In this document: one piece after another, positions 1 to 64,000 of the stretch
Layout of the letters: the number at the start of each line of letters is the position of its first letter
How positions within the stretch are numbered: position 1 is the first letter of the stretch
Origin: an uncultured delta proteobacterium
GTDB taxonomy: Bacteria > Myxococcota_A > Polyangia > Polyangiales > JAFGIB01
Length of the DNA: 64,000 nt
Reading direction: 5' to 3'
Assembly (NCBI GenBank): GCA_963778655.1
Contig: CAVZVA010000010.1
Location: 141,134-205,133 of the forward strand
Position numbers and translations under genes: made by a program
The notes under the pieces: model-generated
What the model saw: the letters and a program-made list of their open reading frames with translations, nothing else
What the model was told of the DNA's origin: nothing
Database searches by the model: none

Positions 1-164
1 ATGAGACAGTCCGCCGCCATCCCGACAGGTGAGGAGAGGAAGTCAAGGGCGGAGGAAAGCGCGCACGCCTCGAGCTGACAAGCAGCAACGGCGGCAGGGA
101 TTCGCGCACGGAGCTCGCCGTCGTCGACGACGGCAACCAGGGGCAGGGGGGGGCAGGGGCGCAT
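1..164 (-). CDS. response regulator receiver domain protein (partial, continues beyond window start)
   Basis: In-frame ATG at 164. Translation is MRPCPPLPLVAVVDDGELRARIPAAVAACQLEACALSSALDFLSSPVGMAADCL, showing the beta1 VxVVDD acidic-pocket pattern of REC domains. Cut by the window edge. Confidence 0.45.
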   Translation of the reverse strand, partial: MRPCPPLPLVAVVDDGELRARIPAAVAACQLEACALSSALDFLSSPVGMAADCL

Positions 165-371
165 GGCGCTTGGAAGTCTCGTCGCTCATCTCGGTGCGAC
201 GCGGCTTCGGTCTGGACCGCTCCCAGACTGCCTCATTCCGCCGCAACGCAACGTGATACTTGGTAGCAGCGCGCGTTCTTGCGTGCTGGCAAGGCGACCG
301 ACGACGACCTAACAATCCAAGCCTCGCGCCGCCCTGCATGGGCGTCAGTCGTTCGACTCGACGCTGCGGCG

Positions 372-2123
372 TCACAAATCGATCACGAGCTCTCGAGTCG
401 GTCGAGCGCAGCAAACCAAGAGATTGCCCTGCGCAGGGGCGTCGAGCGGCGCGGGCTCGTACGCCACCGTGCCGGAAATCAATCCGGCCTCGCAGGTGTG
501 ACACACCCCGGCGCGGCAAGACCAGCGAGCGCGGACGCCACACGCTTCGGCCAGCTCCAGGATGCTTCCATAGGCCGACGCCTTCCAGTGTGCGGCCACG
601 CCACTGCGGGCGAAGGACACAAGTGGACCGGTGTCGGCGTCCCCCGCAGGCGGATGCGGTGCTCGCGTTGCCGTACCGACCACACCCGGGGTCATCGACT
701 CGCCACCATCGAAGACTTCGGCATGGATGCGCGCGGGCTCCACGCCAATCACCGCAAGGGACCCTTTCGTCTCTTCCATAAAGCGAGTCGGCCCGCACAA
801 GTAGACCTCCGAGTCACGCGAGAGAGCGACCTCTTCGAAAACCGATCGCGACAGGTGACCGACGGCGTCGAAACCTTCACCTCTGACGTCGCCCGCGCCC
901 GGCCTGCTGTAGCAAATGAAGCTGCGGCCCTGCGGGAGCGCGCGCATGAGGCGGCGGACCTCGGCAGCAAAGGGATGATGCTGTCCATCGCGAGCACCAT
1001 GAAGCCACAAGACCTGCCGCGGCGAGCGGACGTCCGCGAGCGCGTGCAACATTGCCAGAACAGGCGTCGCGCCGATCCCTGCGCTGAGCAGCACCACCGG
1101 CCGCTCTCCGGATTGAAGGATGAAGCTGCCGCGCGGCGAGCTGACGTCGATCTCGTCACCCACCCGAACGTGGTCGCGCACGTAGGCGCCAGCCGCCCCG
1201 TTCTGCTCGATCTTCACGCTGATCCGGTAGCGTTCCGTCGAGCTGGGCCCGGAGAGCGAGTAGCTGCGAAAGAGCTGCGGGCGGCCCGGGGCTCCTCGAA
1301 AGCGCAAGACCACGTACTGTCCCGGCAGGGCGGCCAGCAGTGATCGATGGTCTGCGCTTCGGATCGTCAGCGAGACGACGTCTGCGGATTCGCGATCGAC
1401 CGCTGTGACCGCGACGGGCCGGAACCCTGGCGCAGCCGGATGCGCAGCAGCTGCCGGCACGAGTCCGGCATTGCCGCTCGCTTCACTCTGCAACAATGCC
1501 TCGAACGAGGCACGCCACCCAGGCGGCAGCGCTTCGATGCGCAGTGCACGCTCCAGCCGATCACGCTCGTGGTCGGGCGAATACAACAGCGCGTTGATCT
1601 CAGAGACAGTCATCCGCACCTTCGCCTCGCCCACCTTCACGATCTCGTCTCCTGCGCCCACGTCGCCCTCTCCAAGGACACGCAGGTAGAACCCCGGCCG
1701 CCCGCTGGAGGTCAACAGCGCTGGCATGCGCGGTTCGTTCAGGCGAAATCCGACGCGGTAGCATGTGACGCGAGGCTGGGTGACCTCGAACAGGGCGCTG
1801 CCGATCTGGTAGCGATCCCCGATGCATGCGGCGTCGTCAGGTAGTCCTTCGATCGTGAAGTTCTCGCCGAACTGACCATAGGCGAAGTCATGTCTGCCGA
1901 GGTGTTTTTCCCAGTATCGATAGGATTCGATCTGATAGACGAGCACCGCGCGATGCTCACCGCCGTGCCCGGTGAGGTCGCCTTGGCCGTCTGCCTCGAG
2001 ATTCGTTCTGCCGACGCGACACCGGTCATGCACCGGAGCCTTCCATACGCCGGTGTGGACGGTTCGCCCGTTCCAGGCAACGTCGCGTGGAAGGCCCACG
2101 TTCACAGAAAGCAGTCGCGCCAT
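372..2123 (-). CDS. MOSC domain / FNR-like flavin reductase / 2Fe-2S ferredoxin fusion protein
   Basis: ORF 372-2309; start placed at MARLLSVNVG (ATG 2123). N-terminal MOSC-like region (GDLTGHGGEHRAVLVY, FGENFTIEGL), RSYSLS and GIGATPVLAML flavin/NAD motifs, C-terminal CRAGVCHTC...LVCC 2Fe-2S motif. Confidence 0.85.
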   Translation of the reverse strand: MARLLSVNVGLPRDVAWNGRTVHTGVWKAPVHDRCRVGRTNLEADGQGDLTGHGGEHRAVLVYQIESYRYWEKHLGRHDFAYGQFGENFTIEGLPDDAACIGDRYQIGSALFEVTQPRVTCYRVGFRLNEPRMPALLTSSGRPGFYLRVLGEGDVGAGDEIVKVGEAKVRMTVSEINALLYSPDHERDRLERALRIEALPPGWRASFEALLQSEASGNAGLVPAAAAHPAAPGFRPVAVTAVDRESADVVSLTIRSADHRSLLAALPGQYVVLRFRGAPGRPQLFRSYSLSGPSSTERYRISVKIEQNGAAGAYVRDHVRVGDEIDVSSPRGSFILQSGERPVVLLSAGIGATPVLAMLHALADVRSPRQVLWLHGARDGQHHPFAAEVRRLMRALPQGRSFICYSRPGAGDVRGEGFDAVGHLSRSVFEEVALSRDSEVYLCGPTRFMEETKGSLAVIGVEPARIHAEVFDGGESMTPGVVGTATRAPHPPAGDADTGPLVSFARSGVAAHWKASAYGSILELAEACGVRARWSCRAGVCHTCEAGLISGTVAYEPAPLDAPAQGNLLVCCARPTRELVIDL

Positions 2124-2436
2124 ATTCGCTTCTCCAGCACCGGCGAAGCAGACGCATGCGCCCGCCCGGGGGTTCGCAATACCGCAGCCTCCGGTCGCTC
2201 GTCCTGCATGAGGAACCCGCCGATCGCCTTTGGTGTGAACGGGTTTCCCCGCCGACACGTTTCCATCTCGACCTAATGCGCAATTAGAACCGACCAGCGA
2301 TGATGGCAATGATACGAAGGTCCTCCCAGTTCAAGCCAAGGATTGGTACGGCCGGTGCCGGGCGCTCGATCGTCCACGATCACGTCTGCGTCACGAGCGA
2401 AGCGTGGCTAGCGCCTCATACGAACGGCCCTGTATG

Positions 2437-2562
2437 CGGTACAGCCGAACCAAGCAGCATGTGGTCGCGCGCGTCTTGGCCGACGGAGCGGTGGATTGCT
2501 TGGTCAAGCCGTTCAATGAAGATTCCCTGCTGAAGGCGATCGGTCAGGCGTTATCTGGCTAG
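2437..2562 (+). pseudogene. response regulator receiver C-terminal remnant
   Basis: Short frame ending at TAG 2560 reads ...HVVARVLADGAVDCLVKPFNEDSLLKAIGQALSG, matching the REC alpha4-beta5-alpha5 pattern (GA.D.L.KPF). No N-terminal part upstream. Confidence 0.4.
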
Positions 2563-2979
2563 ACCGAACGCCGCCCGCCCACGTCCCGAGGCTCTGCAAT
2601 GAACGAGCTAGCAAGTTCGCCTCAACGGACATCAGCGACGAGCGCATCAACACCGCTCAGGACTGGCTTCGATTGCACGTAACGCGGATCAGCTGGCTCT
2701 GCTCTCGACTGTGCGGAAAAGAGGGGGATTGGCCGGGGACGGTACCTTGGTCAGGCGATACCAAAGTCCACTATGCAGGCGAGAACAGTGGATCCATCTA
2801 TTTGGAGCATCCAACGTGTGTCGCAACACGAGGGGCTCTCATGGGCTTTGCAACGAAGATCGCGCAGGTACGGTCGAATCGGGCTTCGCGCAGCTGCTGG
2901 CGAATCACACTCGACAACCCTTGGTCAGCAGCGCCGCCGGCCGCAGAGCCGACGTCGAACGTCACTTGGAGCACACACA

Positions 2980-4206
2980 ATGACCAGTGAACACATGCCA
3001 CTAGAAATCGTGCATACGAGCAATTTGCTTCCGACACGCGCTGTCGATGCAGTCCTTGGCCCGTCCGGCCTCCAGGTACTGCCTACGTGGCAGACCGTGG
3101 TCGTCGGCGGCGCTACGCGAGAGCCACCAGTCGCCGGCGCGCCTTCCGACTCACTATTGGGCGCATTCGATCTGATCGCGCGCAGAGGTGAAGGCCCAGC
3201 CAGCTGGGCGGCACCATTGGGCGGGGATCCGATCGCCTTTCTGTTGGACAGTATGAGCGATGCGGCGAACCTGTGGCGGGCGGACGGCACGCTCTGCTAC
3301 CGCAACCGGGCTTCGCTCGCGCTCGGGACAATCGCTAGCGCACCAGCCGACCTCGGCGAAACCGCAAGCGCCATCGAGGCGTTCTACGTGCAGGGTCAAG
3401 GTTTCGAACGCCGTTGCATGCGCTGCCGAATGTGCGCGACGCCCTATGTCCTCGAGGTGATTCGTGAGCTCGCGCGGCCCGAAGCGAATGACGAAGCGAC
3501 AACGGGAGGCGCCTGGCCGAACATCTCCGCCGACGCAGGGTCGGTCGCGGTGAGCCACGAGTTGCGCGGCCGGCGAAACGTTCTCACCTTGAACAGCGAC
3601 GGATTGCTGTGCGCTGCGCGCTCGAGCGGAACCGAGTTGTCGCGCGCATCGCTACTCAGGCGTTTGGAGCGGCTCGATCGCGCGTTGCGCTCGATGCGCG
3701 AGCTCATGGGAAGGGTGCTCGAGCTCCAGCGGAGGCAGCTGGCCGCCGTGTCTCGCCCGCAGGTCGACCTGTGTGCGGTCGTCCTGGAGGTGCTGGATTC
3801 CGAACACAAAGCGCTACGCTCCGCGGGCTGCGCGTGGACACTCGTCACGCCAAAAGCGGTCACGGGCCATTGGGACGCGCGGCTGCTGCGCGTCGCGATC
3901 GGCAACCTTGTGAACAATGCGCTCAAGTTCGGTGCAGGCCGGCCAATCGCGATCAACGTCGGAGAGCGCGACGCCGCGGCGTTCGTACGTGTCGCCGACC
4001 AGGGCAGCGGCGTGCGACCGGAAGATTACCAGTCCATTTTCGAGCGTACGAGCGGACGGGCGCGCGTGAATGGGTGGGGCCCGGGGCTGTGGCTGGTGCG
4101 CAACATCGCTCGGGCCCACGGCGGCGACGTGACTGTACGCAGCGCGCCGGGCGAAGGCGCAGCGTTCACCTTGAGCTTGCCGCGCCAGCTCACCGGCACA
4201 CGGTAG
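2980..4206 (+). CDS. sensor histidine kinase (soluble; HisKA + HATPase_c)
   Basis: ORF 2773-4206; start moved to ATG 2980. H-box VSHELRGRRN, N-box NLVNNALKF, G-boxes DQGSGV and GWGPGLWLV. Confidence 0.8.
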   Translation: MTSEHMPLEIVHTSNLLPTRAVDAVLGPSGLQVLPTWQTVVVGGATREPPVAGAPSDSLLGAFDLIARRGEGPASWAAPLGGDPIAFLLDSMSDAANLWRADGTLCYRNRASLALGTIASAPADLGETASAIEAFYVQGQGFERRCMRCRMCATPYVLEVIRELARPEANDEATTGGAWPNISADAGSVAVSHELRGRRNVLTLNSDGLLCAARSSGTELSRASLLRRLERLDRALRSMRELMGRVLELQRRQLAAVSRPQVDLCAVVLEVLDSEHKALRSAGCAWTLVTPKAVTGHWDARLLRVAIGNLVNNALKFGAGRPIAINVGERDAAAFVRVADQGSGVRPEDYQSIFERTSGRARVNGWGPGLWLVRNIARAHGGDVTVRSAPGEGAAFTLSLPRQLTGTR

Positions 4207-4496
4207 TCCGCGAAAACACACTGGCGAACTGGTCCCGTTTCAACCGACTCTACATGGGACCAGCTCACACCTTCATAGATTGTGGCCTACGCTTAGCTAG
4301 TACCATGCCCACGGCTTCGCAAGGGCGTCCATGATCCTTTGGTATCGGTCCAAACCCGAGCGTTGCGAGCTGCACCGCGGGCGCGGAGCGCATGCGCGAC
4401 GCCCCTCAGCGCCGATGCGCCGTTACGCGTGGTCAACGAGGCACTGGCGCGTTGCCAGCGCCCACGGTTGGCACGCCGCCGTCGGCGGCAGTGCCC

Positions 4497-4666
4497 TTAC
4501 AGGCGACATCGACGACCTGGCGCTGCGCGTCGGTGAGCCATGCGATGGGATTGAGTTCCGCGGCTGCCAACAGCTCCGACACCCGCGTCTCGGAATACTT
4601 GCAGGAGACTTCCGTGCGGATGGCCGCCCACGGCCCCAGCTCGAGTCTGTAACCGGCCAGAGTCAC
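4497..4666 (-). pseudogene. SAM-dependent methyltransferase C-terminal fragment (EgtD-like pattern)
   Basis: Minus-strand ORF reads ...LELGPWAAIRTEVSCKYSETRVSELLAAAELNPIAWLTDAQRQ, resembling the I.TE.S.KY...W.D C-terminus of EgtD-type methyltransferases. No upstream domain present. Confidence 0.3.
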
Positions 4667-4804
4667 GGTCTGCTGCTAACCAAATCCCCGATGGCGTCGC
4701 CGGGATCTGCGAGGATCGACCGTCGATCTGCGCCAGGTAATATTTGGGCAAGCGCGTGATCTCATTGAACAGCTCACTGCCACCATCGTCGCACGCTGGC
4801 CGAG

Positions 4805-5067
4805 TTGCAAAGAGACGAGTCGCCGGAGTACACCGATCCCGAGCACAACCCCATGATTCCTCACACGCTCGTGCTGGAGCGCGGCTTGCGCGTCTACAAG
4901 ATCCACAACGGTCACTGGTTCTTGGGGCGGCCGACGGTGGAGAAGCTGCGGCTCTACGCGCCGTGTTACTGCGTTGCTGTCCCGACTGGGACATCAACAG
5001 CGCGGGGCAGCGAAGTGCTTGGGCGAATGGCGACGAGACGAGGTTCTTCCCGTACGGAATACCGTAG
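4805..5067 (+). pseudogene. redoxin/AhpC-like family C-terminal fragment with frameshift
   Basis: Frame 2 reads EYTDPEHNPMIPHTLVLERGLRVYKIHNGHWFLGRPTVEKLR. The continuation LRAVLLRCCPDWDINSAGQRSAWANGDETRFFPYGIP is in frame 1 (shift near 4948-4953). The thioredoxin-fold part is absent. Confidence 0.4.
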
Positions 5068-5106
5068 GCGCAACTGTTGGCCGAAGAGGACTGACGCGGA
5101 GTTGTC

Positions 5107-6480
5107 GTGAAACAGTACGACGCGATTATCATCGGTGCTGGACAGGCAGGCCCGCCGCTCGCCGGCCGCTTGACTCGCGCGGGCATGAAGGTCGCGCTGA
5201 TCGAACGCAAACAGCTCGGCGGGACCTGCCTGAACACGGGATGCACGCCCACCAAGACGCTGGTCGCGAGCGCGTATGCCGCGCACCTCGCGCGCCGCGC
5301 TGCGGACTACGGCATCATGGCCGGCGACATCCGCATCGACATGCCGCGCGTCAAGGCGCGGGCCGACAGCGTCGTAACGAATTCGCGCGAGGGCCTCGAA
5401 GGCTGGTTGCGCAGCATGCAGCATTGCACGCTGATCAATGGCCACGCTCGCCTCGAAGGTCCGACACGCGTCCGCGTCGGTGACGTGCAGCTGACTGCGT
5501 CGCGCATTTTTATCAACGTCGGCGCGCGCGCGCTGGTTCCGGAGCTGCCCGGCGTCGATCTCGTGCCGTACCTCCTGAACACTTCGATCCTCGCGCTCGA
5601 TCGCGTGCCGGAGCACCTGGCTGTGATCGGCGGCAGCTACATTGGGCTGGAGTTCGCGCAGATCTTTCGTCGCTTCGGCGCGCAGGTCACGGTGATCGAG
5701 AAGGCGCCGCGGCTGATCGCGCGCGAAGACGAAGACGTCTCAGAGGCGATTCGCGACATCTTCCTGCGTGAAGGCATCGGCGTACGCACCTCGGCCGAGT
5801 GCATCCGCTTGGCTGCGCACGAACGTGGCGTGGCGGTCGGGCTCGAGTGCCAGGAGGGGCCGCCAGAGACGATCGCGACAGACGTACTCCTTGCCGTGGG
5901 TCGCGTGCCCAACACCGCTGATCTAGGACTGGAGCTCGCTGGCGTCGAGACAGACGCGCGCGGCTACATCGTGGTCGATGACTCGCTCGCGACGAACGTG
6001 CCTGGAATCTGGGCGCTGGGTGATTGTAACGGCCGCGGCGCGTTCACGCACACGTCTTGGAACGACTATGAGATAGTCGCAGCGAATCTGCTCGATGGCG
6101 CGCACCGACGAGTGAGCGACCGCATCGTCGCTTATGCGCTATACATCGATCCGCCACTCGGACGCGTCGGGAAGACCGAAGCGCAAGTGCGCGAGAGTGG
6201 CGTCCCATACTCCGTCGCCGTGCGACCGATGACGCACGTCGGCCGTGCGATCGAGAAAGGCGAGACGCTCGGCTTGATGAAAGTCATCGTCGACCCCGAA
6301 ACGCAGGCCATCCTGGGTGCCGCGATCCTCGGGACCGGTGGCGACGAAGCGATCCACGGTGTCATCGACATGATGAACGCGCACGCGAAGTACCCCGTGC
6401 TGCAGTGGGCGGTGCCGATCCACCCGACGGTGTCGGAGCTAGTCCCGACGCTGCTCACAGAGTTGCGTCCGACTCGCTGA
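5107..6480 (+). CDS. FAD-dependent pyridine nucleotide-disulfide oxidoreductase (mercuric reductase / dihydrolipoamide dehydrogenase-like)
   Basis: GTG start. IIGAGQAGPP FAD fold, redox-active GGTCLNTGCTPTK, second fold VIGGSYIGLE, C-terminal dimerisation region. Confidence 0.85.
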   Translation: MKQYDAIIIGAGQAGPPLAGRLTRAGMKVALIERKQLGGTCLNTGCTPTKTLVASAYAAHLARRAADYGIMAGDIRIDMPRVKARADSVVTNSREGLEGWLRSMQHCTLINGHARLEGPTRVRVGDVQLTASRIFINVGARALVPELPGVDLVPYLLNTSILALDRVPEHLAVIGGSYIGLEFAQIFRRFGAQVTVIEKAPRLIAREDEDVSEAIRDIFLREGIGVRTSAECIRLAAHERGVAVGLECQEGPPETIATDVLLAVGRVPNTADLGLELAGVETDARGYIVVDDSLATNVPGIWALGDCNGRGAFTHTSWNDYEIVAANLLDGAHRRVSDRIVAYALYIDPPLGRVGKTEAQVRESGVPYSVAVRPMTHVGRAIEKGETLGLMKVIVDPETQAILGAAILGTGGDEAIHGVIDMMNAHAKYPVLQWAVPIHPTVSELVPTLLTELRPTR

Positions 6481-6794
6481 CTGAACCGAGCGCAGCGCGC
6501 TCGAAGATGCTCTGGAAATGCTGAGGCCTCACGCCTTCGGGTGCGCTTGCGTCCAGTCGCCCTCGAGCTGCAGCTCGGGCTGGTGGGGGCCACGGCGCGC
6601 GTTCCCATGCCGGCCGCTCGGTGTCGCGGTTGCGGTCCAACGGGTCGGAAAACCTACTGGCAGAAACTGGCAGATGATCGCAACGACGACAATACGATCG
6701 TCCAATGGCATCGGGCTTTCGCAGGACGCAAGCTCTGTGCGAAGACGGGCCGCTTCTACGCGCCCGCAGATTCAGACACAAAAGGAGCGTTGTC

Positions 6795-7520
6795 ATGGCA
6801 AAGATACTTTTCATCGTGAGCGGAGCTACGTACTGGGTGCTCAAGGACGGCACGCGGTACGCCACGGGTTACTGGGCCGAAGAGTTCGCGAAACCCTACA
6901 GGATCATCACCGACGCCGGTCACGAGGTCGTGGTCGCGACGCCCAACGGCGTGGTGCCGAACGTCGACATGATGAGCTTGCGGCCAGAAATGGCTGGCGG
7001 CATCCAGGGGGCCCTCGAGCTGGAGGCAATCATCCGATCTGCCGAGGTGTTGCGTAGACCGTTGAAGCTGTCGGACGTTCGCCTCGAGGACTATGACGCA
7101 GTCTACCTGCCAGGCGGCCATGGGCCGATGGCGGACCTGGCTTTCGACGCCGACGTTGGACGGTTGCTGACCGCACAGCTCGCCTCGGGCAATCCACTCT
7201 TCATCGTATGCCACGGTCCGGCCGCGATGCTTGCCACCAGAATCCACGGCGTGTCGCCCTTCAAAGGCTATCGCGTCACGGGCTTTACCAACGAGGAGGA
7301 GGAGGCGGTCGGGGTCGCTTCCATGTCCACGTGGCTCTTGGAGACGGACCTCAAGAAAAAGGTCGGCGTCGAGTTCAGCCGCGGCCAGATCTGGGCACCT
7401 TACATGGTCGAGGATCGGAACCTGGTCACAGGGCAGAATCCTGCGTCCGCCGCCGTCCTGGCGAAGCGGCTGCTCGATGTCCTCGAGTCCAGAGAGCCTC
7501 GAGTGAAGAACGTCGCGTGA
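6795..7520 (+). CDS. DJ-1/PfpI family protein
   Basis: AAAGGAG RBS upstream of ATG 6795. FIVCHGPAA nucleophile-elbow motif. ORF 6705-7520 trimmed to MAKILFIV. Confidence 0.8.
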   Translation: MAKILFIVSGATYWVLKDGTRYATGYWAEEFAKPYRIITDAGHEVVVATPNGVVPNVDMMSLRPEMAGGIQGALELEAIIRSAEVLRRPLKLSDVRLEDYDAVYLPGGHGPMADLAFDADVGRLLTAQLASGNPLFIVCHGPAAMLATRIHGVSPFKGYRVTGFTNEEEEAVGVASMSTWLLETDLKKKVGVEFSRGQIWAPYMVEDRNLVTGQNPASAAVLAKRLLDVLESREPRVKNVA

Positions 7521-7780
7521 AGACCGGCGGGGCGCGTGCACGGCCGTGAGCCCGCTCGATGACGAGCGAGCCCGTTCGCGCACGCGTCCCCGTCGCGTCA
7601 GCGTAAACCTCGACGATAGCCAGGCCGACAGGAGCATGCCCGTCAGGTACCAATCTTGGCGTTGGGGCCGCGGGTGCACGGCACCCGCGCTCGCCGCGTT
7701 TGCCGTCACGGGCTTGTGTCGAACCCCCGTGTCCATCGTGGGAGACGCCTCGTGATCTTGCCCTTCGACCGCGTCGCCAC

Positions 7781-8345
7781 TTACACCCGCAGTCTCGTCC
7801 GGGGCGTTGACCGGAAGAAGTTGAGCATGCCACCAAGACGCTTGCGGCGCAGAACGCGTCCGGTCGCCGCCAGCTCGTGCTCCGGCGGCTCGATCAGGCG
7901 GTTGTCGAGCCCTTGATGATTTCGTTCTGCGTGAGAGTGCGCGACGTATTCATAGACGAGCTCCCGAAGATGCCGCGCGCCGCGCGCCGGCAGCCGCACG
8001 CTCTTGACACCGGAGCCGACAAGCAGCGCGGAACCCGACAGTGAACACCGGGGTGCGGTCCGTGATCAGGTAGCGGTGACCCGTCAGACAGCCGTCGAAG
8101 GCGTCGGTCAAGTTGCGCGCGATCTGTCGCATCCATCCATCGTAGGTTCGCGAACGATGCCCGCGATCTCCACCCTTCGGCGGGCCAGATCCATGACGAC
8201 AAGCACGTGGTATCGGACCAAGCCGACCAGCGTGAGCACCTCGACCGTGAAGAAGTCCATGGCCGCGATCGCATTCCAGTGAGCGCGCAGGAACGTGCTC
8301 CGACGCGTCTGCTTGCCGCGTTCGGGTGCGGGCTCGGTCCCATGT
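7781..8345 (-). pseudogene. DDE transposase (integrase-core/rve type) remnant, 5'-truncated and frameshifted
   Basis: Minus-strand frames read ...[44 protein letters not shown]...[27 protein letters not shown], and in another frame LRELVYEYVAHSHAERNHQGLDNRLIEPPE...RRKRLGGMLNFF. Confidence 0.6.
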
Positions 8346-8360
8346 GCGCGCCTACGGCTT

Positions 8361-8858
8361 TCACAGCGCCCAGAGCCTCATCGCGTTGCTCTTCCTTTTG
8401 ATGGCTGAGTTGAAGCAATACCAGGCGATTCGCTCGAGGTTCGGATCGGGGTAACAGTCCTTCTGGGGGTAACGCGTGATGTCGCCGTCGTAGAAGGCCG
8501 TGCGCGTGCCTGCGCGGGCGGCGTATTCCCATTCTGCATCGGTGAGCAGGCGATAGCCGGTGCATTCGTAGACGCTCGGAGCCGTCAGCGTCACCGAGGC
8601 ACAGGTCATTCCCTCGCCGACCGTGCCGGTGCAGTCGTTGAGTACGTAGCAAGAATCAAACCCCGTGGTCTCCGAGAGTTTGTTCGCATACGCAAGTGCT
8701 TCGTACCAGGTCACGTGACCGACCGGGCATTCAGCTTCCAGACAGTCCACCACACCGTGGGCGGTATCCTGCTCGCTCGGGTTGCCGAACCCGAGGGCTA
8801 TCCATTCGCTCTGGGTAGTTTCGTGTTGCCGGACCTCGAAGGCATGAGTCAGAGTCAC
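8361..8858 (-). pseudogene. formylglycine-generating enzyme (FGE-sulfatase/SUMF1) domain fragment
   Basis: 165-aa ORF with HVTWYEALAYANKLS, GYRLLTDAEWEYAARAGT and IAWYCFNS, followed by an unrelated tail. No signal peptide and no C-terminal third. Flanked by the IS remnant and the repeat block. Confidence 0.6.
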
Positions 8859-8907
8859 GGCTGCTTCATCCTCGACCTGCAGGGGGTGACCCCATTCCGA
8901 TGTATCC

Positions 8908-9359
8908 GGGCATATGGGGACGGTCCTCGATATATCGATTGTTGTATTGGTGGAGGGGACCGTGGTAGGCGAGGTGCTCGATGCCGCGAACTGCGCGCGT
9001 GAGGTTGGCTGGAGGGGTGTCCCACGTGGTGTCGCGGTTTGCGCGGGGGGTGGTGAGCAGGTGGTGAGCTACCACTACGGTCAGGCGATGACGACTCCAG
9101 CAGAGCTCGACGAGCCAGCGCGCACGCTGGGACGGGCATATGGGGACGGTCCTCGATATATCGATTGTTGTATTGGTGGAGGGGACCGTGGTAGGCGAGG
9201 TGCTCGATGCCGCGAACTGCGCGCGTGAGGTTGGCTGGAGGGGTGTCCCACGTGGTGTCGCGGTTTGCGCGGGGGGTGGTGAGCTACCACTACGGTCAGG
9301 CGATGACGACTCCAGCAGAGCTCGACGAGCCAGCGCGCACGCTGACGGCGCTGCTCTCT
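8908..9359. repeat. tandem duplication (2 x ~226 bp) of the left-end half of a MITE-like element
   Basis: GGGCATATGGGGACGGTCCTCGATATATCGATTG... starts at 8908 and again at 9134. Copy 1 has an extra 11 nt (CAGGTGGTGAG). Confidence 0.8.
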
Positions 9360-9522
9360 GGTCGCCGCCGCCCACGTCCGCGCACCAAGACCAAGGCCAC
9401 GGCCGATGCGCTGCCGGTGCGGTATCATGTGGACGTGCAGGAGACCTGACCTGTGCTGCGAGGGGATGGAGTGGAAGCGAGAAACGTAGGTTATCGAAGT
9501 ATCGCGGACCGTCCCCATTTGC
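9136..9522 (+). mobile_element. candidate non-autonomous (MITE-like) element with ~30-bp imperfect terminal inverted repeats
   Basis: Left end GCATATGGGGACGGTCCTCGATATATCGAT versus reverse complement of right end GCAAATGGGGACGGTCCGCGATACTTCGAT (26/30 identical). No credible ORF inside. Confidence 0.45.
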
Positions 9523-9688
9523 ACTGGTCGCCGCCGCCCACGTCCGCGCACCAAGACCAAGGCCACGGCCGATGCGCTGCCGGTGCGGTATCATGTGGAC
9601 GTGCAGGAGACCTGACCTGTGCTGCGAGGGGATGGAGTGGAAGCGAGAAACGTAGGTTATCGAAGTATCGCGGACCGTCCCCATTTGC
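9358..9688. repeat. tandem duplication (2 x ~166 bp) of the right-end half of the same element
   Basis: CTGGTCGCCGCCGCCCACG...GGACCGTCCCCATTTGC occurs at 9358-9522 and 9524-9688. Further CCCCATTTGCC pieces follow to about 9746. Confidence 0.8.
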
Positions 9689-9866
9689 CCCCCATTTGCC
9701 CCTCCGACGGCTGGTAGCGAGTCCGTCCCCATTTGCCCCCATTTGCCTCCGGCAATTGCCCGGCCGAGTCCTGGTACAGGACGGGCATCGCAGGTAGCAT
9801 GCGAGGCGCGGGCACATCCCGTCGTGGCGAGCTCGCCGACGCGTGCGCTGCCTCGGGAGGCATTCG

Positions 9867-10616
9867 ATGTCTGCTTGCTCGAGTTGGATCCGAAACGGAC
9901 TGGGACTGTCGTTGCTGTGCGCGGCGTTCGGCTGCGGAGGCGGCGGCGATCAGACCAGGGGCGCAAAGCTCGACCTGCCTCCGAACGCGAAGCTGGCGAG
10001 CCTGACGCCGGCCGACGGCATGAAGGTGTGCGCGTTTCTGCTCGAGTCAGCCAAGCAGATCACCGACGCAGACCAGGCGCGTTACACCTGCGTGATCACG
10101 GGAGGAATCGCGAGCTCACAGATCGGCCCGGACGGCAGGGACGTGATCGACAGGGCCAAATGCCAACAGGCCATGAACGAGTGTCTGGCCGTCGAAACAC
10201 CCGCGCACGTGGACACCAGTTGCGGCGGTAGCAGCTACTATGCGCGCCTCTCCGCTTGCAGCGCCACGGCGGCCGAGCTGCAGGACTGCATCAATGCAGC
10301 TTTCGCCGAGCAGCATCGCATCTACAGCACGCTCTCCTGCGCCGAGCTCACCCCGGGCTCGGGCGCGGTGCCCTTCATGCTCCCCGACCCCGACGCGCAA
10401 TCGCTGCCCGAGTGCCAGGCGCTCACCACGCAGTGCCCCGCCGTGCTCCAAGGCATGTACTCTCCCACCGGCTCGACCCCGATGTCCTCGCCGACCGGCT
10501 GCGACGACAGCTGCGTCCATGCCAACGACGGCTTCTGCGACGATGGCGGCCCTGGCGCCATCCGCGTGGCCAGCTGTGCCCTCGGCACCGATTGCAGCGA
10601 CTGCGGCCCGCGCTGA
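9867..10616 (+). CDS. Cys-rich lipoprotein, function unknown
   Basis: MSACSSWIRNGLGLSLLCAAFGCGG signal with lipobox. High GC3 throughout. Many paired Cys. Confidence 0.6.
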   Translation: MSACSSWIRNGLGLSLLCAAFGCGGGGDQTRGAKLDLPPNAKLASLTPADGMKVCAFLLESAKQITDADQARYTCVITGGIASSQIGPDGRDVIDRAKCQQAMNECLAVETPAHVDTSCGGSSYYARLSACSATAAELQDCINAAFAEQHRIYSTLSCAELTPGSGAVPFMLPDPDAQSLPECQALTTQCPAVLQGMYSPTGSTPMSSPTGCDDSCVHANDGFCDDGGPGAIRVASCALGTDCSDCGPR

Positions 10617-10744
10617 GGCGCGGCTGGGAGGACGCGGACCGCCTCAGTGTGCTCTTGCGCCCGCCTGACCAGGCGCTCGCACTGGCGCGGTCACGTCGGC
10701 ACGACGAAGACCAAGCGCACGCGGACCGTGCCCGTCGTATCCCA

Positions 10745-11235
10745 CTATTCGATCGAGGTTCATGCAGCGGCTCGGTAGTATTCGAGGCGAGATAGCGCTC
10801 GATGCGGTCAATCGCTGCATCGTCTTGTTCGAGCGCCAGGCCCCAGTTTGTGAGGCGGTGCTCTCGGTCGACTTTTTGAAGTGGCAGCATCTGCGGGGCC
10901 TGGGCCAGGCGCTCGGTCAGATGGAAGCGGTCGATGACGCTGTCCCAGGCTTGCAGGCCGAGGTTACCAAGTGCGACCTCCAGAAGTGACCACAACTCGG
11001 GTGCCGCATCCTGCACGGTGCCAATCGGCAACGCAGAACGACGCTTTCGCCGTCGAGATTACTGGGCGTGCTCGAGGTCAGCCATCATGCTGCCAAAGAC
11101 AGTCTTGGGGCCTTCATCGGCCGAAGCGCTGTAGCGAAATGTGGCAAGCGCGTCACCTTGCGCGTCGGTCACCGTGACGGTACCTACGTACGCCATGCGG
11201 TAGTTGACATCGATCGGCTCCGGCTTTTTGCGGTA
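10745..11235 (-). pseudogene. DDE transposase fragments (ISKra4-like pattern, tentative)
   Basis: Minus strand reads ...KKPEPIDVNYRMAYVGTVTVTDAQGDALATFRYSAS...ADLEHAQ(stop), then MPIGTVQDAAPELWSLLEVAL...VIDRFHLTERLAQA...ALEQDDAAIDRIERYL. The reading frame is broken. Confidence 0.3.
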
Positions 11236-11335
11236 TGCGCTGTGGATTTGGGCCTACGCGCTCGCATGGTTTCTGTTCAACGACGTCGTCAAGTGGGCGG
11301 CATACCGCATGCTGCGGGGACGCGCCACTGTATGA
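11231..11335 (+). pseudogene. P-type ATPase extreme C-terminal fragment (tentative)
   Basis: Reads RYALWIWAYALAWFLFNDVVKWAAYRMLRGRATV(stop), resembling the last TM helix and tail of H+/cation P-type ATPases. Nothing upstream. Confidence 0.3.
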
Positions 11336-11498
11336 CGACTGGGCTCAGCGGCTCGCGCGGGATCGACAGGGTGCCAAGCGGTTTGCGAGCCAGCGCAACC
11401 AAGGTGCGCGAGATCGCGCCGGCGCAGCGCGAAAAAGGCGAGCTCCACGACCGCAGGACCCGTCCGGCGGCCTGCGACCTACGATCCGGCCTCACTCA

Positions 11499-11966
11499 CT
11501 ATTGGGCGAGGTCCACAACGACCGAACCGATCTGACTCAAGTCGGGCGCGTCGTTGGTAATGCCGACGTCCATGACATGGTAGCTCTGCGCGTCGACGGT
11601 GAGCGTGAGAACGCGGCCCTGCGGGGCGGATACCCCGGGTGGGCTACTTCCGGCCGTAAACGGACCGCCCGTGAGCTCGATGACGTACACCGGCGAATGA
11701 TCGCCAACGATATCACCGCTGATGATCTTTTCGGCGGCCTGATGGTCCGGGGAGGCCGCGGCAATCATGGTCTGCGGCAAAGACGCCCCGGCAGCCTGCA
11801 ACGCCAAAGCGCGGAGCTTGGCCCTCACCTTCGGGTCTCCCAAGGAAGCCTGCAGTGCTTCCGCGCTGACCACCCCTACACCCGCGTCGGCACCGCCACG
11901 ATCACTCGACTGTCCGCACGCACCTGTGGCAGCGAGCGCAAGGAGCATTGCGAAAGCGATGCGCAT
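11499..11966 (-). CDS. lipoprotein, function unknown
   Basis: MRIAFAMLLALAATGACGQ lipobox. 155 aa. ORF 11499-12671 trimmed to ATG 11966. Confidence 0.6.
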   Translation of the reverse strand: MRIAFAMLLALAATGACGQSSDRGGADAGVGVVSAEALQASLGDPKVRAKLRALALQAAGASLPQTMIAAASPDHQAAEKIISGDIVGDHSPVYVIELTGGPFTAGSSPPGVSAPQGRVLTLTVDAQSYHVMDVGITNDAPDLSQIGSVVVDLAQ

Positions 11967-12178
11967 ACAGCCAGCATACGGCCGGTGGGAAACGGTCGCA
12001 AGCCTTGGCGCGCCGGCGTCTTCGTCGTTGCACAGCTCTCGAATGTGCTCGCTCACACAGGCCGTGAGGTCGCTGGCCCGGCAGCGCGGCACGGCGGGGC
12101 GCCCTCGAGCACCTGGTTCGTGAGCGCCCGCAACCCGGTCTCGGCGGGCTGAGCCCGCGGCAGAGCCGGCTCGCGCGC

Positions 12179-13378
12179 CTACGGCAAGTTGGCCGAGGCG
12201 GTTTCCCAGGCGCTGTCCTGGCACAACGCGCAGCTGCTGCCGACGAGGAAACCCTTGCCGGTGGCGGTCTCGTCGCCCTTCAGCCACCAGTTCAGCCAGG
12301 CCAGGTCGAGCTTGGTGAAGTCCCCGCCGTTCTTCTGGAATAGATCGCCGCCGTGGCCGAGATCCTTGCTGAACAGCATGATCGGAATGCCCAGGGCGCT
12401 GATGTTGTCGTAGTCGCGCTTGCCGTTCTGGTATGCGATGTCGCCGCTGCCACCGAGCGCGATCAGCACGGGCGTGTGGATGGACTTGTAGAGCATCTGA
12501 TCCGCGGCGAACAGCCCGCTGCTGTTGAGCATCCAGGTCGTGAGGCGGGGATCGCCCGCTGTGCCCTCGGCCATCAATCCGCCGCAGGAGAACCCCGCGG
12601 TGGCGATCTTGGTCGTATCGAGGCTCTGGTAATACGCGCTGCAGGGCTTCTCGTTCTCGGCAACGGCCCAATCGATGTACGCGATCATGGGCTTCCCCAT
12701 CGACACGGTGTCGCCCATGCTGCGATTGCCGCTTCCCATGCCGCTCGGTGGGCCGTCGGTGATGACGAAGTAGCCGTGGGACGCGATCTCGCCCATGGCC
12801 GTGGAGTTCGACAATCCCTGCTGCGCGCAGCCGCCCTCTCCCCAGACGAGGATCGGGTACTTCTCGACTCCGCCCAGGTCCATGGGTCGGATGATGGTCC
12901 CCTCATTGATGCCGGGGTCGGAATTGGACTCGACGACCACCTGGTGCGGCCCGCTGCCCGATACCTTCGCGCTCGCCGGCTGCGACGCGGTGCAGGTGCC
13001 ACTGCCCATGGTTCCGCCGGCTCCGCCTGTGCCCGCGCCGGCCATGCCGGCCGCGCCGGCGCCGGCCGCGCTCCCGGCCGCTCCGGTCATGGACGTGGCT
13101 CCGCCGGTCCCTGTGCCTACGCCGCCGGTTCCTGCAGGGGCGCGCTGACCTCCCGTCGCAGAGCCGAAGGTGCCGCCGGTCGCCCCAGGCGTATTGGCGG
13201 AAGGTGTCGACGTCATGTCACCGCTTCCGCCGCTCGCCTGGCCGGAAAACCCTCCGGTGTTGGCCAGCGAGCCGCCCGAGCCGCCAGTCCCCGTTGCCGG
13301 AAACATGGCGTCCGTGCCGGTCTTCTTCGACTCGCAGGCAAGCACGAGAAGCGCCGACCCGATGATGGAAATGGTCAT
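12179..13378 (-). CDS. secreted alpha/beta hydrolase (dienelactone hydrolase/cutinase-like) with Gly-rich linker
   Basis: Lipoprotein-like start MTISIIGSALLVLAC, long G/S/T/A linker, catalytic-domain motif GFSCGG (GxSxG), HTPVLIALGG and GHGG. Confidence 0.7.
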   Translation of the reverse strand: MTISIIGSALLVLACESKKTGTDAMFPATGTGGSGGSLANTGGFSGQASGGSGDMTSTPSANTPGATGGTFGSATGGQRAPAGTGGVGTGTGGATSMTGAAGSAAGAGAAGMAGAGTGGAGGTMGSGTCTASQPASAKVSGSGPHQVVVESNSDPGINEGTIIRPMDLGGVEKYPILVWGEGGCAQQGLSNSTAMGEIASHGYFVITDGPPSGMGSGNRSMGDTVSMGKPMIAYIDWAVAENEKPCSAYYQSLDTTKIATAGFSCGGLMAEGTAGDPRLTTWMLNSSGLFAADQMLYKSIHTPVLIALGGSGDIAYQNGKRDYDNISALGIPIMLFSKDLGHGGDLFQKNGGDFTKLDLAWLNWWLKGDETATGKGFLVGSSCALCQDSAWETASANLP

Positions 13379-13766
13379 CGCGCTCAATCGAGCGCGCCGC
13401 ACGAGCGCGAGCGGCAGCGCGGCGTGCGCTTGCCCCGCGCGACGCGAGATCTCGGATCCTGCCCATGACCAGCTCCTTGTTCCTTGGCGGAGGCGCCGCG
13501 GTCCAAGCACCTCCGCCGCGGTTCAGTCGATCCCGATGAGCAGTGGCGGGCGCACGGTGGGTCCGTCACGCGAAACCTCGCCGGCTTTCAATCACCTGGT
13601 TGCCTGCAAGCTTTGCAGACGGGCGGCTGCAAGCGTGATCGGGCGGTCGATTCTCGCGGCGGGGACAGGTTGCGCCGCTGGGACGGCCCTCGAACCCGGT
13701 CCCTCAGGCTGCTGGCACGATGCGTGCGAGACACCAGGGCGTGCTCCTTCGGGACGGAGGTGAGCC

Positions 13767-13943
13767 ATGGATCTGCAACCGCGCATCTTGGTGGCCGAGG
13801 ATGACGTCGATGTCCGCGGCGCTCTGGTCGATTGCTTGCGCCAGGGCGGCAACGACGTCGTGGACGTTCCGGACGGGGATCACGTCAGAGAGTATATCGA
13901 CGAATGCATGCTCTACGACGTGCCTCACAAGCGCGGGGGATAG
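13767..13943 (+). pseudogene. response regulator receiver N-terminal fragment
   Basis: MDLQPRILVAEDDVDVRGALVDCLRQGGNDVVDVPDGDHVREYIDE..., then stop after 58 codons at the junction with the intron relic. Confidence 0.5.
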
Positions 13944-13987
13944 TCGGGATGAAGAGCCGATTCGAGGGGGCCAGTCGGGATGAAGAG

Positions 13988-14583
13988 CCGAATGGAGCGC
14001 GGTGCAGTTGCAGGCGAGTTGACATATTGTGTTGACTGCGAAGCGTGCGCCGCGAGGCGCGAGGCGCGAGGAGGACCGATGAGCTGAAGACCTCATCACT
14101 GTCCGGGTCGGGCCGGGCATTAAGGGCGTCGTGAACCCCGCCTAGGTTGGAATGGCGGGCTGCAAAAGCCGAACGACGTCAACTTTGTGCGCTCTCCGAG
14201 CGGCTCACCGCAAGGAGGGATTCTTTCTCCCCTACTCGCCAACATCGCGCTGAGCACCATCGACGAGCGGTACGAACGCCATGCTTGGCCACGTGGGCTC
14301 GCCACCCGGCGCTCTCACGTGGGCCGACCGAGCAAAGCGCTCACCGAGCCCGACGACATTGCCCAGCGCGCGCTCGTCAATCGCGCCAACGACAGACGGC
14401 GCGGTTTTCCGGTCTTGATGCCGATTCGGTACGCCGATGACTTCATCATCTTGGTCAGCGAACCCGCCGGCGCCCCCGCTGGCGGGCAACTCGCGAACCA
14501 AGAGAAGGCCGCCTTGGCGGGGGGTCGACCCGAGTAAGGCGCCGCGTGCCCACTCTACAGAGCCTACCTTCCCCCGGCGGCAG
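13988..14583 (+). mobile_element. group II intron relic, copy 1 (lacks domain V)
   Basis: Shares 5' flank, GTGCG (14045), RT fragment, domain VI 3' strand ...CGCGTGCCCACTCTAC (ends 14558) and 25 nt of 3' flank with copy 2. Has a 7-nt tandem GCGCGAG duplication. Confidence 0.6.
14124..14537 (+). pseudogene. group II intron-type reverse transcriptase fragment (motifs 4-5 only)
   Basis: GSPQGGILSPLLANIALSTIDERY ... PIRYADDFIILVSEP. Motifs RT0-3, RT6-7 and the X/maturase domain are absent. Confidence 0.7.
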
Positions 14584-14740
14584 CGTGGATCGACACCGAG
14601 GCGTAAATCTGCGTCGTGTTCACGTCTTGGTGCCCGAGAATCGCCTGGATGTACCGGATGTCAGCACCGCCTTCGAGTAGCGCCGTCGCACAGGCGTGTC
14701 GGAACTGACGCACTACGCTTGCCGAGCTTCGCTTGATCGA
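14564..14740 (-). pseudogene. tyrosine recombinase (XerC/D-like) C-terminal fragment
   Basis: ...[39 protein letters not shown]... covers the box II region with catalytic Tyr. The upstream part is not recombinase-like. Confidence 0.55.
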
Positions 14741-14907
14741 CGTAGCCGCCCACAAGGTCGGTGGCCCTCGCGAGCGTCTATCGCCAGCTGCCAACGATGT
14801 CACTTGGTTCCAGCCCGAAGCGACCCTGTCCCTCGAACTTATTCGCGCAGCAAGTCCCCATCGAGGGATAGCCGGTCGCCGCAGGACTCGCGTAATAGCC
14901 TGGCGCA

Positions 14908-16254
14908 ATGCTGCAGTCTGCTCCCGGTGCAAGGGGTCTGCCACTCCTCGGTCACGTTCCCTGGATGATTCGAGATCCGATGCGCTTCCTCGCCGAGCTG
15001 TCGCGTCGCTACGGCGACGTGGCGGCGTTTCGCGTCGGCGCGCGGCCGCACGTGCTGATCAATCACCCGGAGCTGATCAGCCGCGTGCTGTGCAATCGCA
15101 GCTGCTCGAGAAGCGACGAGAGCCGCAAGGCGATGCGGTCGTTCCTCGGCGACGGACTACTCACGACCGAGGGGCCGCTGCACCTCCAGCGCCGGCGCAT
15201 GATGGCGCCCGCCTTTCATCGCGAACGCATTCGCGGCTACACCGAGCTGATGTGCGCCGAGACCTACGCCGACATCGCGGGCTGGCGACCCGACGAGAAG
15301 CGCGACCTGCACAAGGACATGATGCGCATCACGTTCACGATCGTTACGCGGGCGCTGTTCAGCGCCGACAGGCGCGACGACGCGCGGGAGGTCGAAAAAG
15401 CGCTCGCGGTGATCATGCCGTGGGCGATCCTCGGCGCCGCCATGGCGAACGTGCTTCCGTCGCTGCCGGTGATCTACCCGCTGCGCGCCAAGGCGGCGAT
15501 CGCGCGGCTCAACCGCCTGGTGCTGGAGATCGTGGCGCACCGGCGCGCGGAGGGCGGCGACCGCGGCGACCTGCTCTCGATGCTGCTCGCGACACGCGAC
15601 GAGGACGGAAGCGCGCTCACCGACCAGGACATCTGCGACGAAGCGCTCACGCTCATATTCGCCGGCCACGACACGACCGCCAACACGCTGACCTGGGCGT
15701 GGCACCTGCTGACGGAGAATCCGGAGGTGCAGGAGGCGCTGTACCAGGAAGTGCAGCGCGTGGTCGGCGAGCGCGCGCTGACCCCCGAGGACCTGCCCAA
15801 ACTTCCGCTCGCGGAGCAAGTCATCCACGAGACACTGCGCTTGTACCCGGTCATATGGATCGGCGACCGCGTGCCGGAACAAGACATCGAGCTCGGCGGC
15901 TATGCGATACCCAAGGGCATCGGAGTCGTATTCTCGATGTACCTCATACAGCGCGACGAGCGCTTCTTCCCCGATCCGGAACGCTTCGACCCGGCGCGGT
16001 TCAGTCCCGCGCGCATCGGCAGCATCCCCGACGGCGCCTATTTCCCATTCGGCGCAGGCGTTCACAAGTGCATCGGCAGCACCTTCGCCCTGATGGAGGC
16101 GCGCATCATCCTGGCAGCGATGGTGCAGCGCTTCGCCATCTCCGCTATCCCCGGACACAAGGTGCGCAAAACCCGCGAACTCGTCATGACCCCTGTCGGC
16201 GGCTTCCCTGTCAGGCTCAGCGCGCGCAAGACTGGCGTCATGCGTTCGGCGTGA
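14908..16254 (+). CDS. cytochrome P450
   Basis: Heme-binding [21 protein letters not shown]-helix, AGHDTT I-helix motif. 448 aa. Confidence 0.9.
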
Positions 16255-16771
16255 GCCCGTGCTTGGCGTGGCACTGGTGGATGCGCGGGTGGCGCTTCAG
16301 GTCCGCGAACTGCCGCGCTCTTCGATCTCGCGATCGTATTCCGGACGTACTCACTCGCCGGACCGGGGTCCGGCATCGTGCGCAGTCGATACCTCGCGGG
16401 GCGCGGGAGCGAGGCGCCGCCTACGCTCGGCTTGCCGCCCGCGCGGTGGAACACCAGCTGCGCGCGATCGCGCGGTCCTTGTGATGCCGGCTTCGAACTT
16501 GTGCACGGTGTACACGGTCTGCGTGGAGCCTGAGGTCCACGAACCTGCATCCCCGGTGGAAAGCCGCTGGCGAATAAGGCGTTGTTATCCGGTGCGCCGT
16601 CGGCCGAGTACGTCATCGCGGCCGGGTCCAGGTTCGTCGTTCGCACCGCATTGTTGAGCGTCACGAGCACGCCGGCGCCGATGCAGTCGTGGTTCGCCAT
16701 GCTGGTCGAGGCCACGACCATCACCGGGTCCGACGCGTAGAACAGCTCGGCTACAAGCACGCCGCTGCGCC

Positions 16772-16987
16772 TCATTCGATTTCAACAATCAGGCGCTCCG
16801 GGACAGTGACACAATCATCATGCCCGGCGATACGATCAAGACCACGTGCACGTACTCCAAGCCCTCCATCTACGGCTTGGAGACCCAAGATGAGATGTGC
16901 TACGACGCCGTTCTCGCTTACTCACCGGGCTCCCTCACCCAACCTGGAATCGGTTCGGGGTTCTCGAGCAACCAGTGCACGAACTGA
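16772..16987 (+). pseudogene. C-terminal fragment of a copper type II monooxygenase-like secreted protein (tentative)
   Basis: Reads FNNQALRDSDTIIMPGDTIKTTCTYSKPSIYGLETQDEMCYDAVLAYSPG...NQCTN(stop), matching the GD.I...C.Y...FG...EMC...YP pattern. No start codon. Confidence 0.35.
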
Positions 16988-16992
16988 TTAGA

Positions 16993-17895
16993 TCAGCGCG
17001 CGGCCGGCTTGTCGGCGCTGATGATCAGGTAGTCCGTATTCATGCCCAGCTTATCGCCAGCCGCCTGCCAGGCATCCTGTTCCGCGGTGGACATCGGCTC
17101 GACGATGGCTTCTTCCATGGACTTACCGGCGCGGCGCAGCTTGGCGTAGCGTTGATGCTGCGGATTCACGAAGTGGCCGATGGAGCGCATTTGTACGTTG
17201 ACGAAGCCGACTCCCTCGAGCTTGCGCTTGAATTCGTTGCGGTCGTAATAGTTCTCGATCGGCTCGGCGAAGTGGTGGAGCGCCCAGCGTGCAGCGAGCC
17301 CTGGCTTCCCAGTCGGAGCGCCTTCTTTAGGACCAGCGTCCGCGATCGCCAAACGCCCGCCGGGTTTCAAGACGCGGAAAGCTTCTTGGAAGAATGCTTC
17401 GCGGGTGCGGAAGTGAAACGCACATTCGAGCGCGGTCACCTTGGTGAATGTCTCGCGGCGAAACGGGATTTGCGTCGCGGAGCCCATCCCCAACGTGATG
17501 CGGCTCTCTAGCCCGCGTTCCTTCACGCGCTGGCGCGCGCGTTCGACTTGCATCGGCATGATGTTGAGACCGGTGATGTGACCGACGGCGTATTTCTCGA
17601 GCCAGAAGAAGTCTTGTTCGGCCAAGCCGTAACCGACATCGAGCTGCTCATCCTTCGAGTTTAGATCGGCGGCATCCCCAAGCAGTGTCGCCAACGCGCG
17701 ACACGCTTCCGGATAGGTTTTCGCGTTCTCCCAATACCCGAGGTTCAACCACAGCGGCTTATCGACCTTGGCGAAGCCGTCCGATGTGCCTTCGACTACG
17801 TCGTCGCCGAGATACTCGTAGTAATCCTGGACAGTGCCGCGCAGAAAAAGGCTACGGAAGGTTATGCTGCCAACCGTCTTAAATGATTTCAGCAT
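16993..17895 (-). CDS. class I SAM-dependent methyltransferase
   Basis: LDVGYGLAEQ (motif I), VKERGLESRITL, FRVLKPGGRLAIAD (motif III/post-I). 300 aa. Confidence 0.8.
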   Translation of the reverse strand: MLKSFKTVGSITFRSLFLRGTVQDYYEYLGDDVVEGTSDGFAKVDKPLWLNLGYWENAKTYPEACRALATLLGDAADLNSKDEQLDVGYGLAEQDFFWLEKYAVGHITGLNIMPMQVERARQRVKERGLESRITLGMGSATQIPFRRETFTKVTALECAFHFRTREAFFQEAFRVLKPGGRLAIADAGPKEGAPTGKPGLAARWALHHFAEPIENYYDRNEFKRKLEGVGFVNVQMRSIGHFVNPQHQRYAKLRRAGKSMEEAIVEPMSTAEQDAWQAAGDKLGMNTDYLIISADKPAAR

Positions 17896-18147
17896 CGTGA
17901 GTCGATTTATGCTGGATACTGCGCCTCGTCCACCAATAAGCGCATTCAGGATCCAGATAATCCGCTGTCACAAGTCGTCACAAGTTGTCTGAGCGAGATG
18001 ACGACTCACATGCTCACCCAAAGGTTGGGACCCTTTGCATGATGCGTCGTCGGTTGTACTCACTGCGGCTCGTGGCCTCAAGCCCTAGCGGCGTGTGCGG
18101 TCGCGGAGTCGGGCGGGACGATAGGAAAGACAAACGCCGTCGGCTCT

Positions 18148-18303
18148 AGGCGACACTAACGCTCCCCCCCGATCCCTGGTCCAGCGCAGCGGATCCCAGA
18201 TCCGGCGCGGCGGATCCCAAATCGGCGCGGCGGGCTCCAGGCGACATTAACGCTCCCCCCGATCCCTGGTCCAGCGCGGCGGATCCCAGATCCGGCGCGG
18301 CGG
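18148..18303. repeat. ~91-bp tandem repeat (1.7 copies) with internal 22-23-bp sub-repeat
   Basis: AGGCGACAYTAACGCTCCCCCC(C)GATCCCTGGTCCAGCGCRGCGGATCCCAGATCCGGCGCGGCGG at 18148-18212 and 18239-18303. The sub-motif GCGGATCCCARATC(C)GGCGCG recurs. Confidence 0.8.
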
Positions 18304-18564
18304 GGCGCATTACCGGAGGGTGGTGCCGTGCCACAGGGGGATTTATCTCGCATCCCAATACTGGGACTTTCCCGGCGCAGGACGAGCCTCGCCCGCCAGG
18401 GCACCCGCAAGGACAACCCTCTTGGGCCCCAGTGTCGCCACCCAGTCGGGCGCTGAACAGAACGTGGCTCGCCGAACGCTTACCGTGCAACCAATCTTTC
18501 GATCTCTCATCGCCGGCTACATTGGACGAAAGTATCGTCCGATACCTTCGTATACCGTCGGGGT

Positions 18565-18735
18565 TTACTGGCGCGTAGGGGCGCTCAGCCCCAGTTGCCC
18601 GCCCATGTTGACCAGCTCGGCGAACGATGGTGCCTTGGTCTTGCGCATGACCTGACCACGATGCGCTTTGACCGTGATTTCGCTGATCCCGAGCCTGGCG
18701 TCGACTTGTTTGTACAGAAGGCCCACGGGGCCTGG
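18565..18735 (-). pseudogene. LuxR/FixJ-type HTH domain fragment
   Basis: LLYKQVDARLGISEITVKAHRGQVMRKTKAPSFAELVNMGGQLGL. The receiver domain is missing. Confidence 0.55.
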
Positions 18736-18821
18736 GTCCCCGAAAAGTGGTTCAGCCGAGGTCACGTTTTGACACGGGGGGCCCGGGTCCCAAAACTGAT
18801 CCGCTCCAGAGCCTCAGTTAG

Positions 18822-20729
18822 CCGTCGCCTCAGAATCTCCGGCGGCTCGAACACGAATACTCGCTGGCGGCCGACCTCGATGCGGCATGGGCAGTTCAGC
18901 CGCTCACGCTGACCCGTTACCCGGGGAGACCGGCCCTAATTCTGAAGGATCCCGGCGCTGAGCCCCTGGACCTCGTCATGCGAGCGTACGAAGGATCCGC
19001 GATCGATCTGACCCGCTTCCTGCGCATTGCCATTGGTTTGGCAACATCCCTTGGCCATTCCCACCGGCGTGGCCTCATCCACAAGGACGTCAAGCCTGCG
19101 AACGCGCTGGTCGACGAGTCCGGGCACGCGTGGCTCACGGGATTCGGCATCGCGTCCCGGCTTCCCCGCGAGCGCCTGACGCCCGCCCCGCCCGAGGTCA
19201 TTGCCGGCACCCTCGCCTATATGTCTCCCGAACAGACCGGGCGCATGAACGGCTCCATCGATTCCCGGAGCGATCTCTACTCGTTGGGCGTCACGTTGTA
19301 CCAATTGCTGACCGGCGCGCTCCCGTTCGCCGCCGACGATCCTCTGGAGTGGGTCCACTGCCACATCGCGCGTCAGCCGGTGCCGCCCGCGAAGGGCCTC
19401 GCGGTCCCGGAACCGCTGTCTGCCATTGTCATGAAACTTCTCGCCAAGAATGCAGAGGAGCGTTATCAGACGGCGGCAGGCCTCGAAGCCGATCTTCGGC
19501 GATGTCTCGCCGAACAGCAATCCCGTGGTCGCATCGATCCGATGCCTCTGGGCACCGACGACTCCTCGGATCAATTGCTCATGCCGGAGAAACTGTACGG
19601 AAGGGAGCGCGAGGTCGGCACGCTGCTCGCGGCCTTCGATCGGGTGGTGGCGGAGGGCACGGCCGAACTCGTGTTGGTCTCCGGGTATTCCGGTGTCGGC
19701 AAGTCCTCGGTGGTAAATGAGCTGCACAAGGCGTTGGTTCCGCCGCGCGGACTCTTCGCTGCAGGCAAAGTCGACCAGTACAAGCGCGACATACCGTACG
19801 CGACGCTGGCGCAGGCCTTCCAGAAGCTGATGCGCGAGATTCTGGCCAAGAGCGAAGCCGAGGTGGACCGGTGGCGGCACGCCCTTCTGGAGGCGGTGGG
19901 CGCGAACGGCCAACTGATGGTCAACCTGATACCCGAAGTCGAATTCGTGATCGGCAAGCAACCGCCCGTGGCCGATCTGCCCCCGCAAGAAGCGCAGGGA
20001 CGGTTCCAGTTGGTATTCCGGCGATTCCTCGGCGTCTTCGCCCGCCCGGAGCATCCCCTGGCGTTGTTCCTCGACGACCTGCAATGGCTGGACGCGGCAA
20101 CCCTGGAACTGCTGGAGCGCCTGATCACCGATCCGGACGTGCGGCACCTGATGCTCATCGGCGCCTACCGCGACAACGAAGTCAATGCATCTCACCCGCT
20201 CGTGCGGACACTGGCCACAATCCGCGACGCTGGCGCACGGACGCGGGACATCGTACTTGCGCCGCTCTGTCTTGACGACGTCGTCCGACTCACCGCCGAG
20301 TCCCTGCGTTGTGGGCCGAACTCCGCTCGTCCTCTGGCAGAGCTGGTTCACGGGAAGACCGGCGGCAATCCCTTCTTCACCATCCAGTTCATCACCCGAG
20401 GCAGAGGCCACCACCGGCCACGGCAGAGTCGATGTCCAGGTTCGACAGGCGGACATCTCCGCATCCGATCTTCCCAAGTCCGCGCTTCATTATGTGATGC
20501 GAACGAAGGAACGCGTGGTCCTCGATGATGCGTCGGCCCGTAACGCGTATTCGGATGACGAGTACTTTAGGCAGAGGAAAGCCAAATCTGTCCTCTGCCT
20601 GCCAATCGTTAAACAAGCCAAGCTGGTCGGCGTTCTGTATCTGGAAAACAATCTGGCTCCGCGCGTCTTCACGGCCGGCCGGGTGGCCGTCCTGGACATG
20701 CTGGCCTCGCAAGCCGCGATTTCAAGCTC
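18822..20729 (+). pseudogene. Ser/Thr kinase - AAA ATPase - GAF multidomain sensor (PknK-like) remnant
   Basis: Opens after TAG 18819 at kinase subdomain IV/V (no Gly loop). HKDVKPAN, AGTLAYMSPE, Walker A GYSGVGKS, LFLDDLQWLD. Frame breaks near 20397 after GGNPFFTIQFI and resumes in another frame inside a GAF domain (RSVLCLPIV..LVGVLYLENN..LASQAAIS). Confidence 0.7.
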
Positions 20730-21044
20730 ACGATTCGGCATCTCGTTGGTCAGTCCGATGCGTGCATTCGCGTTGCAGAGTCGGATTCGACACTCGTTGG
20801 CTACTGTCTCGGATTCGAGCACCTCGCCTTTTACGCAAACGGACGCGTCGCCTGGCTCGAGGAAGTCATGGTTGCAGAACGCTCGCGTCGTCTCGGAGTC
20901 GGTCGGGCGCTCATGGCTTCCTTCGAAGAATGGGCGAAGGGTCGTGGCGCCGTTCTTGTCGGTCTGGCTACCCGGCGAGCCGCACCCTTCTACGACGCGC
21001 TCGGCTACGAGCAGTCGGCGACCTTCTTCCGTCGCATCCTCTGA
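20730..21044 (+). pseudogene. GNAT N-acetyltransferase C-terminal fragment
   Basis: TIRHLVGQSDACIRVAESDSTLVGYCLGFEHLAFYANGRVAWLEEVMVAERSRRLGVGRALMASFEEWAKGRGAVLVGLATRRAAPFYDALGYE (R/Q-x-x-G-x-G/A motif). Abuts the GAF fragment directly. Confidence 0.6.
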
Positions 21045-22025
21045 CCTGCACAAAAGCGCGCGAGTCATGAGCGTCGGAACGAACGCCCGAGTGCTTGGCA
21101 AGTGGGCCGCCTAACTTGGCATTGCAGCTGACTAGCCCCGCCGGTGCTGCTCTGCAGCGCACAGCGTTCGCGGGCCCGTCGACGCCATTTTGAAACTGCC
21201 GCGATGTCGCCGGGCCCGCGGTCGCGCTACGCTCACAGCTCAGGGGCGGGGCTTGCAGCTGAACGCCAAATTTTGGTGTCAGTCCGCGCAGCGACAGGCA
21301 CGCGGATTTGAGCGCGGTTTGCGGCGGCTCGGCGCGCCTCGTCCGTGGAGTGCGCTCTACCAGCGGGCGCAGGGCGAGGAACGCGCCACGATACCCGCCG
21401 CGGGCCGGGCCCTGCGCGTGCCCCAGGAAGCGCTTGGCCATGTGCGCCATGAAGGCCGTCGCATCAGCATCCGAATCTGCCATCGTTCCACCCTCCAAAG
21501 CCGTTTCAATACTTAATGGCAGAATCGACACACGAGCGTCGCCTCGACGACGGCCGAACACGACCTGCACGCTGTTCATGAATCGGCGCCCTGATCGTAG
21601 AGCCCGCGAATCGCGATGAAAAATTGTCACCGGTGGCGCCCGGTGCGCACACGCACGCATGATCACAAATCGGTCAGGCGCCGATGTGGCACGGCGCCGT
21701 TTCCGGCGATGGCTGCGCGCCAGCCCGCCCGTACGTCGTCACGGGCGTTCGAGCAGCGCCTTGAGCGCCGCCAAGTCCTTCTCGGTCGCGCGGCGCATCG
21801 CGGCCGCCGCCGCGATTGTCCCAAAATGCCCCACCAGTTCGACCCCTCGCCCTCATCCCTACGAACGTCAGGGGCGTCAGGGGATTGCCTTGTGCGCCCT
21901 GTCGCACGCAGTCTGCCGAATGGGGTCGCGCTCCGAGCAAGCCTTCGCTCCGAGCACGCCTTGAAGAACGGAGACGTGACGTGGTAGCAACCGTGCGCGA
22001 AGCGCGGTTGCGTTCGGGGGCTCGG

Positions 22026-22715
22026 ATGCGTCGGGTTGTGTTGGGGCTGGCTTTCTTGATCGCGGGGCAAACCGCCATACGGGGGCTTGCGCAGCCCACC
22101 GCGGCAACACCACCGCCGGGCGTTTCGCAGGCCAACGACGACACGGCCCGGGGCCTCTATCAGGCCGGCAAGGCCGCGTACGAGGCCGGCAACTTCAAGG
22201 AAGCGCTGGGGTTCTTCGAGCAAGCCTACCAGCACAGTCCGCGACCGGGCTTCTTGTTCAACATCGGACAGGTCGCGGACCGGCTGCGCCAGGACGACAA
22301 AGCGATCACGGCCTTCAAGGCGTATCTCGACCAGGTGCCGCGCGCTGACAACCGCGCTGAAGTGCAGCAGCGATTGAGTGCGCTCGAAGAAGCAAAACGC
22401 CAGCGAGAAGCCGCTGCGGCGGCGCCCGCTGCACCCACGACGACCCGGGCCCCCGCGCCGGCCTCCGCTCCAAGTCCGACCACCGTAGCCGCGAGTGCGT
22501 CGTCAGCACCGAACGACGCCGCGTTGACCCATCCTGAGCCCCAAGACGAGACGCCACCGGGCAAGCCGGTGACCAAGCAGTGGTGGTTCTGGACGGGCCT
22601 TGGTGCGGTGGTGGTCGGTGGAGCAGCCGTTGCGCTTGCGGTCGCCCTCGGCGGCGGCAGCGCCGGACAGCCAGCTCCATTCCAAGGGAGCGCCAGGGCC
22701 GTACGGGGGCCGTAG
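22026..22715 (+). CDS. TPR-like secreted/membrane-anchored protein
   Basis: Signal MRRVVLGLAFLIAGQTAIRGLAQ, TPR-like GNFKEALGFFEQAYQ...AITAFKAYL, Ala/Pro linker, C-terminal TM WWFWTGLGAVVVGGAAVALAVAL. Confidence 0.65.
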   Translation: MRRVVLGLAFLIAGQTAIRGLAQPTAATPPPGVSQANDDTARGLYQAGKAAYEAGNFKEALGFFEQAYQHSPRPGFLFNIGQVADRLRQDDKAITAFKAYLDQVPRADNRAEVQQRLSALEEAKRQREAAAAAPAAPTTTRAPAPASAPSPTTVAASASSAPNDAALTHPEPQDETPPGKPVTKQWWFWTGLGAVVVGGAAVALAVALGGGSAGQPAPFQGSARAVRGP

Positions 22716-22729
22716 GCAGGGGGCCGGAG

Positions 22730-24694
22730 ATGAAGCTCGTGCGGTCAGCGATCCTGGTTTCGACGCTCTGCGTGCTCGCCTCGGCCTGTGCAAAGTCCAA
22801 GCAAACGCCGCTCACCCAGATCGTGGTGGCGATCACGAGCGACTTGGCGCCCGTGGCTGAGCTTTCGCGGATCGAGGTGAAGATCAGCAAGCGCGACGGA
22901 AGCGACGTCGTGTCGATGCGAGATTTCACGTTGGTGGTGAAGAACCCCAAGGCCGGCGAGCAGGCGCTGCCGGTGACTTTTGCGGTCACCAAGGGAACGC
23001 AGTCGTCCTTCTTGCTTGTGGTGACCGGCTATGGACCGCTTGGGGCGGGCGGTGCCGAGGAAGCGATCGTCGAGGAGCGTTACATCGCCACGTTTCAAGA
23101 ACACGAGACCCGACTGCTCCAAGTCTTCCTCGGGCGCGTATGTCTGAACCAGCTTTGCGGCGGCACCGGCGTGCAGGTCTGCTATCCGGCGGACAACGGC
23201 ACCGTGAAGGCTGGGGAGTGCGGGCAGATCCTCTCGCTTGGCAGCGGCGACCTGAAGCAGGTGGACCCGAGCAAGCTGCCGAACCTGGCTCAACTGCCTA
23301 TGGGGGTCACGGTGCTCGACGCCGGTGCTGGTGACGCTCAAGGGCAGGGTGGCGACGCGGCGATGGATGCCGGCTCTGCCGACGCAGGCGTGGGTGGGAC
23401 GGGTGGGGTTGGTGGTCTCGGCGGTCAGGGAGGGAGCGACAGCGGTGGCAGCGGCGAGGCGGGATCGGACTGCGACCGCGGAGGCCCTACAGGCTGCACT
23501 GAAATATGCGGCGATGGACGGCTCGTGGGGAACGAGGCCAAGGCGGGCGGCTGCGACGACAAGAACACGATGTCCGGCGACGGTTGCAGCGCGTCGTGCC
23601 GGGTAGAGGCCGGCTACACGTGCACTGGCGAGCCTTCGACGTGCTCGGACATCGACGAGTGTAGCGAAGGGACGAACGACTGCAGCGCAAACGCCAAGTG
23701 CACGAATACGCCCGGGAGCTTCACCTGCGCGTGCAACGCAGGCTACTCCGGGGATGGCGTCAACTGCACTCTGCCATCCTGCACGGGGATGACGGGCACG
23801 GAGTGCCAGGGCGGGGACTGCTGCGCCAGCCTCCCGGTCTCAGGCGGCGCATTCTACCAGCGCTACGATGGCGTGACCTCCGGATACACCAGCGAAGCCA
23901 ACCCAGCCACAATCAGCGACTTTCGCTTGGACAAGTACGACATCACCGTCGGGAGGTTTCGGAACTTCGTGACGGCGTGGGACGGCGGCTGGCGACCGAA
24001 CGACGGCGCCGGCAAGCACGCGTACCTCAACGGGGGCAGCGGGCTCGTCGCGACCGGGGGCGCGTACGAGCCCGGTTGGGACGCCGCGAACTGGACCTCA
24101 TTGCTCGCGACGACACCGAGCGAGTGGGACGCGAATCTCGCCTGCAGCTCCACTTTTGCGACGTGGACGAGCTCCTCGGCGGACCACGAGGAACGAGCGA
24201 TCACTTGCATCACGTGGTACGAGGCCTATGCGTTCTGCATCTGGGACGGCGGCTTCTTGCCCAGCGCCGCTGAGTGGAACTACGCGGCCGCCGGCGGCGA
24301 TGAGCAGCGGGTGTACCCGTGGTCGAGTCCACCGAGCTCGGCGAGCATCGATTGTAGCCATGCGAACTACAAGGGTGCGTCGGGTGGAATGGACTATTGC
24401 ACTTTGCCGGGGGTTGGGGGTGTGACCGACGTCGGAGCAGAATCGCCGAACGGTGACGGTCGCTATGGCCAGGCGGACCTGGTCGGCAACGTGTGGCAAT
24501 GGGATCTGGACTACAGCGGCTCACTGTCCGCGACCTGCAACGACTGTACCGACCTGACCCCTGCCTCGCAGCGCATCTTCGTGGGTGGAAGCTTCGGCTA
24601 CGACGCGTCTGCTCTGGTGTCGTCCTATCGCTGGGCCGCCTCCCCATCGCTTCGTGGCGGCGACGTCGGGGCCCGTTGCGCGAGGGCTCCCTAG
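22730..24694 (+). CDS. lipoprotein with Cys-rich repeat, EGF-like Ca-binding module and C-terminal FGE-sulfatase (SUMF1) domain
   Basis: MKLVRSAILVSTLCVLASAC lipobox. CGDGRLVGNE..DDKNTMSGDGCSASC (DUF4215-type repeat). DIDECSEGTNDCSANAKCTNTPGSFTCACNAGYSGDGVNC (EGF_CA). ITCITWYEAYAFC, AEWNYAAAGG, GNVWQW. Confidence 0.8.
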   Translation: MKLVRSAILVSTLCVLASACAKSKQTPLTQIVVAITSDLAPVAELSRIEVKISKRDGSDVVSMRDFTLVVKNPKAGEQALPVTFAVTKGTQSSFLLVVTGYGPLGAGGAEEAIVEERYIATFQEHETRLLQVFLGRVCLNQLCGGTGVQVCYPADNGTVKAGECGQILSLGSGDLKQVDPSKLPNLAQLPMGVTVLDAGAGDAQGQGGDAAMDAGSADAGVGGTGGVGGLGGQGGSDSGGSGEAGSDCDRGGPTGCTEICGDGRLVGNEAKAGGCDDKNTMSGDGCSASCRVEAGYTCTGEPSTCSDIDECSEGTNDCSANAKCTNTPGSFTCACNAGYSGDGVNCTLPSCTGMTGTECQGGDCCASLPVSGGAFYQRYDGVTSGYTSEANPATISDFRLDKYDITVGRFRNFVTAWDGGWRPNDGAGKHAYLNGGSGLVATGGAYEPGWDAANWTSLLATTPSEWDANLACSSTFATWTSSSADHEERAITCITWYEAYAFCIWDGGFLPSAAEWNYAAAGGDEQRVYPWSSPPSSASIDCSHANYKGASGGMDYCTLPGVGGVTDVGAESPNGDGRYGQADLVGNVWQWDLDYSGSLSATCNDCTDLTPASQRIFVGGSFGYDASALVSSYRWAASPSLRGGDVGARCARAP

Positions 24695-24945
24695 TCCGTC
24701 GCCCCGCCCGCGCAAACGGCCGACACGCCCAGGCACTTCCATCACGAGCGCGTGCCGAACAGGAAGGAAATCTACGGCTGACCCGGACCCCAGCGACGTT
24801 CTAGTTTGCTGTTTAGTGAATAACATGGCATAAATGATCGCGCGTCTCGTTGGTCGTGGCTGCCGGCTTCGGACCGCGAGAGGGCCCAGGCCCTAGCATG
24901 AACGTCACGCTCGAGGACACGCTGGCTGCACTTCGCGCGCTCCGA
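24694..24945. repeat. left arm of ~250-bp inverted repeat (partner 52897-53146)
   Basis: GTCCGTCGCCCCGCCCGCGCAAACGGCCGACA...CATGAACGTCACGCTCGAGGACACGCTGGCTGCACTT matches the reverse complement of 53146-52897, with scattered mismatches and small indels. Confidence 0.8.
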
Positions 24946-24952
24946 GGGCTGG

Positions 24953-25249
24953 GTGTTTCCGAACGGAGCTGGCAAGCCGTGCGCGAACGGCTCGCTGCAT
25001 GCAGCAAACAAGCGGGTGCTGGCTCACGCCAAGATCACCAAGCGCGTCACGATCCATGGCCTGCGGCGCACGGCGACGGACCTGCTCCGGCGCGCCGCGG
25101 TTGACCCGGTCGCGGCCAAGGCGATCATCGGGCACACCACCGACCGCATGCGCGAGCACTACTCGACCGTGGGCGCCGACGAGGCCCGCGGCAGCGGGCA
25201 GCGCACCATCTCGCTCGTGCCTGCGGTGCAGCGCACCCCAAGTGGTTGA
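24953..25249 (+). pseudogene. tyrosine integrase C-terminal fragment (second integrase type)
   Basis: ...KRVTIHGLRRTATDLLRRAAVDPVAAKAIIGHTTDRMREHYSTVG... Fused upstream to the first ~25 codons of an excisionase-like gene (MNVTLEDTLAALRAL). Confidence 0.65.
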
Positions 25250-25333
25250 TCGAGTGGTTGATCGACCCTCTGGGGCCCGGCTCGCCAGCTCGACCACTCC
25301 GCTAAGTGCTGGCAGCGCTTGACCAAATCGTAG

Positions 25334-25357
25334 AGCGGGAGAAGGGATTCGAACCCG
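25334..25357 (-). repeat. tRNA-Gly 3'-end fragment (att-like, 24 nt)
   Basis: GAGCGGGAGAAGGGATTCGAACCC is identical to the acceptor/T-arm part of the tRNA at 51231-51304. Confidence 0.6.
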
Positions 25358-25819
25358 TTCGCAAGCGTTCTTCTAACCTGGCGACATCGCACGTCTTTCT
25401 GGCCTACAGGTTCGTAATCGCTCCGTCTTTCACCCTCCCACGAATCCACTGCAGTCCACCCGTGTCGACAGCAATCGACCCTGGTTTTGGAGACGTTTTG
25501 GAGACGGTGGCACCCCCGATTGTGCATCTCGGGGATCGTGCTCGGCCGAAGCTCACTTCGAGGGTGAAGGCTTCGCTGCCGCCGCGTACTGCGCGGAGGT
25601 TCCAGTCCAGCCCCACGTTGGTGTGGCTGCACCAGCAAGCTGTGGAACCCCGCGCGCCCACTCCTCATGAAGCAGCGACTTGTCGACCTGTTGGTAGAAC
25701 GCGGAGTCAACGAGGCCACGGAGCGCTCGGGCTATGCCCGCGACGTCCCACCGCTTCTCTTGTGGCAAACTGTGCGACGTACAGGGATCGTGGAGACGTC
25801 TTCTCATCCGAAGCGCCGG

Positions 25820-26113
25820 TCATGCGCAGCAGACAATGGGCCGGCAGCTCTCCCGCGGCGCGTGCGCCTGCGTTCTCCTCGTTCTTTTGGCACCGAAGGC
25901 GCCGAGGTGGCCGAGGCACGCGGCCGAATCGGCGTAGCGCTCCAGCACGTGCATGGTCTTGCCGTCCTGCGAGATGCTGAAGCGGTAGTCGAGCGCGCCC
26001 GGCTCGGCCCGTGTGGACTCCACCATCGCGTTCATCAGCTGCTCGAGGGCCACGCGTTGCCCGTCATTGATTCGCACTTCCAGCACCCAGCAGACGTTCT
26101 GCTTGTCGGTCAT
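25820..26113 (-). CDS. antibiotic biosynthesis monooxygenase (ABM) domain protein
   Basis: MTDKQNVCWVLEVRINDGQRVALEQLMNAMVESTRAEPGALDYRFSISQDGKTMHVLERYADSAA. The C-terminal 25 aa look atypical (possible frameshift). Confidence 0.55.
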   Translation of the reverse strand: MTDKQNVCWVLEVRINDGQRVALEQLMNAMVESTRAEPGALDYRFSISQDGKTMHVLERYADSAACLGHLGAFGAKRTRRTQAHAPRESCRPIVCCA

Positions 26114-26323
26114 GGTGATTGATTTGCTCCTGGTGGCTTGCCGCGCCCGCGTCCCTCGCGGGTCGGTCGTGATGCTTTCAGCTAGCCAGCAGGCGCTTCC
26201 GAGCACATGGGTAGAACCACCCAGAAGCCGCCAAATGGGCGGGCCGATTGCTCCGGGCCAGGGGCCGGAATGGCCCGAGCCGGGCGCGGTTTCGCCACGC
26301 GCCGGACCGTGTTATCCAGGTCC

Positions 26324-27511
26324 ATGCGCTGCGCGTCGTTGCTCGCGCTCTCGCTCTTCGTCGCGGGCGTCGCCGCTGCGTGCAGCGGCGGCAGAGCGAG
26401 CGAAGGCGGCGGCGCATCGGGCGCGGGCGGGCAAGGCGGCGGCGCTCCGGGCGCAAGCGGGGGCGCGAGTGCCGTGGGCGGTCAGGGCGGCACCGGCGCG
26501 ACCGGTGGGACGGGAGGCGGCGGCGCGGCGGGCAGCGCCGGCAACACGGGCGGCAGCGCGGGACCGGACGCCGCGACCGACGCCGGCCCCGCGGACGGCG
26601 GCGTGACGAACGGCGACGCCGGCGGCGGCGCGTTGCCCGAAGGCAATACCGGCATCGCTGCCAACCATCCGGGCGACCTGGGCATCGCGAGCGATCCCGA
26701 TGTGATCTTCGCCGACGATTTCGAAAGCTACGCGCCGACCGCGATGGGGCAGGACTTCACGACGCGCTGGGACTCGGTCTACCAGAACCAGTACGTGAGC
26801 ATCGCGACCGACGCGGCCAACGTGCACGCCGGCAAGCAGGCGCTCGAGCTCACGCTGCCGCAGCAGACCGCCGAGCTCAGCGACGGCACCGACAAGGTCC
26901 TGACGCAGGAACGCGACACGCTGTACCTGCGCTACTACGGCAAGTTCCAACCGCCGTTCGACGTGGTGGGCTCGAGTCACAACGGGTCGAGCATCTCCGC
27001 CCACTACTTCGACGGCAACATGGCCACGCCCGGCGTGCCGGCAGACGGCACCAACAAGTTCCTCGTCAATCTCGAGAGCTGGCGCGGCGACGCCTCGACC
27101 ATGTCGCCCGGCCTGCTCAACGTCTACGTCTATCACCCCGAGCAGCGCACGCAGTACGGCGACCACTTCTACCCGACCGGGCTCGTCGATCCGAACACCA
27201 GCATCCCGTTCGACTTCGGCCCGGATTTCGTGCCCCGCCCCGACGTGATTCCGGAGCTCGGGCGCTGGTATTGCTACGAGTACATGGTGCACGCCAACAC
27301 CCCGGGCCAACGCGACGGGCGCATCGCGATCTGGCTCGACGGCAAGCTGGTGGCCGATTTCGGCAACCTGCGCTTCCGCGACATCGCCAGCTTGAAGATC
27401 GACCGCTTCGGCCTGTCGTTCCACATCAAGAGCAACCCGAACGGCGAGGCCAAGAAGTGGTACGACGACGTGGTCGCCGCCACCCGCTACATCGGCCCGA
27501 TGGTGCAGTGA
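26324..27511 (+). CDS. lipoprotein with Gly-rich linker and C-terminal concanavalin-like / polysaccharide-lyase-like domain (tentative)
   Basis: MRCASLLALSLFVAGVAAAC lipobox. The C-terminal 290 aa have high GC3 and are non-repetitive (…WYCYEYMVHANTPGQRDGRIAIWLDGKLVADF…). Domain name not verified. Confidence 0.6.
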   Translation: MRCASLLALSLFVAGVAAACSGGRASEGGGASGAGGQGGGAPGASGGASAVGGQGGTGATGGTGGGGAAGSAGNTGGSAGPDAATDAGPADGGVTNGDAGGGALPEGNTGIAANHPGDLGIASDPDVIFADDFESYAPTAMGQDFTTRWDSVYQNQYVSIATDAANVHAGKQALELTLPQQTAELSDGTDKVLTQERDTLYLRYYGKFQPPFDVVGSSHNGSSISAHYFDGNMATPGVPADGTNKFLVNLESWRGDASTMSPGLLNVYVYHPEQRTQYGDHFYPTGLVDPNTSIPFDFGPDFVPRPDVIPELGRWYCYEYMVHANTPGQRDGRIAIWLDGKLVADFGNLRFRDIASLKIDRFGLSFHIKSNPNGEAKKWYDDVVAATRYIGPMVQ

Positions 27512-27602
27512 AGCCCGAAGCGCCGCCCGCGACCCGTGGCCCGGCGCAGCCCGGTGTCTACGTGAGTGGGCAGCCGCACGCCGGCCCACCGGAGGTGACG
27601 CG

Positions 27603-28802
27603 ATGGCAGCCCCCAGACAGCTCCTGATCGAAGGCGCGGTGGCCAAGGCCTTCGAGCCCGTGCGCGAGGCGTTCATCGAGAATTTCGCGCGCCGCCGCGA
27701 GCTGGGCGGCGCGTGCTGCATCTACCAGCACGGCGAAAAGGTGGTGGACCTGTGGGGCGGCCTGCGCGATCGGGTAAGCGGCGAGCCGTGGCGGGCCGAC
27801 ACCATGGTCGTCGTCCACTCGACCACCAAGGGCTTGTCGGCGCTGGCCATGGCGCTCGCCTGTTCGCGCGGCCTGCTCGACTACGACGAGCGCGTCTGCG
27901 CGTACTGGCCGGAGTTCGCGCAGGCCGGCAAGGAGCGCATCACCGTGCGTCAGCTGCTCGCCCACCAGGCGGGGCTATTCGGGTTCGACGACCCGGTCGA
28001 CCGCGAGGTGGTGGCCGACCTCGGTCGTCTGGCCGCGGTCATGGCGCGCCAGCGCCCCGCGTGGGAGCCGGGCGAGCGGCAGGCGTACCACGCGATCACG
28101 CTCGGCTTCTACGAGAGCGAGCTGATCCGCCGGGTCGATCCGGCGCACCGCAGCCTGGGTCGCTTCTTCGCCGACGAGCTCGCAGCGCCGCTCGGCCTCG
28201 AGTTCTACATCGGCCTGCCCGACGCGATCCCCGAAAGCCGCGTGGCGCCGCTCGAGCCGCCGCGCCTGCGCGAGCGCCTGGTCGGGATGCCGCTGCCGGT
28301 CGTGCTGGCGTCGATGAGCAAGCACTCGGTGCTCTACCGTTCGCTGATCGCCAACCCCGGCACGGGGTTCTACGTCGATGCCCAGCGCCGCGTGGTGCGA
28401 AACCTGGAGGTCCCCTCAGGAGGCGGCGTCGGCACTGCGCGCGCGATCGCCAAGGCCTACGGCGTGTTCGCGGCCGGCGGACGCGAGCTCGGGCTGCGCC
28501 CGGAAACCCTCGAAGCGCTGAAGGCGCCGGCGGTTCCGCCGCGCCGCGGCTTCTTCGACGAGTGTCTGCGCGGAGCCGCGCGCTTCTCGCTGGGCTTCAT
28601 GAAGCCCAGCGAAGGGTTCCCCTTCGGTCATCCGGGCGCATACGGCGCGCCCGGCGCCGGCGGCTCGATGGGCTACGCCGACCCGGAGCTGGGCATCGGC
28701 TACGGCTATGTGACGAACACGATGGGCATGAGCCTGTCGGGCGATCCGCGCGACGTGGCGCTGCGCGCCGCGATCCCGGAAAGCGCCCGGCGCGCCGCGT
28801 AG
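27603..28802 (+). CDS. serine hydrolase, beta-lactamase/esterase (class C-like) family
   Basis: S-x-x-K motif VVHSTTKGLSALAMA. 399 aa. YHAITLG and PGAGGSMGYADPE C-terminal box. Confidence 0.85.
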   Translation: MAAPRQLLIEGAVAKAFEPVREAFIENFARRRELGGACCIYQHGEKVVDLWGGLRDRVSGEPWRADTMVVVHSTTKGLSALAMALACSRGLLDYDERVCAYWPEFAQAGKERITVRQLLAHQAGLFGFDDPVDREVVADLGRLAAVMARQRPAWEPGERQAYHAITLGFYESELIRRVDPAHRSLGRFFADELAAPLGLEFYIGLPDAIPESRVAPLEPPRLRERLVGMPLPVVLASMSKHSVLYRSLIANPGTGFYVDAQRRVVRNLEVPSGGGVGTARAIAKAYGVFAAGGRELGLRPETLEALKAPAVPPRRGFFDECLRGAARFSLGFMKPSEGFPFGHPGAYGAPGAGGSMGYADPELGIGYGYVTNTMGMSLSGDPRDVALRAAIPESARRAA

Positions 28803-28820
28803 CGGGCGCGGGCCGCCTCG

Positions 28821-29810
28821 CTACGAGCGCTGCCCGTCGCGAAAGCGCGCGTGCGCGCGCCAGCCGAGCACGCCGACGACGGTCAGCAAGCCGCCGGTCC
28901 CGATTGCGATCGCCGCCGCGTCGGCCAACTCCCACAGCCGCACCGCGCGACGCAGCGCGCTGTGCTCGGGGTGGCGGTGGCCCGACGAGCCAGCCGCCGC
29001 GGAGTGCGCGCGCGGATGGGTTTTCGATCGCACCCGCTTGGGCTGGACCGGACCGTGAACGGCGGACGGCTGCACGGCGGCAGCGGCGACGCTCGCGGGC
29101 TCCTCGGCCTGCGCCTCGCCGGCAGGTTCGGCGGTCTCTTCGTCCGTGGCCTGCGCTGCTTGCTCGGCACCAGGCTCGGGCGCAGCTCGCTCCTCCTGCG
29201 GGGGCTGCGCCGTAGGCGCGGGTGGCTGCTCGGCGTCGGCAGCAGCGGGCTGCGGCGCAGTCGCGGCTTCGGGCGCGCTCGCCACCGGCGCCGCTTGGAC
29301 CGGCACCGTCGCGGGCACGTTCCACAGATCGGCGCCACCGTGGAAGTACGCGCCGCCAGGTTGCCCCTGGGCAGGGATGCTGGTCGCTTCCGCGCCATTC
29401 GAGAAGAGCTCGGCGCCCGGTCGACCTGCCGCGGGCACGCTCGTGGCGTCGGCGCCACGCGAGAACAACGGATTGGGCGGCTGGCCGGGCGGCGCCACGC
29501 TGGTCACCTCGGCACCGCTGGAGAAGTAGGGATTGGACAGCGCGCCCGGCGACACGACGGTGGTCGACTGGGCGCCCTGCGAGAAATACAGGCTACCCGG
29601 CGGGACGGTGGTGGCTTCGGCGCCGTTGGAGAAGTACTGGCCGCCGGGCTGGCTCGGCCCCGGCACGCTGGTCGCTTCCGCGCCGTTCGACATGTACTGC
29701 TGGGCAGGGTCCGGGCTCGATTGCGCCCGGGCCGTCGCGGCTCCGATCAGGGAAAGACACGCAACCACCGCACAGTCGCGCGCCGCCATCCTGAAACCTG
29801 AGCTACCCAT
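28821..29810 (-). CDS. secreted repeat protein with C-terminal membrane anchor
   Basis: Start MGSSGFRMAARDCAVVACLSLIGAATARAQS. Seven [YL]F/MS-x-GA-[EDQ]-x-T-[ST]-V-[PAV] repeats, acidic Pro/Ala/Glu linker, TM AIAIGTGGLLTVVGVLGW. Confidence 0.6.
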   Translation of the reverse strand: MGSSGFRMAARDCAVVACLSLIGAATARAQSSPDPAQQYMSNGAEATSVPGPSQPGGQYFSNGAEATTVPPGSLYFSQGAQSTTVVSPGALSNPYFSSGAEVTSVAPPGQPPNPLFSRGADATSVPAAGRPGAELFSNGAEATSIPAQGQPGGAYFHGGADLWNVPATVPVQAAPVASAPEAATAPQPAAADAEQPPAPTAQPPQEERAAPEPGAEQAAQATDEETAEPAGEAQAEEPASVAAAAVQPSAVHGPVQPKRVRSKTHPRAHSAAAGSSGHRHPEHSALRRAVRLWELADAAAIAIGTGGLLTVVGVLGWRAHARFRDGQRS

Positions 29811-29925
29811 CGCGCCCTCCACGGACCGAGGCTCGCTGCAGCGTACCCTGGAAAAGCCACGGGCGCCGCGGCCCCAGCATGGGGGGTGAGCGGCGGGCGC
29901 GCGGCCGGGCATACTGGTCCAAGCC

Positions 29926-30966
29926 GTGAGGATCGCCTGCCACGCGATTGCGTTCGGTGCGCTCGCCGCGCTGCTGGGCTGCGCAGGCAAGGGCGCGGGC
30001 GCAGGCGGCTCGCCGGCCACCAGCGCGGCCGACGGCGGAAGCGGCACGGGCGGCGGAAGCGGTGCAGGCGACGGCAGCGCAGCCGTGGCCAGCGGCGGCA
30101 CGGGTGCGGCGCAAGGCGTGGCGGGCACCGGGGGCGCCAGCGGCGGCGCGGGATCGGCCGCCGGCGGCATGGGCGCGAGCCCCGGTACCGGGGGCGGCGC
30201 ACAGGCCGGGAGCCCGGGCGGCGCTGTGGACGGCGGCGGCGTGGCGGGCAGCGGGGGCACGGGCGGCGCCGCCGCCGGCACCGGGGGCTCGACGGCGGCC
30301 GCGCAGACCTGCGCGAACCCCTCCCACGTGCTGCCGCTCAATCCCCAGAATCCCCAGGACGGCATCACGCTCGGCGGCTTCTACGTCGACACCGACACCT
30401 GGAACGCGGCGGGCTACCAGGTGTCACAGACCATGTACATCTGCGACTACGACGACTGGTACGTGATCGCCAACATGGACGACAGCGCCCACGACGGCGC
30501 CGTGAAGACGTACCCGAACGTCCACCAGGATTTCAACGCCGCGCCGCTGATCAGCTCGTTCGGCACCATCTCGAGCAGCTTCGCGCACACCGGGCCGCAC
30601 GTCGGCATCTACGAATTTGCGTACGACATCTGGCTGAACGGGGTGGCCGGCAGCGGCTCCACCGAGGTGATGATCTGGACCGACAACTACAACCAGGTTC
30701 CCTCGGGCTCCGCGCTCGACAGCGTGACCTACGACGGACAGGGTTACGACGTGTACAAGCTGGGGAGCTACATCGCGTTCGTCGCGACCCAGAACCGGAG
30801 CTCGGGCACGCTCAACCTGCTGTCGTTCTTCGACTACGTGATCGCCAAGGGTTGGATTGCGTCGACCTCCACCCTCGGCGCGATCGACTACGGGGGCGAG
30901 CTGGTGTCGACCGACGGCATGGACGCGACGTTCGCGGTCACCGGCTTCTCGCTCGTAGCCAATTGA
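29926..30966 (+). CDS. glycoside hydrolase family 12 endoglucanase lipoprotein
   Basis: GTG start. LAALLGCAG lipobox, Gly-rich linker. GH12 motifs YPNVHQ, STEVMIWTD (nucleophile E-x-M-I-W), YGGELVS. Confidence 0.8.
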   Translation: MRIACHAIAFGALAALLGCAGKGAGAGGSPATSAADGGSGTGGGSGAGDGSAAVASGGTGAAQGVAGTGGASGGAGSAAGGMGASPGTGGGAQAGSPGGAVDGGGVAGSGGTGGAAAGTGGSTAAAQTCANPSHVLPLNPQNPQDGITLGGFYVDTDTWNAAGYQVSQTMYICDYDDWYVIANMDDSAHDGAVKTYPNVHQDFNAAPLISSFGTISSSFAHTGPHVGIYEFAYDIWLNGVAGSGSTEVMIWTDNYNQVPSGSALDSVTYDGQGYDVYKLGSYIAFVATQNRSSGTLNLLSFFDYVIAKGWIASTSTLGAIDYGGELVSTDGMDATFAVTGFSLVAN

Positions 30967-31133
30967 CGAGCGGGCGCGGCCGGCTGCCGGTACTGGGCTT
31001 GGCTCACCCAAGTCCTCGAATGGACGATGCTTTCAGCTAACGACCGGGCCCGGGCGGAGAATTTTCGCAGCGCCGGTCGATCCAGCCCGACCTCGTTCGT
31101 CGCCTGGTCGCAACCCCAACCCGGAGACAAGAC

Positions 31134-31517
31134 ATGAAATACCTCAGTTTCATCCGTGCCTCGGAGCAGCAGCGCGAGGCCCAGCCGCCCGCCGCCCTGA
31201 TGGAGGCGATGGGCGCGCTGATCGAGAAATTCACCAAGGAAGGCGCGCTCGTCGACACCGGCGGCCTGGCCCCGAGCCGGGACGGATTCCGGATCCGGCT
31301 GGCCAACGGCAAGCTCACCACGACGGACGGCCCGTTCATCGAGAGCAAGGAAGTCATCGGCGGATGGGCGATCCTGGAGGCGAGCTCCAAGGCCGACGTC
31401 CTGCGGCTCGCGACCGAGTTCATGGAGCTGCACCGCGTGCACTGGCCCGAGTTCGAGGGCGAGAGCGAGGTCAGGCCGATCGAGTTCCTGGCGAGCGACG
31501 CGCGCGGCGCGAAGTAG
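31134..31517 (+). CDS. YCII-related domain protein
   Basis: MKYLSFIRA..., TDGPFIESKEVIGGWAILEA (DGPF/YciI signature). 127 aa. Confidence 0.8.
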   Translation: MKYLSFIRASEQQREAQPPAALMEAMGALIEKFTKEGALVDTGGLAPSRDGFRIRLANGKLTTTDGPFIESKEVIGGWAILEASSKADVLRLATEFMELHRVHWPEFEGESEVRPIEFLASDARGAK

Positions 31518-31557
31518 CGAGCGCACCCGAGACCACCAAGGAAAAAGGAGCAAAGCC

Positions 31558-31992
31558 ATGCGAGTGATGGTGATCATCAAGGCGACCAAGAGCTCCGAAG
31601 CCGGAGCGATGCCCGACGAACGGCTGCTGGCCGCAATGGGCAAGTTCAACGAAGAGCTGGTCAAGGCGGGCGTCATGCTTGGCGGCGAGGGGCTGCAGCC
31701 CAGCGCCAGGGGCAAGCGCGTCGTGTTCGCCGGCAGCCACAAGACCGTGCTCGACGGTCCCTTCGCCGAGACCAAGGAGCTGATTGCCGGCTTTTGGCTA
31801 TGGCAGGTGAAGAGCCTGGACGAGGCGCTGGAGTGGGCGCGACGCTGCCCGGACCCGATGCCCGGCGAGGAAGCGACCCTCGAGATCCGGCCGGTCTTCG
31901 AGGCCGACGACTTCGGCGAGGAGTTCACACCGGAGCTGCGCGCCCGCGAGCAACGCCTGCGGGCGCAAATCGAAGAACGGCGAAAGTCGTGA
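31558..31992 (+). CDS. YCII-related domain protein
   Basis: MRVMVIIKATK..., LDGPFAETKELIAGFWLWQVKS. 144 aa. Confidence 0.8.
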   Translation: MRVMVIIKATKSSEAGAMPDERLLAAMGKFNEELVKAGVMLGGEGLQPSARGKRVVFAGSHKTVLDGPFAETKELIAGFWLWQVKSLDEALEWARRCPDPMPGEEATLEIRPVFEADDFGEEFTPELRAREQRLRAQIEERRKS

Positions 31993-32008
31993 AGGCAGCG
32001 CAGCGCTC

Positions 32009-33307
32009 GTGAGCGACAAAATGGCGGCAGGCGCCACGCACGCGGCCATCGATGCGGTCTGGCGGATCGAATCCGCCCGACTGATCGGTGGCCTCGTGCG
32101 CGTGGTCCGCGATGTGGGCCTGGCCGAGGACCTGGCGCAGGAGGCGCTCGTCACCGCGCTCGAGCGCTGGCCGCAGACGGGCATTCCGGACAACCCGGGA
32201 GCGTGGCTGATGGCGACCGCGAAGAACCGCGCCATCGATCAGCTTCGCCACCGCCAGCTGCTCGAGCGCAAGCGCTACTCCGTGCAGGACGCGGCCGCGG
32301 CCGGCCCGGCACGACCGCCCGACATCGAGACGGCGATCGACGAGAACGTCGGCGACGACCTGCTGCGACTCGTGCTCATCGCATGTCACCCGGTGCTGTC
32401 GACCGAGGCGCGCGTCGCGCTCACCTTGCGGCTGCTCGGCGGGCTCACGACCGAGGAGATCGCGCGCGCGTTCCTGGTCCCGGAGCCCACGATCGCCCAG
32501 CGCATCGTCCGGGCGAAGCGCACGCTGGCCGTGGCCCGCGTGCCCTTCGAGGTTCCGCGCGGCGCCGAGCTCTCCGCGCGCTTGCCTTCGGTGCTCGAGG
32601 TCGTCTACCTCGTCTTCAACGAGGGCTACGCCGCCACGCGCGGCGACGACTGGATGCGCACCGAGCTGTGCGATGACGCCCTGCGGCTCGGGCGAATTCT
32701 CGCCGGGCTCGTGCCCGATGCGGCGGAGGTCCACGGCCTGCTCGCCTTGATGGAGCTGCACGCCTCGCGCGCCCGCGCGCGGCTGAGTCCCGCGGGCGAG
32801 CCGATCCTGTTGCTCGACCAGGACCGCGCGCGCTGGGATCGCCTGCTCGTCCAGCGCGGGCTCGCGGCGCTCTCGCGGGCGGAAGCGCTGGCGCAGCCGC
32901 TCGGCCCCTATGCGTTGCAGGCGGCGATCGCGGCCTGCCATGCGCGCGCGCGCACGGCCGCCGAAACGGACTGGAAGAAGATCGTGGCCCTATACGACGC
33001 GCTCGCCGAGCTGACGGGGTCGCCGGTCGTCGAGCTCAACCGCGCGGTCGCGGTGTCGATGGCGTTCGGCCCGGCCGCCGGCCTGGAGCTGGTCGACGCG
33101 TTGCTGGAAGAGCCGGGATTGCGGTCGTACCACCTGTTGCCGAGCGTCCGCGGCGACCTGCTCGCGAAGCTGGGCCGCACCCGCGAAGCCCGCACGGAGC
33201 TCGAGCGCGCCGCGTCGCTCGCGCAGAACGCGCGGGAGCGGGCGTTGCTGCTGGCTCGCGCGCAGGCGTGCATCGAGCCGCCGAACGCCAAGCACGAGCC
33301 GTCCTGA
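32009..33307 (+). CDS. ECF-type RNA polymerase sigma factor with long C-terminal extension (COG4941-like)
   Basis: Sigma-2 region LAEDLAQEALVTALERWP...NPGAWLMATAKNRAID, sigma-4 LRLLGGLTTEEIARAFLVPEPTIAQRIVRAKR, ~230-aa helical C-terminal domain. The YCII neighbours are typical. Confidence 0.8.
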   Translation: MSDKMAAGATHAAIDAVWRIESARLIGGLVRVVRDVGLAEDLAQEALVTALERWPQTGIPDNPGAWLMATAKNRAIDQLRHRQLLERKRYSVQDAAAAGPARPPDIETAIDENVGDDLLRLVLIACHPVLSTEARVALTLRLLGGLTTEEIARAFLVPEPTIAQRIVRAKRTLAVARVPFEVPRGAELSARLPSVLEVVYLVFNEGYAATRGDDWMRTELCDDALRLGRILAGLVPDAAEVHGLLALMELHASRARARLSPAGEPILLLDQDRARWDRLLVQRGLAALSRAEALAQPLGPYALQAAIAACHARARTAAETDWKKIVALYDALAELTGSPVVELNRAVAVSMAFGPAAGLELVDALLEEPGLRSYHLLPSVRGDLLAKLGRTREARTELERAASLAQNARERALLLARAQACIEPPNAKHEPS

Positions 33308-33439
33308 CCGCCGGCGCGCGGCCGCGCTCCGCTACGCCCGCCAGACCACCGGAAAGCGGTCGTCGTCGGCGGGGTGCTGGCCGGGCGACACCGAGACTTC
33401 GGCGGGACGCACGGCGCTGTGGACGTTCGTGACCCACGA

Positions 33440-33470
33440 GGATTCGAACCCTCGACGTCAACCTTGGCAA
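33440..33470 (-). repeat. tRNA-Gly internal fragment (31 nt, T-loop to anticodon loop; att-like)
   Basis: GGATTCGAACCCTCGACGTCAACCTTGGCAA is identical to the tRNA. The acceptor part differs and no 5' half is present. Confidence 0.6.
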
Positions 33471-33686
33471 TCATGCGAAGGCCCGCGAAGCGACTGCTGA
33501 ATTCGAACCATTTCAACAACCTACACAAGCAGACGCCCACGCTCGTTCACCCGAATTCACGGGCAAGTGGTTGATGAAGTGGTTGATCGATTCGGGGTCT
33601 CCGCAGCGTCGCCGGTCCAGGCTTGATCAAGGGGTCTGGAGCCATCCCCGTGCCGACAGCCCGGCCATCGTGCTATTCAATTCGGG

Positions 33687-33908
33687 ATGACGAGCTACAC
33701 GGCGGTCTTCGAGCGCGAAGAAGACGGGGGCTACTCGGTTTGGGTGCCCGATCTGCCCGGCTGCGCGTCGCAGGGCGACACCTACGGCGAGGCGATGGCC
33801 AACATCCGCGAAGCGATCGAGTCCTACCTCGAAGCGCACAAGAAGCTCGGCCGTCCCATTCCAGCGCCGCGAACCGAAATCAAGGTCGTCGAGATCCCCG
33901 CGGCGTGA
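33687..33908 (+). CDS. hicB: HicB family antitoxin
   Basis: MTSYTAVFEREEDGGYSVWVPDLPGCASQGDTYGEAMANIREAIESYLE (UPF0150/HicB N-domain). 73 aa. Confidence 0.8.
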   Translation: MTSYTAVFEREEDGGYSVWVPDLPGCASQGDTYGEAMANIREAIESYLEAHKKLGRPIPAPRTEIKVVEIPAA

Positions 33909-34366
33909 CTCGACCGCCGCAGGTCACTGCCGAGCGCCTCTTGCGCGCGCTCGCGCGCGCCGGTTTCACCGAGGTGCATCGTAAGGGCAGCCACGCGACG
34001 TTGGTGCACGAAGCCGATCCGTCACGCGTCGCCGTCGTCCCTGTGCACAAAGGCAAAGACATCCGACCCGGGACGCTGCGCAGGATCCTGAAGGGTGCGC
34101 GCCTCTCGATCGATGAGCTCCGAGAGTTGCATGACCGAGGCGCCGCTGCCGCCGACGCTCTAACCCGGCTTGCGTCGCGGCCGCTTGTTGAGCTGCGCCA
34201 TGACCTCCCGAGCCGTGCTCGACGGCGCCTCGATCAAGTGCTCCCGGTAGCGACCCGCGCCCACTCAGGTGAGACGTCGGCGTGCTCCGACAGCACCTCG
34301 GTACTGCCCTTGGCGGCTTGCAGAAACGCTACGCGTCCGGTGAGAACGAGATCGTCGAGCTGGTAG
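33905..34366 (+). CDS. hicA: HicA family mRNA interferase toxin (unusually long ORF, C-terminal extension doubtful)
   Basis: GTG overlaps the hicB stop (GTGA). LLRALARAGFTEVHRKGSHATLVH...VVPVHKGKDIRPGTLRRILKGARLSIDEL. No stop until 34366; overlaps a convergent gene. Confidence 0.6.
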   Translation: MTRPPQVTAERLLRALARAGFTEVHRKGSHATLVHEADPSRVAVVPVHKGKDIRPGTLRRILKGARLSIDELRELHDRGAAAADALTRLASRPLVELRHDLPSRARRRLDQVLPVATRAHSGETSACSDSTSVLPLAACRNATRPVRTRSSSW

Positions 34367-34848
34367 GCGCGCGACAGGCTCAGTCCGCCGATGAACGTGT
34401 GCCACGCCTGCACGGCCGTCCGCTGGGACATGCGCTGCTGGCTGCCGTGGTGGTGCATCGAGATCCACAGCGGCCCGACCAGGCGCTCCCCCTTGGCCAG
34501 CCAGCCGTCGGCACGCGCCGCCATCAGGTAGCCCGCGGTCGCGTCCCGCGTCCGGTCGCTGAGCAGAAATCGCCTCTCGCGGTAGTTGTTGCCTTCGCAG
34601 GCCCGCTCGACCGCCTCCTGGACCACGTGGACGCGTCCGGCGGCGGGGCCCTTGACCACCTCCTCGGCATTGAGCCAAACGGCCGCCTTGGTGCGCAGGG
34701 CGCCGTCCCAGAGCAAGTAGACGAAGGCCCGCGTCCGCAACGCGACGAAGTCGCCGGTCGAGGCCCAACGTTCGAGCGCCGCGCCAATCCGGCTCTGATC
34801 GCGCGGCTCGATGACGACGCTCTTTCTGACCCGCGACGGCGTACCCAT
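34234..34848 (-). CDS. hypothetical protein (weak tyrosine-recombinase-like layout, catalytic residues not evident)
   Basis: 204-aa ORF with consistently high GC3. AFVYLLWDGALRTKAAVWLNAEEV ... PLWISMHHH ... QLDDLVLTG in place of an H-x-L-R-H box. Confidence 0.4.
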   Translation of the reverse strand: MGTPSRVRKSVVIEPRDQSRIGAALERWASTGDFVALRTRAFVYLLWDGALRTKAAVWLNAEEVVKGPAAGRVHVVQEAVERACEGNNYRERRFLLSDRTRDATAGYLMAARADGWLAKGERLVGPLWISMHHHGSQQRMSQRTAVQAWHTFIGGLSLSRAYQLDDLVLTGRVAFLQAAKGSTEVLSEHADVSPEWARVATGST

Positions 34849-34959
34849 CGGACGCCACTATGCCATATCATCCTGGCGTCGCATACCGAGAGCGCAGGTG
34901 CCAAGGACCTCGGGTCGGCGTGCCGCCCTTGCATCGGGCAACGAAGGCCGAGTCCGGAA

Positions 34960-35274
34960 TCAGGCAGCTTCGATCTCGACCTTGTATTTCAGCCCAGCCG
35001 CGTCCAGCTCGCCCTGAATGGCGAGCTTGACAAGCACGGGCTCGGGGTACCCGAGAACCCGAGCCCACTTGGCTGCGCGTTCGGGGCTCACGACCTTGCG
35101 GCCCTTCTCGACGTCGCACAGATGCGACTTCGAGACCCCAAGCTTTTTGGCACACTCATCTTGGGAGAGCTCATCGCTCTTGCGGATCGACTCTATGGCC
35201 CGACCCAGGGTGAGCGGGCCGCCGGCAATCTTCTCCAGCGTCTTGATCGCCTCGGACTTCTTGGCCTTGCGCAT
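34960..35274 (-). CDS. XRE-family HTH antitoxin (HigA-like)
   Basis: MRKAKKSEA...SDELSQDECAKKLGVSKSHLCDVEKGRKVVSPERAAKWARVLG. 104 aa. Lies 11 nt downstream of the toxin gene. Confidence 0.75.
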   Translation of the reverse strand: MRKAKKSEAIKTLEKIAGGPLTLGRAIESIRKSDELSQDECAKKLGVSKSHLCDVEKGRKVVSPERAAKWARVLGYPEPVLVKLAIQGELDAAGLKYKVEIEAA

Positions 35275-35285
35275 GGGCACCTCCA

Positions 35286-35564
35286 TCAATACTCGTGCTT
35301 GTTGACTTCCTCGACCGACACGAACTTCGCCGTGTCCTCCTTGATCTCGTAGATGGCGCGGTACGCCTTGCTCGAGCGGATGGACCGCTGACCGGCCCGG
35401 TCGCCTTTCAGAGGCTCGTCGTGGTAGCCGGGCACCTTGCGTACTTCCTCCAGGCCATCGTGCTCGACCGCCGCCACCCAGATCATCGAGTTGTCCACGA
35501 TGTGGCGAGGCAGCTTCCGAAGCTGCTTGGCCGCGAGCCTCGTGATCTCGACCCGCCGGACCAT
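35286..35564 (-). CDS. RelE/ParE-family toxin (HigB-like gene order, toxin first)
   Basis: 92 aa. ...LPRHIVDNSMIWVAAVEHDGLEEVRKVPGYHDEPLKGDRAGQRSIRSSKAYRAIYEI. Confidence 0.7.
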   Translation of the reverse strand: MVRRVEITRLAAKQLRKLPRHIVDNSMIWVAAVEHDGLEEVRKVPGYHDEPLKGDRAGQRSIRSSKAYRAIYEIKEDTAKFVSVEEVNKHEY

Positions 35565-35851
35565 CGGTTCCAGCGGTACACCCGTGAGGTGAACCTGTCA
35601 ACGTGTGCGGTTCGAGCGCACGTTCACGAGCACGCTCAAGTCGGCCGCGGGTACGATTGGAGGCAGTCGCGGATGGGCCGGACAAGGGCGCTGGGCGGGG
35701 GCCGGACGTGGACGTCCAGCGCCCGAATGGAGCGCGGTGCAGTTGCAGGCGAGTTGACATATTGTGTTGACTGCGAAGCGTGCGCCGCGAGGCGCGAGGA
35801 GGACCGATGAGCTGAAGACCTCATCACTGTCCGGGTCGGGCCGGGCATTAA

Positions 35852-36215
35852 GGGCGTCGTGAACCCCGCCTAGGTTGGAACGGCGGGCTGCAAAAGCCGA
35901 ACGACGTCAACTTTGTGCGCTCTCCGAGCGGCTCACCGCAAGGAGGGATTCTTTCTCCCCTACTCGCCAACATCGCGCTGAGCACCATCGACGAGCGGTA
36001 CGAACGCCATGCTTGGCCACGTGGGCTCGCCACCCGGCGCTCTCACGTGGGCCGACCGAGCAAAGCGCTCACCGAGCCCGACGACATTGCCCAGCGCGCG
36101 CTCGTCAATCGCGCCAACGACAGACGGCGCGGTTTTCCGATCTTGATGCCGATTCGGTACGCCGATGACTTCATCATCTTGGTCAGCGAACCCGCCGGCG
36201 CCCCCGCTGGCGGGC
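35852..36215 (+). pseudogene. group II intron-type reverse transcriptase fragment (motifs 4-5 only)
   Basis: Near-identical to 14124-14490: GSPQGGILSPLLANIAL ... IRYADDFIILVSEPAGAPAGGQ. Confidence 0.7.
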
Positions 36216-36329
36216 AATGCTCAGATGGCGCGATGGGGCGACCCGTCCTTTCATCATGGCAAGCATTCGGGTCCGGCCCTACCGGTTCGCTTGGCAGACG
36301 ACCCCCGACTTTGCGTCAACATCTGCGGA

Positions 36330-36429
36330 GAGCCCGGTGCGTAACGAATGGCGCACGCCGGGTTCGGTGAGGGGCACGCGCAAACCTGCTCGGGGTCGAC
36401 CCGAGTAAGGCGCCGCGTGCCCACTCTAC
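36330..36429 (+). ncRNA. group II intron domain V (36330-36365) and domain VI (36366-36429)
   Basis: DV: GAGCCCGGU pairs with GCCGGGUUC (AGC triad, G-U at position 3), upper helix GCGU/GCGC, AC bulge. DVI: GAGGGGCACGCG...CGCGUGCCC[A]CUC with the bulged A at 36423, 7 nt from the 3' end. Confidence 0.7.
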
Positions 36430-36489
36430 AGAGCCTACCTTCCCCCGGCGGCAGGATCGGAGCGACTCGTGCTGCTGTGCAGGTGAGGC

Positions 36490-38140
36490 ATGAGACTGGT
36501 CGTTGCGACGCTGTTGTTGGCATGGGTGGTCGGCTGCAAGCTCGATAGCGCCCCGCTAATCAGCAAGTCCAAGACGCATCCCGCCAGCAAGAGCGGCGCT
36601 GCAGCCCAATCCGCGATGGACGCAGGTGCCGATTCGGCTCCGGCTCCGAGCACGGACAAGGACGCGGCGAGCGCGCCGAGCGGCCTCAAGGACGCATCGA
36701 GCGCGGGCTCGCTCGATGGGGCCGCCGCCGACGGCGGACAGTTCGGCACCAATCCGGTTCCGCACGATCCGCCGCCGCCGCCAAAGAACGGCGGGCTGCA
36801 GTGCGGCGGCGTTGCGTGCCCGTACGCGGCCGTCCCGATTCAGCAGTGCTGCACCGGCCAAGACGACGTGGACCAGGGCGCCGCCAGGGCCAAAGACCGC
36901 TGCGGCCTGGACTTCAGCGCGACCGGCTCGGACTTCTTCGGCACCATGTGCTGGCAGCGCGATCAGCTGGGCGTCGTCGACAGCGCTTGCCCGGGGGTGC
37001 AGGTCGACATCCATTCCCATGAGCTGGGTTGCTGCAGTGACGAGGGCCGCTGCGGCGGCGTCAACTCCGATTATGCGCTCGGCTGTCACTACGATCCCGA
37101 TGCGCCGGTACAGCCCTGCGGCGCCGTGGGCGACGAGGCCGACGCGGGCACGAGCTGCGACCCGCTCGGCGTCTTTGGCATCCGCATGCGCGTGGACATG
37201 GACTGGGTCTGCGCGTGGGCGCTCGGGCGGGCTCGTAGGCCTCACCGACGACGGCCGGGGCACGCTCGTGGTGGACATGCTCCTGAACGTCGACGGCTTC
37301 GATCCGGATACACGCGCGCTGCACGGCACGATGCAGCCCTGCAACGTCGAGCTGCCCACCTTCTACAGCACCACGCTGTGCGAGGCGTACCGGCCGGTCT
37401 TCCCGACCTCGCTGTGGGACAGCAGCGCGATGCCCCACTTCGCCTTCAGCGGCCACATGCAGTGCCTGCAGCCCGGCTGCATCGATAGCATCGACGCGCA
37501 GACCGTGCTGATCGGCATCGAGCTGTCCAACCCCGAAGCAACCTGGCCCACAGCCAACCAGACCGCCCAGCTCAGCTGCCCCAGCGGTAGCGGCACGCAG
37601 TGCTTTCCCGACCACGACGGCGACGGGCTGCCCGGGGTGACGGTGCACGTCGCGACCTCGGGCGTGTCCACGGGCGGGACCGGCTGCTCGGGCAAGTATC
37701 AGAACCAGGGCGCGCCGCTAAGCGCGAGCCCGGCGGCTATCATCGACGGCGTACGCCGCACCGATCGGATCGCGATCGGCGTGCGGAGGAAAGTCGGCGG
37801 CTCGATCACGCTCGGCGACGACTGCAACCAAGGCCACGGCTCGAGAATCGCGGAGTTCGTCAACTCCCGGGCCGCCGCCTGTCTGGTCGAGCCAGGGACC
37901 TTCAACTTCCCGTTCGGGCTGGCCGCAGGCCAAAACGACGCGTGCCAGCCATCCGAGGCGTCCTTCATGGACGCCAACCTCCCGCTCTACAACATCCTGG
38001 CCGTGGGCCAGACGCCGGATGCCAAGCTCAATCTCGCCGACACCTCGACCAGCGCAGGCCCGCAGGTCAGCCTGGTGCGCCTGGGCCCGCCCGGCGCGCA
38101 GGTGAGCTGCGCCGACGTACGCGACGCGAGCTATCCATAG
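36490..38140 (+). pseudogene. large Cys-rich lipoprotein interrupted by a single frameshift near 37205-37230
   Basis: MRLVVATLLLAWVVGC lipobox. Frame 1 ORF (36490-) reads to ...GIRMRVDMDW. The protein-like continuation GGLVGLTDDGRGTLVVDMLLNVDG... is in frame 2 (ORF 36626-38140). Confidence 0.6.
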
Positions 38141-38282
38141 CGGGGCTGCGCCTCGGATTCAGACCCACAGCCGTCTCCCGCCCCGCCAACAGAGCCGGGT
38201 GACTTGCACCGGCCCACTTCACAGCGCCCGCGTCGAGCGGTATGAGCGATGCTTCACGCTGTCAAGGAGGAGGATCGAGCTC

Positions 38283-38762
38283 ATGAACAGGATCGGTATC
38301 TTCGGCGTCACCGCCGCGTTGATGCTCGCGGCGGGATCCCCGGCGCTGGCACGGACTACGGTGTATCCAGCGTCGATCTGCAAACCGGGCAACCCCACCA
38401 CGGCGGTCACGATTCCGTACAGCAGCGGAGGGCTGCGCTTCGCGACCAACGGCGTGCTGATCTGCCCGATCCCCAAGACCGGGACGACCCCAGGGCACGT
38501 ACAAAACGTCTGGATTCGCGTGCGCCGAGGCGGCTACTTCGGGCCGATCATGCTGACGCTGTGGAGCTTCGACTCGATGGGCAACCTCGTCGACTCCAGT
38601 CAGTCCCGCATCAACCAGGACGACCGCAACACGATCAGGAGCTACCGGCTGCCGATTGGCTCGGCGGGCGTGCGCGGCGCGACGGTTGGCTACTACCTGG
38701 TGAACGTGGCCATGAACCAGGGCGACGAGCTGGTCTCGATCCGCGTGGACGACAGCGAGTAG
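38283..38762 (+). CDS. small secreted protein, function unknown
   Basis: AAGGAGGAGG RBS. Signal MNRIGIFGVTAALMLAAGSPALA. 159 aa. Confidence 0.6.
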   Translation: MNRIGIFGVTAALMLAAGSPALARTTVYPASICKPGNPTTAVTIPYSSGGLRFATNGVLICPIPKTGTTPGHVQNVWIRVRRGGYFGPIMLTLWSFDSMGNLVDSSQSRINQDDRNTIRSYRLPIGSAGVRGATVGYYLVNVAMNQGDELVSIRVDDSE

Positions 38763-39047
38763 CGAAGCTGCGCCTCGGAGCCACGAGGCACATTGCTTGA
38801 AATCGCCGCAAGACGGGGCCTCGCTGGCTTGTCACCGGAGGGCCACGCGCCCCACCAGCAAAGCTGGCGGGGCCCCCTGCTCGTGCACGGCAAGGGCGAC
38901 CCGGACGGGCAGCACCGAGCGCCGCGCCGTCTGGGCCGGGGCCAAGCGCTCAGGCCGGCGCGAGCGACGCGGCGGGCGGCGCAGGCGGCGGGCCGTTCGC
39001 GCCCTCGAGCGCAGGCACGAGCCCGCAGCACGGCGGGGCGGACGGTC

Positions 39048-39374
39048 ATGCAGGGCGGCCTCGACTGGCAGCTCACGCGGCCCAACGGGGTGCTCGAGAT
39101 TGAAGCGGCGGCGATCCTGACCACGGACGACGGCGCAGTGATCCAGCTGACGCCGGACGGCAGTCTCGACCTGTAGCTCGACGCCCGCTACACGCTACGC
39201 ACCGACGACGGCGAGCTGATCGTGGTCCGCAACTGCGGAATCTTCTCTGGCACCAGGCTCTACTCCGAGACGCGCAGCGACGGTCCGTACGCGTGGCTCG
39301 ACGGCGCTCGCTTCACGAGCTCGGTGGGCCTCGCGCCCGGCGGCATCGCGATCAGCATCTACGACGCGCAATAG
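39048..39374 (+). pseudogene. DUF3237-like protein remnant with in-frame TAG (39174)
   Basis: MQGGLDWQLTRPNGVLEIEAAAILTTDDGAVIQ...(TAG)LDARYTLRTDDGELIVVRNCGIF...GPYAWLDGARFTSS. The same motif appears twice, suggesting two partial copies fused. Confidence 0.4.
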
Positions 39375-39480
39375 CTGCGGTGCGAGCACACGCGCGAAGT
39401 CGGGATTTCGTAACACTTGAGTAGGGTTCTTCTCGCCCTCCCGACAGGTTCGCGGACGCCGATCGAAGTACTGCGTCGCC

Positions 39481-39687
39481 GGTGGCTCGTTCGACGGCAA
39501 CGGCTACATGAGCCTGCACACGCCGACGCTGATGGTGGACGGCGAGAACGACACCCTGGCCTTGTCCAACACGCAGCGGGATTACGAAGCGGCCACCGTG
39601 CCGGTCTTCCTGATCGTGATCCAGGGCTCCGACCACATCTACGCGGCGCGCAATGGCCTCGGCGTGATCGTGGCCTGGCTGCGAGGT
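39481..39687 (+). pseudogene. alpha/beta hydrolase C-terminal fragment (paralog of 12179-13378)
   Basis: GGSFDGNGYMSLHTPTLMVDGENDTLALSNTQRDYEAATVPVFLIVIQGSDHIYAARNG parallels IHTPVLIALGGSGDIAYQNGKRDYDNISALGIPIMLFSKDLGHGG. Confidence 0.4.
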
Positions 39688-39810
39688 CATCGTCCCGTTG
39701 GTGAGCTTCACGGTTGGGTAGACGTAGAAGCAGTCGAAAGCGGAATCTTTCGCGGTGACGCGCGGCTCGATCTTGCGCGAGCCATCCGGCAGCAGCTCGG
39801 TGGCGTCCAA
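39682..39810 (-). pseudogene. N-terminal fragment of a DUF3089-like lipase family protein (tentative)
   Basis: MDATELLPDGSRKIEPRVTAKDSAFDCFYVYPTVKLTNGTMTS. Abuts the opposite-strand hydrolase fragment. Confidence 0.3.
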
Positions 39811-40320
39811 TAGGTGAACTCCGAGCGCCCGCGGACGTTGGGTGCACGCGACCGCGGGCGCCCGGAGCTATTGGACCCAGTGGGAGTAGAGGACCACCGG
39901 AACCGCCGGACGTACTACTGGGTTGGGAGATGCGTGCTCACAAGTGGGTCGTTTTGTTAAGGGACATGAGACACGCAACTGCACGGGCTCACGCTAGGCG
40001 GTCGATGTCGCACGAATCCTTTCGAGTTTGCGACAAGAGCGCTACGCCAACGGCCTGGCGCCCGTCGCGAGCGCGCCCTGCCCGCGACACGCAGCCATCG
40101 GGGCCGGCCATATCGCCAGGGTCGCGGCCGGCTCGGTCGCACAGCGGACGGGCCCGGTCCACCCGCGCGGGCTCGCGTCGGCGGCAGCGTGCGCGGCCCA
40201 CAGCCCTCAGCCGACCGCGGGCCCCGCACGCCGGGCGCGGAGTGAACACCGCCAGGGCGATGCGCGCGATGCCGGTCAACGAGGCGCGGGCCCGTGTGGA
40301 GTCTGCTGCCCGAGCAGCAG

Positions 40321-41079
40321 CTACGGGCACAGGGCGGCTTGAACGGTCTGGCAGGTTGCGGCCAGGCCTTGCTGCACGACCATCTGGCACGGTGAGCGAC
40401 GCGGCGGCGGCAAGCTTCCGCAGCACGCGGTCAACGACGTGCATGCGCTCGGGTCGCCGCCGGGCGGACACAGCGCAGCCGTGAGCTGCTCGCACTCGAG
40501 CGGTGTTCCGCTCATCGCCGTGGATGCGCAGGCGACGCGGACCGCGCCCCGGGGCAAAGAATCGCAACATTGGCTCAGCGTCCCGCACGCGAGCGTCCCC
40601 GCGTCGCCGCCCGCCGACGTGCACGCTACCTGCTTGAACTGGTCGCAGCTCGCGTCATCGGCGTTGCCCGCGATCAGCTCGCAGCTCATGCGGTCGGCGT
40701 CTGCCAACGACGCGCAGCACTGCATCAGCCCTGCGCAGCCCGGGCCCGGTGCAGCCACCTGGCCTGCGTCACTCGGCCCAGCGTCCAGCGCCTTGCCGGC
40801 GTCGGTGACGGCACCTCCGCCGCCGGCGTCACCGCCCGTTCCTTCACTGCCCGCGCCGCCGTCTTCGTCCGGGAGCGCGCCCGTGTCCCCGCCCGAGCCG
40901 CCCGTAGAGCCGTGCCCTCCGCCGCTCTTGCCGCCTCCGCCGGCGGCCTTGCCGCCGTCAAGGCTCGGCTCCGCGCCCGCATCCAGGCCCCCATCTTTGG
41001 TGATGAACACGTGCCGGTCGCTGCAGCCAGCGATCAACGCGAGCGCAAGCACACCCGCGCTTGTGATCGTTCCCCGCAT
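40321..41079 (-). CDS. lipoprotein with three CC-x-C-x-C-x-C repeats
   Basis: MRGTITSAGVLALALIAGC lipobox, Gly-rich linker, three ~36-aa repeats (LMQCCASL...C...C...C, LSQCCDSL..., LTACCGSL...). Confidence 0.65.
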   Translation of the reverse strand: MRGTITSAGVLALALIAGCSDRHVFITKDGGLDAGAEPSLDGGKAAGGGGKSGGGHGSTGGSGGDTGALPDEDGGAGSEGTGGDAGGGGAVTDAGKALDAGPSDAGQVAAPGPGCAGLMQCCASLADADRMSCELIAGNADDASCDQFKQVACTSAGGDAGTLACGTLSQCCDSLPRGAVRVACASTAMSGTPLECEQLTAALCPPGGDPSACTSLTACCGSLPPPRRSPCQMVVQQGLAATCQTVQAALCP

Positions 41080-41349
41080 GCTCAGGTCCCTTCGTTGGGC
41101 GCGCGCAGCCCTTGCGCACCGCCTCTCGCCACGTCCACCTGGGCGCACCCTGTCCCTCACTGTCGGCGCGGGCCTCGCTGCGGTTGAAAAAAATGCCACG
41201 TAGCTCGAGTCGGTGCAGGCGATGGTGGCCGAAGCGCAAGCGGCGCCCGTGCCGAAGTGAGGGACGTCGGATTTTCGGCCGGCCGGGGTCCACCGGCCGT
41301 AGGTAGCTTGTCTTGACAAGCGTGGCTGGGCTTGGCTGAGTGGAGTCGC

Positions 41350-41745
41350 ATGCAGCTCGACGCCGCGATCCCAGGCGCGCCGCTCGACGAATGCGGCAGA
41401 GCCGCAGCACAGGCCGAGGAGATCGGTTTCTCCGCGGTCTGGAGCTCCGAGACCAACCACGATCCGTTTCTGCCGCTGGTGCTCGCCGCGCAACGCACCG
41501 CGCGCGTGACGCTCGGCACCTCGAACGCCGTGGCGTTCCCGCGTAGTCCCTTGGTGCTGGCGCAGCTGGCGTGGGATCTGCAGTCATACAGCAAGGGTCG
41601 TTTCGTGCTCGGGCTCGGCACGCAGGTCAAAGCCCACAACGAGCGCCGCTTCGGCGTGCCGTGGGGCGAGCCTGGGCCAAGGCTGCGCGAGATGCTGCAG
41701 ATGATTCACGCGGTCTGGGACACGTGGCAAGACGGCAAGCGCCCG
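41350..41745 (+). pseudogene. luciferase-like (LLM class) oxidoreductase N-terminal fragment
   Basis: MQLDAAIPG...AEEIGFSAVWSSETNHDPFLPLVLAAQRTARVTLGTSNAVAFPRSPLVLAQLAWDLQSYSKGRFVLGLGTQVKAHNERRFG. Protein-like sequence ends near 41745. Confidence 0.55.
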
Positions 41746-41805
41746 GCAATGCGGGTCTTGCGCACATCCGCTGGCGTGGGACGCGGACCCGGGGGCGCCC
41801 GCGGG

Positions 41806-42390
41806 TCACCTCGGGCTGGCTCGGTCGGCACGTGCGCGTCGTCCAGCGCCTCGATCCCGTTCCCGTGTTGTCCGGGCATAGCGAGCTGCTGGTGCAACTG
41901 GTGGTAAACCTCCGAGGGCCGGGTCGGCCAACTGCGTTGGCGGCAGGCCCCGAACGCGGCAGTGAAGCTCCCACAGAGCAACCCGGTTGCTGTCCCAGCT
42001 AAGGCGTCGATGTGCCTCGAGGAACGGAAGCCACGCGTGCTCGCAGTGCTCGGCCGAGAGTCGCAGCGCCGTGTCGTGAACCGCCACGCCGAAGGCGTGC
42101 TCGGGAACGACAAAGACATCGCTAGGCCAGTGCTCGGTCCCCGCGAAGACCGACGCCGGTATGGATGCCCGCGCATCCAGTTGTACCCAACGTTCGACAG
42201 CTACAATTTGGGTCTCCTCGGACGTCTCGCGGACCGCTGCTTCGTATGGTGTCTCCAGGCCCTCGCCGCCGCCCGAGATTGCCTGCCACATCGTCCGAAT
42301 CTTGCTGCGCCGGAAGATCGCGTAGAGCGGTTCGCCACCTGGCGGCTCGAAGAAAGGAAGTACGATGACCTGAAACGGGGCACGCGCCAT
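41806..42390 (-). CDS. NUDIX hydrolase (C-terminal ~50 aa probably read-through into junction sequence)
   Basis: Start MARAPFQVIVLPF (ATG 42390). Nudix box GGGEGLETPYEAAVRETSEETQI. Confidence 0.7.
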   Translation of the reverse strand: MARAPFQVIVLPFFEPPGGEPLYAIFRRSKIRTMWQAISGGGEGLETPYEAAVRETSEETQIVAVERWVQLDARASIPASVFAGTEHWPSDVFVVPEHAFGVAVHDTALRLSAEHCEHAWLPFLEAHRRLSWDSNRVALWELHCRVRGLPPTQLADPALGGLPPVAPAARYARTTRERDRGAGRRARADRASPR

Positions 42391-42406
42391 TTTCGTTCTG
42401 CCTTGG

Positions 42407-42967
42407 TCAGGTGGCCTGGGGCGCGGACAATGCAGAAGCACTCGCAGCTCTTGCGAGCAAGACGCGCTCGAACGGCTGGAGCGGCTGTTTGAGCGCTTCG
42501 GTCATCGAACGAAATGCGCCGCCGCGTTCGTATCCGTCGGGGTCCCGTGCCTTCGGGTCAAACTGGGCCGGCTCGGCCAGGAATACTTGCCACAAGAAAT
42601 CGGGATAGATGACGCGCCCGACGCTGACTGGTGCCGGGGTCTCGTAGCGAAAGTGGATGACGCTGAATGCGGACGGGTTGCAGATCGACCAGGCCGTCTC
42701 TTCGACAACCTCGCGGCGCGCTGCATCCAGTGCGGTCTCGCCCGGCTTCCGCCTCCCACCGGGAATCACGTGCTTACCGTCCTGGTTCTCTCCCACCAGC
42801 ACGCGACCACGTTTGAGCACGAGAGCTCGACCCGCGAGCACAAATGCATCCGGAGGGGCATCGGCCGTGAAGTAGCCCCGAAGCGCCAATCGGTGCTCAC
42901 GCCATGCGATCGACTGGCCAAAGTCAGGGGCCCGGTGCTCCAGAAACGCCGCCAGCTCACGATCCAT
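42407..42967 (-). CDS. NUDIX hydrolase
   Basis: Nudix box GGRRKPGETALDAARREVVEETAW. 186 aa. Confidence 0.75.
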   Translation of the reverse strand: MDRELAAFLEHRAPDFGQSIAWREHRLALRGYFTADAPPDAFVLAGRALVLKRGRVLVGENQDGKHVIPGGRRKPGETALDAARREVVEETAWSICNPSAFSVIHFRYETPAPVSVGRVIYPDFLWQVFLAEPAQFDPKARDPDGYERGGAFRSMTEALKQPLQPFERVLLARAASASALSAPQAT

Positions 42968-43151
42968 CGCCGCTCGTCAACCCAATGAACCTGGGGCTCA
43001 GCTCTGCAAACCCGCACCTTTCGGCACAGGCAGCCGCGCATGAATGGTCGCGCCAACTACGCCGAACATCAAGGCGAGATAGCGCTGGTATGCGCCGGCC
43101 GTCTGGTATGCGTCGGCGGTCCGACGTAGGATTGCCCGCGCGGGAGGCATC

Positions 43152-43964
43152 ATGTCCTACGAGACGATTCTGTACGGCGTGGCAGACGGTGTCGCGACCA
43201 TCACCCTGAACCGACCCGATCGCATGAACGCGTGGAACGCGAAGATCGCCTCCGAGCTCAGCGAAGGGCTTTCGGCGGCCAATCAGGACGACACGGTCCG
43301 AGCCGTCGTCATCACCGGCGCGGGCAAGGCGTTTTGCGCGGGAGCCGATCTGGGTCGTGGCGGCGACACCTGGTCGGCTCCACCGCGTTCGAGCCCGAGT
43401 CCGAGCCCGGAGCGTCCCAAGGCGGTCTTCCCCTGGGAGATCGACAAGCCCGTGGTGGCCGCGATCAACGGTCACGCCATCGGCGTGGGCATCACCTACG
43501 CCATGATGTGCGATGTGCGCTTCGTCGCCGAAGACGCCAAGATCCAGTTTGCGTTCGTTCGCCGCGGAATCATCCCTGAGCTCGCCTCGCACTTGATCGT
43601 GCCCCGTGTGATCGGCTTCTCGAAGGCGGCGGACCTGCTGATGACCGGCCGCACGATTCGCGGACGTGAGGCCGCCGATCTCGGCCTGGCCACGAAGGCA
43701 CTTCCCGCCGACGAGGTGCTGGCCGCCGCGCGCGAGCACGCGCGCGAATACGCGAGCGCCGCACCCGTGTCGGTCGCGATCAGCAAGCGGCTGCTTTGGG
43801 ATGGGATGTCGCTCACGGTTCCCGAGATGCGCAAGCGCGAGGATCCGCTGTTCGCGTGGTCCGGACGACAAGCCGACGCGCGCGAAGGCGTGGTGTCGTT
43901 CCTCGAGAAGCGCGCACCGGCTTGGAAGCTTTCGGCGAGCAGCGACAAGCCTGAAGGCCTTTGA
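43152..43964 (+). CDS. enoyl-CoA hydratase/isomerase (crotonase) family protein
   Basis: ITLNRPDRMNAW, VITGAGKAFCAGADL, PVVAAINGHAIGVGIT. 270 aa. Confidence 0.85.
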   Translation: MSYETILYGVADGVATITLNRPDRMNAWNAKIASELSEGLSAANQDDTVRAVVITGAGKAFCAGADLGRGGDTWSAPPRSSPSPSPERPKAVFPWEIDKPVVAAINGHAIGVGITYAMMCDVRFVAEDAKIQFAFVRRGIIPELASHLIVPRVIGFSKAADLLMTGRTIRGREAADLGLATKALPADEVLAAAREHAREYASAAPVSVAISKRLLWDGMSLTVPEMRKREDPLFAWSGRQADAREGVVSFLEKRAPAWKLSASSDKPEGL

Positions 43965-44159
43965 CGGAGTTCTGCCCGGAGCACTTCGCCCTGAGCCCAA
44001 CGCTCGTGCGCACGGGCTTGCGTTGGTGCGCGACCGCGTCGCCACGGCGCGCGGCATCGTGCCCGAGCTTCCCCACGTCAATCGCGTGCATGTGCGCGCC
44101 CGGAAACTGACGCTCGCGGAGAAGCTGTCGGTGGCCGCTGGCCGTGCTCAACAGGCCGG

Positions 44160-45470
44160 ATGAGCAGCGCGGTTCGGAACTCCTACGATCATCGACTTCG
44201 ACAAGCCATCGTGGAAACAGGCGACCCCGACCTCTTTCCCGAGCTGCTCATTCCCGATTCCACACGCAGAACCTGGATGCGCCGCGGTGTCGCGAACGTT
44301 GTCAGCTTTGATCGGGCCGACGCACACATCCTCGCATTGCAGGTGCACAACGCCAAGCTCCGCAAGCGAATGACGATCTTGGTCGCGCTCGTTCGATTGC
44401 TCGTCACCTTGGTTCGCGTACGAGGTCTGTCCATCGAGCACGCGCGCGTTCCTACGACTGCCGCCAAGGACAAGCTCCTGCGAGCGGTCGCAGCCGCAGA
44501 GCCAGTACTCGGCCGTGCCGCTGCTTTGAAGATCTTGGGGTTGAGCGACGGCCGGTTGCGTAGCTGGACGCAACGACAGACGCTTTGCATGCTTGACGAC
44601 GCGCCCCCCTGCCCTCGGACGACGCCGGGACGCCTCACTCGAGACGAGGTCAGTACCATGCGTGACCTCGTCGAGTCCGACGACTTCAAGCACTTCTCGC
44701 TTCGTTCGCTGTCGCTCGATGCCCAGCGTCTTGGCACCGTCTTCGCCAGCTACGGAACCTGGTGCCGAATGCTGCGCGTGTATGGCTGGCGCCGACCTCG
44801 CAAACGACTCTACCCCGCCAAACCCAAGGTCGGAATTCGCGCCACTCGACCAAACGAGTGGTTTCATATCGATGTCACGATCATTCGCCTCCTCGACGGC
44901 GCCCGCTGCTATCTGCATGCCGTGATGGACGGCTTCTCCAGGCGCGTGCTCGCATGGACTCTGCGACCCAGGCTGTCGGCAGAGGGCACCCGGCGTGTCC
45001 TGGGCGACGCACTCGCGCGGGTACCCGGCGCCCGGGTCAACGTGCTCACCGACGGCGGCTGTGAAAACACAATCGTCGGCACCGACCAAGAGCTCAGCGC
45101 CGTCGCGGACCACGTGGTCGCCCAGGTCGATATCACCCAGTCCAATTCGATGATCGAATCGCTGTGGTCTCAGCTCCGTCATCGCTGGCTCTACCTGCAT
45201 TCGCTCGACTCTTTTGCGCGGCTCGAACATCTCATCGCTGTTTATATTGTCGATCACAACTCCAGGATCCCGACCATGGCCCTGGGCGGCCGCACGCCAG
45301 ATGAAGCCTATTTCGGTCGCGAGACCAACCTCCCTCGACAACTCAGGGACCAGCATCTCGAAGCCCAACGCCTGCGTGTCGAGACTAACCGGCGGACGAC
45401 TTGCTTGAGCTGTAGCTCCGTTGAGGCGCAGCATACGACTCCGGGATCGCCGCCGGGACTGGTTGCGTAA
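44160..45470 (+). CDS. DDE transposase/integrase (rve core domain); IS inserted into an integrase gene
   Basis: WFHIDVTIIRLLDG, VLTDGGCEN, NSMIESLWSQL (D,D,E). 436 aa. IS termini not identified. Confidence 0.75.
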   Translation: MSSAVRNSYDHRLRQAIVETGDPDLFPELLIPDSTRRTWMRRGVANVVSFDRADAHILALQVHNAKLRKRMTILVALVRLLVTLVRVRGLSIEHARVPTTAAKDKLLRAVAAAEPVLGRAAALKILGLSDGRLRSWTQRQTLCMLDDAPPCPRTTPGRLTRDEVSTMRDLVESDDFKHFSLRSLSLDAQRLGTVFASYGTWCRMLRVYGWRRPRKRLYPAKPKVGIRATRPNEWFHIDVTIIRLLDGARCYLHAVMDGFSRRVLAWTLRPRLSAEGTRRVLGDALARVPGARVNVLTDGGCENTIVGTDQELSAVADHVVAQVDITQSNSMIESLWSQLRHRWLYLHSLDSFARLEHLIAVYIVDHNSRIPTMALGGRTPDEAYFGRETNLPRQLRDQHLEAQRLRVETNRRTTCLSCSSVEAQHTTPGSPPGLVA

Positions 45471-45546
45471 TCGGCAGAACCCGTTTCGTCCGGCGGAAAC
45501 GGGTTCGCGCAAATGCGCGCCGGACTTCTTGGAATGCTCGGGCACA

Positions 45547-45699
45547 ATGCTGTGCTCCATGACGGGCCACGTCACCGAGCGCATGACCGAGCACTACTCG
45601 CACGTGGAGGACTACGAGAAGCGCAAGGCCGTCAGCACGGTCTTGCAACTCGTCTCCACCGCACAAAGTGGAACATCCGGTGGAAGGTCGGTGGACTAG
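45547..45699 (+). pseudogene. tyrosine integrase 3' remnant
   Basis: SMTGHVTERMTEHYSHVEDYEKRKAVSTVLQL... Only the last ~50 codons remain. Directly followed by a tRNA 3'-half repeat. Confidence 0.6.
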
Positions 45700-45755
45700 G
45701 CCGCCAGGGCCGAATCGGAACGGCGACTAACTAGCCGAACTTCCTAGACAATCAC

Positions 45756-45799
45756 GGAGCGGGAGAAGGGATTCGAACCCTCGACGTCAACCTTGGCAA
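45756..45799 (-). repeat. tRNA-Gly 3' half (44 nt, att-like)
   Basis: GGAGCGGGAGAAGGGATTCGAACCCTCGACGTCAACCTTGGCAA is identical to 51231-51274. Confidence 0.85.
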
Positions 45800-46092
45800 T
45801 AGGCCCAAAGTTCCCAACTCGTGAGCGAAATTCAGCAATAACAACGCGGTCGCACGCACACGTGAGCACGCAAGGGAACACAGAAGCACGAGGGCAGGAG
45901 TCAAGGAGGGGTCGAGAGTTTGGTGGCTGCACTATGCCACGTGGACTCTCTCGCGATCACGCCCCTCGCGCGCGCACTGACCGTCAACGTTGACCACCTC
46001 CGCCAGGGCGGCATACGTTCCGGCGCGTCCCGCTGCTCATGGGCTTGTCGTTTGCTGTGATCCGCTAGGTGCGGTCGGGCCAGGCCTTCGCA

Positions 46093-46884
46093 TCATCTCT
46101 TTTGCGTCGACAACCCTTTGCGGAACGCGTTCAGTCGCCCGCGGAGCGCTTCGCGGGGTTCCGGGTGACCGCTAATCGATGCGCGTGCGAGTCGTTCGAA
46201 TGGCGCGGAGTCGGGCAGGTCAACCGCACGCAGAAATGCGTCGATGAGCGCGCGGTGGCTCGGCTCAGCGATTTCGGCGATGTCGATGCCGAGCGCCAGC
46301 GCGGGCTGGTCCCCGAAGTCCGGTACTTCCGAAAGCCGGGGATCTTCCCAACGACGCGTGTCGTCCACTGGAAGGTAATCAGACAGGACGTAGCCGAGAT
46401 CTTCGAGGTCGCGATCGCGTTCGGTTGGGCGATCGAGCCAGGCGACCATCTTCAGCACCACGATGACCGGAAGGGTCGCCACGGCGATCGATACGTCGGG
46501 CTCTAGACGGATCTCCCGAGTGTGCCGAAACGCGAGGTCGAACGCGGCCAAGTTCATCACGTGTCCGCTATCGGCAAAGACGAGACGTCCGCTCGCAAGC
46601 TCGGCGTGCGAGGCGGGAAGGATGTCGAGACGAACGTTGGTGCCGGGCACCTGCCACCGGTGCTCCACCTTCGGATGGCGCTCGAGCCCGAGGTGTTGCA
46701 GGTCGACTGCGACACTCGCGGAGTCGGCCACCACAGTGAGGTCCAGGTCCGCGGTTCGACGCCAGGTCATCGGCAGATGCGCCCCGAGCGCTGCGGCGCC
46801 TATCAGCACAACCTGTCGGTCCGGCCACGCGCGACGCAGTCGGGCGAGCACTTGCACTTGCTCGGGTGAAAGAGCGGAGTTCAC
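46093..46884 (-). CDS. nucleotidyltransferase, AbiEii/AbiGii toxin-like
   Basis: VVLIGAAALGAHLPMTWRRTADLDLTV (pol-beta NTase G-x-x-A...D-x-D). 263 aa. 4-nt overlap with the upstream gene. Confidence 0.65.
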   Translation of the reverse strand: MNSALSPEQVQVLARLRRAWPDRQVVLIGAAALGAHLPMTWRRTADLDLTVVADSASVAVDLQHLGLERHPKVEHRWQVPGTNVRLDILPASHAELASGRLVFADSGHVMNLAAFDLAFRHTREIRLEPDVSIAVATLPVIVVLKMVAWLDRPTERDRDLEDLGYVLSDYLPVDDTRRWEDPRLSEVPDFGDQPALALGIDIAEIAEPSHRALIDAFLRAVDLPDSAPFERLARASISGHPEPREALRGRLNAFRKGLSTQKR

Positions 46885-47948
46885 CTGTAGCGCTCCTCGC
46901 TCAACCAGCGCTCTGCGATTTCGCGCGCGGCTTCACGTGCCCGCTCGTTGCGCTCGAACAGCAGCTCCGAATACACGAGCAAGGGATGCGCCGTGTCGTC
47001 CGTCACGCCCTGTTGTGCCAGCAGCCCAGGGTACGCGACGAGCTCGAGCGGCCCCGAGCGATCCGGGATGGCTCGCAGTCTGCGGACGATATCCGGCGAC
47101 AGCTCGGCGGTATGGACGATCGTGTGAGCACCTCGGTAGTGGCCGGTCAGCCGGTGCGCAGCGGCACCGCCGCCCCAGCGGAAGTCCTCCCGCTTGCCGA
47201 GCAGCGCCCCAAGGCGCTCCTCGAGCGCGGCCGGATCTGGGTCAGGTGTGCGGAATCGGCCCAACACCAGGCGCGGTCGAAGCGCCGTGAAGTAGCCTGT
47301 CACGAACGTGTCGAGCGCACCTTTGTGTCGCCCAGGTACCCACCGGAAAGTTCGTCCTGTTTGGACGAGGGTTCCGAGCTCAACAAGTCTGTGGCGCATG
47401 TCGAGAGCGGCCTGCCGGCTCACGCCCGCGGCCTCCGCCAGAGCCCGCACGGAAGCCCCGGCCAGCGACGGCTCGGCCAGAAGTGCGAAAAGGGCGCGGT
47501 AGGCCGGCGCGCGCAGAGCCTTGCCGCCAGCGACGGGAGTGGGGCCCCTGCGGCCCTGAATGCGCGCGACATACTTGCCGCCGAGATTGAGGTAGCAGTT
47601 GCCAGCCAGATCCATGAAGGCAACACGCTCGCGTTCGAGTAGGTCCCCGAGCTCACGCCCAACCGACGGCGCGAGCAGCAACAGGCGCGCTCGATCGCGA
47701 GCGCGCGCCGAGGCACGAAGCGAGAGGAGCTGCTCTGCCATGGCAGGAGACCAATGGCTCTTCTTCACTTCGGCCAACAGCCGCTGTTTGCCAGACTCGG
47801 TACGAAGCTCCAGCTCGTAGTCGAAGACCTGATCCACCTCGGACCGCATCACGCGAACGTCTCGCACGAACGGCAGCGCACGAAGGCGAGCCAGGTACGG
47901 TTGGAGCTCGCTAGGCCCAGCCTGCATGCTGGTCTGGTAGCATGTCAT
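46881..47948 (-). CDS. AbiEi-like antitoxin/regulator with extra N-terminal PD-(D/E)xK-like module (tentative)
   Basis: 355 aa. DYELELRT...LLAEVKKS N-terminal pattern. wHTH-like ASVRALAEAAGVSRQAALDMRHRLVELG. C-terminal domain of ~170 aa. Operon partner of an NTase. Confidence 0.55.
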   Translation of the reverse strand: MTCYQTSMQAGPSELQPYLARLRALPFVRDVRVMRSEVDQVFDYELELRTESGKQRLLAEVKKSHWSPAMAEQLLSLRASARARDRARLLLLAPSVGRELGDLLERERVAFMDLAGNCYLNLGGKYVARIQGRRGPTPVAGGKALRAPAYRALFALLAEPSLAGASVRALAEAAGVSRQAALDMRHRLVELGTLVQTGRTFRWVPGRHKGALDTFVTGYFTALRPRLVLGRFRTPDPDPAALEERLGALLGKREDFRWGGGAAAHRLTGHYRGAHTIVHTAELSPDIVRRLRAIPDRSGPLELVAYPGLLAQQGVTDDTAHPLLVYSELLFERNERAREAAREIAERWLSEERYR

Positions 47949-48053
47949 TTACTAAGTGACAAACGATTATAAATGACATCGCGGCGCTTGGCTTACAGCG
48001 GGGTACGCCGGTCCACGCTCCGGCAGGCCACGACCGGCGAAGTTGGCCACTCG

Positions 48054-48212
48054 ATGACGGGTCACGTCACTTAGCGCATGACCGAGCACTACTCGCACGT
48101 GGGCACGGACGTGAAACGCACCGCCGTGCTGCGAGCCCTGGCCCCGCTTTCAGCCGCTCAGGTGGGGACAAGTGCCGCGGCGACGAACGACGCCAGCAGC
48201 ACTGTCCCCTAA
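48054..48212 (+). pseudogene. tyrosine integrase 3' remnant with in-frame TAG (48072)
   Basis: MTGHVT(TAG)RMTEHYSHVGTDVKRTAVLRALAPLSA...; compare the intact MTGHVTERMTEHYSHV. Confidence 0.65.
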
Positions 48213-48236
48213 GTGTCTCAAAACTCAGCCAAAAAC

Positions 48237-48280
48237 GGAGCGGGAGAAGGGATTCGAACCCTCGACGTCAACCTTGGCAA
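48237..48280 (-). repeat. tRNA-Gly 3' half (44 nt, att-like)
   Basis: Identical to 51231-51274 and 45756-45799. Confidence 0.85.
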
Positions 48281-48470
48281 TCGTCCTCGTCCTCCGAGAT
48301 CGCACGCGAAGCGCTACTTTCCCGGCAACCCGAGCGCACGCACGAGCACGCAGGATCTCCGAGGCGCAGGTGGTTGCAGTCAACGCGAAGTCAACCGGCA
48401 TGGCGTCGAGGCGCGGGAAGTGTCGCCAGCGCGGGGCGCCGCGTGGTGGCTGCGCCCGTGCTGCGCTACG

Positions 48471-48713
48471 ATGCGCACCATGGCTGCGGACGGCACTCGT
48501 GACGAATCGACGGCGGAGCGCTGCGAGCGCACGCTGGCCGTGCGCGGTCCGGAGCCGGCCTTCGATGATCAGGGCGTCGATCTCACCCAGATCCGGGCGG
48601 CGCTCGCTCGCACGCCCGACGAGCGGCTCTCGCACCTCGAGGCCAGCGCCAACAGCCTTCGCTGGTTGCTGAAGGCGGCGCACGCTCCGCGTACCGATGT
48701 CGACGCCGTCTGA
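48471..48713 (+). CDS. small protein, putative antitoxin-like partner of the downstream nucleotidyltransferase
   Basis: 81 aa. ...GVDLTQIRAALARTPDERLSHLEASANSLRWLL. 17-nt overlap with the next gene. Start uncertain (ATG 48471 or 48480). Confidence 0.5.
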   Translation: MRTMAADGTRDESTAERCERTLAVRGPEPAFDDQGVDLTQIRAALARTPDERLSHLEASANSLRWLLKAAHAPRTDVDAV

Positions 48714-49188
48714 CTATCGTAGGCTCTTTCGCGAGCTCGCTGCGGAACGCGTCGAGTTCATCGTCGTGGGCGCCCTCGCGGCGGTGCTCCAGGGTGCGCC
48801 GATCGTCACCTTCGATCTCGACATTCTGCGCAGGCGCACGCCCGAGAACATCGAGCGCCTGTTACGTGTGCTCGAGCGCCTGAAGGCCGTCGCGCGCAAC
48901 GACCCACGACGCATCCCGCCCAACGCCTCCCACCTTGGTGGTCCTGGCCATCTGCTGCTGGACACCACCGCCGGCGACCTCGACATTCTCGGCACGATCG
49001 AGGAGTCCACGGGCTACGACGAGCTCTTGGACGAGACCATCGAGATCGAGCTGGAGGGCGCCCGCGTCCGCGTGCTCCGACTCGAGCGCGTGATTCGAGC
49101 CAAGGAGGCCGCGGGGAGGCCCAAGGACCTCGCCGTACTGCCGGTGCTGCGCGCGACGCTCGAGCAAATCCGCCGCCGACAGCGGTGA
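48697..49188 (+). CDS. minimal nucleotidyltransferase-fold protein
   Basis: FIVVGALAAVLQGAPIVTFDLDIL (G-x-x-A...D-x-D), later AGRPKDLAVLPVLRATL. 163 aa. Confidence 0.65.
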   Translation: MSTPSDYRRLFRELAAERVEFIVVGALAAVLQGAPIVTFDLDILRRRTPENIERLLRVLERLKAVARNDPRRIPPNASHLGGPGHLLLDTTAGDLDILGTIEESTGYDELLDETIEIELEGARVRVLRLERVIRAKEAAGRPKDLAVLPVLRATLEQIRRRQR

Positions 49189-49519
49189 GCGCCTAGTCAG
49201 CATGAAGAGGGTGTCTTGCCCGTCCGGGAAGTGAACCCATAATCCTTTCTGCGAAGCAGGCTCCCCCAATGTATCGGGAGGCCTGCTTAATTCCGCGCGG
49301 CAGAAGCGACGTGGTCGTGCGGCTCACTGCCGCAGAGGCATCCTCTACGAAGAAGGCGCGTTGCCGGGCGTGAAGGTCTCCGCCGCCGAGGTCATCTCGA
49401 GGGTCGCGCCTGCAGTGGATCACGTGCTCGCTCATCACGCGTCAGATCGCACCGAGCGGCTTCAAGCTCACCGAGCTTCCTCAGCACGGCGATGGGTGAT
49501 AGCCGGGGTGGTGTACGGC

Positions 49520-50200
49520 CTACTCGGGGCGACGCTCGAGCGCGTGCTCGAGCTCGATGATCGAGATGAGCGTGAGGTCGGGTACCTCATCGGGTCCGCG
49601 CGCAACCTGGTGGCGGGCGAAGCCTTGCAGGACGCGCACCGTGCTCCAGCCCAAACGCTTGGCGGGCGCGATGTCGTTCTCCAGGCGATCGCCGATCATG
49701 GTCGCGTCCGCCGGCGAGCAGCCGGCAGTCCGGGCTGCCTGCTGGAAGATGCGTGGGTCGGGCTTCGCGATCCCGAGTTCGGCGGAGGCTGCGACCACTG
49801 AGAAGGCATCGCGGATGCCGAGTCGTCGCAACCGCTCCTCGGTCCCAGTCGATTGGTTCGCGATCACGCCCAGCCGATGCGACTTGCTGAGCCGCCCGAG
49901 CAGGGCCTCGACGCCAGGGTAGAGGCGCTCGCGGCCGTGGTCGTAGGCGATGTCGCGCCGGATCGCTTGCACCAACGCCTCGGGGAGACCGAGGCGCGAC
50001 GTGATCGTGGCGAAGAAGGGGCTGGCCGCGAAGTCGGTCGCTGCGCGCTCCAAGAGCTGCCACAGCTCATCGACCGCGCAATGAACGCCGTGCCCTTCGA
50101 GCAGTTCGACGGTGAGCTGGCAGCGCGCGCGGTGGGCATTGGTTTCGTCGATCAGCGTCCAGCCCAGATCGAAGAAGAGCCACTTTGTAGCATCGGTCAT
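49520..50200 (-). CDS. HAD-superfamily hydrolase
   Basis: Motif I FFDLGWTLID, motif II VIANQS, motif III/IV KPDPRIF...MIGDRLENDI. Confidence 0.85.
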   Translation of the reverse strand: MTDATKWLFFDLGWTLIDETNAHRARCQLTVELLEGHGVHCAVDELWQLLERAATDFAASPFFATITSRLGLPEALVQAIRRDIAYDHGRERLYPGVEALLGRLSKSHRLGVIANQSTGTEERLRRLGIRDAFSVVAASAELGIAKPDPRIFQQAARTAGCSPADATMIGDRLENDIAPAKRLGWSTVRVLQGFARHQVARGPDEVPDLTLISIIELEHALERRPE

Positions 50201-50582
50201 GCGGGCCGGTGCCTCCGACGCTTCACGCCAAGGAGCGGGTGGCTACCATGAAGCACCTGCCCAGTCTGCCAGCGCCCCGGCGCCGCGTCATTCGCCGACC
50301 TCGGTTGCCAGCGCGCCGGCAGCTCCGACAGCTGGGAACTCATGACCAACCGCTTCGAGTGAACCCAAGAGACCGAGCGGCGGCCTCGAGAGCTGGTGGC
50401 GGCGTCCGAGCACGAGGACCGCGTGTCGAGGCGCCTACATTTCCGCGTCCTTCATCTCGCGCCGCTTCTTCAACCAGGCGTGAACGAGGGCTCCCGCGAC
50501 CATGAGAGCCGGAACCAACAGCATGCCGGTCTGGACCCCGCGGAGATCGATCGGCACTCCAAGCTCGTTCAGGGGCTTCACC

Positions 50583-50942
50583 GAGGTAGCAGTTGCCAGC
50601 CAGATCCATGAAGGCAACACGCTCGCGTTCGAGTAGGTCCCCGAGCTCACGCCCAACCGACGGCGCGAGCAGCAACAGGCGCGCTCGATCGCGAGCGCGC
50701 GCCGAGGCACGAAGCGAGAGGAGCTGCTCTGCCATGGCAGGAGACCAATGGCTCTTCTTCACTTCGGCCAACAGCCGCTGTTTGCCAGACTCGGTACGAA
50801 GCTCCAGCTCGTAGTCGAAGACCTGATCCACCTCGGACCGCATCACGCGAACGTCTCGCACGAACGGCAGCGCACGAAGGCGAGCCAGGTACGGTTGGAG
50901 CTCGCTAGGCCCAGCCTGCATGCTGGTCTGGTAGCATGTCAT
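50583..50942 (-). pseudogene. truncated duplicate of the AbiEi-like gene (first ~120 codons)
   Basis: MTCYQTSMQAGP...VAFMDLAGNCYL is identical to 46881-47948 and then diverges into unrelated sequence. Confidence 0.7.
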
Positions 50943-51047
50943 TTACTAAGTGACAAACGATTATAAATGACATCGCGGCGCTTGGCTTACAGCGGGGTAC
51001 GCCGGTCCACGCTCCGGCAGGCCACGACCGGCGAAGTTGGCCACTCG

Positions 51048-51206
51048 ATGACGGGTCACGTCACTTAGCGCATGACCGAGCACTACTCGCACGTGGGCAC
51101 GGACGTGAAACGCACCGCCGTGCTGCGAGCCCTGGCCCCGCTTTCAGCCGCTCAGGTGGGGACAAGTGCCGCGGCGACGAACGACGCCAGCAGCACTGTC
51201 CCCTAA
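51048..51206 (+). pseudogene. tyrosine integrase 3' remnant with in-frame TAG (duplicate of 48054-48212)
   Basis: Part of repeat copy B; same text as 48054-48212. Confidence 0.65.
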
Positions 51207-51230
51207 GTGTCTCAAAACTCAGCCAAAAAC

Positions 51231-51304
<74 letters not shown>

Positions 51305-51316
51305 AAGTGGGCGGAA

Positions 51317-51345
51317 TAGATAGGCAAATCGGAACCGCCTGTCAA
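51317..51345 (-). promoter_or_regulatory. candidate sigma70-type promoter of tRNA-Gly
   Basis: On the minus strand: TTGACA (51345-51340), 17-nt spacer, TATCTA (51322-51317), 12 nt to the tRNA 5' end. Confidence 0.5.
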
Positions 51346-52547
51346 GGCGAATCCGGGGTCCCCACCGCCGTCCCCACCAGGGGGGCCGAAAGCGGGGCCA
51401 GGGCGCGCACCACGGCGGTGCGCTTCTCGTCCGTGTGGACGTGCGAGTAGTGCTCGGTCATGCGCTCGGTGACGTGGCCCGTCATCGAGCGGACGACCTC
51501 GCCGGTCGTAGCCTGCCGGAGCAGGTTGTTGAAGGTGCGCCGGAAGCCGTGGAGGGTGAACCGCTGGTCGATGCCTGCGGCCGCCAGCGCGGCCGCCAGC
51601 GGCTTCTGTGGGGTGGCCTGGCTCATCAGCCCTCCCACTTTCGAGGGGAATACCCAACCCGCCGCGAGGCCCGGCGCCTGAGCACTGAGCATACGCCTGC
51701 GGTGCTCTGCGAGCACCTGGGCGAGCCCAGGCATCATCGGCACCGTACGCGTGCGGTTGGTCTTGGTCGTTCCGACGTGACCACGCCAGTGGGAGCGCCG
51801 GATCGTGATGACCCCGCGCCGCTCGTCGATGTCCTCCCAGCGCAGCGACGTGGCCTCGCTGATGCGCATGCCGGTCTCGGCCAGGAGTCGGAACAACGGG
51901 TAGTGTCGCGGGGTGGTCCGCTGCACGGCGTCGAGCAGTCGCGCGAGCTGCTCGCCCGTCAGGCAGTTGGGATCGCCGTCCGCTCGCGCTTCGGTCATGG
52001 CCTTCGTGCGCGCCGTTGGGTCGCGTGGAAGGTCGAGCTCGACGACCGCGTCCCCGAACATCGTTCGAAGAACACGGAGCGCGCTGTTGACGGTTGCCGG
52101 CGCCAAGCGCTCGGCTAGCCGATCGCGCAAACCGACAATGTCCGCGTGCTCGACGGCGTCCATGTACATGTCCCCGATGCACGGCAGCGCGTGCACGTCA
52201 AGCGCCGTCGCGTACCGGTTCGCGGTCGACGGCTTCAGTGTGGGCAGCTTGGTATTCAGCCACGAGTGCGCGTAGTCCTGCACGCGCATCCGAGCCCTGG
52301 CTTCCAGCTCCCCGGCTTCGAGCCGCGCCCGAAGCTCCTCGCGTCGACCGTTTGCCTCTGCGGGGCTTGCGAGCCCCTCGAAGGTTCGGTCGATCTCCTT
52401 GAACTTGCCGGTCTTGGGGTCGCGCCACTTCACGCGCACGCGATAGCTCCCCGCGCCCAGCGATTGAATGCCCGGATATCGAGTCTTCTTGCCCTTCTTC
52501 CTCATCTGCGACTCCATCACCGGGCGCTGCATGCCGCTGGGCAGCAT
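51342..52547 (-). CDS. int: tyrosine recombinase / phage-type integrase (intact)
   Basis: 401 aa. ...RISEATSLRWEDID..., HGFRRTFNNLLR, MTGHVTERMTEHYSHV (catalytic Y). The alternative start MRKKGKK at 52505 is possible. Confidence 0.85.
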   Translation of the reverse strand: MLPSGMQRPVMESQMRKKGKKTRYPGIQSLGAGSYRVRVKWRDPKTGKFKEIDRTFEGLASPAEANGRREELRARLEAGELEARARMRVQDYAHSWLNTKLPTLKPSTANRYATALDVHALPCIGDMYMDAVEHADIVGLRDRLAERLAPATVNSALRVLRTMFGDAVVELDLPRDPTARTKAMTEARADGDPNCLTGEQLARLLDAVQRTTPRHYPLFRLLAETGMRISEATSLRWEDIDERRGVITIRRSHWRGHVGTTKTNRTRTVPMMPGLAQVLAEHRRRMLSAQAPGLAAGWVFPSKVGGLMSQATPQKPLAAALAAAGIDQRFTLHGFRRTFNNLLRQATTGEVVRSMTGHVTERMTEHYSHVHTDEKRTAVVRALAPLSAPLVGTAVGTPDSP

Positions 52548-52941
52548 AGCGCGTCGCCCCTGTTTCGAGAAACCGGTCCAAGGTCCGCAGACGGAACATG
52601 TGCGTGCCGCGAGGCCCGCGGCCGTCCGGCACGAGCCGGCCGCGGTGGACGAGCGTTCGGACGGCTGAAGGCGACCGCTTGAGATAGCGCGCAGCCTCCA
52701 ACGCCGTTAGCCACGCGTGCGGTGACCGGCACGGGTACCCACATTCAGCGCAGCATTGAGACCGGCGCGCCGAACCAGGAGCACTGGCACGCTCCTCCCC
52801 GCTCCAAGCAGGGGCCGGCTCCTCACAGCCATCAAGACCCGGACCTATGCCCCCGCCTGGCGTGTCCGCCGGCCAGTGTTCGTCGAGCGCAACGCGAAGC
52901 GCGTGAAGTGCAGCCAGCGTGTCCTCGAGCGTGACGTTCAT
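52198..52941 (-). CDS. excisionase-type HTH protein (functional part about 52557-52941; ORF has no stop before 52198)
   Basis: Start MNVTLEDTLAAL. WLTALEAARYLKRSPSAVRTLVHRGRLVPDGRGPRGTHMFRLRTLDRFLE (MerR/excisionase-like HTH). The tail overlaps int in another frame. Confidence 0.5.
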   Translation of the reverse strand: MNVTLEDTLAALHALRVALDEHWPADTPGGGIGPGLDGCEEPAPAWSGEERASAPGSARRSQCCAECGYPCRSPHAWLTALEAARYLKRSPSAVRTLVHRGRLVPDGRGPRGTHMFRLRTLDRFLETGATRYAAQRHAAPGDGVADEEEGQEDSISGHSIAGRGELSRAREVARPQDRQVQGDRPNLRGARKPRRGKRSTRGASGAARSRGAGSQGSDARAGLRALVAEYQAAHTEAVDREPVRDGA

Positions 52942-53146
52942 GGCAGGGCCTGGGCCCTCTCGCGGTCCGAAGCCGGCAGCCACGGCCAAAGGGAACGCAC
53001 GGTCGTTTATGCCATGTTGTCTTCTAAACAGCAAACTAGAACGTCGCTGGCACCCGAATCAGCCGTAGATTTCCTTCCTGTTCGGCACGCGCTCGTGATG
53101 GAAGTGCCTGGGCTTGTCGGCCGTTTGCGCGGGCGGGGCGACGGAC
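52897..53146. repeat. right arm of ~250-bp inverted repeat (partner 24694-24945)
   Basis: See the left arm. Covers the 3' end of gene 53059-53409, the intergenic region and the first ~15 codons of the excisionase-like gene. Confidence 0.8.
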
Positions 53147-53409
53147 CGCGTCGCGTGATGGACGGGCCGGTGGCGATCTTGCTCGGAGGAGATAAGGGTC
53201 GCGACGTGCCGCCGGAAGGCGTGGTAGCCGACCTGCACTGAGCCCTCCGCCCGCAGCGTTTGCCAGACCGCTTTCACGGACCAGCCGTCGTCCAGCGCTT
53301 TGCGGATCTCCTCGCGAAGGGCAAGCACCACAACGCGTCCCTTGCCGCTTCGCCGTGCCGGCTGGTCCTGCATGAACTGCGCAACTCGCTTGGTCAACGA
53401 TTCGCTCAT
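53059..53409 (-). CDS. hypothetical protein of the integrase module (possible DNA-binding)
   Basis: 116 aa. ...LALREEIRKALDDGWSVKAVWQTLRAEGSVQVGYHAFRRHV... Its last 28 codons recur at 24697-24780. Confidence 0.5.
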   Translation of the reverse strand: MSESLTKRVAQFMQDQPARRSGKGRVVVLALREEIRKALDDGWSVKAVWQTLRAEGSVQVGYHAFRRHVATLISSEQDRHRPVHHATRSVAPPAQTADKPRHFHHERVPNRKEIYG

Positions 53410-54142
53410 ATCAGCTCACCAACGCTCTGCCTTCCATCACGGCGTGCCCATAAACGATCCCATAGCCCATGAACGCTCCCGCTTGGAGTCTATTTGTTCA
53501 GATCCGTCTCAAATTCCGCAATCGAGCGATCCGTGAGCCTTTGTGGACCTCGTGTGAGCTGACGAGAGCGCTGAAGTAGGAGGGCAAGATGTGGGAAGTT
53601 AGCCAACTTCCCGTCGAGTCCATTCGCGCGAAGCGCTCAAGGGCGGGGTTATTCGCGCCTGCCGGCGCTCAATGGCTGGACGCCAGGCCAGAACGCGGTG
53701 CGCACGAAGGCGACCGCACGGTTACCCGTGCTGTGACTGCCGCCCAGGATCCGGCGCCCACGAGCCAGTCGTGAAGAGCTCGACGATCGCGGCGGCCCGT
53801 TCTGGCGGCCACTGCCACGTTCCGCTCGTGGCGTTCAAGGGCATCCTGTCTTGCTGTTTGGCCACCTCGGGGATGGCACCGCGGTGGTGTGCCATGCGCC
53901 AGGAAGAAGCAAAGGCGCGTGCCCGAACAGATCGCCACACCGCTCAGCACAGCGGGGCCCCCGGTCAAGGCGCCGTGATCGGAAGCCTTCGGGAAGCACA
54001 GCGGCCGGCGTTCGGAGAATGAGCAGGAAGCGGCCGGTGAACAAGCTCGAAAGCGTTCGGGCCACGGGGACGCGCGCGGCGCCAGCGGCACAGAGACCCA
54101 TCTGGCGGCCGCCGCCGGTCATGGGCGCCCACCGCCACAGGC

Positions 54143-55753
54143 GTGGCAACAATTCCGCGAGGTCTCGGTGTGATCTGCCGGCACGCAAGTTGCGCGTGCC
54201 GCGCCCGTGCCCCGAGACCCAGCCCGTGCGTCGCTGCCCCGCGCGACTGCGGTGTGCGGCCCGGCTCGCCCGCCCGCACCGTACGAGCCCGCAGGCCCGA
54301 AGACAGCGTCCTGTACCACGTGCTGCAGCAGCACCTCACCACCTTTCTGCACCAAGCAAGCGAATCTCACGACGGCACCGGAATTCCCCGCTTCGTCGAG
54401 AAGGAGCTGCGAGCCTTCTTGAAATGTGGCGTGCTCGCGCACGGCTTCTGTCGCTTTCGCTGCACCGCCTGCAGCTTCGAGCGCTTGGTCCCGCTCTCCT
54501 GCAAGGGCCGCGGCTTCTGTCCGAGCTGCGGCGGTAGACGCATGACCGAGATCAGCGCGAACTTGACCGATCACGTGATTCCCCTCGTGCCCGTGCGCCA
54601 GATCGTGTTGAGCTTCCCGCACAGGTTGCGCTACTTGCTGGCCTACGATCACGACCGTTGCACCGGCGTGCTGCGCATCTTCCTCCGGGCCGTGCTCGGT
54701 TTCTATCGCAGGCGCGCCCGGGCGCGGGGCACCTCGGGTGGGCGCACCGGCTCCGTGACGTTCATTCAGCGCTTCGGTTCCGCCGCGAATCTGAACTTGC
54801 ACGCCCACGTGGTCGTGCTCGATGGCGTGTTCGCCGAGGACGACACCGGCGAGCTGCGCTTCCACCAGGCCGAGGCGCCGCGCGATGAGGAGATCGCGGC
54901 GCTGCTCGCCAAAATCCGCACCCGCATCCTCCGCCACCTCGACAAGCAGGGCCTGCTCGACGACGACCAGGGCCGCGTCGACCCGCTCAGCGACGAAGCG
55001 CCGCTGCTTGCAAGCTGCTACGCCACCTCGATCGGTCAGCGCCAGACCGTGGGCAGTCGCCCGGGCGCCTCGCTGCCGCGCATTGGCCAAGACCCCGACG
55101 CGCCGTGGATTGAGCATCGAGGACCGTTGCAAGCGCATCTCGACGGCTTCGATCTGCACGCGAGCGTGACTATGGCCGCGCAACATCCCGAAGGCCGGTT
55201 GCCGCTCGAAAGGCTGCTGCGCTACTGCGCCCGGCCGCCGATCGCGCAGGACCGCTTGAAGGAGCTACCCGACGGTCGCATCGCGCTGGAGCTCAAGACC
55301 CCCTGGTCGGACGGCAGCACCCACGTGGTGTACGAGCCATTGGATCTGATCGCCAAGCTCGCCGCGCTCGTACCGCGACCCCGCAAGAACCTCGTGCTCT
55401 ATCATGGCGTCCTGGCCGCCAACGCGGCCTGGCGCGAGCGCGTCGTACGCTACGGCCGCGACGCTGCGGCGAGCGGCAGGACCACCGGCGATGCTGACGC
55501 CGGGAGCGCAACCGAGCCTGCCGAGTCACGCCGCCGATGCAACCAATGGGCCGAGCTCATGCGTCGGGCCTTCGGCTACGACCTGCTCGTGTGCCCCGAT
55601 TGCGGCGGCAAGATGGCGCTGATCGCCTGCATCCTAGAACGGGCCGCGGTCCGCAAGATCCTAGCCCACCTCGGCCTGCCCCAAGAACCCCCGGTCGTAA
55701 CCAACGCCCGCGCTTCGCCCGGTCACGAGCCCCTCTTCGACGACGTCGCGTGA
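54143..55753 (+). CDS. IS91-family (Y2 rolling-circle) transposase
   Basis: Zn-binding CGVLAHGFCRFRCTACSFERLVPLSCKGRGFCPSCGGRR. FIQRFGSAANLNLHAHVVVLDGVF. C-terminal CPDCGGKM. Confidence 0.8.
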   Translation: MATIPRGLGVICRHASCACRARAPRPSPCVAAPRDCGVRPGSPARTVRARRPEDSVLYHVLQQHLTTFLHQASESHDGTGIPRFVEKELRAFLKCGVLAHGFCRFRCTACSFERLVPLSCKGRGFCPSCGGRRMTEISANLTDHVIPLVPVRQIVLSFPHRLRYLLAYDHDRCTGVLRIFLRAVLGFYRRRARARGTSGGRTGSVTFIQRFGSAANLNLHAHVVVLDGVFAEDDTGELRFHQAEAPRDEEIAALLAKIRTRILRHLDKQGLLDDDQGRVDPLSDEAPLLASCYATSIGQRQTVGSRPGASLPRIGQDPDAPWIEHRGPLQAHLDGFDLHASVTMAAQHPEGRLPLERLLRYCARPPIAQDRLKELPDGRIALELKTPWSDGSTHVVYEPLDLIAKLAALVPRPRKNLVLYHGVLAANAAWRERVVRYGRDAAASGRTTGDADAGSATEPAESRRRCNQWAELMRRAFGYDLLVCPDCGGKMALIACILERAAVRKILAHLGLPQEPPVVTNARASPGHEPLFDDVA

Positions 55754-55989
55754 TGGCACAGACCGGCCGCGCTAAGACCGCGTCTCGATGGGCAGGTGCA
55801 CCCGCCGGTCAGAAAGAAGGCTCTCCTGACGCATGAGTGGGCGCGCGTTGCGTGAGTGGGGCGCGGGAAGTGGCTTGAAAAGCAGGGGGCTGCGAGGGGC
55901 ACGAGCCCGTCGGCGGGGCCGGATTTCAGGCGCATGGCGAGGGCGGGGTACCTTCGGGTTGCGACACCAACGGAGGTCCGCCACCCGCC

Positions 55990-56410
55990 ATGCAATTGAC
56001 GAAGGTACTGACGATCATCCTGGGAATGAAGTGCGTTCGAGCCCGAGGTTGCCAATTCGAGGAGGACACCCTGGTGATCCAGGTCGCGCCCACCACGCGG
56101 GTCGCCCGGTGCGGCGGCTGCGGGTGCCGCTGCCGGCGGCTGTACGATCGTCGGCCCGATCGTCGCTGGCGGCACCTGGACCTCGGAGGCATGCGGGTCG
56201 AGCTGAGCTACGACCTGCGCCGTGTGGACTGCACCCGCTGCGGCGTGTGCACCGAGCTCGTGCCCTGGGCCGAGCCCGACTCGGCGTTCACGCGCCCCTT
56301 CGAGCAGCAGGTCGCCTACCTGGCGCAACGCATGGACAAGAGCGCGGTCGTCGAGAGCATCGTCGAGCGCGTGGTCAAGCGGCTCAGTCCCGATGACCGG
56401 CTCAGCGGAC
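55990..56410 (+). pseudogene. ISL3-family transposase N-terminal fragment, cut by IS21
   Basis: RCGGCGCRCRRLYDRRPDRRWRHLDLGGMRVELSYDLRRVDCTRCGVCTELVPWAEPDSAFT (zf-ISL3). Homology stops at ...RLSGLRT, where the IS21 end begins. Confidence 0.7.
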
Positions 56411-56516
56411 TGCGCACGATGCGCATACCGCGCATCGTGATCACCTGGATCGGCGCATCGTGACCGCCGCGATCGGGCATCGTGATCGGGTCGGAGCGAA
56501 GCGACGGGTTGTGGGT

Positions 56517-57260
56517 TCAGGCGGCGGTTTGAGCTTTCTCCTTTCGACGTGAGGGACCCTTCATCTTGATCTTGTGTGCGTTGTGGACGAGGCGGTCGAG
56601 GACGGCGTCGGCGATGGTGGGATGGGCGATGTAGTCGTGCCAGTTTTCGACGGGAAGTTGGCTGGTCACGATGGTGGAGCGAGCGCCATGGCGGTCCTCG
56701 AGAATCTCCAGGACGTCGCGGCGTTGCTGGTCGGCCAGCGGTGCCAGGCCCCAGTCGTCGAGGATGAGGACATCGACCTTGGCGAGCCGGGCGAGCAGGC
56801 GGACGTAGGTGCCGTCGGCGTGAGCCAGACCGAGCTCCTCGAAGAGCCGCGGGACGCGCTTGTAGGCGACGCGGAAGCCCAAGCGGCAGGCCAGCTGGCC
56901 GAGCGCACAGCCGAGATAGCTTTTGCCCACGCCGGTCATCCCGGTGATGAGCAAGTTGGTGTGCTCGCCGATCCAGCGCCCGGTCGCGAGCTGGCGCAAG
57001 AGCGGCTTGTCGAGCTCGCGCTTGGGGCTGAGGTCGACGTCCTCCATGCAGGCGCCGGGAATGCGGAGCTTGGCGTCGTGCAGCAGCTTCTGCAGGCGCT
57101 TGTTGTCGCGGGCGAGCGTCTCGGCCTCGACCAGCAGCGCCAGCCGCTCGTCGAAGCTGAGCTCGGCCGCTGAAGGGTCCTCGCGCTGGGCGATCCAGGC
57201 GGTGGCCATGGTGTAGAGCTTGAGGGTGCGGAGTTTGTCGAGCGTGGGTTCGGTCATCAT
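56517..57260 (-). CDS. istB: IS21 helper ATPase IstB
   Basis: Start MMTEPTLDKL. Walker A GMTGVGKS, Walker B VLILDDWG. 247 aa. Confidence 0.9.
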   Translation of the reverse strand: MMTEPTLDKLRTLKLYTMATAWIAQREDPSAAELSFDERLALLVEAETLARDNKRLQKLLHDAKLRIPGACMEDVDLSPKRELDKPLLRQLATGRWIGEHTNLLITGMTGVGKSYLGCALGQLACRLGFRVAYKRVPRLFEELGLAHADGTYVRLLARLAKVDVLILDDWGLAPLADQQRRDVLEILEDRHGARSTIVTSQLPVENWHDYIAHPTIADAVLDRLVHNAHKIKMKGPSRRKEKAQTAA

Positions 57261-57283
57261 CGTGGCTGTTGTCCTTTCTCGAT

Positions 57284-58828
57284 TCAGTTCACGAAGTAAT
57301 CGGGGCCGCGCACGTTGTCGTGCTCGACCGGAGCCTGCGCCACGTCGGCCTCGAGCGTCGGCTGCGAGTCCAGGCCCAGCCGCAGCACGGACTCGACGCT
57401 GCGGTAGGAGCGGGCGTGAGCCGCGAAGCAGCGCGCGCAGGCGTTCTCGACGCGGCCATCGCCGTACTTCTTGGCCAGGCGCAGAATGCCCAGGCACGAG
57501 CGAAAGCCCTGCTCGGGGTGCGGCCGGTCGGCCAAGATCGCGCTGCAGAGGGCGTGCGTCGAGGGGCCCAGCGTTTCTGCCCACGACAGAATGCGCGACG
57601 GCGTCCACTCTGCGTGCTGGCGGTGAGCGCTCGGCATGTGCGCGGGGACCGTCGCGTAGCGGTCGCGACCCTGGCGCTGGTGCAACGCGACGCGGCGGCC
57701 GCGCAACTGGACCTCGACCATGGTGGCCGTCGCGCACAGCCAGACCTCTTCGCCGACGTAGCGATGCGGCACCGAGTACAAGCGCTCGCCGAAGGCGACG
57801 TGGTAGTCGATGTTGACCGTGGCCTTCTTCCACTCGGTGATCTCGTAGCGGTCGACCGGCAGCGGCAGCAGCTGCGCTCGCTCCGTCGCCTCGAACAACT
57901 CGAGCCGGCTCTTGCCGTACTCGCGCATCGTTCGCCGGTTGAGGTCGTGCAGGCACTGCGCGATCGCTTCGTTGAGCGCCGCCAGGGTGTGAAACACCCG
58001 GTTGCGCAGCCGCGCCAGGATCCAGCGCTGCGCGACCTGCACCCCGACCTCGACCTTGGCCTTGTGCCGAGGCTTGCCCTTGTGCGCCGGCAGCACCGCG
58101 GTGCCGTAGTGCAGCGCCATGTGCTCGTAGCTACGCTGCACCGTCGGTTCGTAGAAGCACGCCCGGGTCACCCCGCTCTTGAGGTTGTCGGGAACGAGCG
58201 CGCGGGCGACGCCGCCGAAGAACGAGAACGCCCGAACGTGGCTGCCCACGAAGTCGGTCACCTGCTGGCTGTACGTCGCCTCCGCGTATGTGTAGCTCGA
58301 TGCCCCCAGCACCGCGACGAACAGCTCGACCTCGATCACTTCGCCCGTCACCGGGTCGACCAGCGTCGGCTTCTTGCCCGAGTAGTCGACGAACATCTTG
58401 TCGCCGGCGATGTGGTGCTGGCGCATCACCAGCCCGCGACGCTTGAGAAACTCCCGGTAGCGGTCACAGAACGCCGTGTACTGGTAGCCGCCGGGGTTGG
58501 CCTCCAGGTACTCCAGGTGCAGCAGTTGCAGCGTCACCCCCGGCCGCGCGCGCTCGCGGTGGATCCACGCGCAGTCCGGCTCCGGCCGCGCGATCAGCGC
58601 CGCCGCTGCGCTCTCGGGGTACAGCGCCGCCTCGAGCTCAGCCTCGCCAAGCTGCCGCGCCTGGCCGTACGTGCTCAGCCCGGCGGTCGCCGCGCGCCGC
58701 AGCACGTTGACCACCGTCGCCGGGCTGACTCCAGCGCTGCGCGCCACCCGCCGGTTCGACAGCCGCAGCTCCCACTTCAGTCGTAGAATCTCCAGTACCT
58801 TGCGCATGGGCAGTCGCTCGTTCGCCAT
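57284..58828 (-). CDS. istA: IS21 transposase IstA
   Basis: N-terminal HTH MRKVLEILRLKWELRLSNRRVARSAGVSPATV, DDE core. 514 aa. Confidence 0.9.
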   Translation of the reverse strand: MANERLPMRKVLEILRLKWELRLSNRRVARSAGVSPATVVNVLRRAATAGLSTYGQARQLGEAELEAALYPESAAAALIARPEPDCAWIHRERARPGVTLQLLHLEYLEANPGGYQYTAFCDRYREFLKRRGLVMRQHHIAGDKMFVDYSGKKPTLVDPVTGEVIEVELFVAVLGASSYTYAEATYSQQVTDFVGSHVRAFSFFGGVARALVPDNLKSGVTRACFYEPTVQRSYEHMALHYGTAVLPAHKGKPRHKAKVEVGVQVAQRWILARLRNRVFHTLAALNEAIAQCLHDLNRRTMREYGKSRLELFEATERAQLLPLPVDRYEITEWKKATVNIDYHVAFGERLYSVPHRYVGEEVWLCATATMVEVQLRGRRVALHQRQGRDRYATVPAHMPSAHRQHAEWTPSRILSWAETLGPSTHALCSAILADRPHPEQGFRSCLGILRLAKKYGDGRVENACARCFAAHARSYRSVESVLRLGLDSQPTLEADVAQAPVEHDNVRGPDYFVN

Positions 58829-58936
58829 CCCGCTCCTCCTTCGAAGACGGGACCTGCTCGAGCCCTTCTGCCGTCGCCTGCTCCGCCTCGCCGGCCGCGA
58901 GTCTGCACGCTCCGCGACCCGTCCCTACCTGGGAGC

Positions 58937-59117
58937 GATCACGATGCCGCGATCTGGCCGATCACGACCCCGATCTGGGCGATCACGATGCCGATCTGGG
59001 CGATCACGATGCCGCGATCCGGCCGATCACGATGCCGCGATCTGGCCGATCACGATGCCGCGATCTGAGCGATCACGATGCCGCGATCTGAGCGATCACG
59101 ATCGCGCGGTGCGCGCA
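58937..59117. repeat. eight tandem ~23-bp repeats at the istA-proximal IS21 end
   Basis: GATCACGATGCCGCGATCTGGC(C) and variants start at 58937, 58960, 58981, 59002, 59025, 59048, 59071 and 59094. Contiguous, with no spacers. Confidence 0.85.
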
Positions 59118-59623
59118 GCAAGCTCCGGGTGGCGTTCAAGAAGCCCTGGCGTGACGGCACCCAGGCCGTCGTGCTCACACCGATGGACTTCATCGCGCGG
59201 CTGTGCGCGATCGTGCCCCCGCCTCGCATGCACTTGACCAGGTTCCACGGCGTGCTCGCGCCAGCTGCCAGGCTCCGGGCCGAGGTGGTGCCGGTCCCCG
59301 CCCACGACCCCGAGCTCGACACGCCACAGCAGCTGTCGCTGTTCGATGCCAAAGGGCACAGGCCCGCGCCGCCCGCGGAGGCCGAGCCGCCGGCGCGACA
59401 ACCGGGACGTCGCCCGTGGGCGTGGCTCTTGCGTCACGTGTTCGCGCTCGACCTCACCGTCTGCGATCGCTGCCAGGGGCGCATGCGCATCGTCGAGATC
59501 GCCCTCAGCAGCGACGCCATCGCCCGCGTGCTCGCCCGTCACGGCCTCGGTCCCCAGCCGCCGCCGGTGCCGCAAACGCCCATGCCCGGACAGCTGGGGT
59601 TACCGGGCGTGCCCATGCACTGA
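59118..59623 (+). pseudogene. IS91-family transposase C-terminal fragment (different copy)
   Basis: RVAFKKPWRDGTQAVVLTPMDFIARLCAIVPPPRMHLTRFHGVLAPAA...VCDRCQGRMRIV parallels the C-terminus of 54143-55753 but is divergent. Confidence 0.7.
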
Positions 59624-60440
59624 CACCAGCCCCACCGTTGCGCTCGCCTCACCCGAGCCGAGGGTTCGCTGCGCCCGAGCACCGCCACAACGACCGCCGA
59701 TGTCTCTTCACCCTCATCCAAGTGCCCCGGGCTCCGACGCCAAGCAGCCGACCGCCTCCCCCCCGACCCCTCGCCACGGCTCCACCCGCTCCCCCACCCT
59801 GCCGTTTTCCAGCATTGTTTGTCCTTGGACGGGTGCCACCTGTGGCCTCGGTTGCATACCTATATAGCCACATCGCTTGATATCTGTATGCCCCGTTTTG
59901 CTCCCACGACTGGTCCTTCTTGCCACCCGCGACATGTTCGGTTGGATCCGATTCTAGGAATCCCGAGTTGACCCATCCTTCCCAATGCCGGGCCTCGTGT
60001 ACCAGTGTTGCAGCTCGGTCTGATACGGTGGAAAAGAAGAACTTCGGGACGTAGGTCTCAACTCTCTTGGTGCCCCCTGTCTTAGGCTATGCCCCCTCGG
60101 AGCATCTACTTGGAGCCATGGCCCATCGAGGCCCAGCTAGGAGAATGGTGCCCGCTTCCTCAAGCGGGATGCCGAACACGGCTCCTCCTTGCCATCAGCA
60201 CGGACTCGTCCACAGCAATCAGCAAGACGCCGCGCATCGCTCGGTCGCCGCATCCAACACGCGTGTCGCGGGCCGGACCGAGCCGCAACGCCAAGCTGTG
60301 ACTGGAAACCGACCGCCCGATGTCGGGGCGGCATCGGAAACGCGGACGTCCGCCCTCGACTTCTCCCCCGCTAGGAGGAGATCACGATCGGATCGCCATG
60401 TCGATCCGTCTACCGCGAAAAAATGCCGGGGGCTGAACGG

Positions 60441-61148
60441 TTACAATGAGCCGGTCTGAGACTTAGGAATCTCCAGTCCTCTACTCTTGAGCCCGTTGGT
60501 GTCAAAGCAAATGTTGCTGCCGATGCGAGCCCACCAGAGACAAACTTGGGTGCCCTGTGGACCCGGGACGCACGAACTCGCACCCGCGTCCTTCGGCGGC
60601 GGACAACATTCCGCATCAGTACGACAAGAAAAGCAAACGTGATCCATGCAGACGAATCCGTTGCATATGTTGTTGAACTTTGGGTCCATCTGAGGCAGGG
60701 GGTCTCCGGGTTCGTAACAGAACTGACCGAGCATTCCACCAACGTAGGCTGTTCCGCCTCGACCCTTGTTCACGCACCGGTCGCGATCGCAGAACGCGTC
60801 GCCACCGCAGTTACCGCAGCCCTCATCGAACATGCGCGGAGGACCTAGCTCATCTTGAGTTGGCGGCTGATTAAACTGGATGATGTCTGGCCCCGAGAAG
60901 TCGAATGCCGCATCTGGTTGGGTCGGCTGGATGACAGAACCATCCATACATCCGGGCGCCTGCGTGAGTCCGCGAGCCTTGTCTCCGACGCATCCGTCCT
61001 TCGACTCGGCCGCCGCGTCCTTTTGGCTATTGGCGGAATGCGCCGCCGTTCCACTTGCCCCAGAGCAACTGACGGCGATTACGGCGAGGACGGATGCGGC
61101 CCCAATTTGCGCTGGACGATTCCGCTGTATAATCCCCCGGATCCCCAC
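60441..61148 (-). CDS. Cys-rich lipoprotein (17 Cys), coupled to the upstream neprosin-domain gene
   Basis: GTG 61148 lies 2 nt after the upstream stop. (M)GIRGIIQRNRPAQIGAASVLAVIAVSC lipobox. ORF-track start ATG 61178 would overlap by 28 nt. Confidence 0.6.
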   Translation of the reverse strand: MGIRGIIQRNRPAQIGAASVLAVIAVSCSGASGTAAHSANSQKDAAAESKDGCVGDKARGLTQAPGCMDGSVIQPTQPDAAFDFSGPDIIQFNQPPTQDELGPPRMFDEGCGNCGGDAFCDRDRCVNKGRGGTAYVGGMLGQFCYEPGDPLPQMDPKFNNICNGFVCMDHVCFSCRTDAECCPPPKDAGASSCVPGPQGTQVCLWWARIGSNICFDTNGLKSRGLEIPKSQTGSL

Positions 61149-61150
61149 GC

Positions 61151-62398
61151 TTAGTTGTCCGTGGTGCAATTTGGCCAATTATAGCCAGGTCCGCCTAGGG
61201 CGAACCAGTCATTCCAAACACCATCATTCTGCCGTCCGTAGGTGTTGTCATAGCACGAAAAATTCGAGGTGAGGAAATTGTACGAGTTGTTGTAGAAAGG
61301 GTCCCAAGTCGATGCATCGGGGCTCGTCACGAGATCTCGGATGTAGGCAGCGGAACCAACCCCAGCCGCAACAAACTGCCCACTCCCCATGTCGGTGGCG
61401 GTCATGACGTGGGACGCGTCTTGGGCATCGGCCACCTCACCGTACCAGCTCGCCGTGGCGATTCCACCTGCGAGACCATCAAATGTCGTCCCAGCGTTTG
61501 GATCATAGTATGTCGCCGGCACAGCGCCGATCCATTCATCGCCCCACCACACGTAATACCAGCCGGGCTGGGCGAGAACGCCAGTGAGCGCTTCTACCTG
61601 GTTTCCCCCAAGAACGCTTGCAGGCAATACCATGCCTGGCGCTTTAGTTGAGGAGATCTGATACCAGCCGTTGCATCCGCTGTTCCAACAAGAGGTCTGG
61701 TAGCCGTCTGGGGTTAAAAACAAAAAGAGGTGGGTCGAGGAGTCCTGGAAGAGCTGAGGCTGTACCATCCAGCCGACCTCCAACGTGTCCTTCAGGCCGT
61801 CTGCACCGACGTTTGCCGCGGCGAACTGCATCAGCGACATTCGGCCCGGTTCGGTGGCATCAAGCACGGGATTCCAGATGTTTAGGAATGCGGCCGTGCC
61901 CCAGAATGATCCGAAGGCGGTCACCTGCTGGTAGTGTCTGCAGTATCCGGGTGAATTGGGCGGGCAAATTGCGGGATCGGGATTGTTCACAGACGCGAAG
62001 AAGTCGTTGAGCGTCGTCGCTTTGGTCGAAACGTAGTCGGCATCAGGCCGCCAACGTGGAACGGTACCGTTGGGTCCCGTGAGTTGGGCATTGACTCCCA
62101 TGAGCAACCGTTCCATTTCCGGTGTCATAACTTCAGCGCGGGTCTTCCCCTCGAGTTCCCACAACGGCGGTGGCAGTGGAGGCGGCGTGACCCCGTCGGG
62201 AAGCTGCGATTCCGGCTTTACCCAGTCGAACAACTGGCCGCGACTTCGTTGCTTGCCGGCGACGATGTCCAGGTTCGCGCGATCGGCGTCGATGGCGGCT
62301 TCAATGCGTGCGCCACGCGAACTCTGCGATCCAGAAATCGTTAGCGCCTCTGCCTGCGCCTGCGGTGGCGCCTGATCTTGTGCGTTTTCACGCTCCAT
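61151..62398 (-). CDS. neprosin (DUF239) domain peptidase-like protein, 5' end severed by IS3
   Basis: LEVGWMVQPQLFQDSSTHLFLFLTPDGYQTSCWNSGCNGWYQ, WYYVWWGDEWIGAVP, ASWYGEV, TATDMGSGQF follow the neprosin-domain pattern. The remaining ORF starts at an internal Met without a signal peptide. Confidence 0.7.
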   Translation of the reverse strand: MERENAQDQAPPQAQAEALTISGSQSSRGARIEAAIDADRANLDIVAGKQRSRGQLFDWVKPESQLPDGVTPPPLPPPLWELEGKTRAEVMTPEMERLLMGVNAQLTGPNGTVPRWRPDADYVSTKATTLNDFFASVNNPDPAICPPNSPGYCRHYQQVTAFGSFWGTAAFLNIWNPVLDATEPGRMSLMQFAAANVGADGLKDTLEVGWMVQPQLFQDSSTHLFLFLTPDGYQTSCWNSGCNGWYQISSTKAPGMVLPASVLGGNQVEALTGVLAQPGWYYVWWGDEWIGAVPATYYDPNAGTTFDGLAGGIATASWYGEVADAQDASHVMTATDMGSGQFVAAGVGSAAYIRDLVTSPDASTWDPFYNNSYNFLTSNFSCYDNTYGRQNDGVWNDWFALGGPGYNWPNCTTDN

Positions 62399-62457
62399 TA
62401 CACATCCTGCACACCCTGGAATTCCCCCGATTTCTTGGACAAGTTCAATGAGGCACT

Positions 62458-62781
62458 ATGCGTCCAGAAATCATGCCAAAGAAGCGACAAGGAAAACGCC
62501 GGAAGTTCACCAGCGAGTACAAGGCGGAGGTGGTTCGGCTGTGCCAGCAGCCGGGCAGCACGCCGTTCGCGGTTGCCCGAGAGCTTGGCCTGACGGCAAG
62601 CGCGGTGACCAACTGGGTTCGTCAAGCGACCGTGGATGCCGGCGGCGGCGGCTCGGGTCCGCTGACGACGGCGGAGCGAGAGGAGCTGGCGGCGCTTCGG
62701 CGTGAAAACCGAGTGCTGCGACAGGAACGCGAGATTCTGAAACGGGCCACCGCTTTTTTCGCCAAGGAGGGCACGTCGTGA
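62458..62781 (+). CDS. IS3 transposase OrfA (HTH)
   Basis: [44 protein letters not shown], with a leucine-zipper-like tail. Confidence 0.85.
62754..62760 (+). promoter_or_regulatory. candidate -1 programmed frameshift heptamer T TTT TTC (OrfA to OrfAB)
   Basis: X XXY YYZ in the OrfA frame (GCT TTT TTC). The OrfB frame is open upstream of this point. Confidence 0.55.
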
Positions 62782-63656
62782 CCGCAGACGTGTACCGTTT
62801 GGCCGACGAGTCCAAGACGTCGGTCGCCGCGGTCTGTCGTGCGCTGCAGTTGCCACGCAGCACGGTGTATGCGCAACGGTCGCGCCCTGTGAGCGCACGG
62901 GCCCAGGAGACCGCACAGCTCGACGTCGAGATCACCGCGACCCATCTGCAAAGCAAGCGGCGCTACGGGAGCCCGCGCATTCACCGACACCTGCGGCGGC
63001 AAGGAAGACGCGTCAGCCGAAAACGCATCGAAGCGCGAATGAGGGCGCTGGGCTTGCGTGCCCGGTGTCCCAAGCGCTTCCGGCGCACGACCCAGGCCGA
63101 CAGCTCGCACGTCCCGGCGCCCAACCTGCTCGATCGCCGCTTCCGCTGGGACAGCCCCAATCGAGCATGGGTCGGCGATATCACCTACGTGTGGACCGCC
63201 CAGGGATGGAGCTACCTGGCGATCCTGGTGGACCTGTGCACGCGAGCCATCGTCGGCTGGGCCGTCAGCGACCGTTGCGACACGGCCCTGGCGCTGCGGG
63301 CTCTGCGGGCCGCCGTGGCTCGCCAGCGTCCTAGCCCAGGTCTGCTTCACCACACCGACCGCGGCTCGACGTACACGGCCGCGGACTACCGCGCGTGCCT
63401 TCGCAAGCTCGGCATGCAGGTCAGCATGAGTCGGAAAGGCAACTGCTGGGACAACGCCGTGGCGGAGTCGACCATTGGCACCATCAAAGCCGAGCTCTTT
63501 GGAGACCGGGTTCCGGGGAGCATCGACGAAGTCCGCTCCCTGCTGTTCCCGTATATCGAGGGCTTCTACAACCGATCCCGTCTTCATTCTTCAATCGACT
63601 ACATGACACCTGCGGAGAAAGAAGACATGACCTGTCACAGCGGAGCTGTGGCATAA
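62778..63656 (+). CDS. IS3 transposase OrfB (rve/DDE)
   Basis: [33 protein letters not shown] (D,D,E). In the -1 frame relative to OrfA. Confidence 0.85.
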
Positions 63657-63687
63657 CAAAGCTGTCTACGAAATCGGGGGAGGCTCA

Positions 63688-63744
63688 CCCGAACGAAGGA
63701 AGAACCAACGTAGTGCAATAGAGAAAAGTTCTTGCAAGAGGCAT
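63688..63744 (-). pseudogene. displaced first 19 codons (signal peptide) of the neprosin-domain gene
   Basis: AAGGAG RBS 6 nt upstream of ATG 63744. MPLARTFLYCTTLVLPSFG runs straight into the IS3 right end. Confidence 0.55.
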
Positions 63745-64000
63745 GAGGCGCTCCTTAGTAGTGAGGTTGGGATTGGGTTGATCAGATTCGACACGCTCGG
63801 GCACGTTTCTGTCGTGTACCTCAGGGCCTACAAATGGCATTTTTTTCCAGTGGAGGCGGATGAATCGCGGTGGAGTGCAGGATGCTCTTGCGCGTGGTGC
63901 GACGAAGTGAAAGACCGATCGTGTGCGGGTTGCGCGCGGGTGGGAGTGCGTTTTGCCGTGGCTTCGACCGACCGCCTTGTGATGGTGGTGGAAGACGATC

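Follow-up and report, generated by a model that had tools for sequence, protein, structure and literature searches.

RmInt1 of Sinorhizobium meliloti, like the intron that is the subject of this work, encodes an endonuclease-less intron-encoded protein (IEP), homes into a repeated, non-essential element, is present in many copies per genome, and decays by truncation and deletion into fragments that persist. Fragments and inactive copies of RmInt1 are documented (Molina-Sanchez & Toro 2015, PMC4496777; Toro et al. 2014, PMC4181065), the abstract of PMC4496777 giving a picture of 'selection-driven extinction', and 'extinction' of group II introns is also the subject of an enterobacterial study (PMC3522654). 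RmInt1 differs from the present intron in using the gene of an IS630-family transposase as its target, whereas the target here is a non-coding repeat of ~100 nt. It also loses its 3' terminus, whereas the deletions here are mainly internal and no intact copy is present in the assembly. The IEPs of the best S. meliloti plasmid matches are only ~42-43% identical to ours.

Among solved structures, the best match to the IEP described here is LtrA, the protein of Ll.LtrB (group IIA, mitochondrial-like class), at 157 bits, the alignment running unbroken through query residues 13-314 and so across the long spacer that separates reverse transcriptase (RT) motifs 4 and 5. LtrA has a C-terminal DNA-binding/endonuclease domain, however, which the IEP here is without. 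With the TeI4h RT (141 bits) and the GsI-IIC RT (135 bits) close behind, we take the PDB and plasmid matches to indicate LtrA-like leanings only, as far as the class of the intron is concerned.

The nearest relatives by sequence are uncharacterised MAG introns and an intron of Sorangium, with 57-69% identity in the IEP, while the best plasmid matches reach 42-48%. The MAG introns belong to Rhodothermales (69%), Gammaproteobacteria/Steroidobacteraceae (64-65%) and Myxococcales (57-62%), and the IEP of the Sorangium cellulosum So0157-2 intron is 58% identical; a literature search for a named class of Sorangium introns found none. The full set comprises 24 RT relatives from other phyla (42-69% identity), and the domain I-III RNA of relatives can be aligned with that of our intron (68-78%). 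Relatives' IEPs are alike in architecture (RVT_1 plus GIIM, 515 aa in the L019 intron) and their copies look intact, whereas the copies here are all broken and lie in a repeat that a search of 40 related genomes did not find.

The assembly concerned, that of an uncultured delta proteobacterium, comprises 7.09 Mb in 12 contigs at 70% G+C. We analysed a 64-kb stretch of it (C10:141134-205133, hereafter the window), in which a reading made from the sequence alone, the sequence-only reading, had proposed two differently deleted copies of one group II intron relic. Our analysis confirms that copy 1 and copy 2 stem from one bacterial group II intron and that both are decayed, with internal deletions, and non-functional. 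The best overall explanation, which we hold with high confidence, is that they are two dead relics of one endonuclease-less, ORF-containing group II intron that homes into a repeat.

Two window copies of one intron

The two copies lie 21.7 kb apart (Table 1). Their likeness is confined to 13988-14583 and 35723-36454, and the flanks outside these limits are unrelated. The shared elements that had been read from the sequence are all present: 57 bp upstream of the intron (13988-14044 and 35723-35779) are 100% identical, GTGCG stands at 14045 and 35780, and 25 nt on the 3' side of the intron are common to both (14559-14583 and 36430-36454), with the entire 3' block identical at 63 of 63 positions. 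Over 489 aligned columns the copies differ by two substitutions (14152 T/C, 14411 G/A) and one 7-nt CGCGAGG unit, a match that is far beyond chance. Within the shared block the central part is different, with 34 nt in copy 1 (reference 1584-1617, in the coordinates defined below) against 175 nt in copy 2 (reference 2037-2211). The likeness that seems to extend into the 45 nt before this block (GGGGGCC...) has no significance, since 195 of 2000 shuffles (~10%) reach the same local alignment score.

Three CGCGAGG units stand in tandem at the extreme 5' end of the copy 1 intron (14051-14071), against two in copy 2 and in two other genomic copies, L001 and L003. The extra unit of copy 1 is a product of replication slippage.

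Table 1. Coordinates of the intron copies, their parts, the host repeat and the flanking genes. Unprefixed positions are those of the window; reference positions are those of the 2249-nt working reference.
Feature	Location	Strand	Extent and evidence
Response-regulator receiver, N-terminal stub, ~45 aa	13767-13943	+	Pfam Response_reg positions 1-40/111, E = 0.023 (weak)
Stub of a second repeat copy (ATTCGAG variant), positions 1-29	13938-13966	+	then spacer GGGGCC; nhmmer C10:155071-155099, E = 0.0018
Copy 1 5' exon, repeat positions 5-76	13973-14044	+	AATGGAG variant; IBS1 CGAAGC 14039-14044; nhmmer, BLAST, empty sites
Copy 1 intron	14045-14558	+	514 nt; reference 1-133 + 1278-1617 + 2212-2249
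Copy 1 intron 5' end	14045-14183	+	reference 1-133 and an additional CGCGAGG; blastn on the 2249-nt reference
Copy 1 RT fragment	14184-14523	+	reference 1278-1617, motifs 4-5 plus 34 nt absent from copy 2; 98.8% over 340 nt; RVT_1
Copy 1 3' half of domain VI	14521-14558	+	reference 2212-2249; 38/38 identical; GGG microhomology at junction 14521-14523
Copy 1 3' exon, repeat positions 77-101	14559-14583	+	empty sites; 63/63 3' block
Tyrosine recombinase, C-terminal ~40 aa	ORF 14564-14944, residues 80-117 (14594-14707)	-	Phage_integrase positions 131-168/172, E = 8e-12
Copy 2 5' exon, repeat positions 20-76	35723-35779	+	first 19 nt of repeat missing; nhmmer, alignment
Copy 2 intron	35780-36429	+	650 nt; reference 1-133 + 1278-1583 + 2037-2249
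Copy 2 intron 5' end	35780-35911	+	reference 1-133; blastn
Copy 2 RT fragment	35912-36217	+	reference 1278-1583, motifs 4-5; 98.4% over 306 nt; RVT_1
Copy 2 IEP ORF end, domain V (36330-36365) and domain VI (bulged A 36423)	36217-36429	+	reference 2037-2249; 99.1% over 213 nt; RF00029; fold
Copy 2 3' exon, repeat positions 77-101	36430-36454	+	empty sites, nhmmer
First deletion, both copies	reference 134-1277		1144 nt, base-for-base identical; microhomology 0-1 nt
Second deletion, copy 1 only	reference ~1618-2211		GGG microhomology
Second deletion, copy 2 only	reference 1584-2036		~1 nt microhomology
L001	C3:323065-324933		complete 5' part: 557 nt of domains I-III and domain IV start, then IEP ORF
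L002	C9:642296-644132		without first 165 nt; 236-nt deletion over ORF start; rest of IEP including maturase domain, and DV/DVI at 45.4 bits
L003	C9	-	tandem arrangement, heavily deleted
Intron stub	C10:215856-215931		5' exon and ~17 nt of intron only

Other copies in the genome and the deletion map

BLAST of both copies against the assembly revealed four loci beyond those in the window, making six insertions in the whole assembly by tblastn and blastn, none of them intact. The search for a parent that the sequence-only reading had recommended thus delivered longer genomic copies on which the deletion endpoints could be mapped, but all copies found are defective. Given an assembly completeness of 97%, an intact copy could exist in an unassembled part of the genome.

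The longest 5' part is that of L001, whose IEP ORF runs from RT0 for 439 aa and ends just after the start of the X domain. L002 and L003, at two loci, have in common the 236-nt deletion, which lies in domain IV. We joined L001 3066-4934 to L002 3754-4133 to obtain a 2249-nt working reference; as this is stitched from two defective copies, one for the 5' and one for the 3' part, with an 11-nt indel between them, its absolute coordinates are approximate. The full-length parent would have been ~2.25 kb long, and its IEP, of ~550 aa, would have comprised RT0-7 and a maturase/X domain and ended in a short C-terminal tail.

On this reference, both window copies carry the same first deletion, which takes out EBS1 (294-299), most of domain I, domains II-III and RT0-3. 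It had been noticed that only ~135 nt separate GTGCG from RT motif 4, and the map accounts for this, with intron 1-133 joined directly to reference 1278. Each copy then has a second deletion of its own, and the two overlap without being nested: reference 1584-1617 is found in copy 1 alone, and reference 2037-2211 (the ORF end, domain V (DV) and the 5' half of domain VI (DVI)) in copy 2 alone. The blastn map and the junction sequences bear out the earlier proposal that each copy retains a piece that the other has lost, through independent second deletions after a common one. Neither relic is predicted to be able to splice, move or make protein.

Some of the other copies have features of their own. 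The 3' truncation of L001 adjoins a truncated ORF (L001 4935-5450), a candidate HAD-type hydrolase by eye, and the 5'-truncated L002 lies ~800 nt from a 400-aa ORF (308-1510, - strand), by eye a candidate IS66-family transposase. L003 2750-3660 (-) (G000:C9:1403750-1404660) holds three head-to-tail intron units with exact ...CTAC/GTGCG... junctions (at 2930/2929 and 2807/2806) and no exon between them. Unit 1 consists of intron 1-510, 747-~775 and ~2102-2249, unit 2 of intron 1-12 and ~2128-2249, and unit 3 of intron 1-54. This arrangement is compatible with repeated homing into an occupied 5' junction, with end-to-end template switching by the RT, or with cDNA of an intron circle. Head-to-tail circle junctions have been described for Ll.LtrB (PMC4478347).

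The RT and RNA domains are those of a group II intron

The ORF fragments of copy 1 (14187-14537, 116 aa) and copy 2 (35915-36370, 151 aa) match the Pfam RVT_1 profile at positions 118-163 of 205, which are motifs 4-5, the very motifs that had been recognised in both copies by eye. These matches (E = 5e-5 and 1.6e-4, respectively) score under the gathering threshold because the window ORFs are mere fragments. On TIGR04416 (group II intron RT/maturase) the L001 ORF reaches 275 bits and the L002 ORF 281 bits, just below the cut-off of 300 because both are truncated, and L002 has a GIIM maturase domain at 61 bits. No endonuclease domain was found in the IEP, and no HNH match. The sister copies therefore have what is expected of a group II intron, an IEP with RT and X/GIIM domains placed in domain IV; the window copies retain motifs 4-5 only.

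A different reading would be that the RT fragment comes from a retron, DGR, Abi or Drt defence RT and that the match to DV and DVI is spurious. The L001 and L002 ORFs do have weak side-matches to such models (Drt3a, Drt2 and retron, 16-35 bits), including Drt3a at 33-35 bits and the retron St85 RT at 18-20 bits. The TIGR04416 scores together with GIIM, the ranking of LtrA, TeI4h and GsI-IIC as top structures, the DV/DVI in three further copies and the existence of exact empty sites (see below) all speak against it, however, and we consider this reading refuted. The RTs are group II intron RT/maturases, as the sequence-only reading had supposed.

In copy 2, the covariance model Rfam RF00029 matches 36328-36429, where domains V and VI had been placed, at 40.3 bits, just 0.3 bits above the gathering score of 40; it is the sole group II hit in the 64-kb window at gathering thresholds. 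In the RNAfold structure, 36330-36365 form the DV hairpin and the DVI stem has just one bulged A. This is A36423, the base that had been proposed, and the last base follows 6 nt after it. The z-score of this fold is -4.7, with none of 200 shuffles as good. To call this domain V 'textbook', as was done, is slightly generous: the hairpin is there, but it has a 2-nt irregularity in the upper stem and a GAAU tetraloop (36346-36349). The longer copies have GAAA, and DV/DVI scores 45.4 bits on RF00029 in three further copies of the genome; the GAAU of copy 2 is a decay mutation in the loop.

The hallmarks expected of the 3' part of a group II intron, a DV with AGC triad and 2-nt bulge and a DVI with a branch-point A 7-8 nt from the 3' end, are present in copy 2, going by the RF00029 match and the bulged A of the fold. 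Both copies have the 5' GUGYG, as GTGCG, at the point where intron-free repeats run on into the 3' exon. The deletion map confirms that copy 1 is without domain V, DV and the 5' half of DVI having been lost. Of the Rfam group-II-D1D4 models, which cover some subclasses only, the best on the 5' part of L001 was RF01998 at 23 bits (cut-off 35, E = 0.87).

The host repeat and the intron boundaries

GTGCG is preceded by 72 nt, and ...CTAC followed by 25 nt, that together make up one repeat of ~100 nt, with the layout GGATAGTCGGGATGAAGAGCCGAWTSGAGCGCGGYGCWGTTGCAGGCGAGTTGACATATT...TGCGAAGC/AGAGCCTACCTTCCCCCGGCGGCAG (the slash marks the insertion point). Three intron-free copies of this repeat, at C3:307142-307241, C2:84892-84990(-) and C10:96988-97089, read straight across the insertion point, with the junction ...GCGAAGC/AGAGCC... 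in two of them and ...GCACAGT/AGAGCC... in the third. Because these unoccupied target alleles read through, the GTGCG...CTAC boundaries of the intron are proven. It had been suggested that the shared flanks of the two window copies might be the homing site of the intron; the insertion point does lie in them, with the refinement that they are an interspersed ~100-nt repeat that occurs without the intron too.

There are ~8-10 repeat sites, full or partial, on four contigs, five or six of which hold intron material. This count combines eight stretches found by nhmmer at E <= 1e-12 and a weak 29-nt stub with the partial repeats at C9:644 and C9:1404. All sites are intergenic and lie beside unrelated genes. 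The repeat gave no match outside the source genome in 40 related genomes. A synteny search of the same-genus genome G001 for a repeat-free orthologous site returned matches of only 29-32 nt, G001 being too divergent. The 32 nt right after an empty repeat (L010 1602-1633, G000:C10:97089-97120) match G001:C293 at 97%, with no alignment of the genes on either side, and may represent a further short motif that is conserved or repeated.

Rfam searches of three empty repeat loci (E <= 5) gave no match at the repeat, and the fold that RNAalifold derived from four repeat copies was weak and lacked compensatory pairs, which leaves a structured RNA gene unsupported. The repeat does have the many dispersed copies in unrelated contexts that characterise a MITE. 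The combination of terminal inverted repeats with target-site duplications by which a MITE is recognised was not found, with no target-site duplication at seven repeat copies and only weak inverted similarity of ~10-12 nt between the ends (GTCGGGATGAAG vs CTTCCCCCGGC), without compensatory changes. All-against-all BLAST of the 4-kb flanks of all repeat sites showed no larger mobile element, only two unrelated paralogous gene pairs.

The flanking gene fragments adjoin the repeat. The tyrosine recombinase remnant that had been reported on the opposite strand is supported by the Phage_integrase match, and its last codons do lie in the common 25 nt, so that the stop of its ORF is inside the host repeat. 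That copy 1 truncates a response-regulator gene, as had been claimed, is not shown: there is a stub consistent with it, but it is the repeat, and not the intron, that adjoins the gene fragments.

At the copy 2 locus, the 266-aa ORF 34960-35760 (-) is for the most part an artefact, which begins at an ATG within the host repeat. The real protein in it, of XRE/HTH_3 type (E = 2e-9), is limited to the C-terminal ~80 aa and forms a pair with the ORF of a ParE-type toxin (35286-35564, -) at E = 1.3e-4 and 22.9 bits against a cut-off of 23.

Recognition of the homing site

Aligned on the insertion point, the target reads ...ACAYAWT-N8-TGCGAAGC/AGAGCC..., which in the window is GTTGACATATTGTGTTGACTGCGAAGC/AGAGCC. 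In the 5'-complete copy we located EBS1 as GUUUCG (reference 294-299), in the 11-nt loop of a hairpin (289-303 region), where it pairs with exon CGAAGC over positions -1 to -6 or more. Exact-string matching located neither EBS1 nor EBS2; EBS1 emerged on admitting G-U pairs, and covariation bore it out. In a MAFFT alignment the same loop is complementary to the intron's own exon in 19 relatives, with pairs (EBS1:exon) such as GCUUCG:CGAAGU, GAUUUUG:CAAGAUU, AAUGCC:GGCAUU, GGGUCUA:UAGAUCC and AUCCGU:ACGGAU. Pairing runs anchored at exon -1 average 5.1 in cognate and 3.5 in mismatched combinations, and none of 20,000 permutations reached the observed value. EBS2 and EBS3/delta were looked for, with no convincing location. 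Read by eye, a U immediately 5' of EBS1 might be the partner of the +1 A, which would be a delta-delta' interaction of the IIA type and a likeness to Ll.LtrB. The EBS1 loop falls within the 1144-nt deletion common to the window copies.

The upstream ACAYAWT box, ~17-23 nt from the insertion point, is presumably contacted by the protein, following the general model of group II target recognition. The pattern ACAYAWT-N8-TGCGAAGY is found in the occupied and empty sites of this genome, bar the divergent empty copy C10:96988, and also at the occupied sites of the L017, L019 and L049 introns, whose IEPs are 64-65% identical to ours and whose target is ACATAAT-N8-TGCGAAGT/. A pattern scan for the target followed by GTGCG across 185,579 species gave 11 loci, of which only L045 (which is the L019 locus) and L049 are clearly this intron; several of the others are chance matches or possible stubs.

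The target of these introns (L017 2192-2218, L019 2191-2217, L049) is AT-rich, TTTAACATAATATACATTATGCGAAGT/, and has the same layout as the G+C-rich target here. At L047, L048 and L054 the same target is followed by GTGCG and then by non-intron sequence; these may be stubs or native sequence.

How the relic came to occupy two loci

The history that we propose has four steps. In it, a full-length intron retrohomed into one copy of the repeat (i), and the 1144-nt internal deletion (134-1277) then killed both ribozyme and protein (ii). The unit of repeat plus relic was put at the second locus by a DNA-level process, either gene conversion or movement or duplication of the host repeat (iii), after which copy 1 lost ~1618-2211 and copy 2 lost 1584-2036 in separate second deletions (iv). 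Steps (i), (ii) and (iv) follow directly from the mapped sequence, while the mechanism of step (iii), be it gene conversion or repeat movement or duplication, is one that we infer. That the process acted on DNA is argued by the junction itself: without EBS1, most of domain I and domains II-III, all of which lie in 134-1277, the relic RNA could not reverse-splice, so that an identical junction at two loci means copying as DNA, retrohoming being impossible. The exon parts speak for it too, with no difference between copies 1 and 2 but only 83-90% identity of the empty-site repeats to the joined query.

For the same reason we give little credit to mobilisation in trans, in which the RT of an intact copy would have moved the deleted RNA and the relics would be independent retrohomings of a 'mini-intron'. 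Other group II introns without their ORF are known to be mobilised in trans, and this could apply to the 236-nt deletion of L002 and L003, for which its position in domain IV makes this route possible. For the window copies it is very improbable, and effectively refuted by the deletion map, since the 134-1277 deletion precludes reverse-splicing; moreover, the assembly holds no intact source of RT.

There remain two routes at the level of DNA. In the first, both loci would have been occupied by independent retrohomings, and the deleted allele would have overwritten the other by gene conversion. Several dispersed copies at 98-100% identity offer ample homology for this, L002 and L003 likewise share a deletion at two loci, and no new element needs to be invoked. 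Gene conversion alone does not account for the exact stop of identity where the repeat ends on its 3' side, or for an exon variant common to the copies, although tracts bounded by the end of homology would give this pattern. We consider this route quite possible, if somewhat short of probable.

In the second, the ~100-nt repeat would itself be a MITE-like mobile element that carried the deleted relic as cargo to the second locus and to a third, the stub at C10:215856-215931. The exon parts are informative here, being 100% identical between copies 1 and 2 and 99% in the C10:215856 stub, while the three empty-site repeats are only 83-90% identical to the joined query. The exon variant CCGAATGGAG is thus 99-100% identical at three C10 loci against 83-90% for the three empty sites, the shared sequence of every copy stops precisely where the repeat has its 3' end, the intergenic contexts are unrelated, and the ends have weak inverted similarity. 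On the other hand, target-site duplications were not seen, the inverted similarity of the ends is weak and lacks compensatory change, the first 19 nt of the repeat are absent in copy 2, the ~8-10 sites are few with none in the 40 related genomes, and no cognate transposase was identified. We are doubtful of this route, while granting it a real chance.

A further suggestion, which we think unlikely, is that this intron lineage has the repeat for its dedicated landing pad and that the repeat, as a small mobile element not described before, moves together with dead relics. The C9 junctions and the relics would in that case be DNA fossils of unusual mobility routes, such as repeated homing into occupied sites, template switching by the RT or cDNA copies of intron circles. 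The 64-65%-identical introns in Gammaproteobacteria use a related motif, ACAYAWT-N8-TGCGAAGY.

Significance

The intron is a new, uncharacterised lineage whose decay behaviour is of a well-documented kind. What is added here is a map onto a parent, boundaries proven through empty sites, a defined homing site and the proposed spread at the level of DNA. For annotation, both stretches, their ORF fragments and the artefactual flanking ORFs (e.g. 34960-35760, -) should be treated as group II intron relics in a repeat, and not as genes.

With none of six insertions intact, this genome fits the extinction model put forward for RmInt1 and the enterobacterial introns, and it offers a clear case, mapped in full, of a bacterial retroelement in its decay phase. 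The homing site is precisely defined and conserved across phyla, and a ribozyme-dead relic at two loci implies that intron remnants spread at the level of DNA.

Follow-up and report, generated by a model that had tools for sequence, protein, structure and literature searches.

A recent IS3-family insertion has very probably cut the export signal from a bacterial neprosin-type peptidase gene

Few neprosin-domain proteins are known from bacteria, with about 50 sequences in Pfam in 2022, and they are uncharacterised. A gene for such a protein lies near the right end of the stretch of DNA analyzed here (below, the window), which comprises 64,000 nucleotides from the genome assembly of an uncultured delta proteobacterium (GCA_963778655.1, contig CAVZVA010000010.1, positions 141,134 to 205,133 of the forward strand). 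As it now stands, the gene reads as an open reading frame of 415 codons on the minus strand, beginning close to one end of an insertion sequence (IS). The locus raises the question of whether this frame is a complete gene, with its native start and a cytoplasmic protease as its product, or the 3' part of a longer gene, the beginning of which lies on the far side of the IS.

The inserted element was delimited using family models and its four full genomic copies. It belongs to the IS3 family, occupies positions 62417 to 63687 (plus strand; 1,271 bp, about 68% GC), and runs from TGGAATTCCCCCGATTTC... at its left end (62417) to ...GAAATCGGGGGAGGCTCA at its right end (63687). Its termini form imperfect inverted repeats of the TG...CA type. 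The left repeat, IRL (62417 to 62441, plus strand; TGGAATTCCCCCGATTTCTTGGACA), starts with TG, the right repeat, IRR (63663 to 63687, plus strand; reverse complement TGAGCCTCCCCCGATTTCGTAGACA), ends with CA, and 19 of 25 positions are identical between IRL and the reverse complement of IRR. The element encodes orfA (62458 to 62781, plus strand; 107 amino acids), which carries an HTH_Tnp_1 domain (PF01527, E = 2.7e-12), and orfB (62778 to 63656, plus strand), which carries the DDE transposase/integrase core (PF00665, rve, E = 7.8e-28). Further Pfam matches in the transposase are to HTH_21 and rve_3, and orfB scores 323.3 bits with the IS3 transposase model NF033516, against a cut-off of 160, over model positions 92 to 368 of 369. 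The frame of orfB is -1 relative to that of orfA ((62778-62458) mod 3 = 2), and the heptamer T TTT TTC, read from the sequence in the zero frame of orfA (62754 to 62760, plus strand), is a candidate -1 frameshift signal, that is, a putative slippery site leading from orfA into the orfB frame.

Elements of the IS3 family generate a direct target duplication of 3 to 5 bp with each copy. Here, the trinucleotide CCC abuts the element on both sides, the left copy of the target-site duplication at 62414 to 62416 and the right copy at 63688 to 63690, where it also supplies codon 19 of the split gene (GGG, Gly). The genome to which the window belongs (7.09 Mb in 12 contigs) contains four full copies of the element and one truncated copy. 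All four full copies align over exactly positions 1 to 1271, with 0 to 3 mismatches (at least 99.8% identity), and 3-bp direct repeats flank the other three full copies as well (ACG, TCC, and CCT). Because these copies have the same ends and 3-bp repeats of their own, the boundaries of the window copy and its CCC duplication are real and not a chance match.

The truncated copy is found about 9.6 kb rightward of the window copy, in the opposite orientation (own genome, G000:C10:214415-215516; locus L005). It ends at position 1102 of the element and, up to that point, matches the window copy at every position (100% identity over 1 to 1102). At position 60, which falls in orfA codon 7, the window and truncated copies have C (CCA, Pro) and the other three full copies have T (TCA, Ser); the window copy and its truncated neighbor look like siblings from a local hop. 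A composite transposon or inversion involving the truncated copy was considered for the window locus and was ruled out both by the matching target duplication of the window copy and by the split gene, which continues directly on either side of the IS.

To the right of the element, on the minus strand, the Shine-Dalgarno sequence AAGGAG (63751 to 63756) lies 6 nt upstream of ATG 63744, which opens a 5' gene fragment of 19 codons (63688 to 63744, minus strand; MPLARTFLYCTTLVLPSFG) that would correspond to the n- and h-regions of a signal peptide. These 19 codons are followed by a TGA stop that is supplied by the terminal TCA of the IS (IRR). To the left of the element, the 3' fragment (61151 to 62413, minus strand) begins with the five codons CAGCV (62413 to 62399), in which the lipobox-like Cys20 and Cys23 are located, and passes into the 415-codon frame at ATG 62398. 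Removal of the IS and one CCC in silico yields an empty site in which ...LPSFG-CAGCV-MERENAQ... is read in one frame of 19+5+415 = 439 codons. A preliminary description of this locus had placed the IS and both CCC copies at these positions, had read AAGGAG, a 6-nt spacing, ATG 63744, and 19 codons up to the IS end on the minus strand, and had obtained a single 439-codon frame through CAGCV and MERENAQ by the same excision; all of its coordinates agree with ours.

As a control for chance, we scored all ATG-started frames in the empty-site window with a loose signal-peptide/Cys rule, which 6 of 1373 satisfy (0.4%); the neprosin leader is the sole one of those six that also has a Shine-Dalgarno match. 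In the interrupted sequence, the present frame of the gene reads TAG-CLIELVQEIGGIPGCAGCV inside the IS, with no ATG, GTG, or TTG upstream of 62398. Because the in-frame IS sequence offers no start codon, ATG 62398, preceded at a distance of 6 nt by a weak AGGA, is now the first usable start. On the other side of the element, the leader frame runs on for 104 codons without a stop as far as the window end (63685 to 63999, minus strand) and includes an in-frame ATG at 63840. This ATG was rejected as an alternative start, as it has no Shine-Dalgarno sequence and would place the hydrophobic stretch 32 residues away from the N-terminus, and the 104-codon open stretch is judged to be a chance frame across the divergent promoter region.

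The body of the gene bears a clear neprosin signature. The Neprosin domain (PF03080) was detected at residues 186 to 404, with a score of 111.9 bits against a cut-off of 22 and over profile positions 3 to 214 of 214. A phmmer search matched solved neprosin structures (9qr8, 7zu8, and 7zvb, E about 1e-23), in which TIEaGW and gGEI of 9qr8 and 7zu8 are aligned with TLEvGW and yGEV of the protein encoded here. The catalytic dyad of neprosin consists of E188 and E297, positioned by T186, Q173, and Y214 (PMC9343461). Their counterparts, in the numbering of the 415-residue protein, are E207 and E321 for the dyad and T205, Q191, and Y233 for the helper residues; all five are identical, and both catalytic Glu residues are invariant in an eight-sequence alignment (A3). 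Furthermore, the body can be aligned with its relatives over its full length and shows no frameshifts. Judged from these alignments, it is undamaged and keeps its predicted catalytic residues. The Neprosin_AP pro-domain (PF14365) gave no match at E <= 0.01 in the 415-residue protein; among the bacterial relatives, P0005, P0006, and P0008, which are more distant, have it. An AlphaFold2 model built on eight aligned sequences reached a mean pLDDT of 58, with the C-terminal third below 50, which is too poor for the fold to bear on the pro-domain. No other neprosin-domain gene was found in the organism's own genome, of which the split gene is the only copy. The IS copies are at least 99.8% identical, the target duplication is intact, and the 415-codon body is undamaged and conserves its catalytic residues; for these reasons, we consider the insertion to be recent.

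We conclude, with high confidence, that a single recent transposition of an IS3-family element split a gene for an exported neprosin-type peptidase between codons 19 and 20 and duplicated CCC in the process. The intact gene would have extended from ATG 63744 to the stop at 61151, a total of 439 codons. Its first 19 to 22 or so residues (MPLARTFLYCTTLVLPSFG-C-AG-C) would have served as a signal peptide with a lipobox-like Cys at its end, and the product would have been a pre-pro-lipoprotein that the Sec system exported and that either received its acyl group at Cys20 or Cys23 or underwent cleavage by signal peptidase I. Following insertion, translation of the leader would end at the IS-derived TGA and yield a peptide of 19 residues. 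Initiation of the body would be confined to the internal ATG 62398, giving, if the body is transcribed, a leaderless cytoplasmic protein of 415 amino acids, and the native promoter would have been moved 1.27 kb further away from it. Because the transposase gene is on the opposite strand, any transcript that reaches the body must read through 1.27 kb in the antisense direction. We infer that export and lipidation of the protease have been lost and that the body and the partner gene downstream (described below) are transcribed less or only by read-through across the IS (polarity).

Expression signals at the element were sought by computation. Near the left end of the IS, a promoter scan detected nothing sigma-70-like that points outward, and RNA folding of the junction between IS and gene was not significant (z = -1.4). 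The search for terminator-like hairpins inside the IS returned two weak ones, below the shuffle mean. They overlap, have T-rich tails, and lie near IRL at 62485 to 62515 on the minus strand, along which any read-through from the neprosin promoter would proceed.

The surroundings of the insertion differ in composition from the remainder of the window. GC content is about 58% from approximately 60.0 kb up to the IS and 55 to 62% just past it, compared with 67 to 72% in the rest of the window. A low GC of about 55 to 59% is common to both IS flanks, and the 68% GC of the IS equals the level of the genome. Because of this contrast, the split gene appears to be part of a foreign islet and the IS to be native to the genome. 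The lower-GC islet spans window positions 60000 to 62416 and continues from 63691 to about 64100 (positions 2775 to 3224 of locus L001), and it includes the neprosin gene, a Cys-rich partner gene, and the leader/promoter region. Within the lineage, a protein search detected the neprosin domain in one of 40 relatives (29% identity), and the Pfam model detected it in 2 of the 200 further genomes sampled from the phylum. Base composition and distribution are consistent with horizontal acquisition of the neprosin islet.

The partner gene (60441 to 61148, minus strand) encodes a putative Cys-rich lipoprotein with the lipobox AVSC. Its likely start codon, as read from the sequence, is GTG 61148, 2 nt past the TAA stop of the neprosin gene. 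The protein has no match to a Pfam or NCBIfam family. On a metagenome contig (L008, 2014 to 2382), the gene immediately after that of the closest neprosin homologue encodes a protein 53% identical to it, and the Cys-rich protein may be a functional partner of the protease, whether as inhibitor, anchor, or substrate. On the other side, a divergent intergenic region of 237 bp (63745 to 63981), presumed to be the native promoter region, separates the neprosin start from a gene for a FixJ/NarL-type response regulator with a receiver domain and a LuxR-type HTH (from near 63982, plus strand, past the window end and to position 3674 of L001). The regulator gave weak matches to many NCBIfam response-regulator models and could control the neprosin module.

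We regard it as unlikely that the IS was selected to silence a newly acquired mobile module of two lipoproteins or that it switches such a module in a mixed population. If true, this would provide a natural on/off pair for the study of the bacterial neprosin role, and the module would be a surface-anchored glutamate-peptidase zymogen with the Cys-rich partner as its possible inhibitor, anchor, or substrate. A related reading, to which we give little credence, is that the insertion is functionally silent, with the leaderless 415-residue zymogen still being made, through internal initiation on read-through transcripts from the native promoter, and either acting in the cytoplasm or released by lysis, or that it is adaptive, a costly new protease module having been silenced. 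The undamaged body with its intact catalytic residues, the AGGA ahead of ATG 62398, and the foreign low-GC islet with a domain present in only 2 of the 200 other phylum genomes all speak for this reading. However, an undamaged body is equally expected after a very recent neutral insertion, as the near-identity of the IS copies would imply, and the scan detected no outward promoter. Moreover, zymogens of the neprosin type become active in an acidic extracellular environment, which the cytoplasm does not offer.

The insertion might also be a product of assembly or of a sub-population, with the IS misplaced or present in only some of the cells (for example, following a jump during cultivation) so that a working gene remains. 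The presence of at least five near-identical IS copies in a 12-contig assembly lends this some weight, yet a perfect 3-bp duplication together with exact in-frame restoration is the signature of transposition, unlike that of repeat collapse or a mis-join, and the window is continuous through both IS junctions. These features speak against misassembly and leave room for a mixed population; overall, we hold this reading to be very improbable and favor the one in which a transposition event split the gene.

That reading predicts that uninterrupted relatives begin with the kind of leader that the excision restores. When the joined product was searched against 5.8 billion proteins, only eight non-self relatives were returned, the best being P0002 (53 to 60% identity, 472 amino acids) and P0003 (40%). 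We aligned the joined protein with six full-length homologues (seven-sequence alignment A1). A signal peptide of the lipoprotein type opens all six, and their lipobox Cys residues form an invariant column that is aligned with Cys23 of the joined protein; Met25, the first residue of MERENAQ, falls one to two residues past that column. Because the lipobox Cys of the homologues aligns with Cys23, ATG 62398 specifies an internal Met and the 415-residue frame lacks an export signal. Homologues start about 17 to 27 residues before the MERENAQ equivalent, with a signal peptide, and none starts at that equivalent itself.

The comparison was extended to 13 homologues with readable N-termini, namely, the six in A1, four from named genomes, one relative from the same family, and two from the same phylum. 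The named-genome homologues were obtained with a three-sequence alignment as query; they are distant (27 to 29% identity) and come from a Synechococcales MAG, Tahibacter soli, a Desulfuromusa MAG, and a betaproteobacterial MAG. A signal peptide was recognized in all 13, 11 with a lipobox Cys and 2 of the signal-peptidase-I type. In a relative from the same order, the N-terminal segment IGAGC/AVDEG resembles FGCAGC/VMERE of the joined protein.

The restored N-terminus itself has the general features of an export signal. It has a single early Arg (R5), followed by zero charged residues from position 6 to 25, and its best 11-residue Kyte-Doolittle window reaches 1.69, versus 0.36 for the present frame. 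Its first 8 residues include one K/R and no D/E, and those of the present frame include one K/R and three D/E. Gly-Cys occurs twice in the joined protein, at positions 19-20 and 22-23. We also applied PROSITE-type and G+LPP lipobox patterns as regular expressions, with the Cys expected at positions 15 to 35. The joined lipobox (PSFGC / GCAGC) satisfies the loose rule at both Cys20 and Cys23 and fails both strict patterns because of the Pro at -4 of Cys20 or the Cys at -3 of Cys23. Among the homologue N-termini scored, 11 of 12 satisfy the PROSITE-type rule, the exception being the signal-peptidase-I-type Tahibacter sequence, and the h-region of the joined leader is the least hydrophobic of all N-termini scored. 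The joined lipobox is atypical and non-canonical. The intact protein was most likely lipid anchored, with Cys20 or Cys23 as the lipobox-like Cys; the alternative to lipidation would be cleavage by signal peptidase I after SFG or CAG.

Two further statements of the preliminary description can be assessed at this point: that the restored N-terminus is of the signal or lipoprotein type and is missing from the 415-residue frame is borne out by the homologue signal peptides and the alignment at Cys23, with an atypical lipobox by explicit rules, and that the insertion is recent enough to have left both halves intact is upheld by the identity of the IS copies, the intact target duplication, and the undamaged body. 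The consequences that it expected, namely, lost export or dependence on IS-derived transcription, are predictions, and no sigma-70-like outward promoter was seen at the left IS end. The notion that the join is a coincidence, with ATG 62398 as the native start of a cytoplasmic protein, an unrelated 19-codon frame, and an IS that landed in an intergenic leader, can point to the AGGA 6 nt upstream of that ATG and to the failure of the joined lipobox under strict patterns, but it is largely refuted already and, in our estimation, extremely unlikely, since all 13 readable homologue N-termini have signal peptides and their mature parts align from the Cys on around MERENAQ, since the combination of an in-frame join, a Shine-Dalgarno sequence, and a signal-peptide-like N-terminus is unique among the 1373 ATG frames, and since plant neprosins are secreted too.

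The event that we favor, disruption of an exported protease gene by the IS, has left the intact allele to be rebuilt on paper. An uninterrupted allele was not found in the protein database, where the best non-self match is 53% identical, and the exact empty-site junction had no matches in metagenome contigs. The intact allele is a reconstruction from the interrupted sequence, with no observed copy in the databases searched. For annotation, the 415-residue neprosin frame is best described as the 3' part of an IS-interrupted gene and not as a cytoplasmic protease or a frame with a native start. As the only neprosin copy of its genome, knocked out by an IS that we describe as recently or currently active, the gene represents a natural knock-out.

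How does this locus compare with known systems? Bacterial lipoprotein precursors are processed in the Lgt/LspA pathway and carry the lipobox L-[AS]-[GA]-C. Like them, the joined product has a short positive n-region (R5) and an uncharged hydrophobic stretch, followed by Gly-Cys, and it aligns with the canonical lipoboxes of its homologues. Unlike consensus precursors, it is off-consensus at positions -3 and -4 (P-S-F-G-C / G-C-A-G-C) and offers two candidate Cys residues.

The body resembles neprosin, the prolyl endopeptidase of Nepenthes (PF03080/DUF239; PDB 7ZU8, 7ZVA, and 9QR8), in its domain score, its Glu dyad, and its helper residues, and the protein is predicted to be of the secreted type, with an N-terminal extension in the position of a pro-domain. 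It departs from plant neprosin in being bacterial, about 25 to 30% identical, and most likely anchored as a lipoprotein and not soluble; furthermore, PF14365 is undetected, and the gene is paired with one for a Cys-rich lipoprotein. Taken together with its relatives, the protein shows a bacterial branch of neprosins that, from N-terminal sequences and gene order, appears to be typically lipoprotein anchored and, at least among the closest relatives, paired with a Cys-rich lipoprotein.

The interrupting element is much like IS3, IS150, and IS911 of the IS3 family. It shares with them a length of 1.27 kb, imperfect TG...CA repeats, multiple near-identical copies in one genome, orfA (HTH) and orfB (DDE/rve) in 0 and -1 frames with a slippery heptamer, and a 3-bp target duplication. 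It has no close named relative: identity to plasmid-borne transposases goes no higher than 53% (Roseomonas), and at the DNA level the nearest match, on a Sandaracinus plasmid, covers 36% of the query at 67% identity. It is probably an unnamed IS that would receive a new IS name. In all other respects, the event is an ordinary, textbook insertional knock-out by an IS3-family element, cleanly documented.
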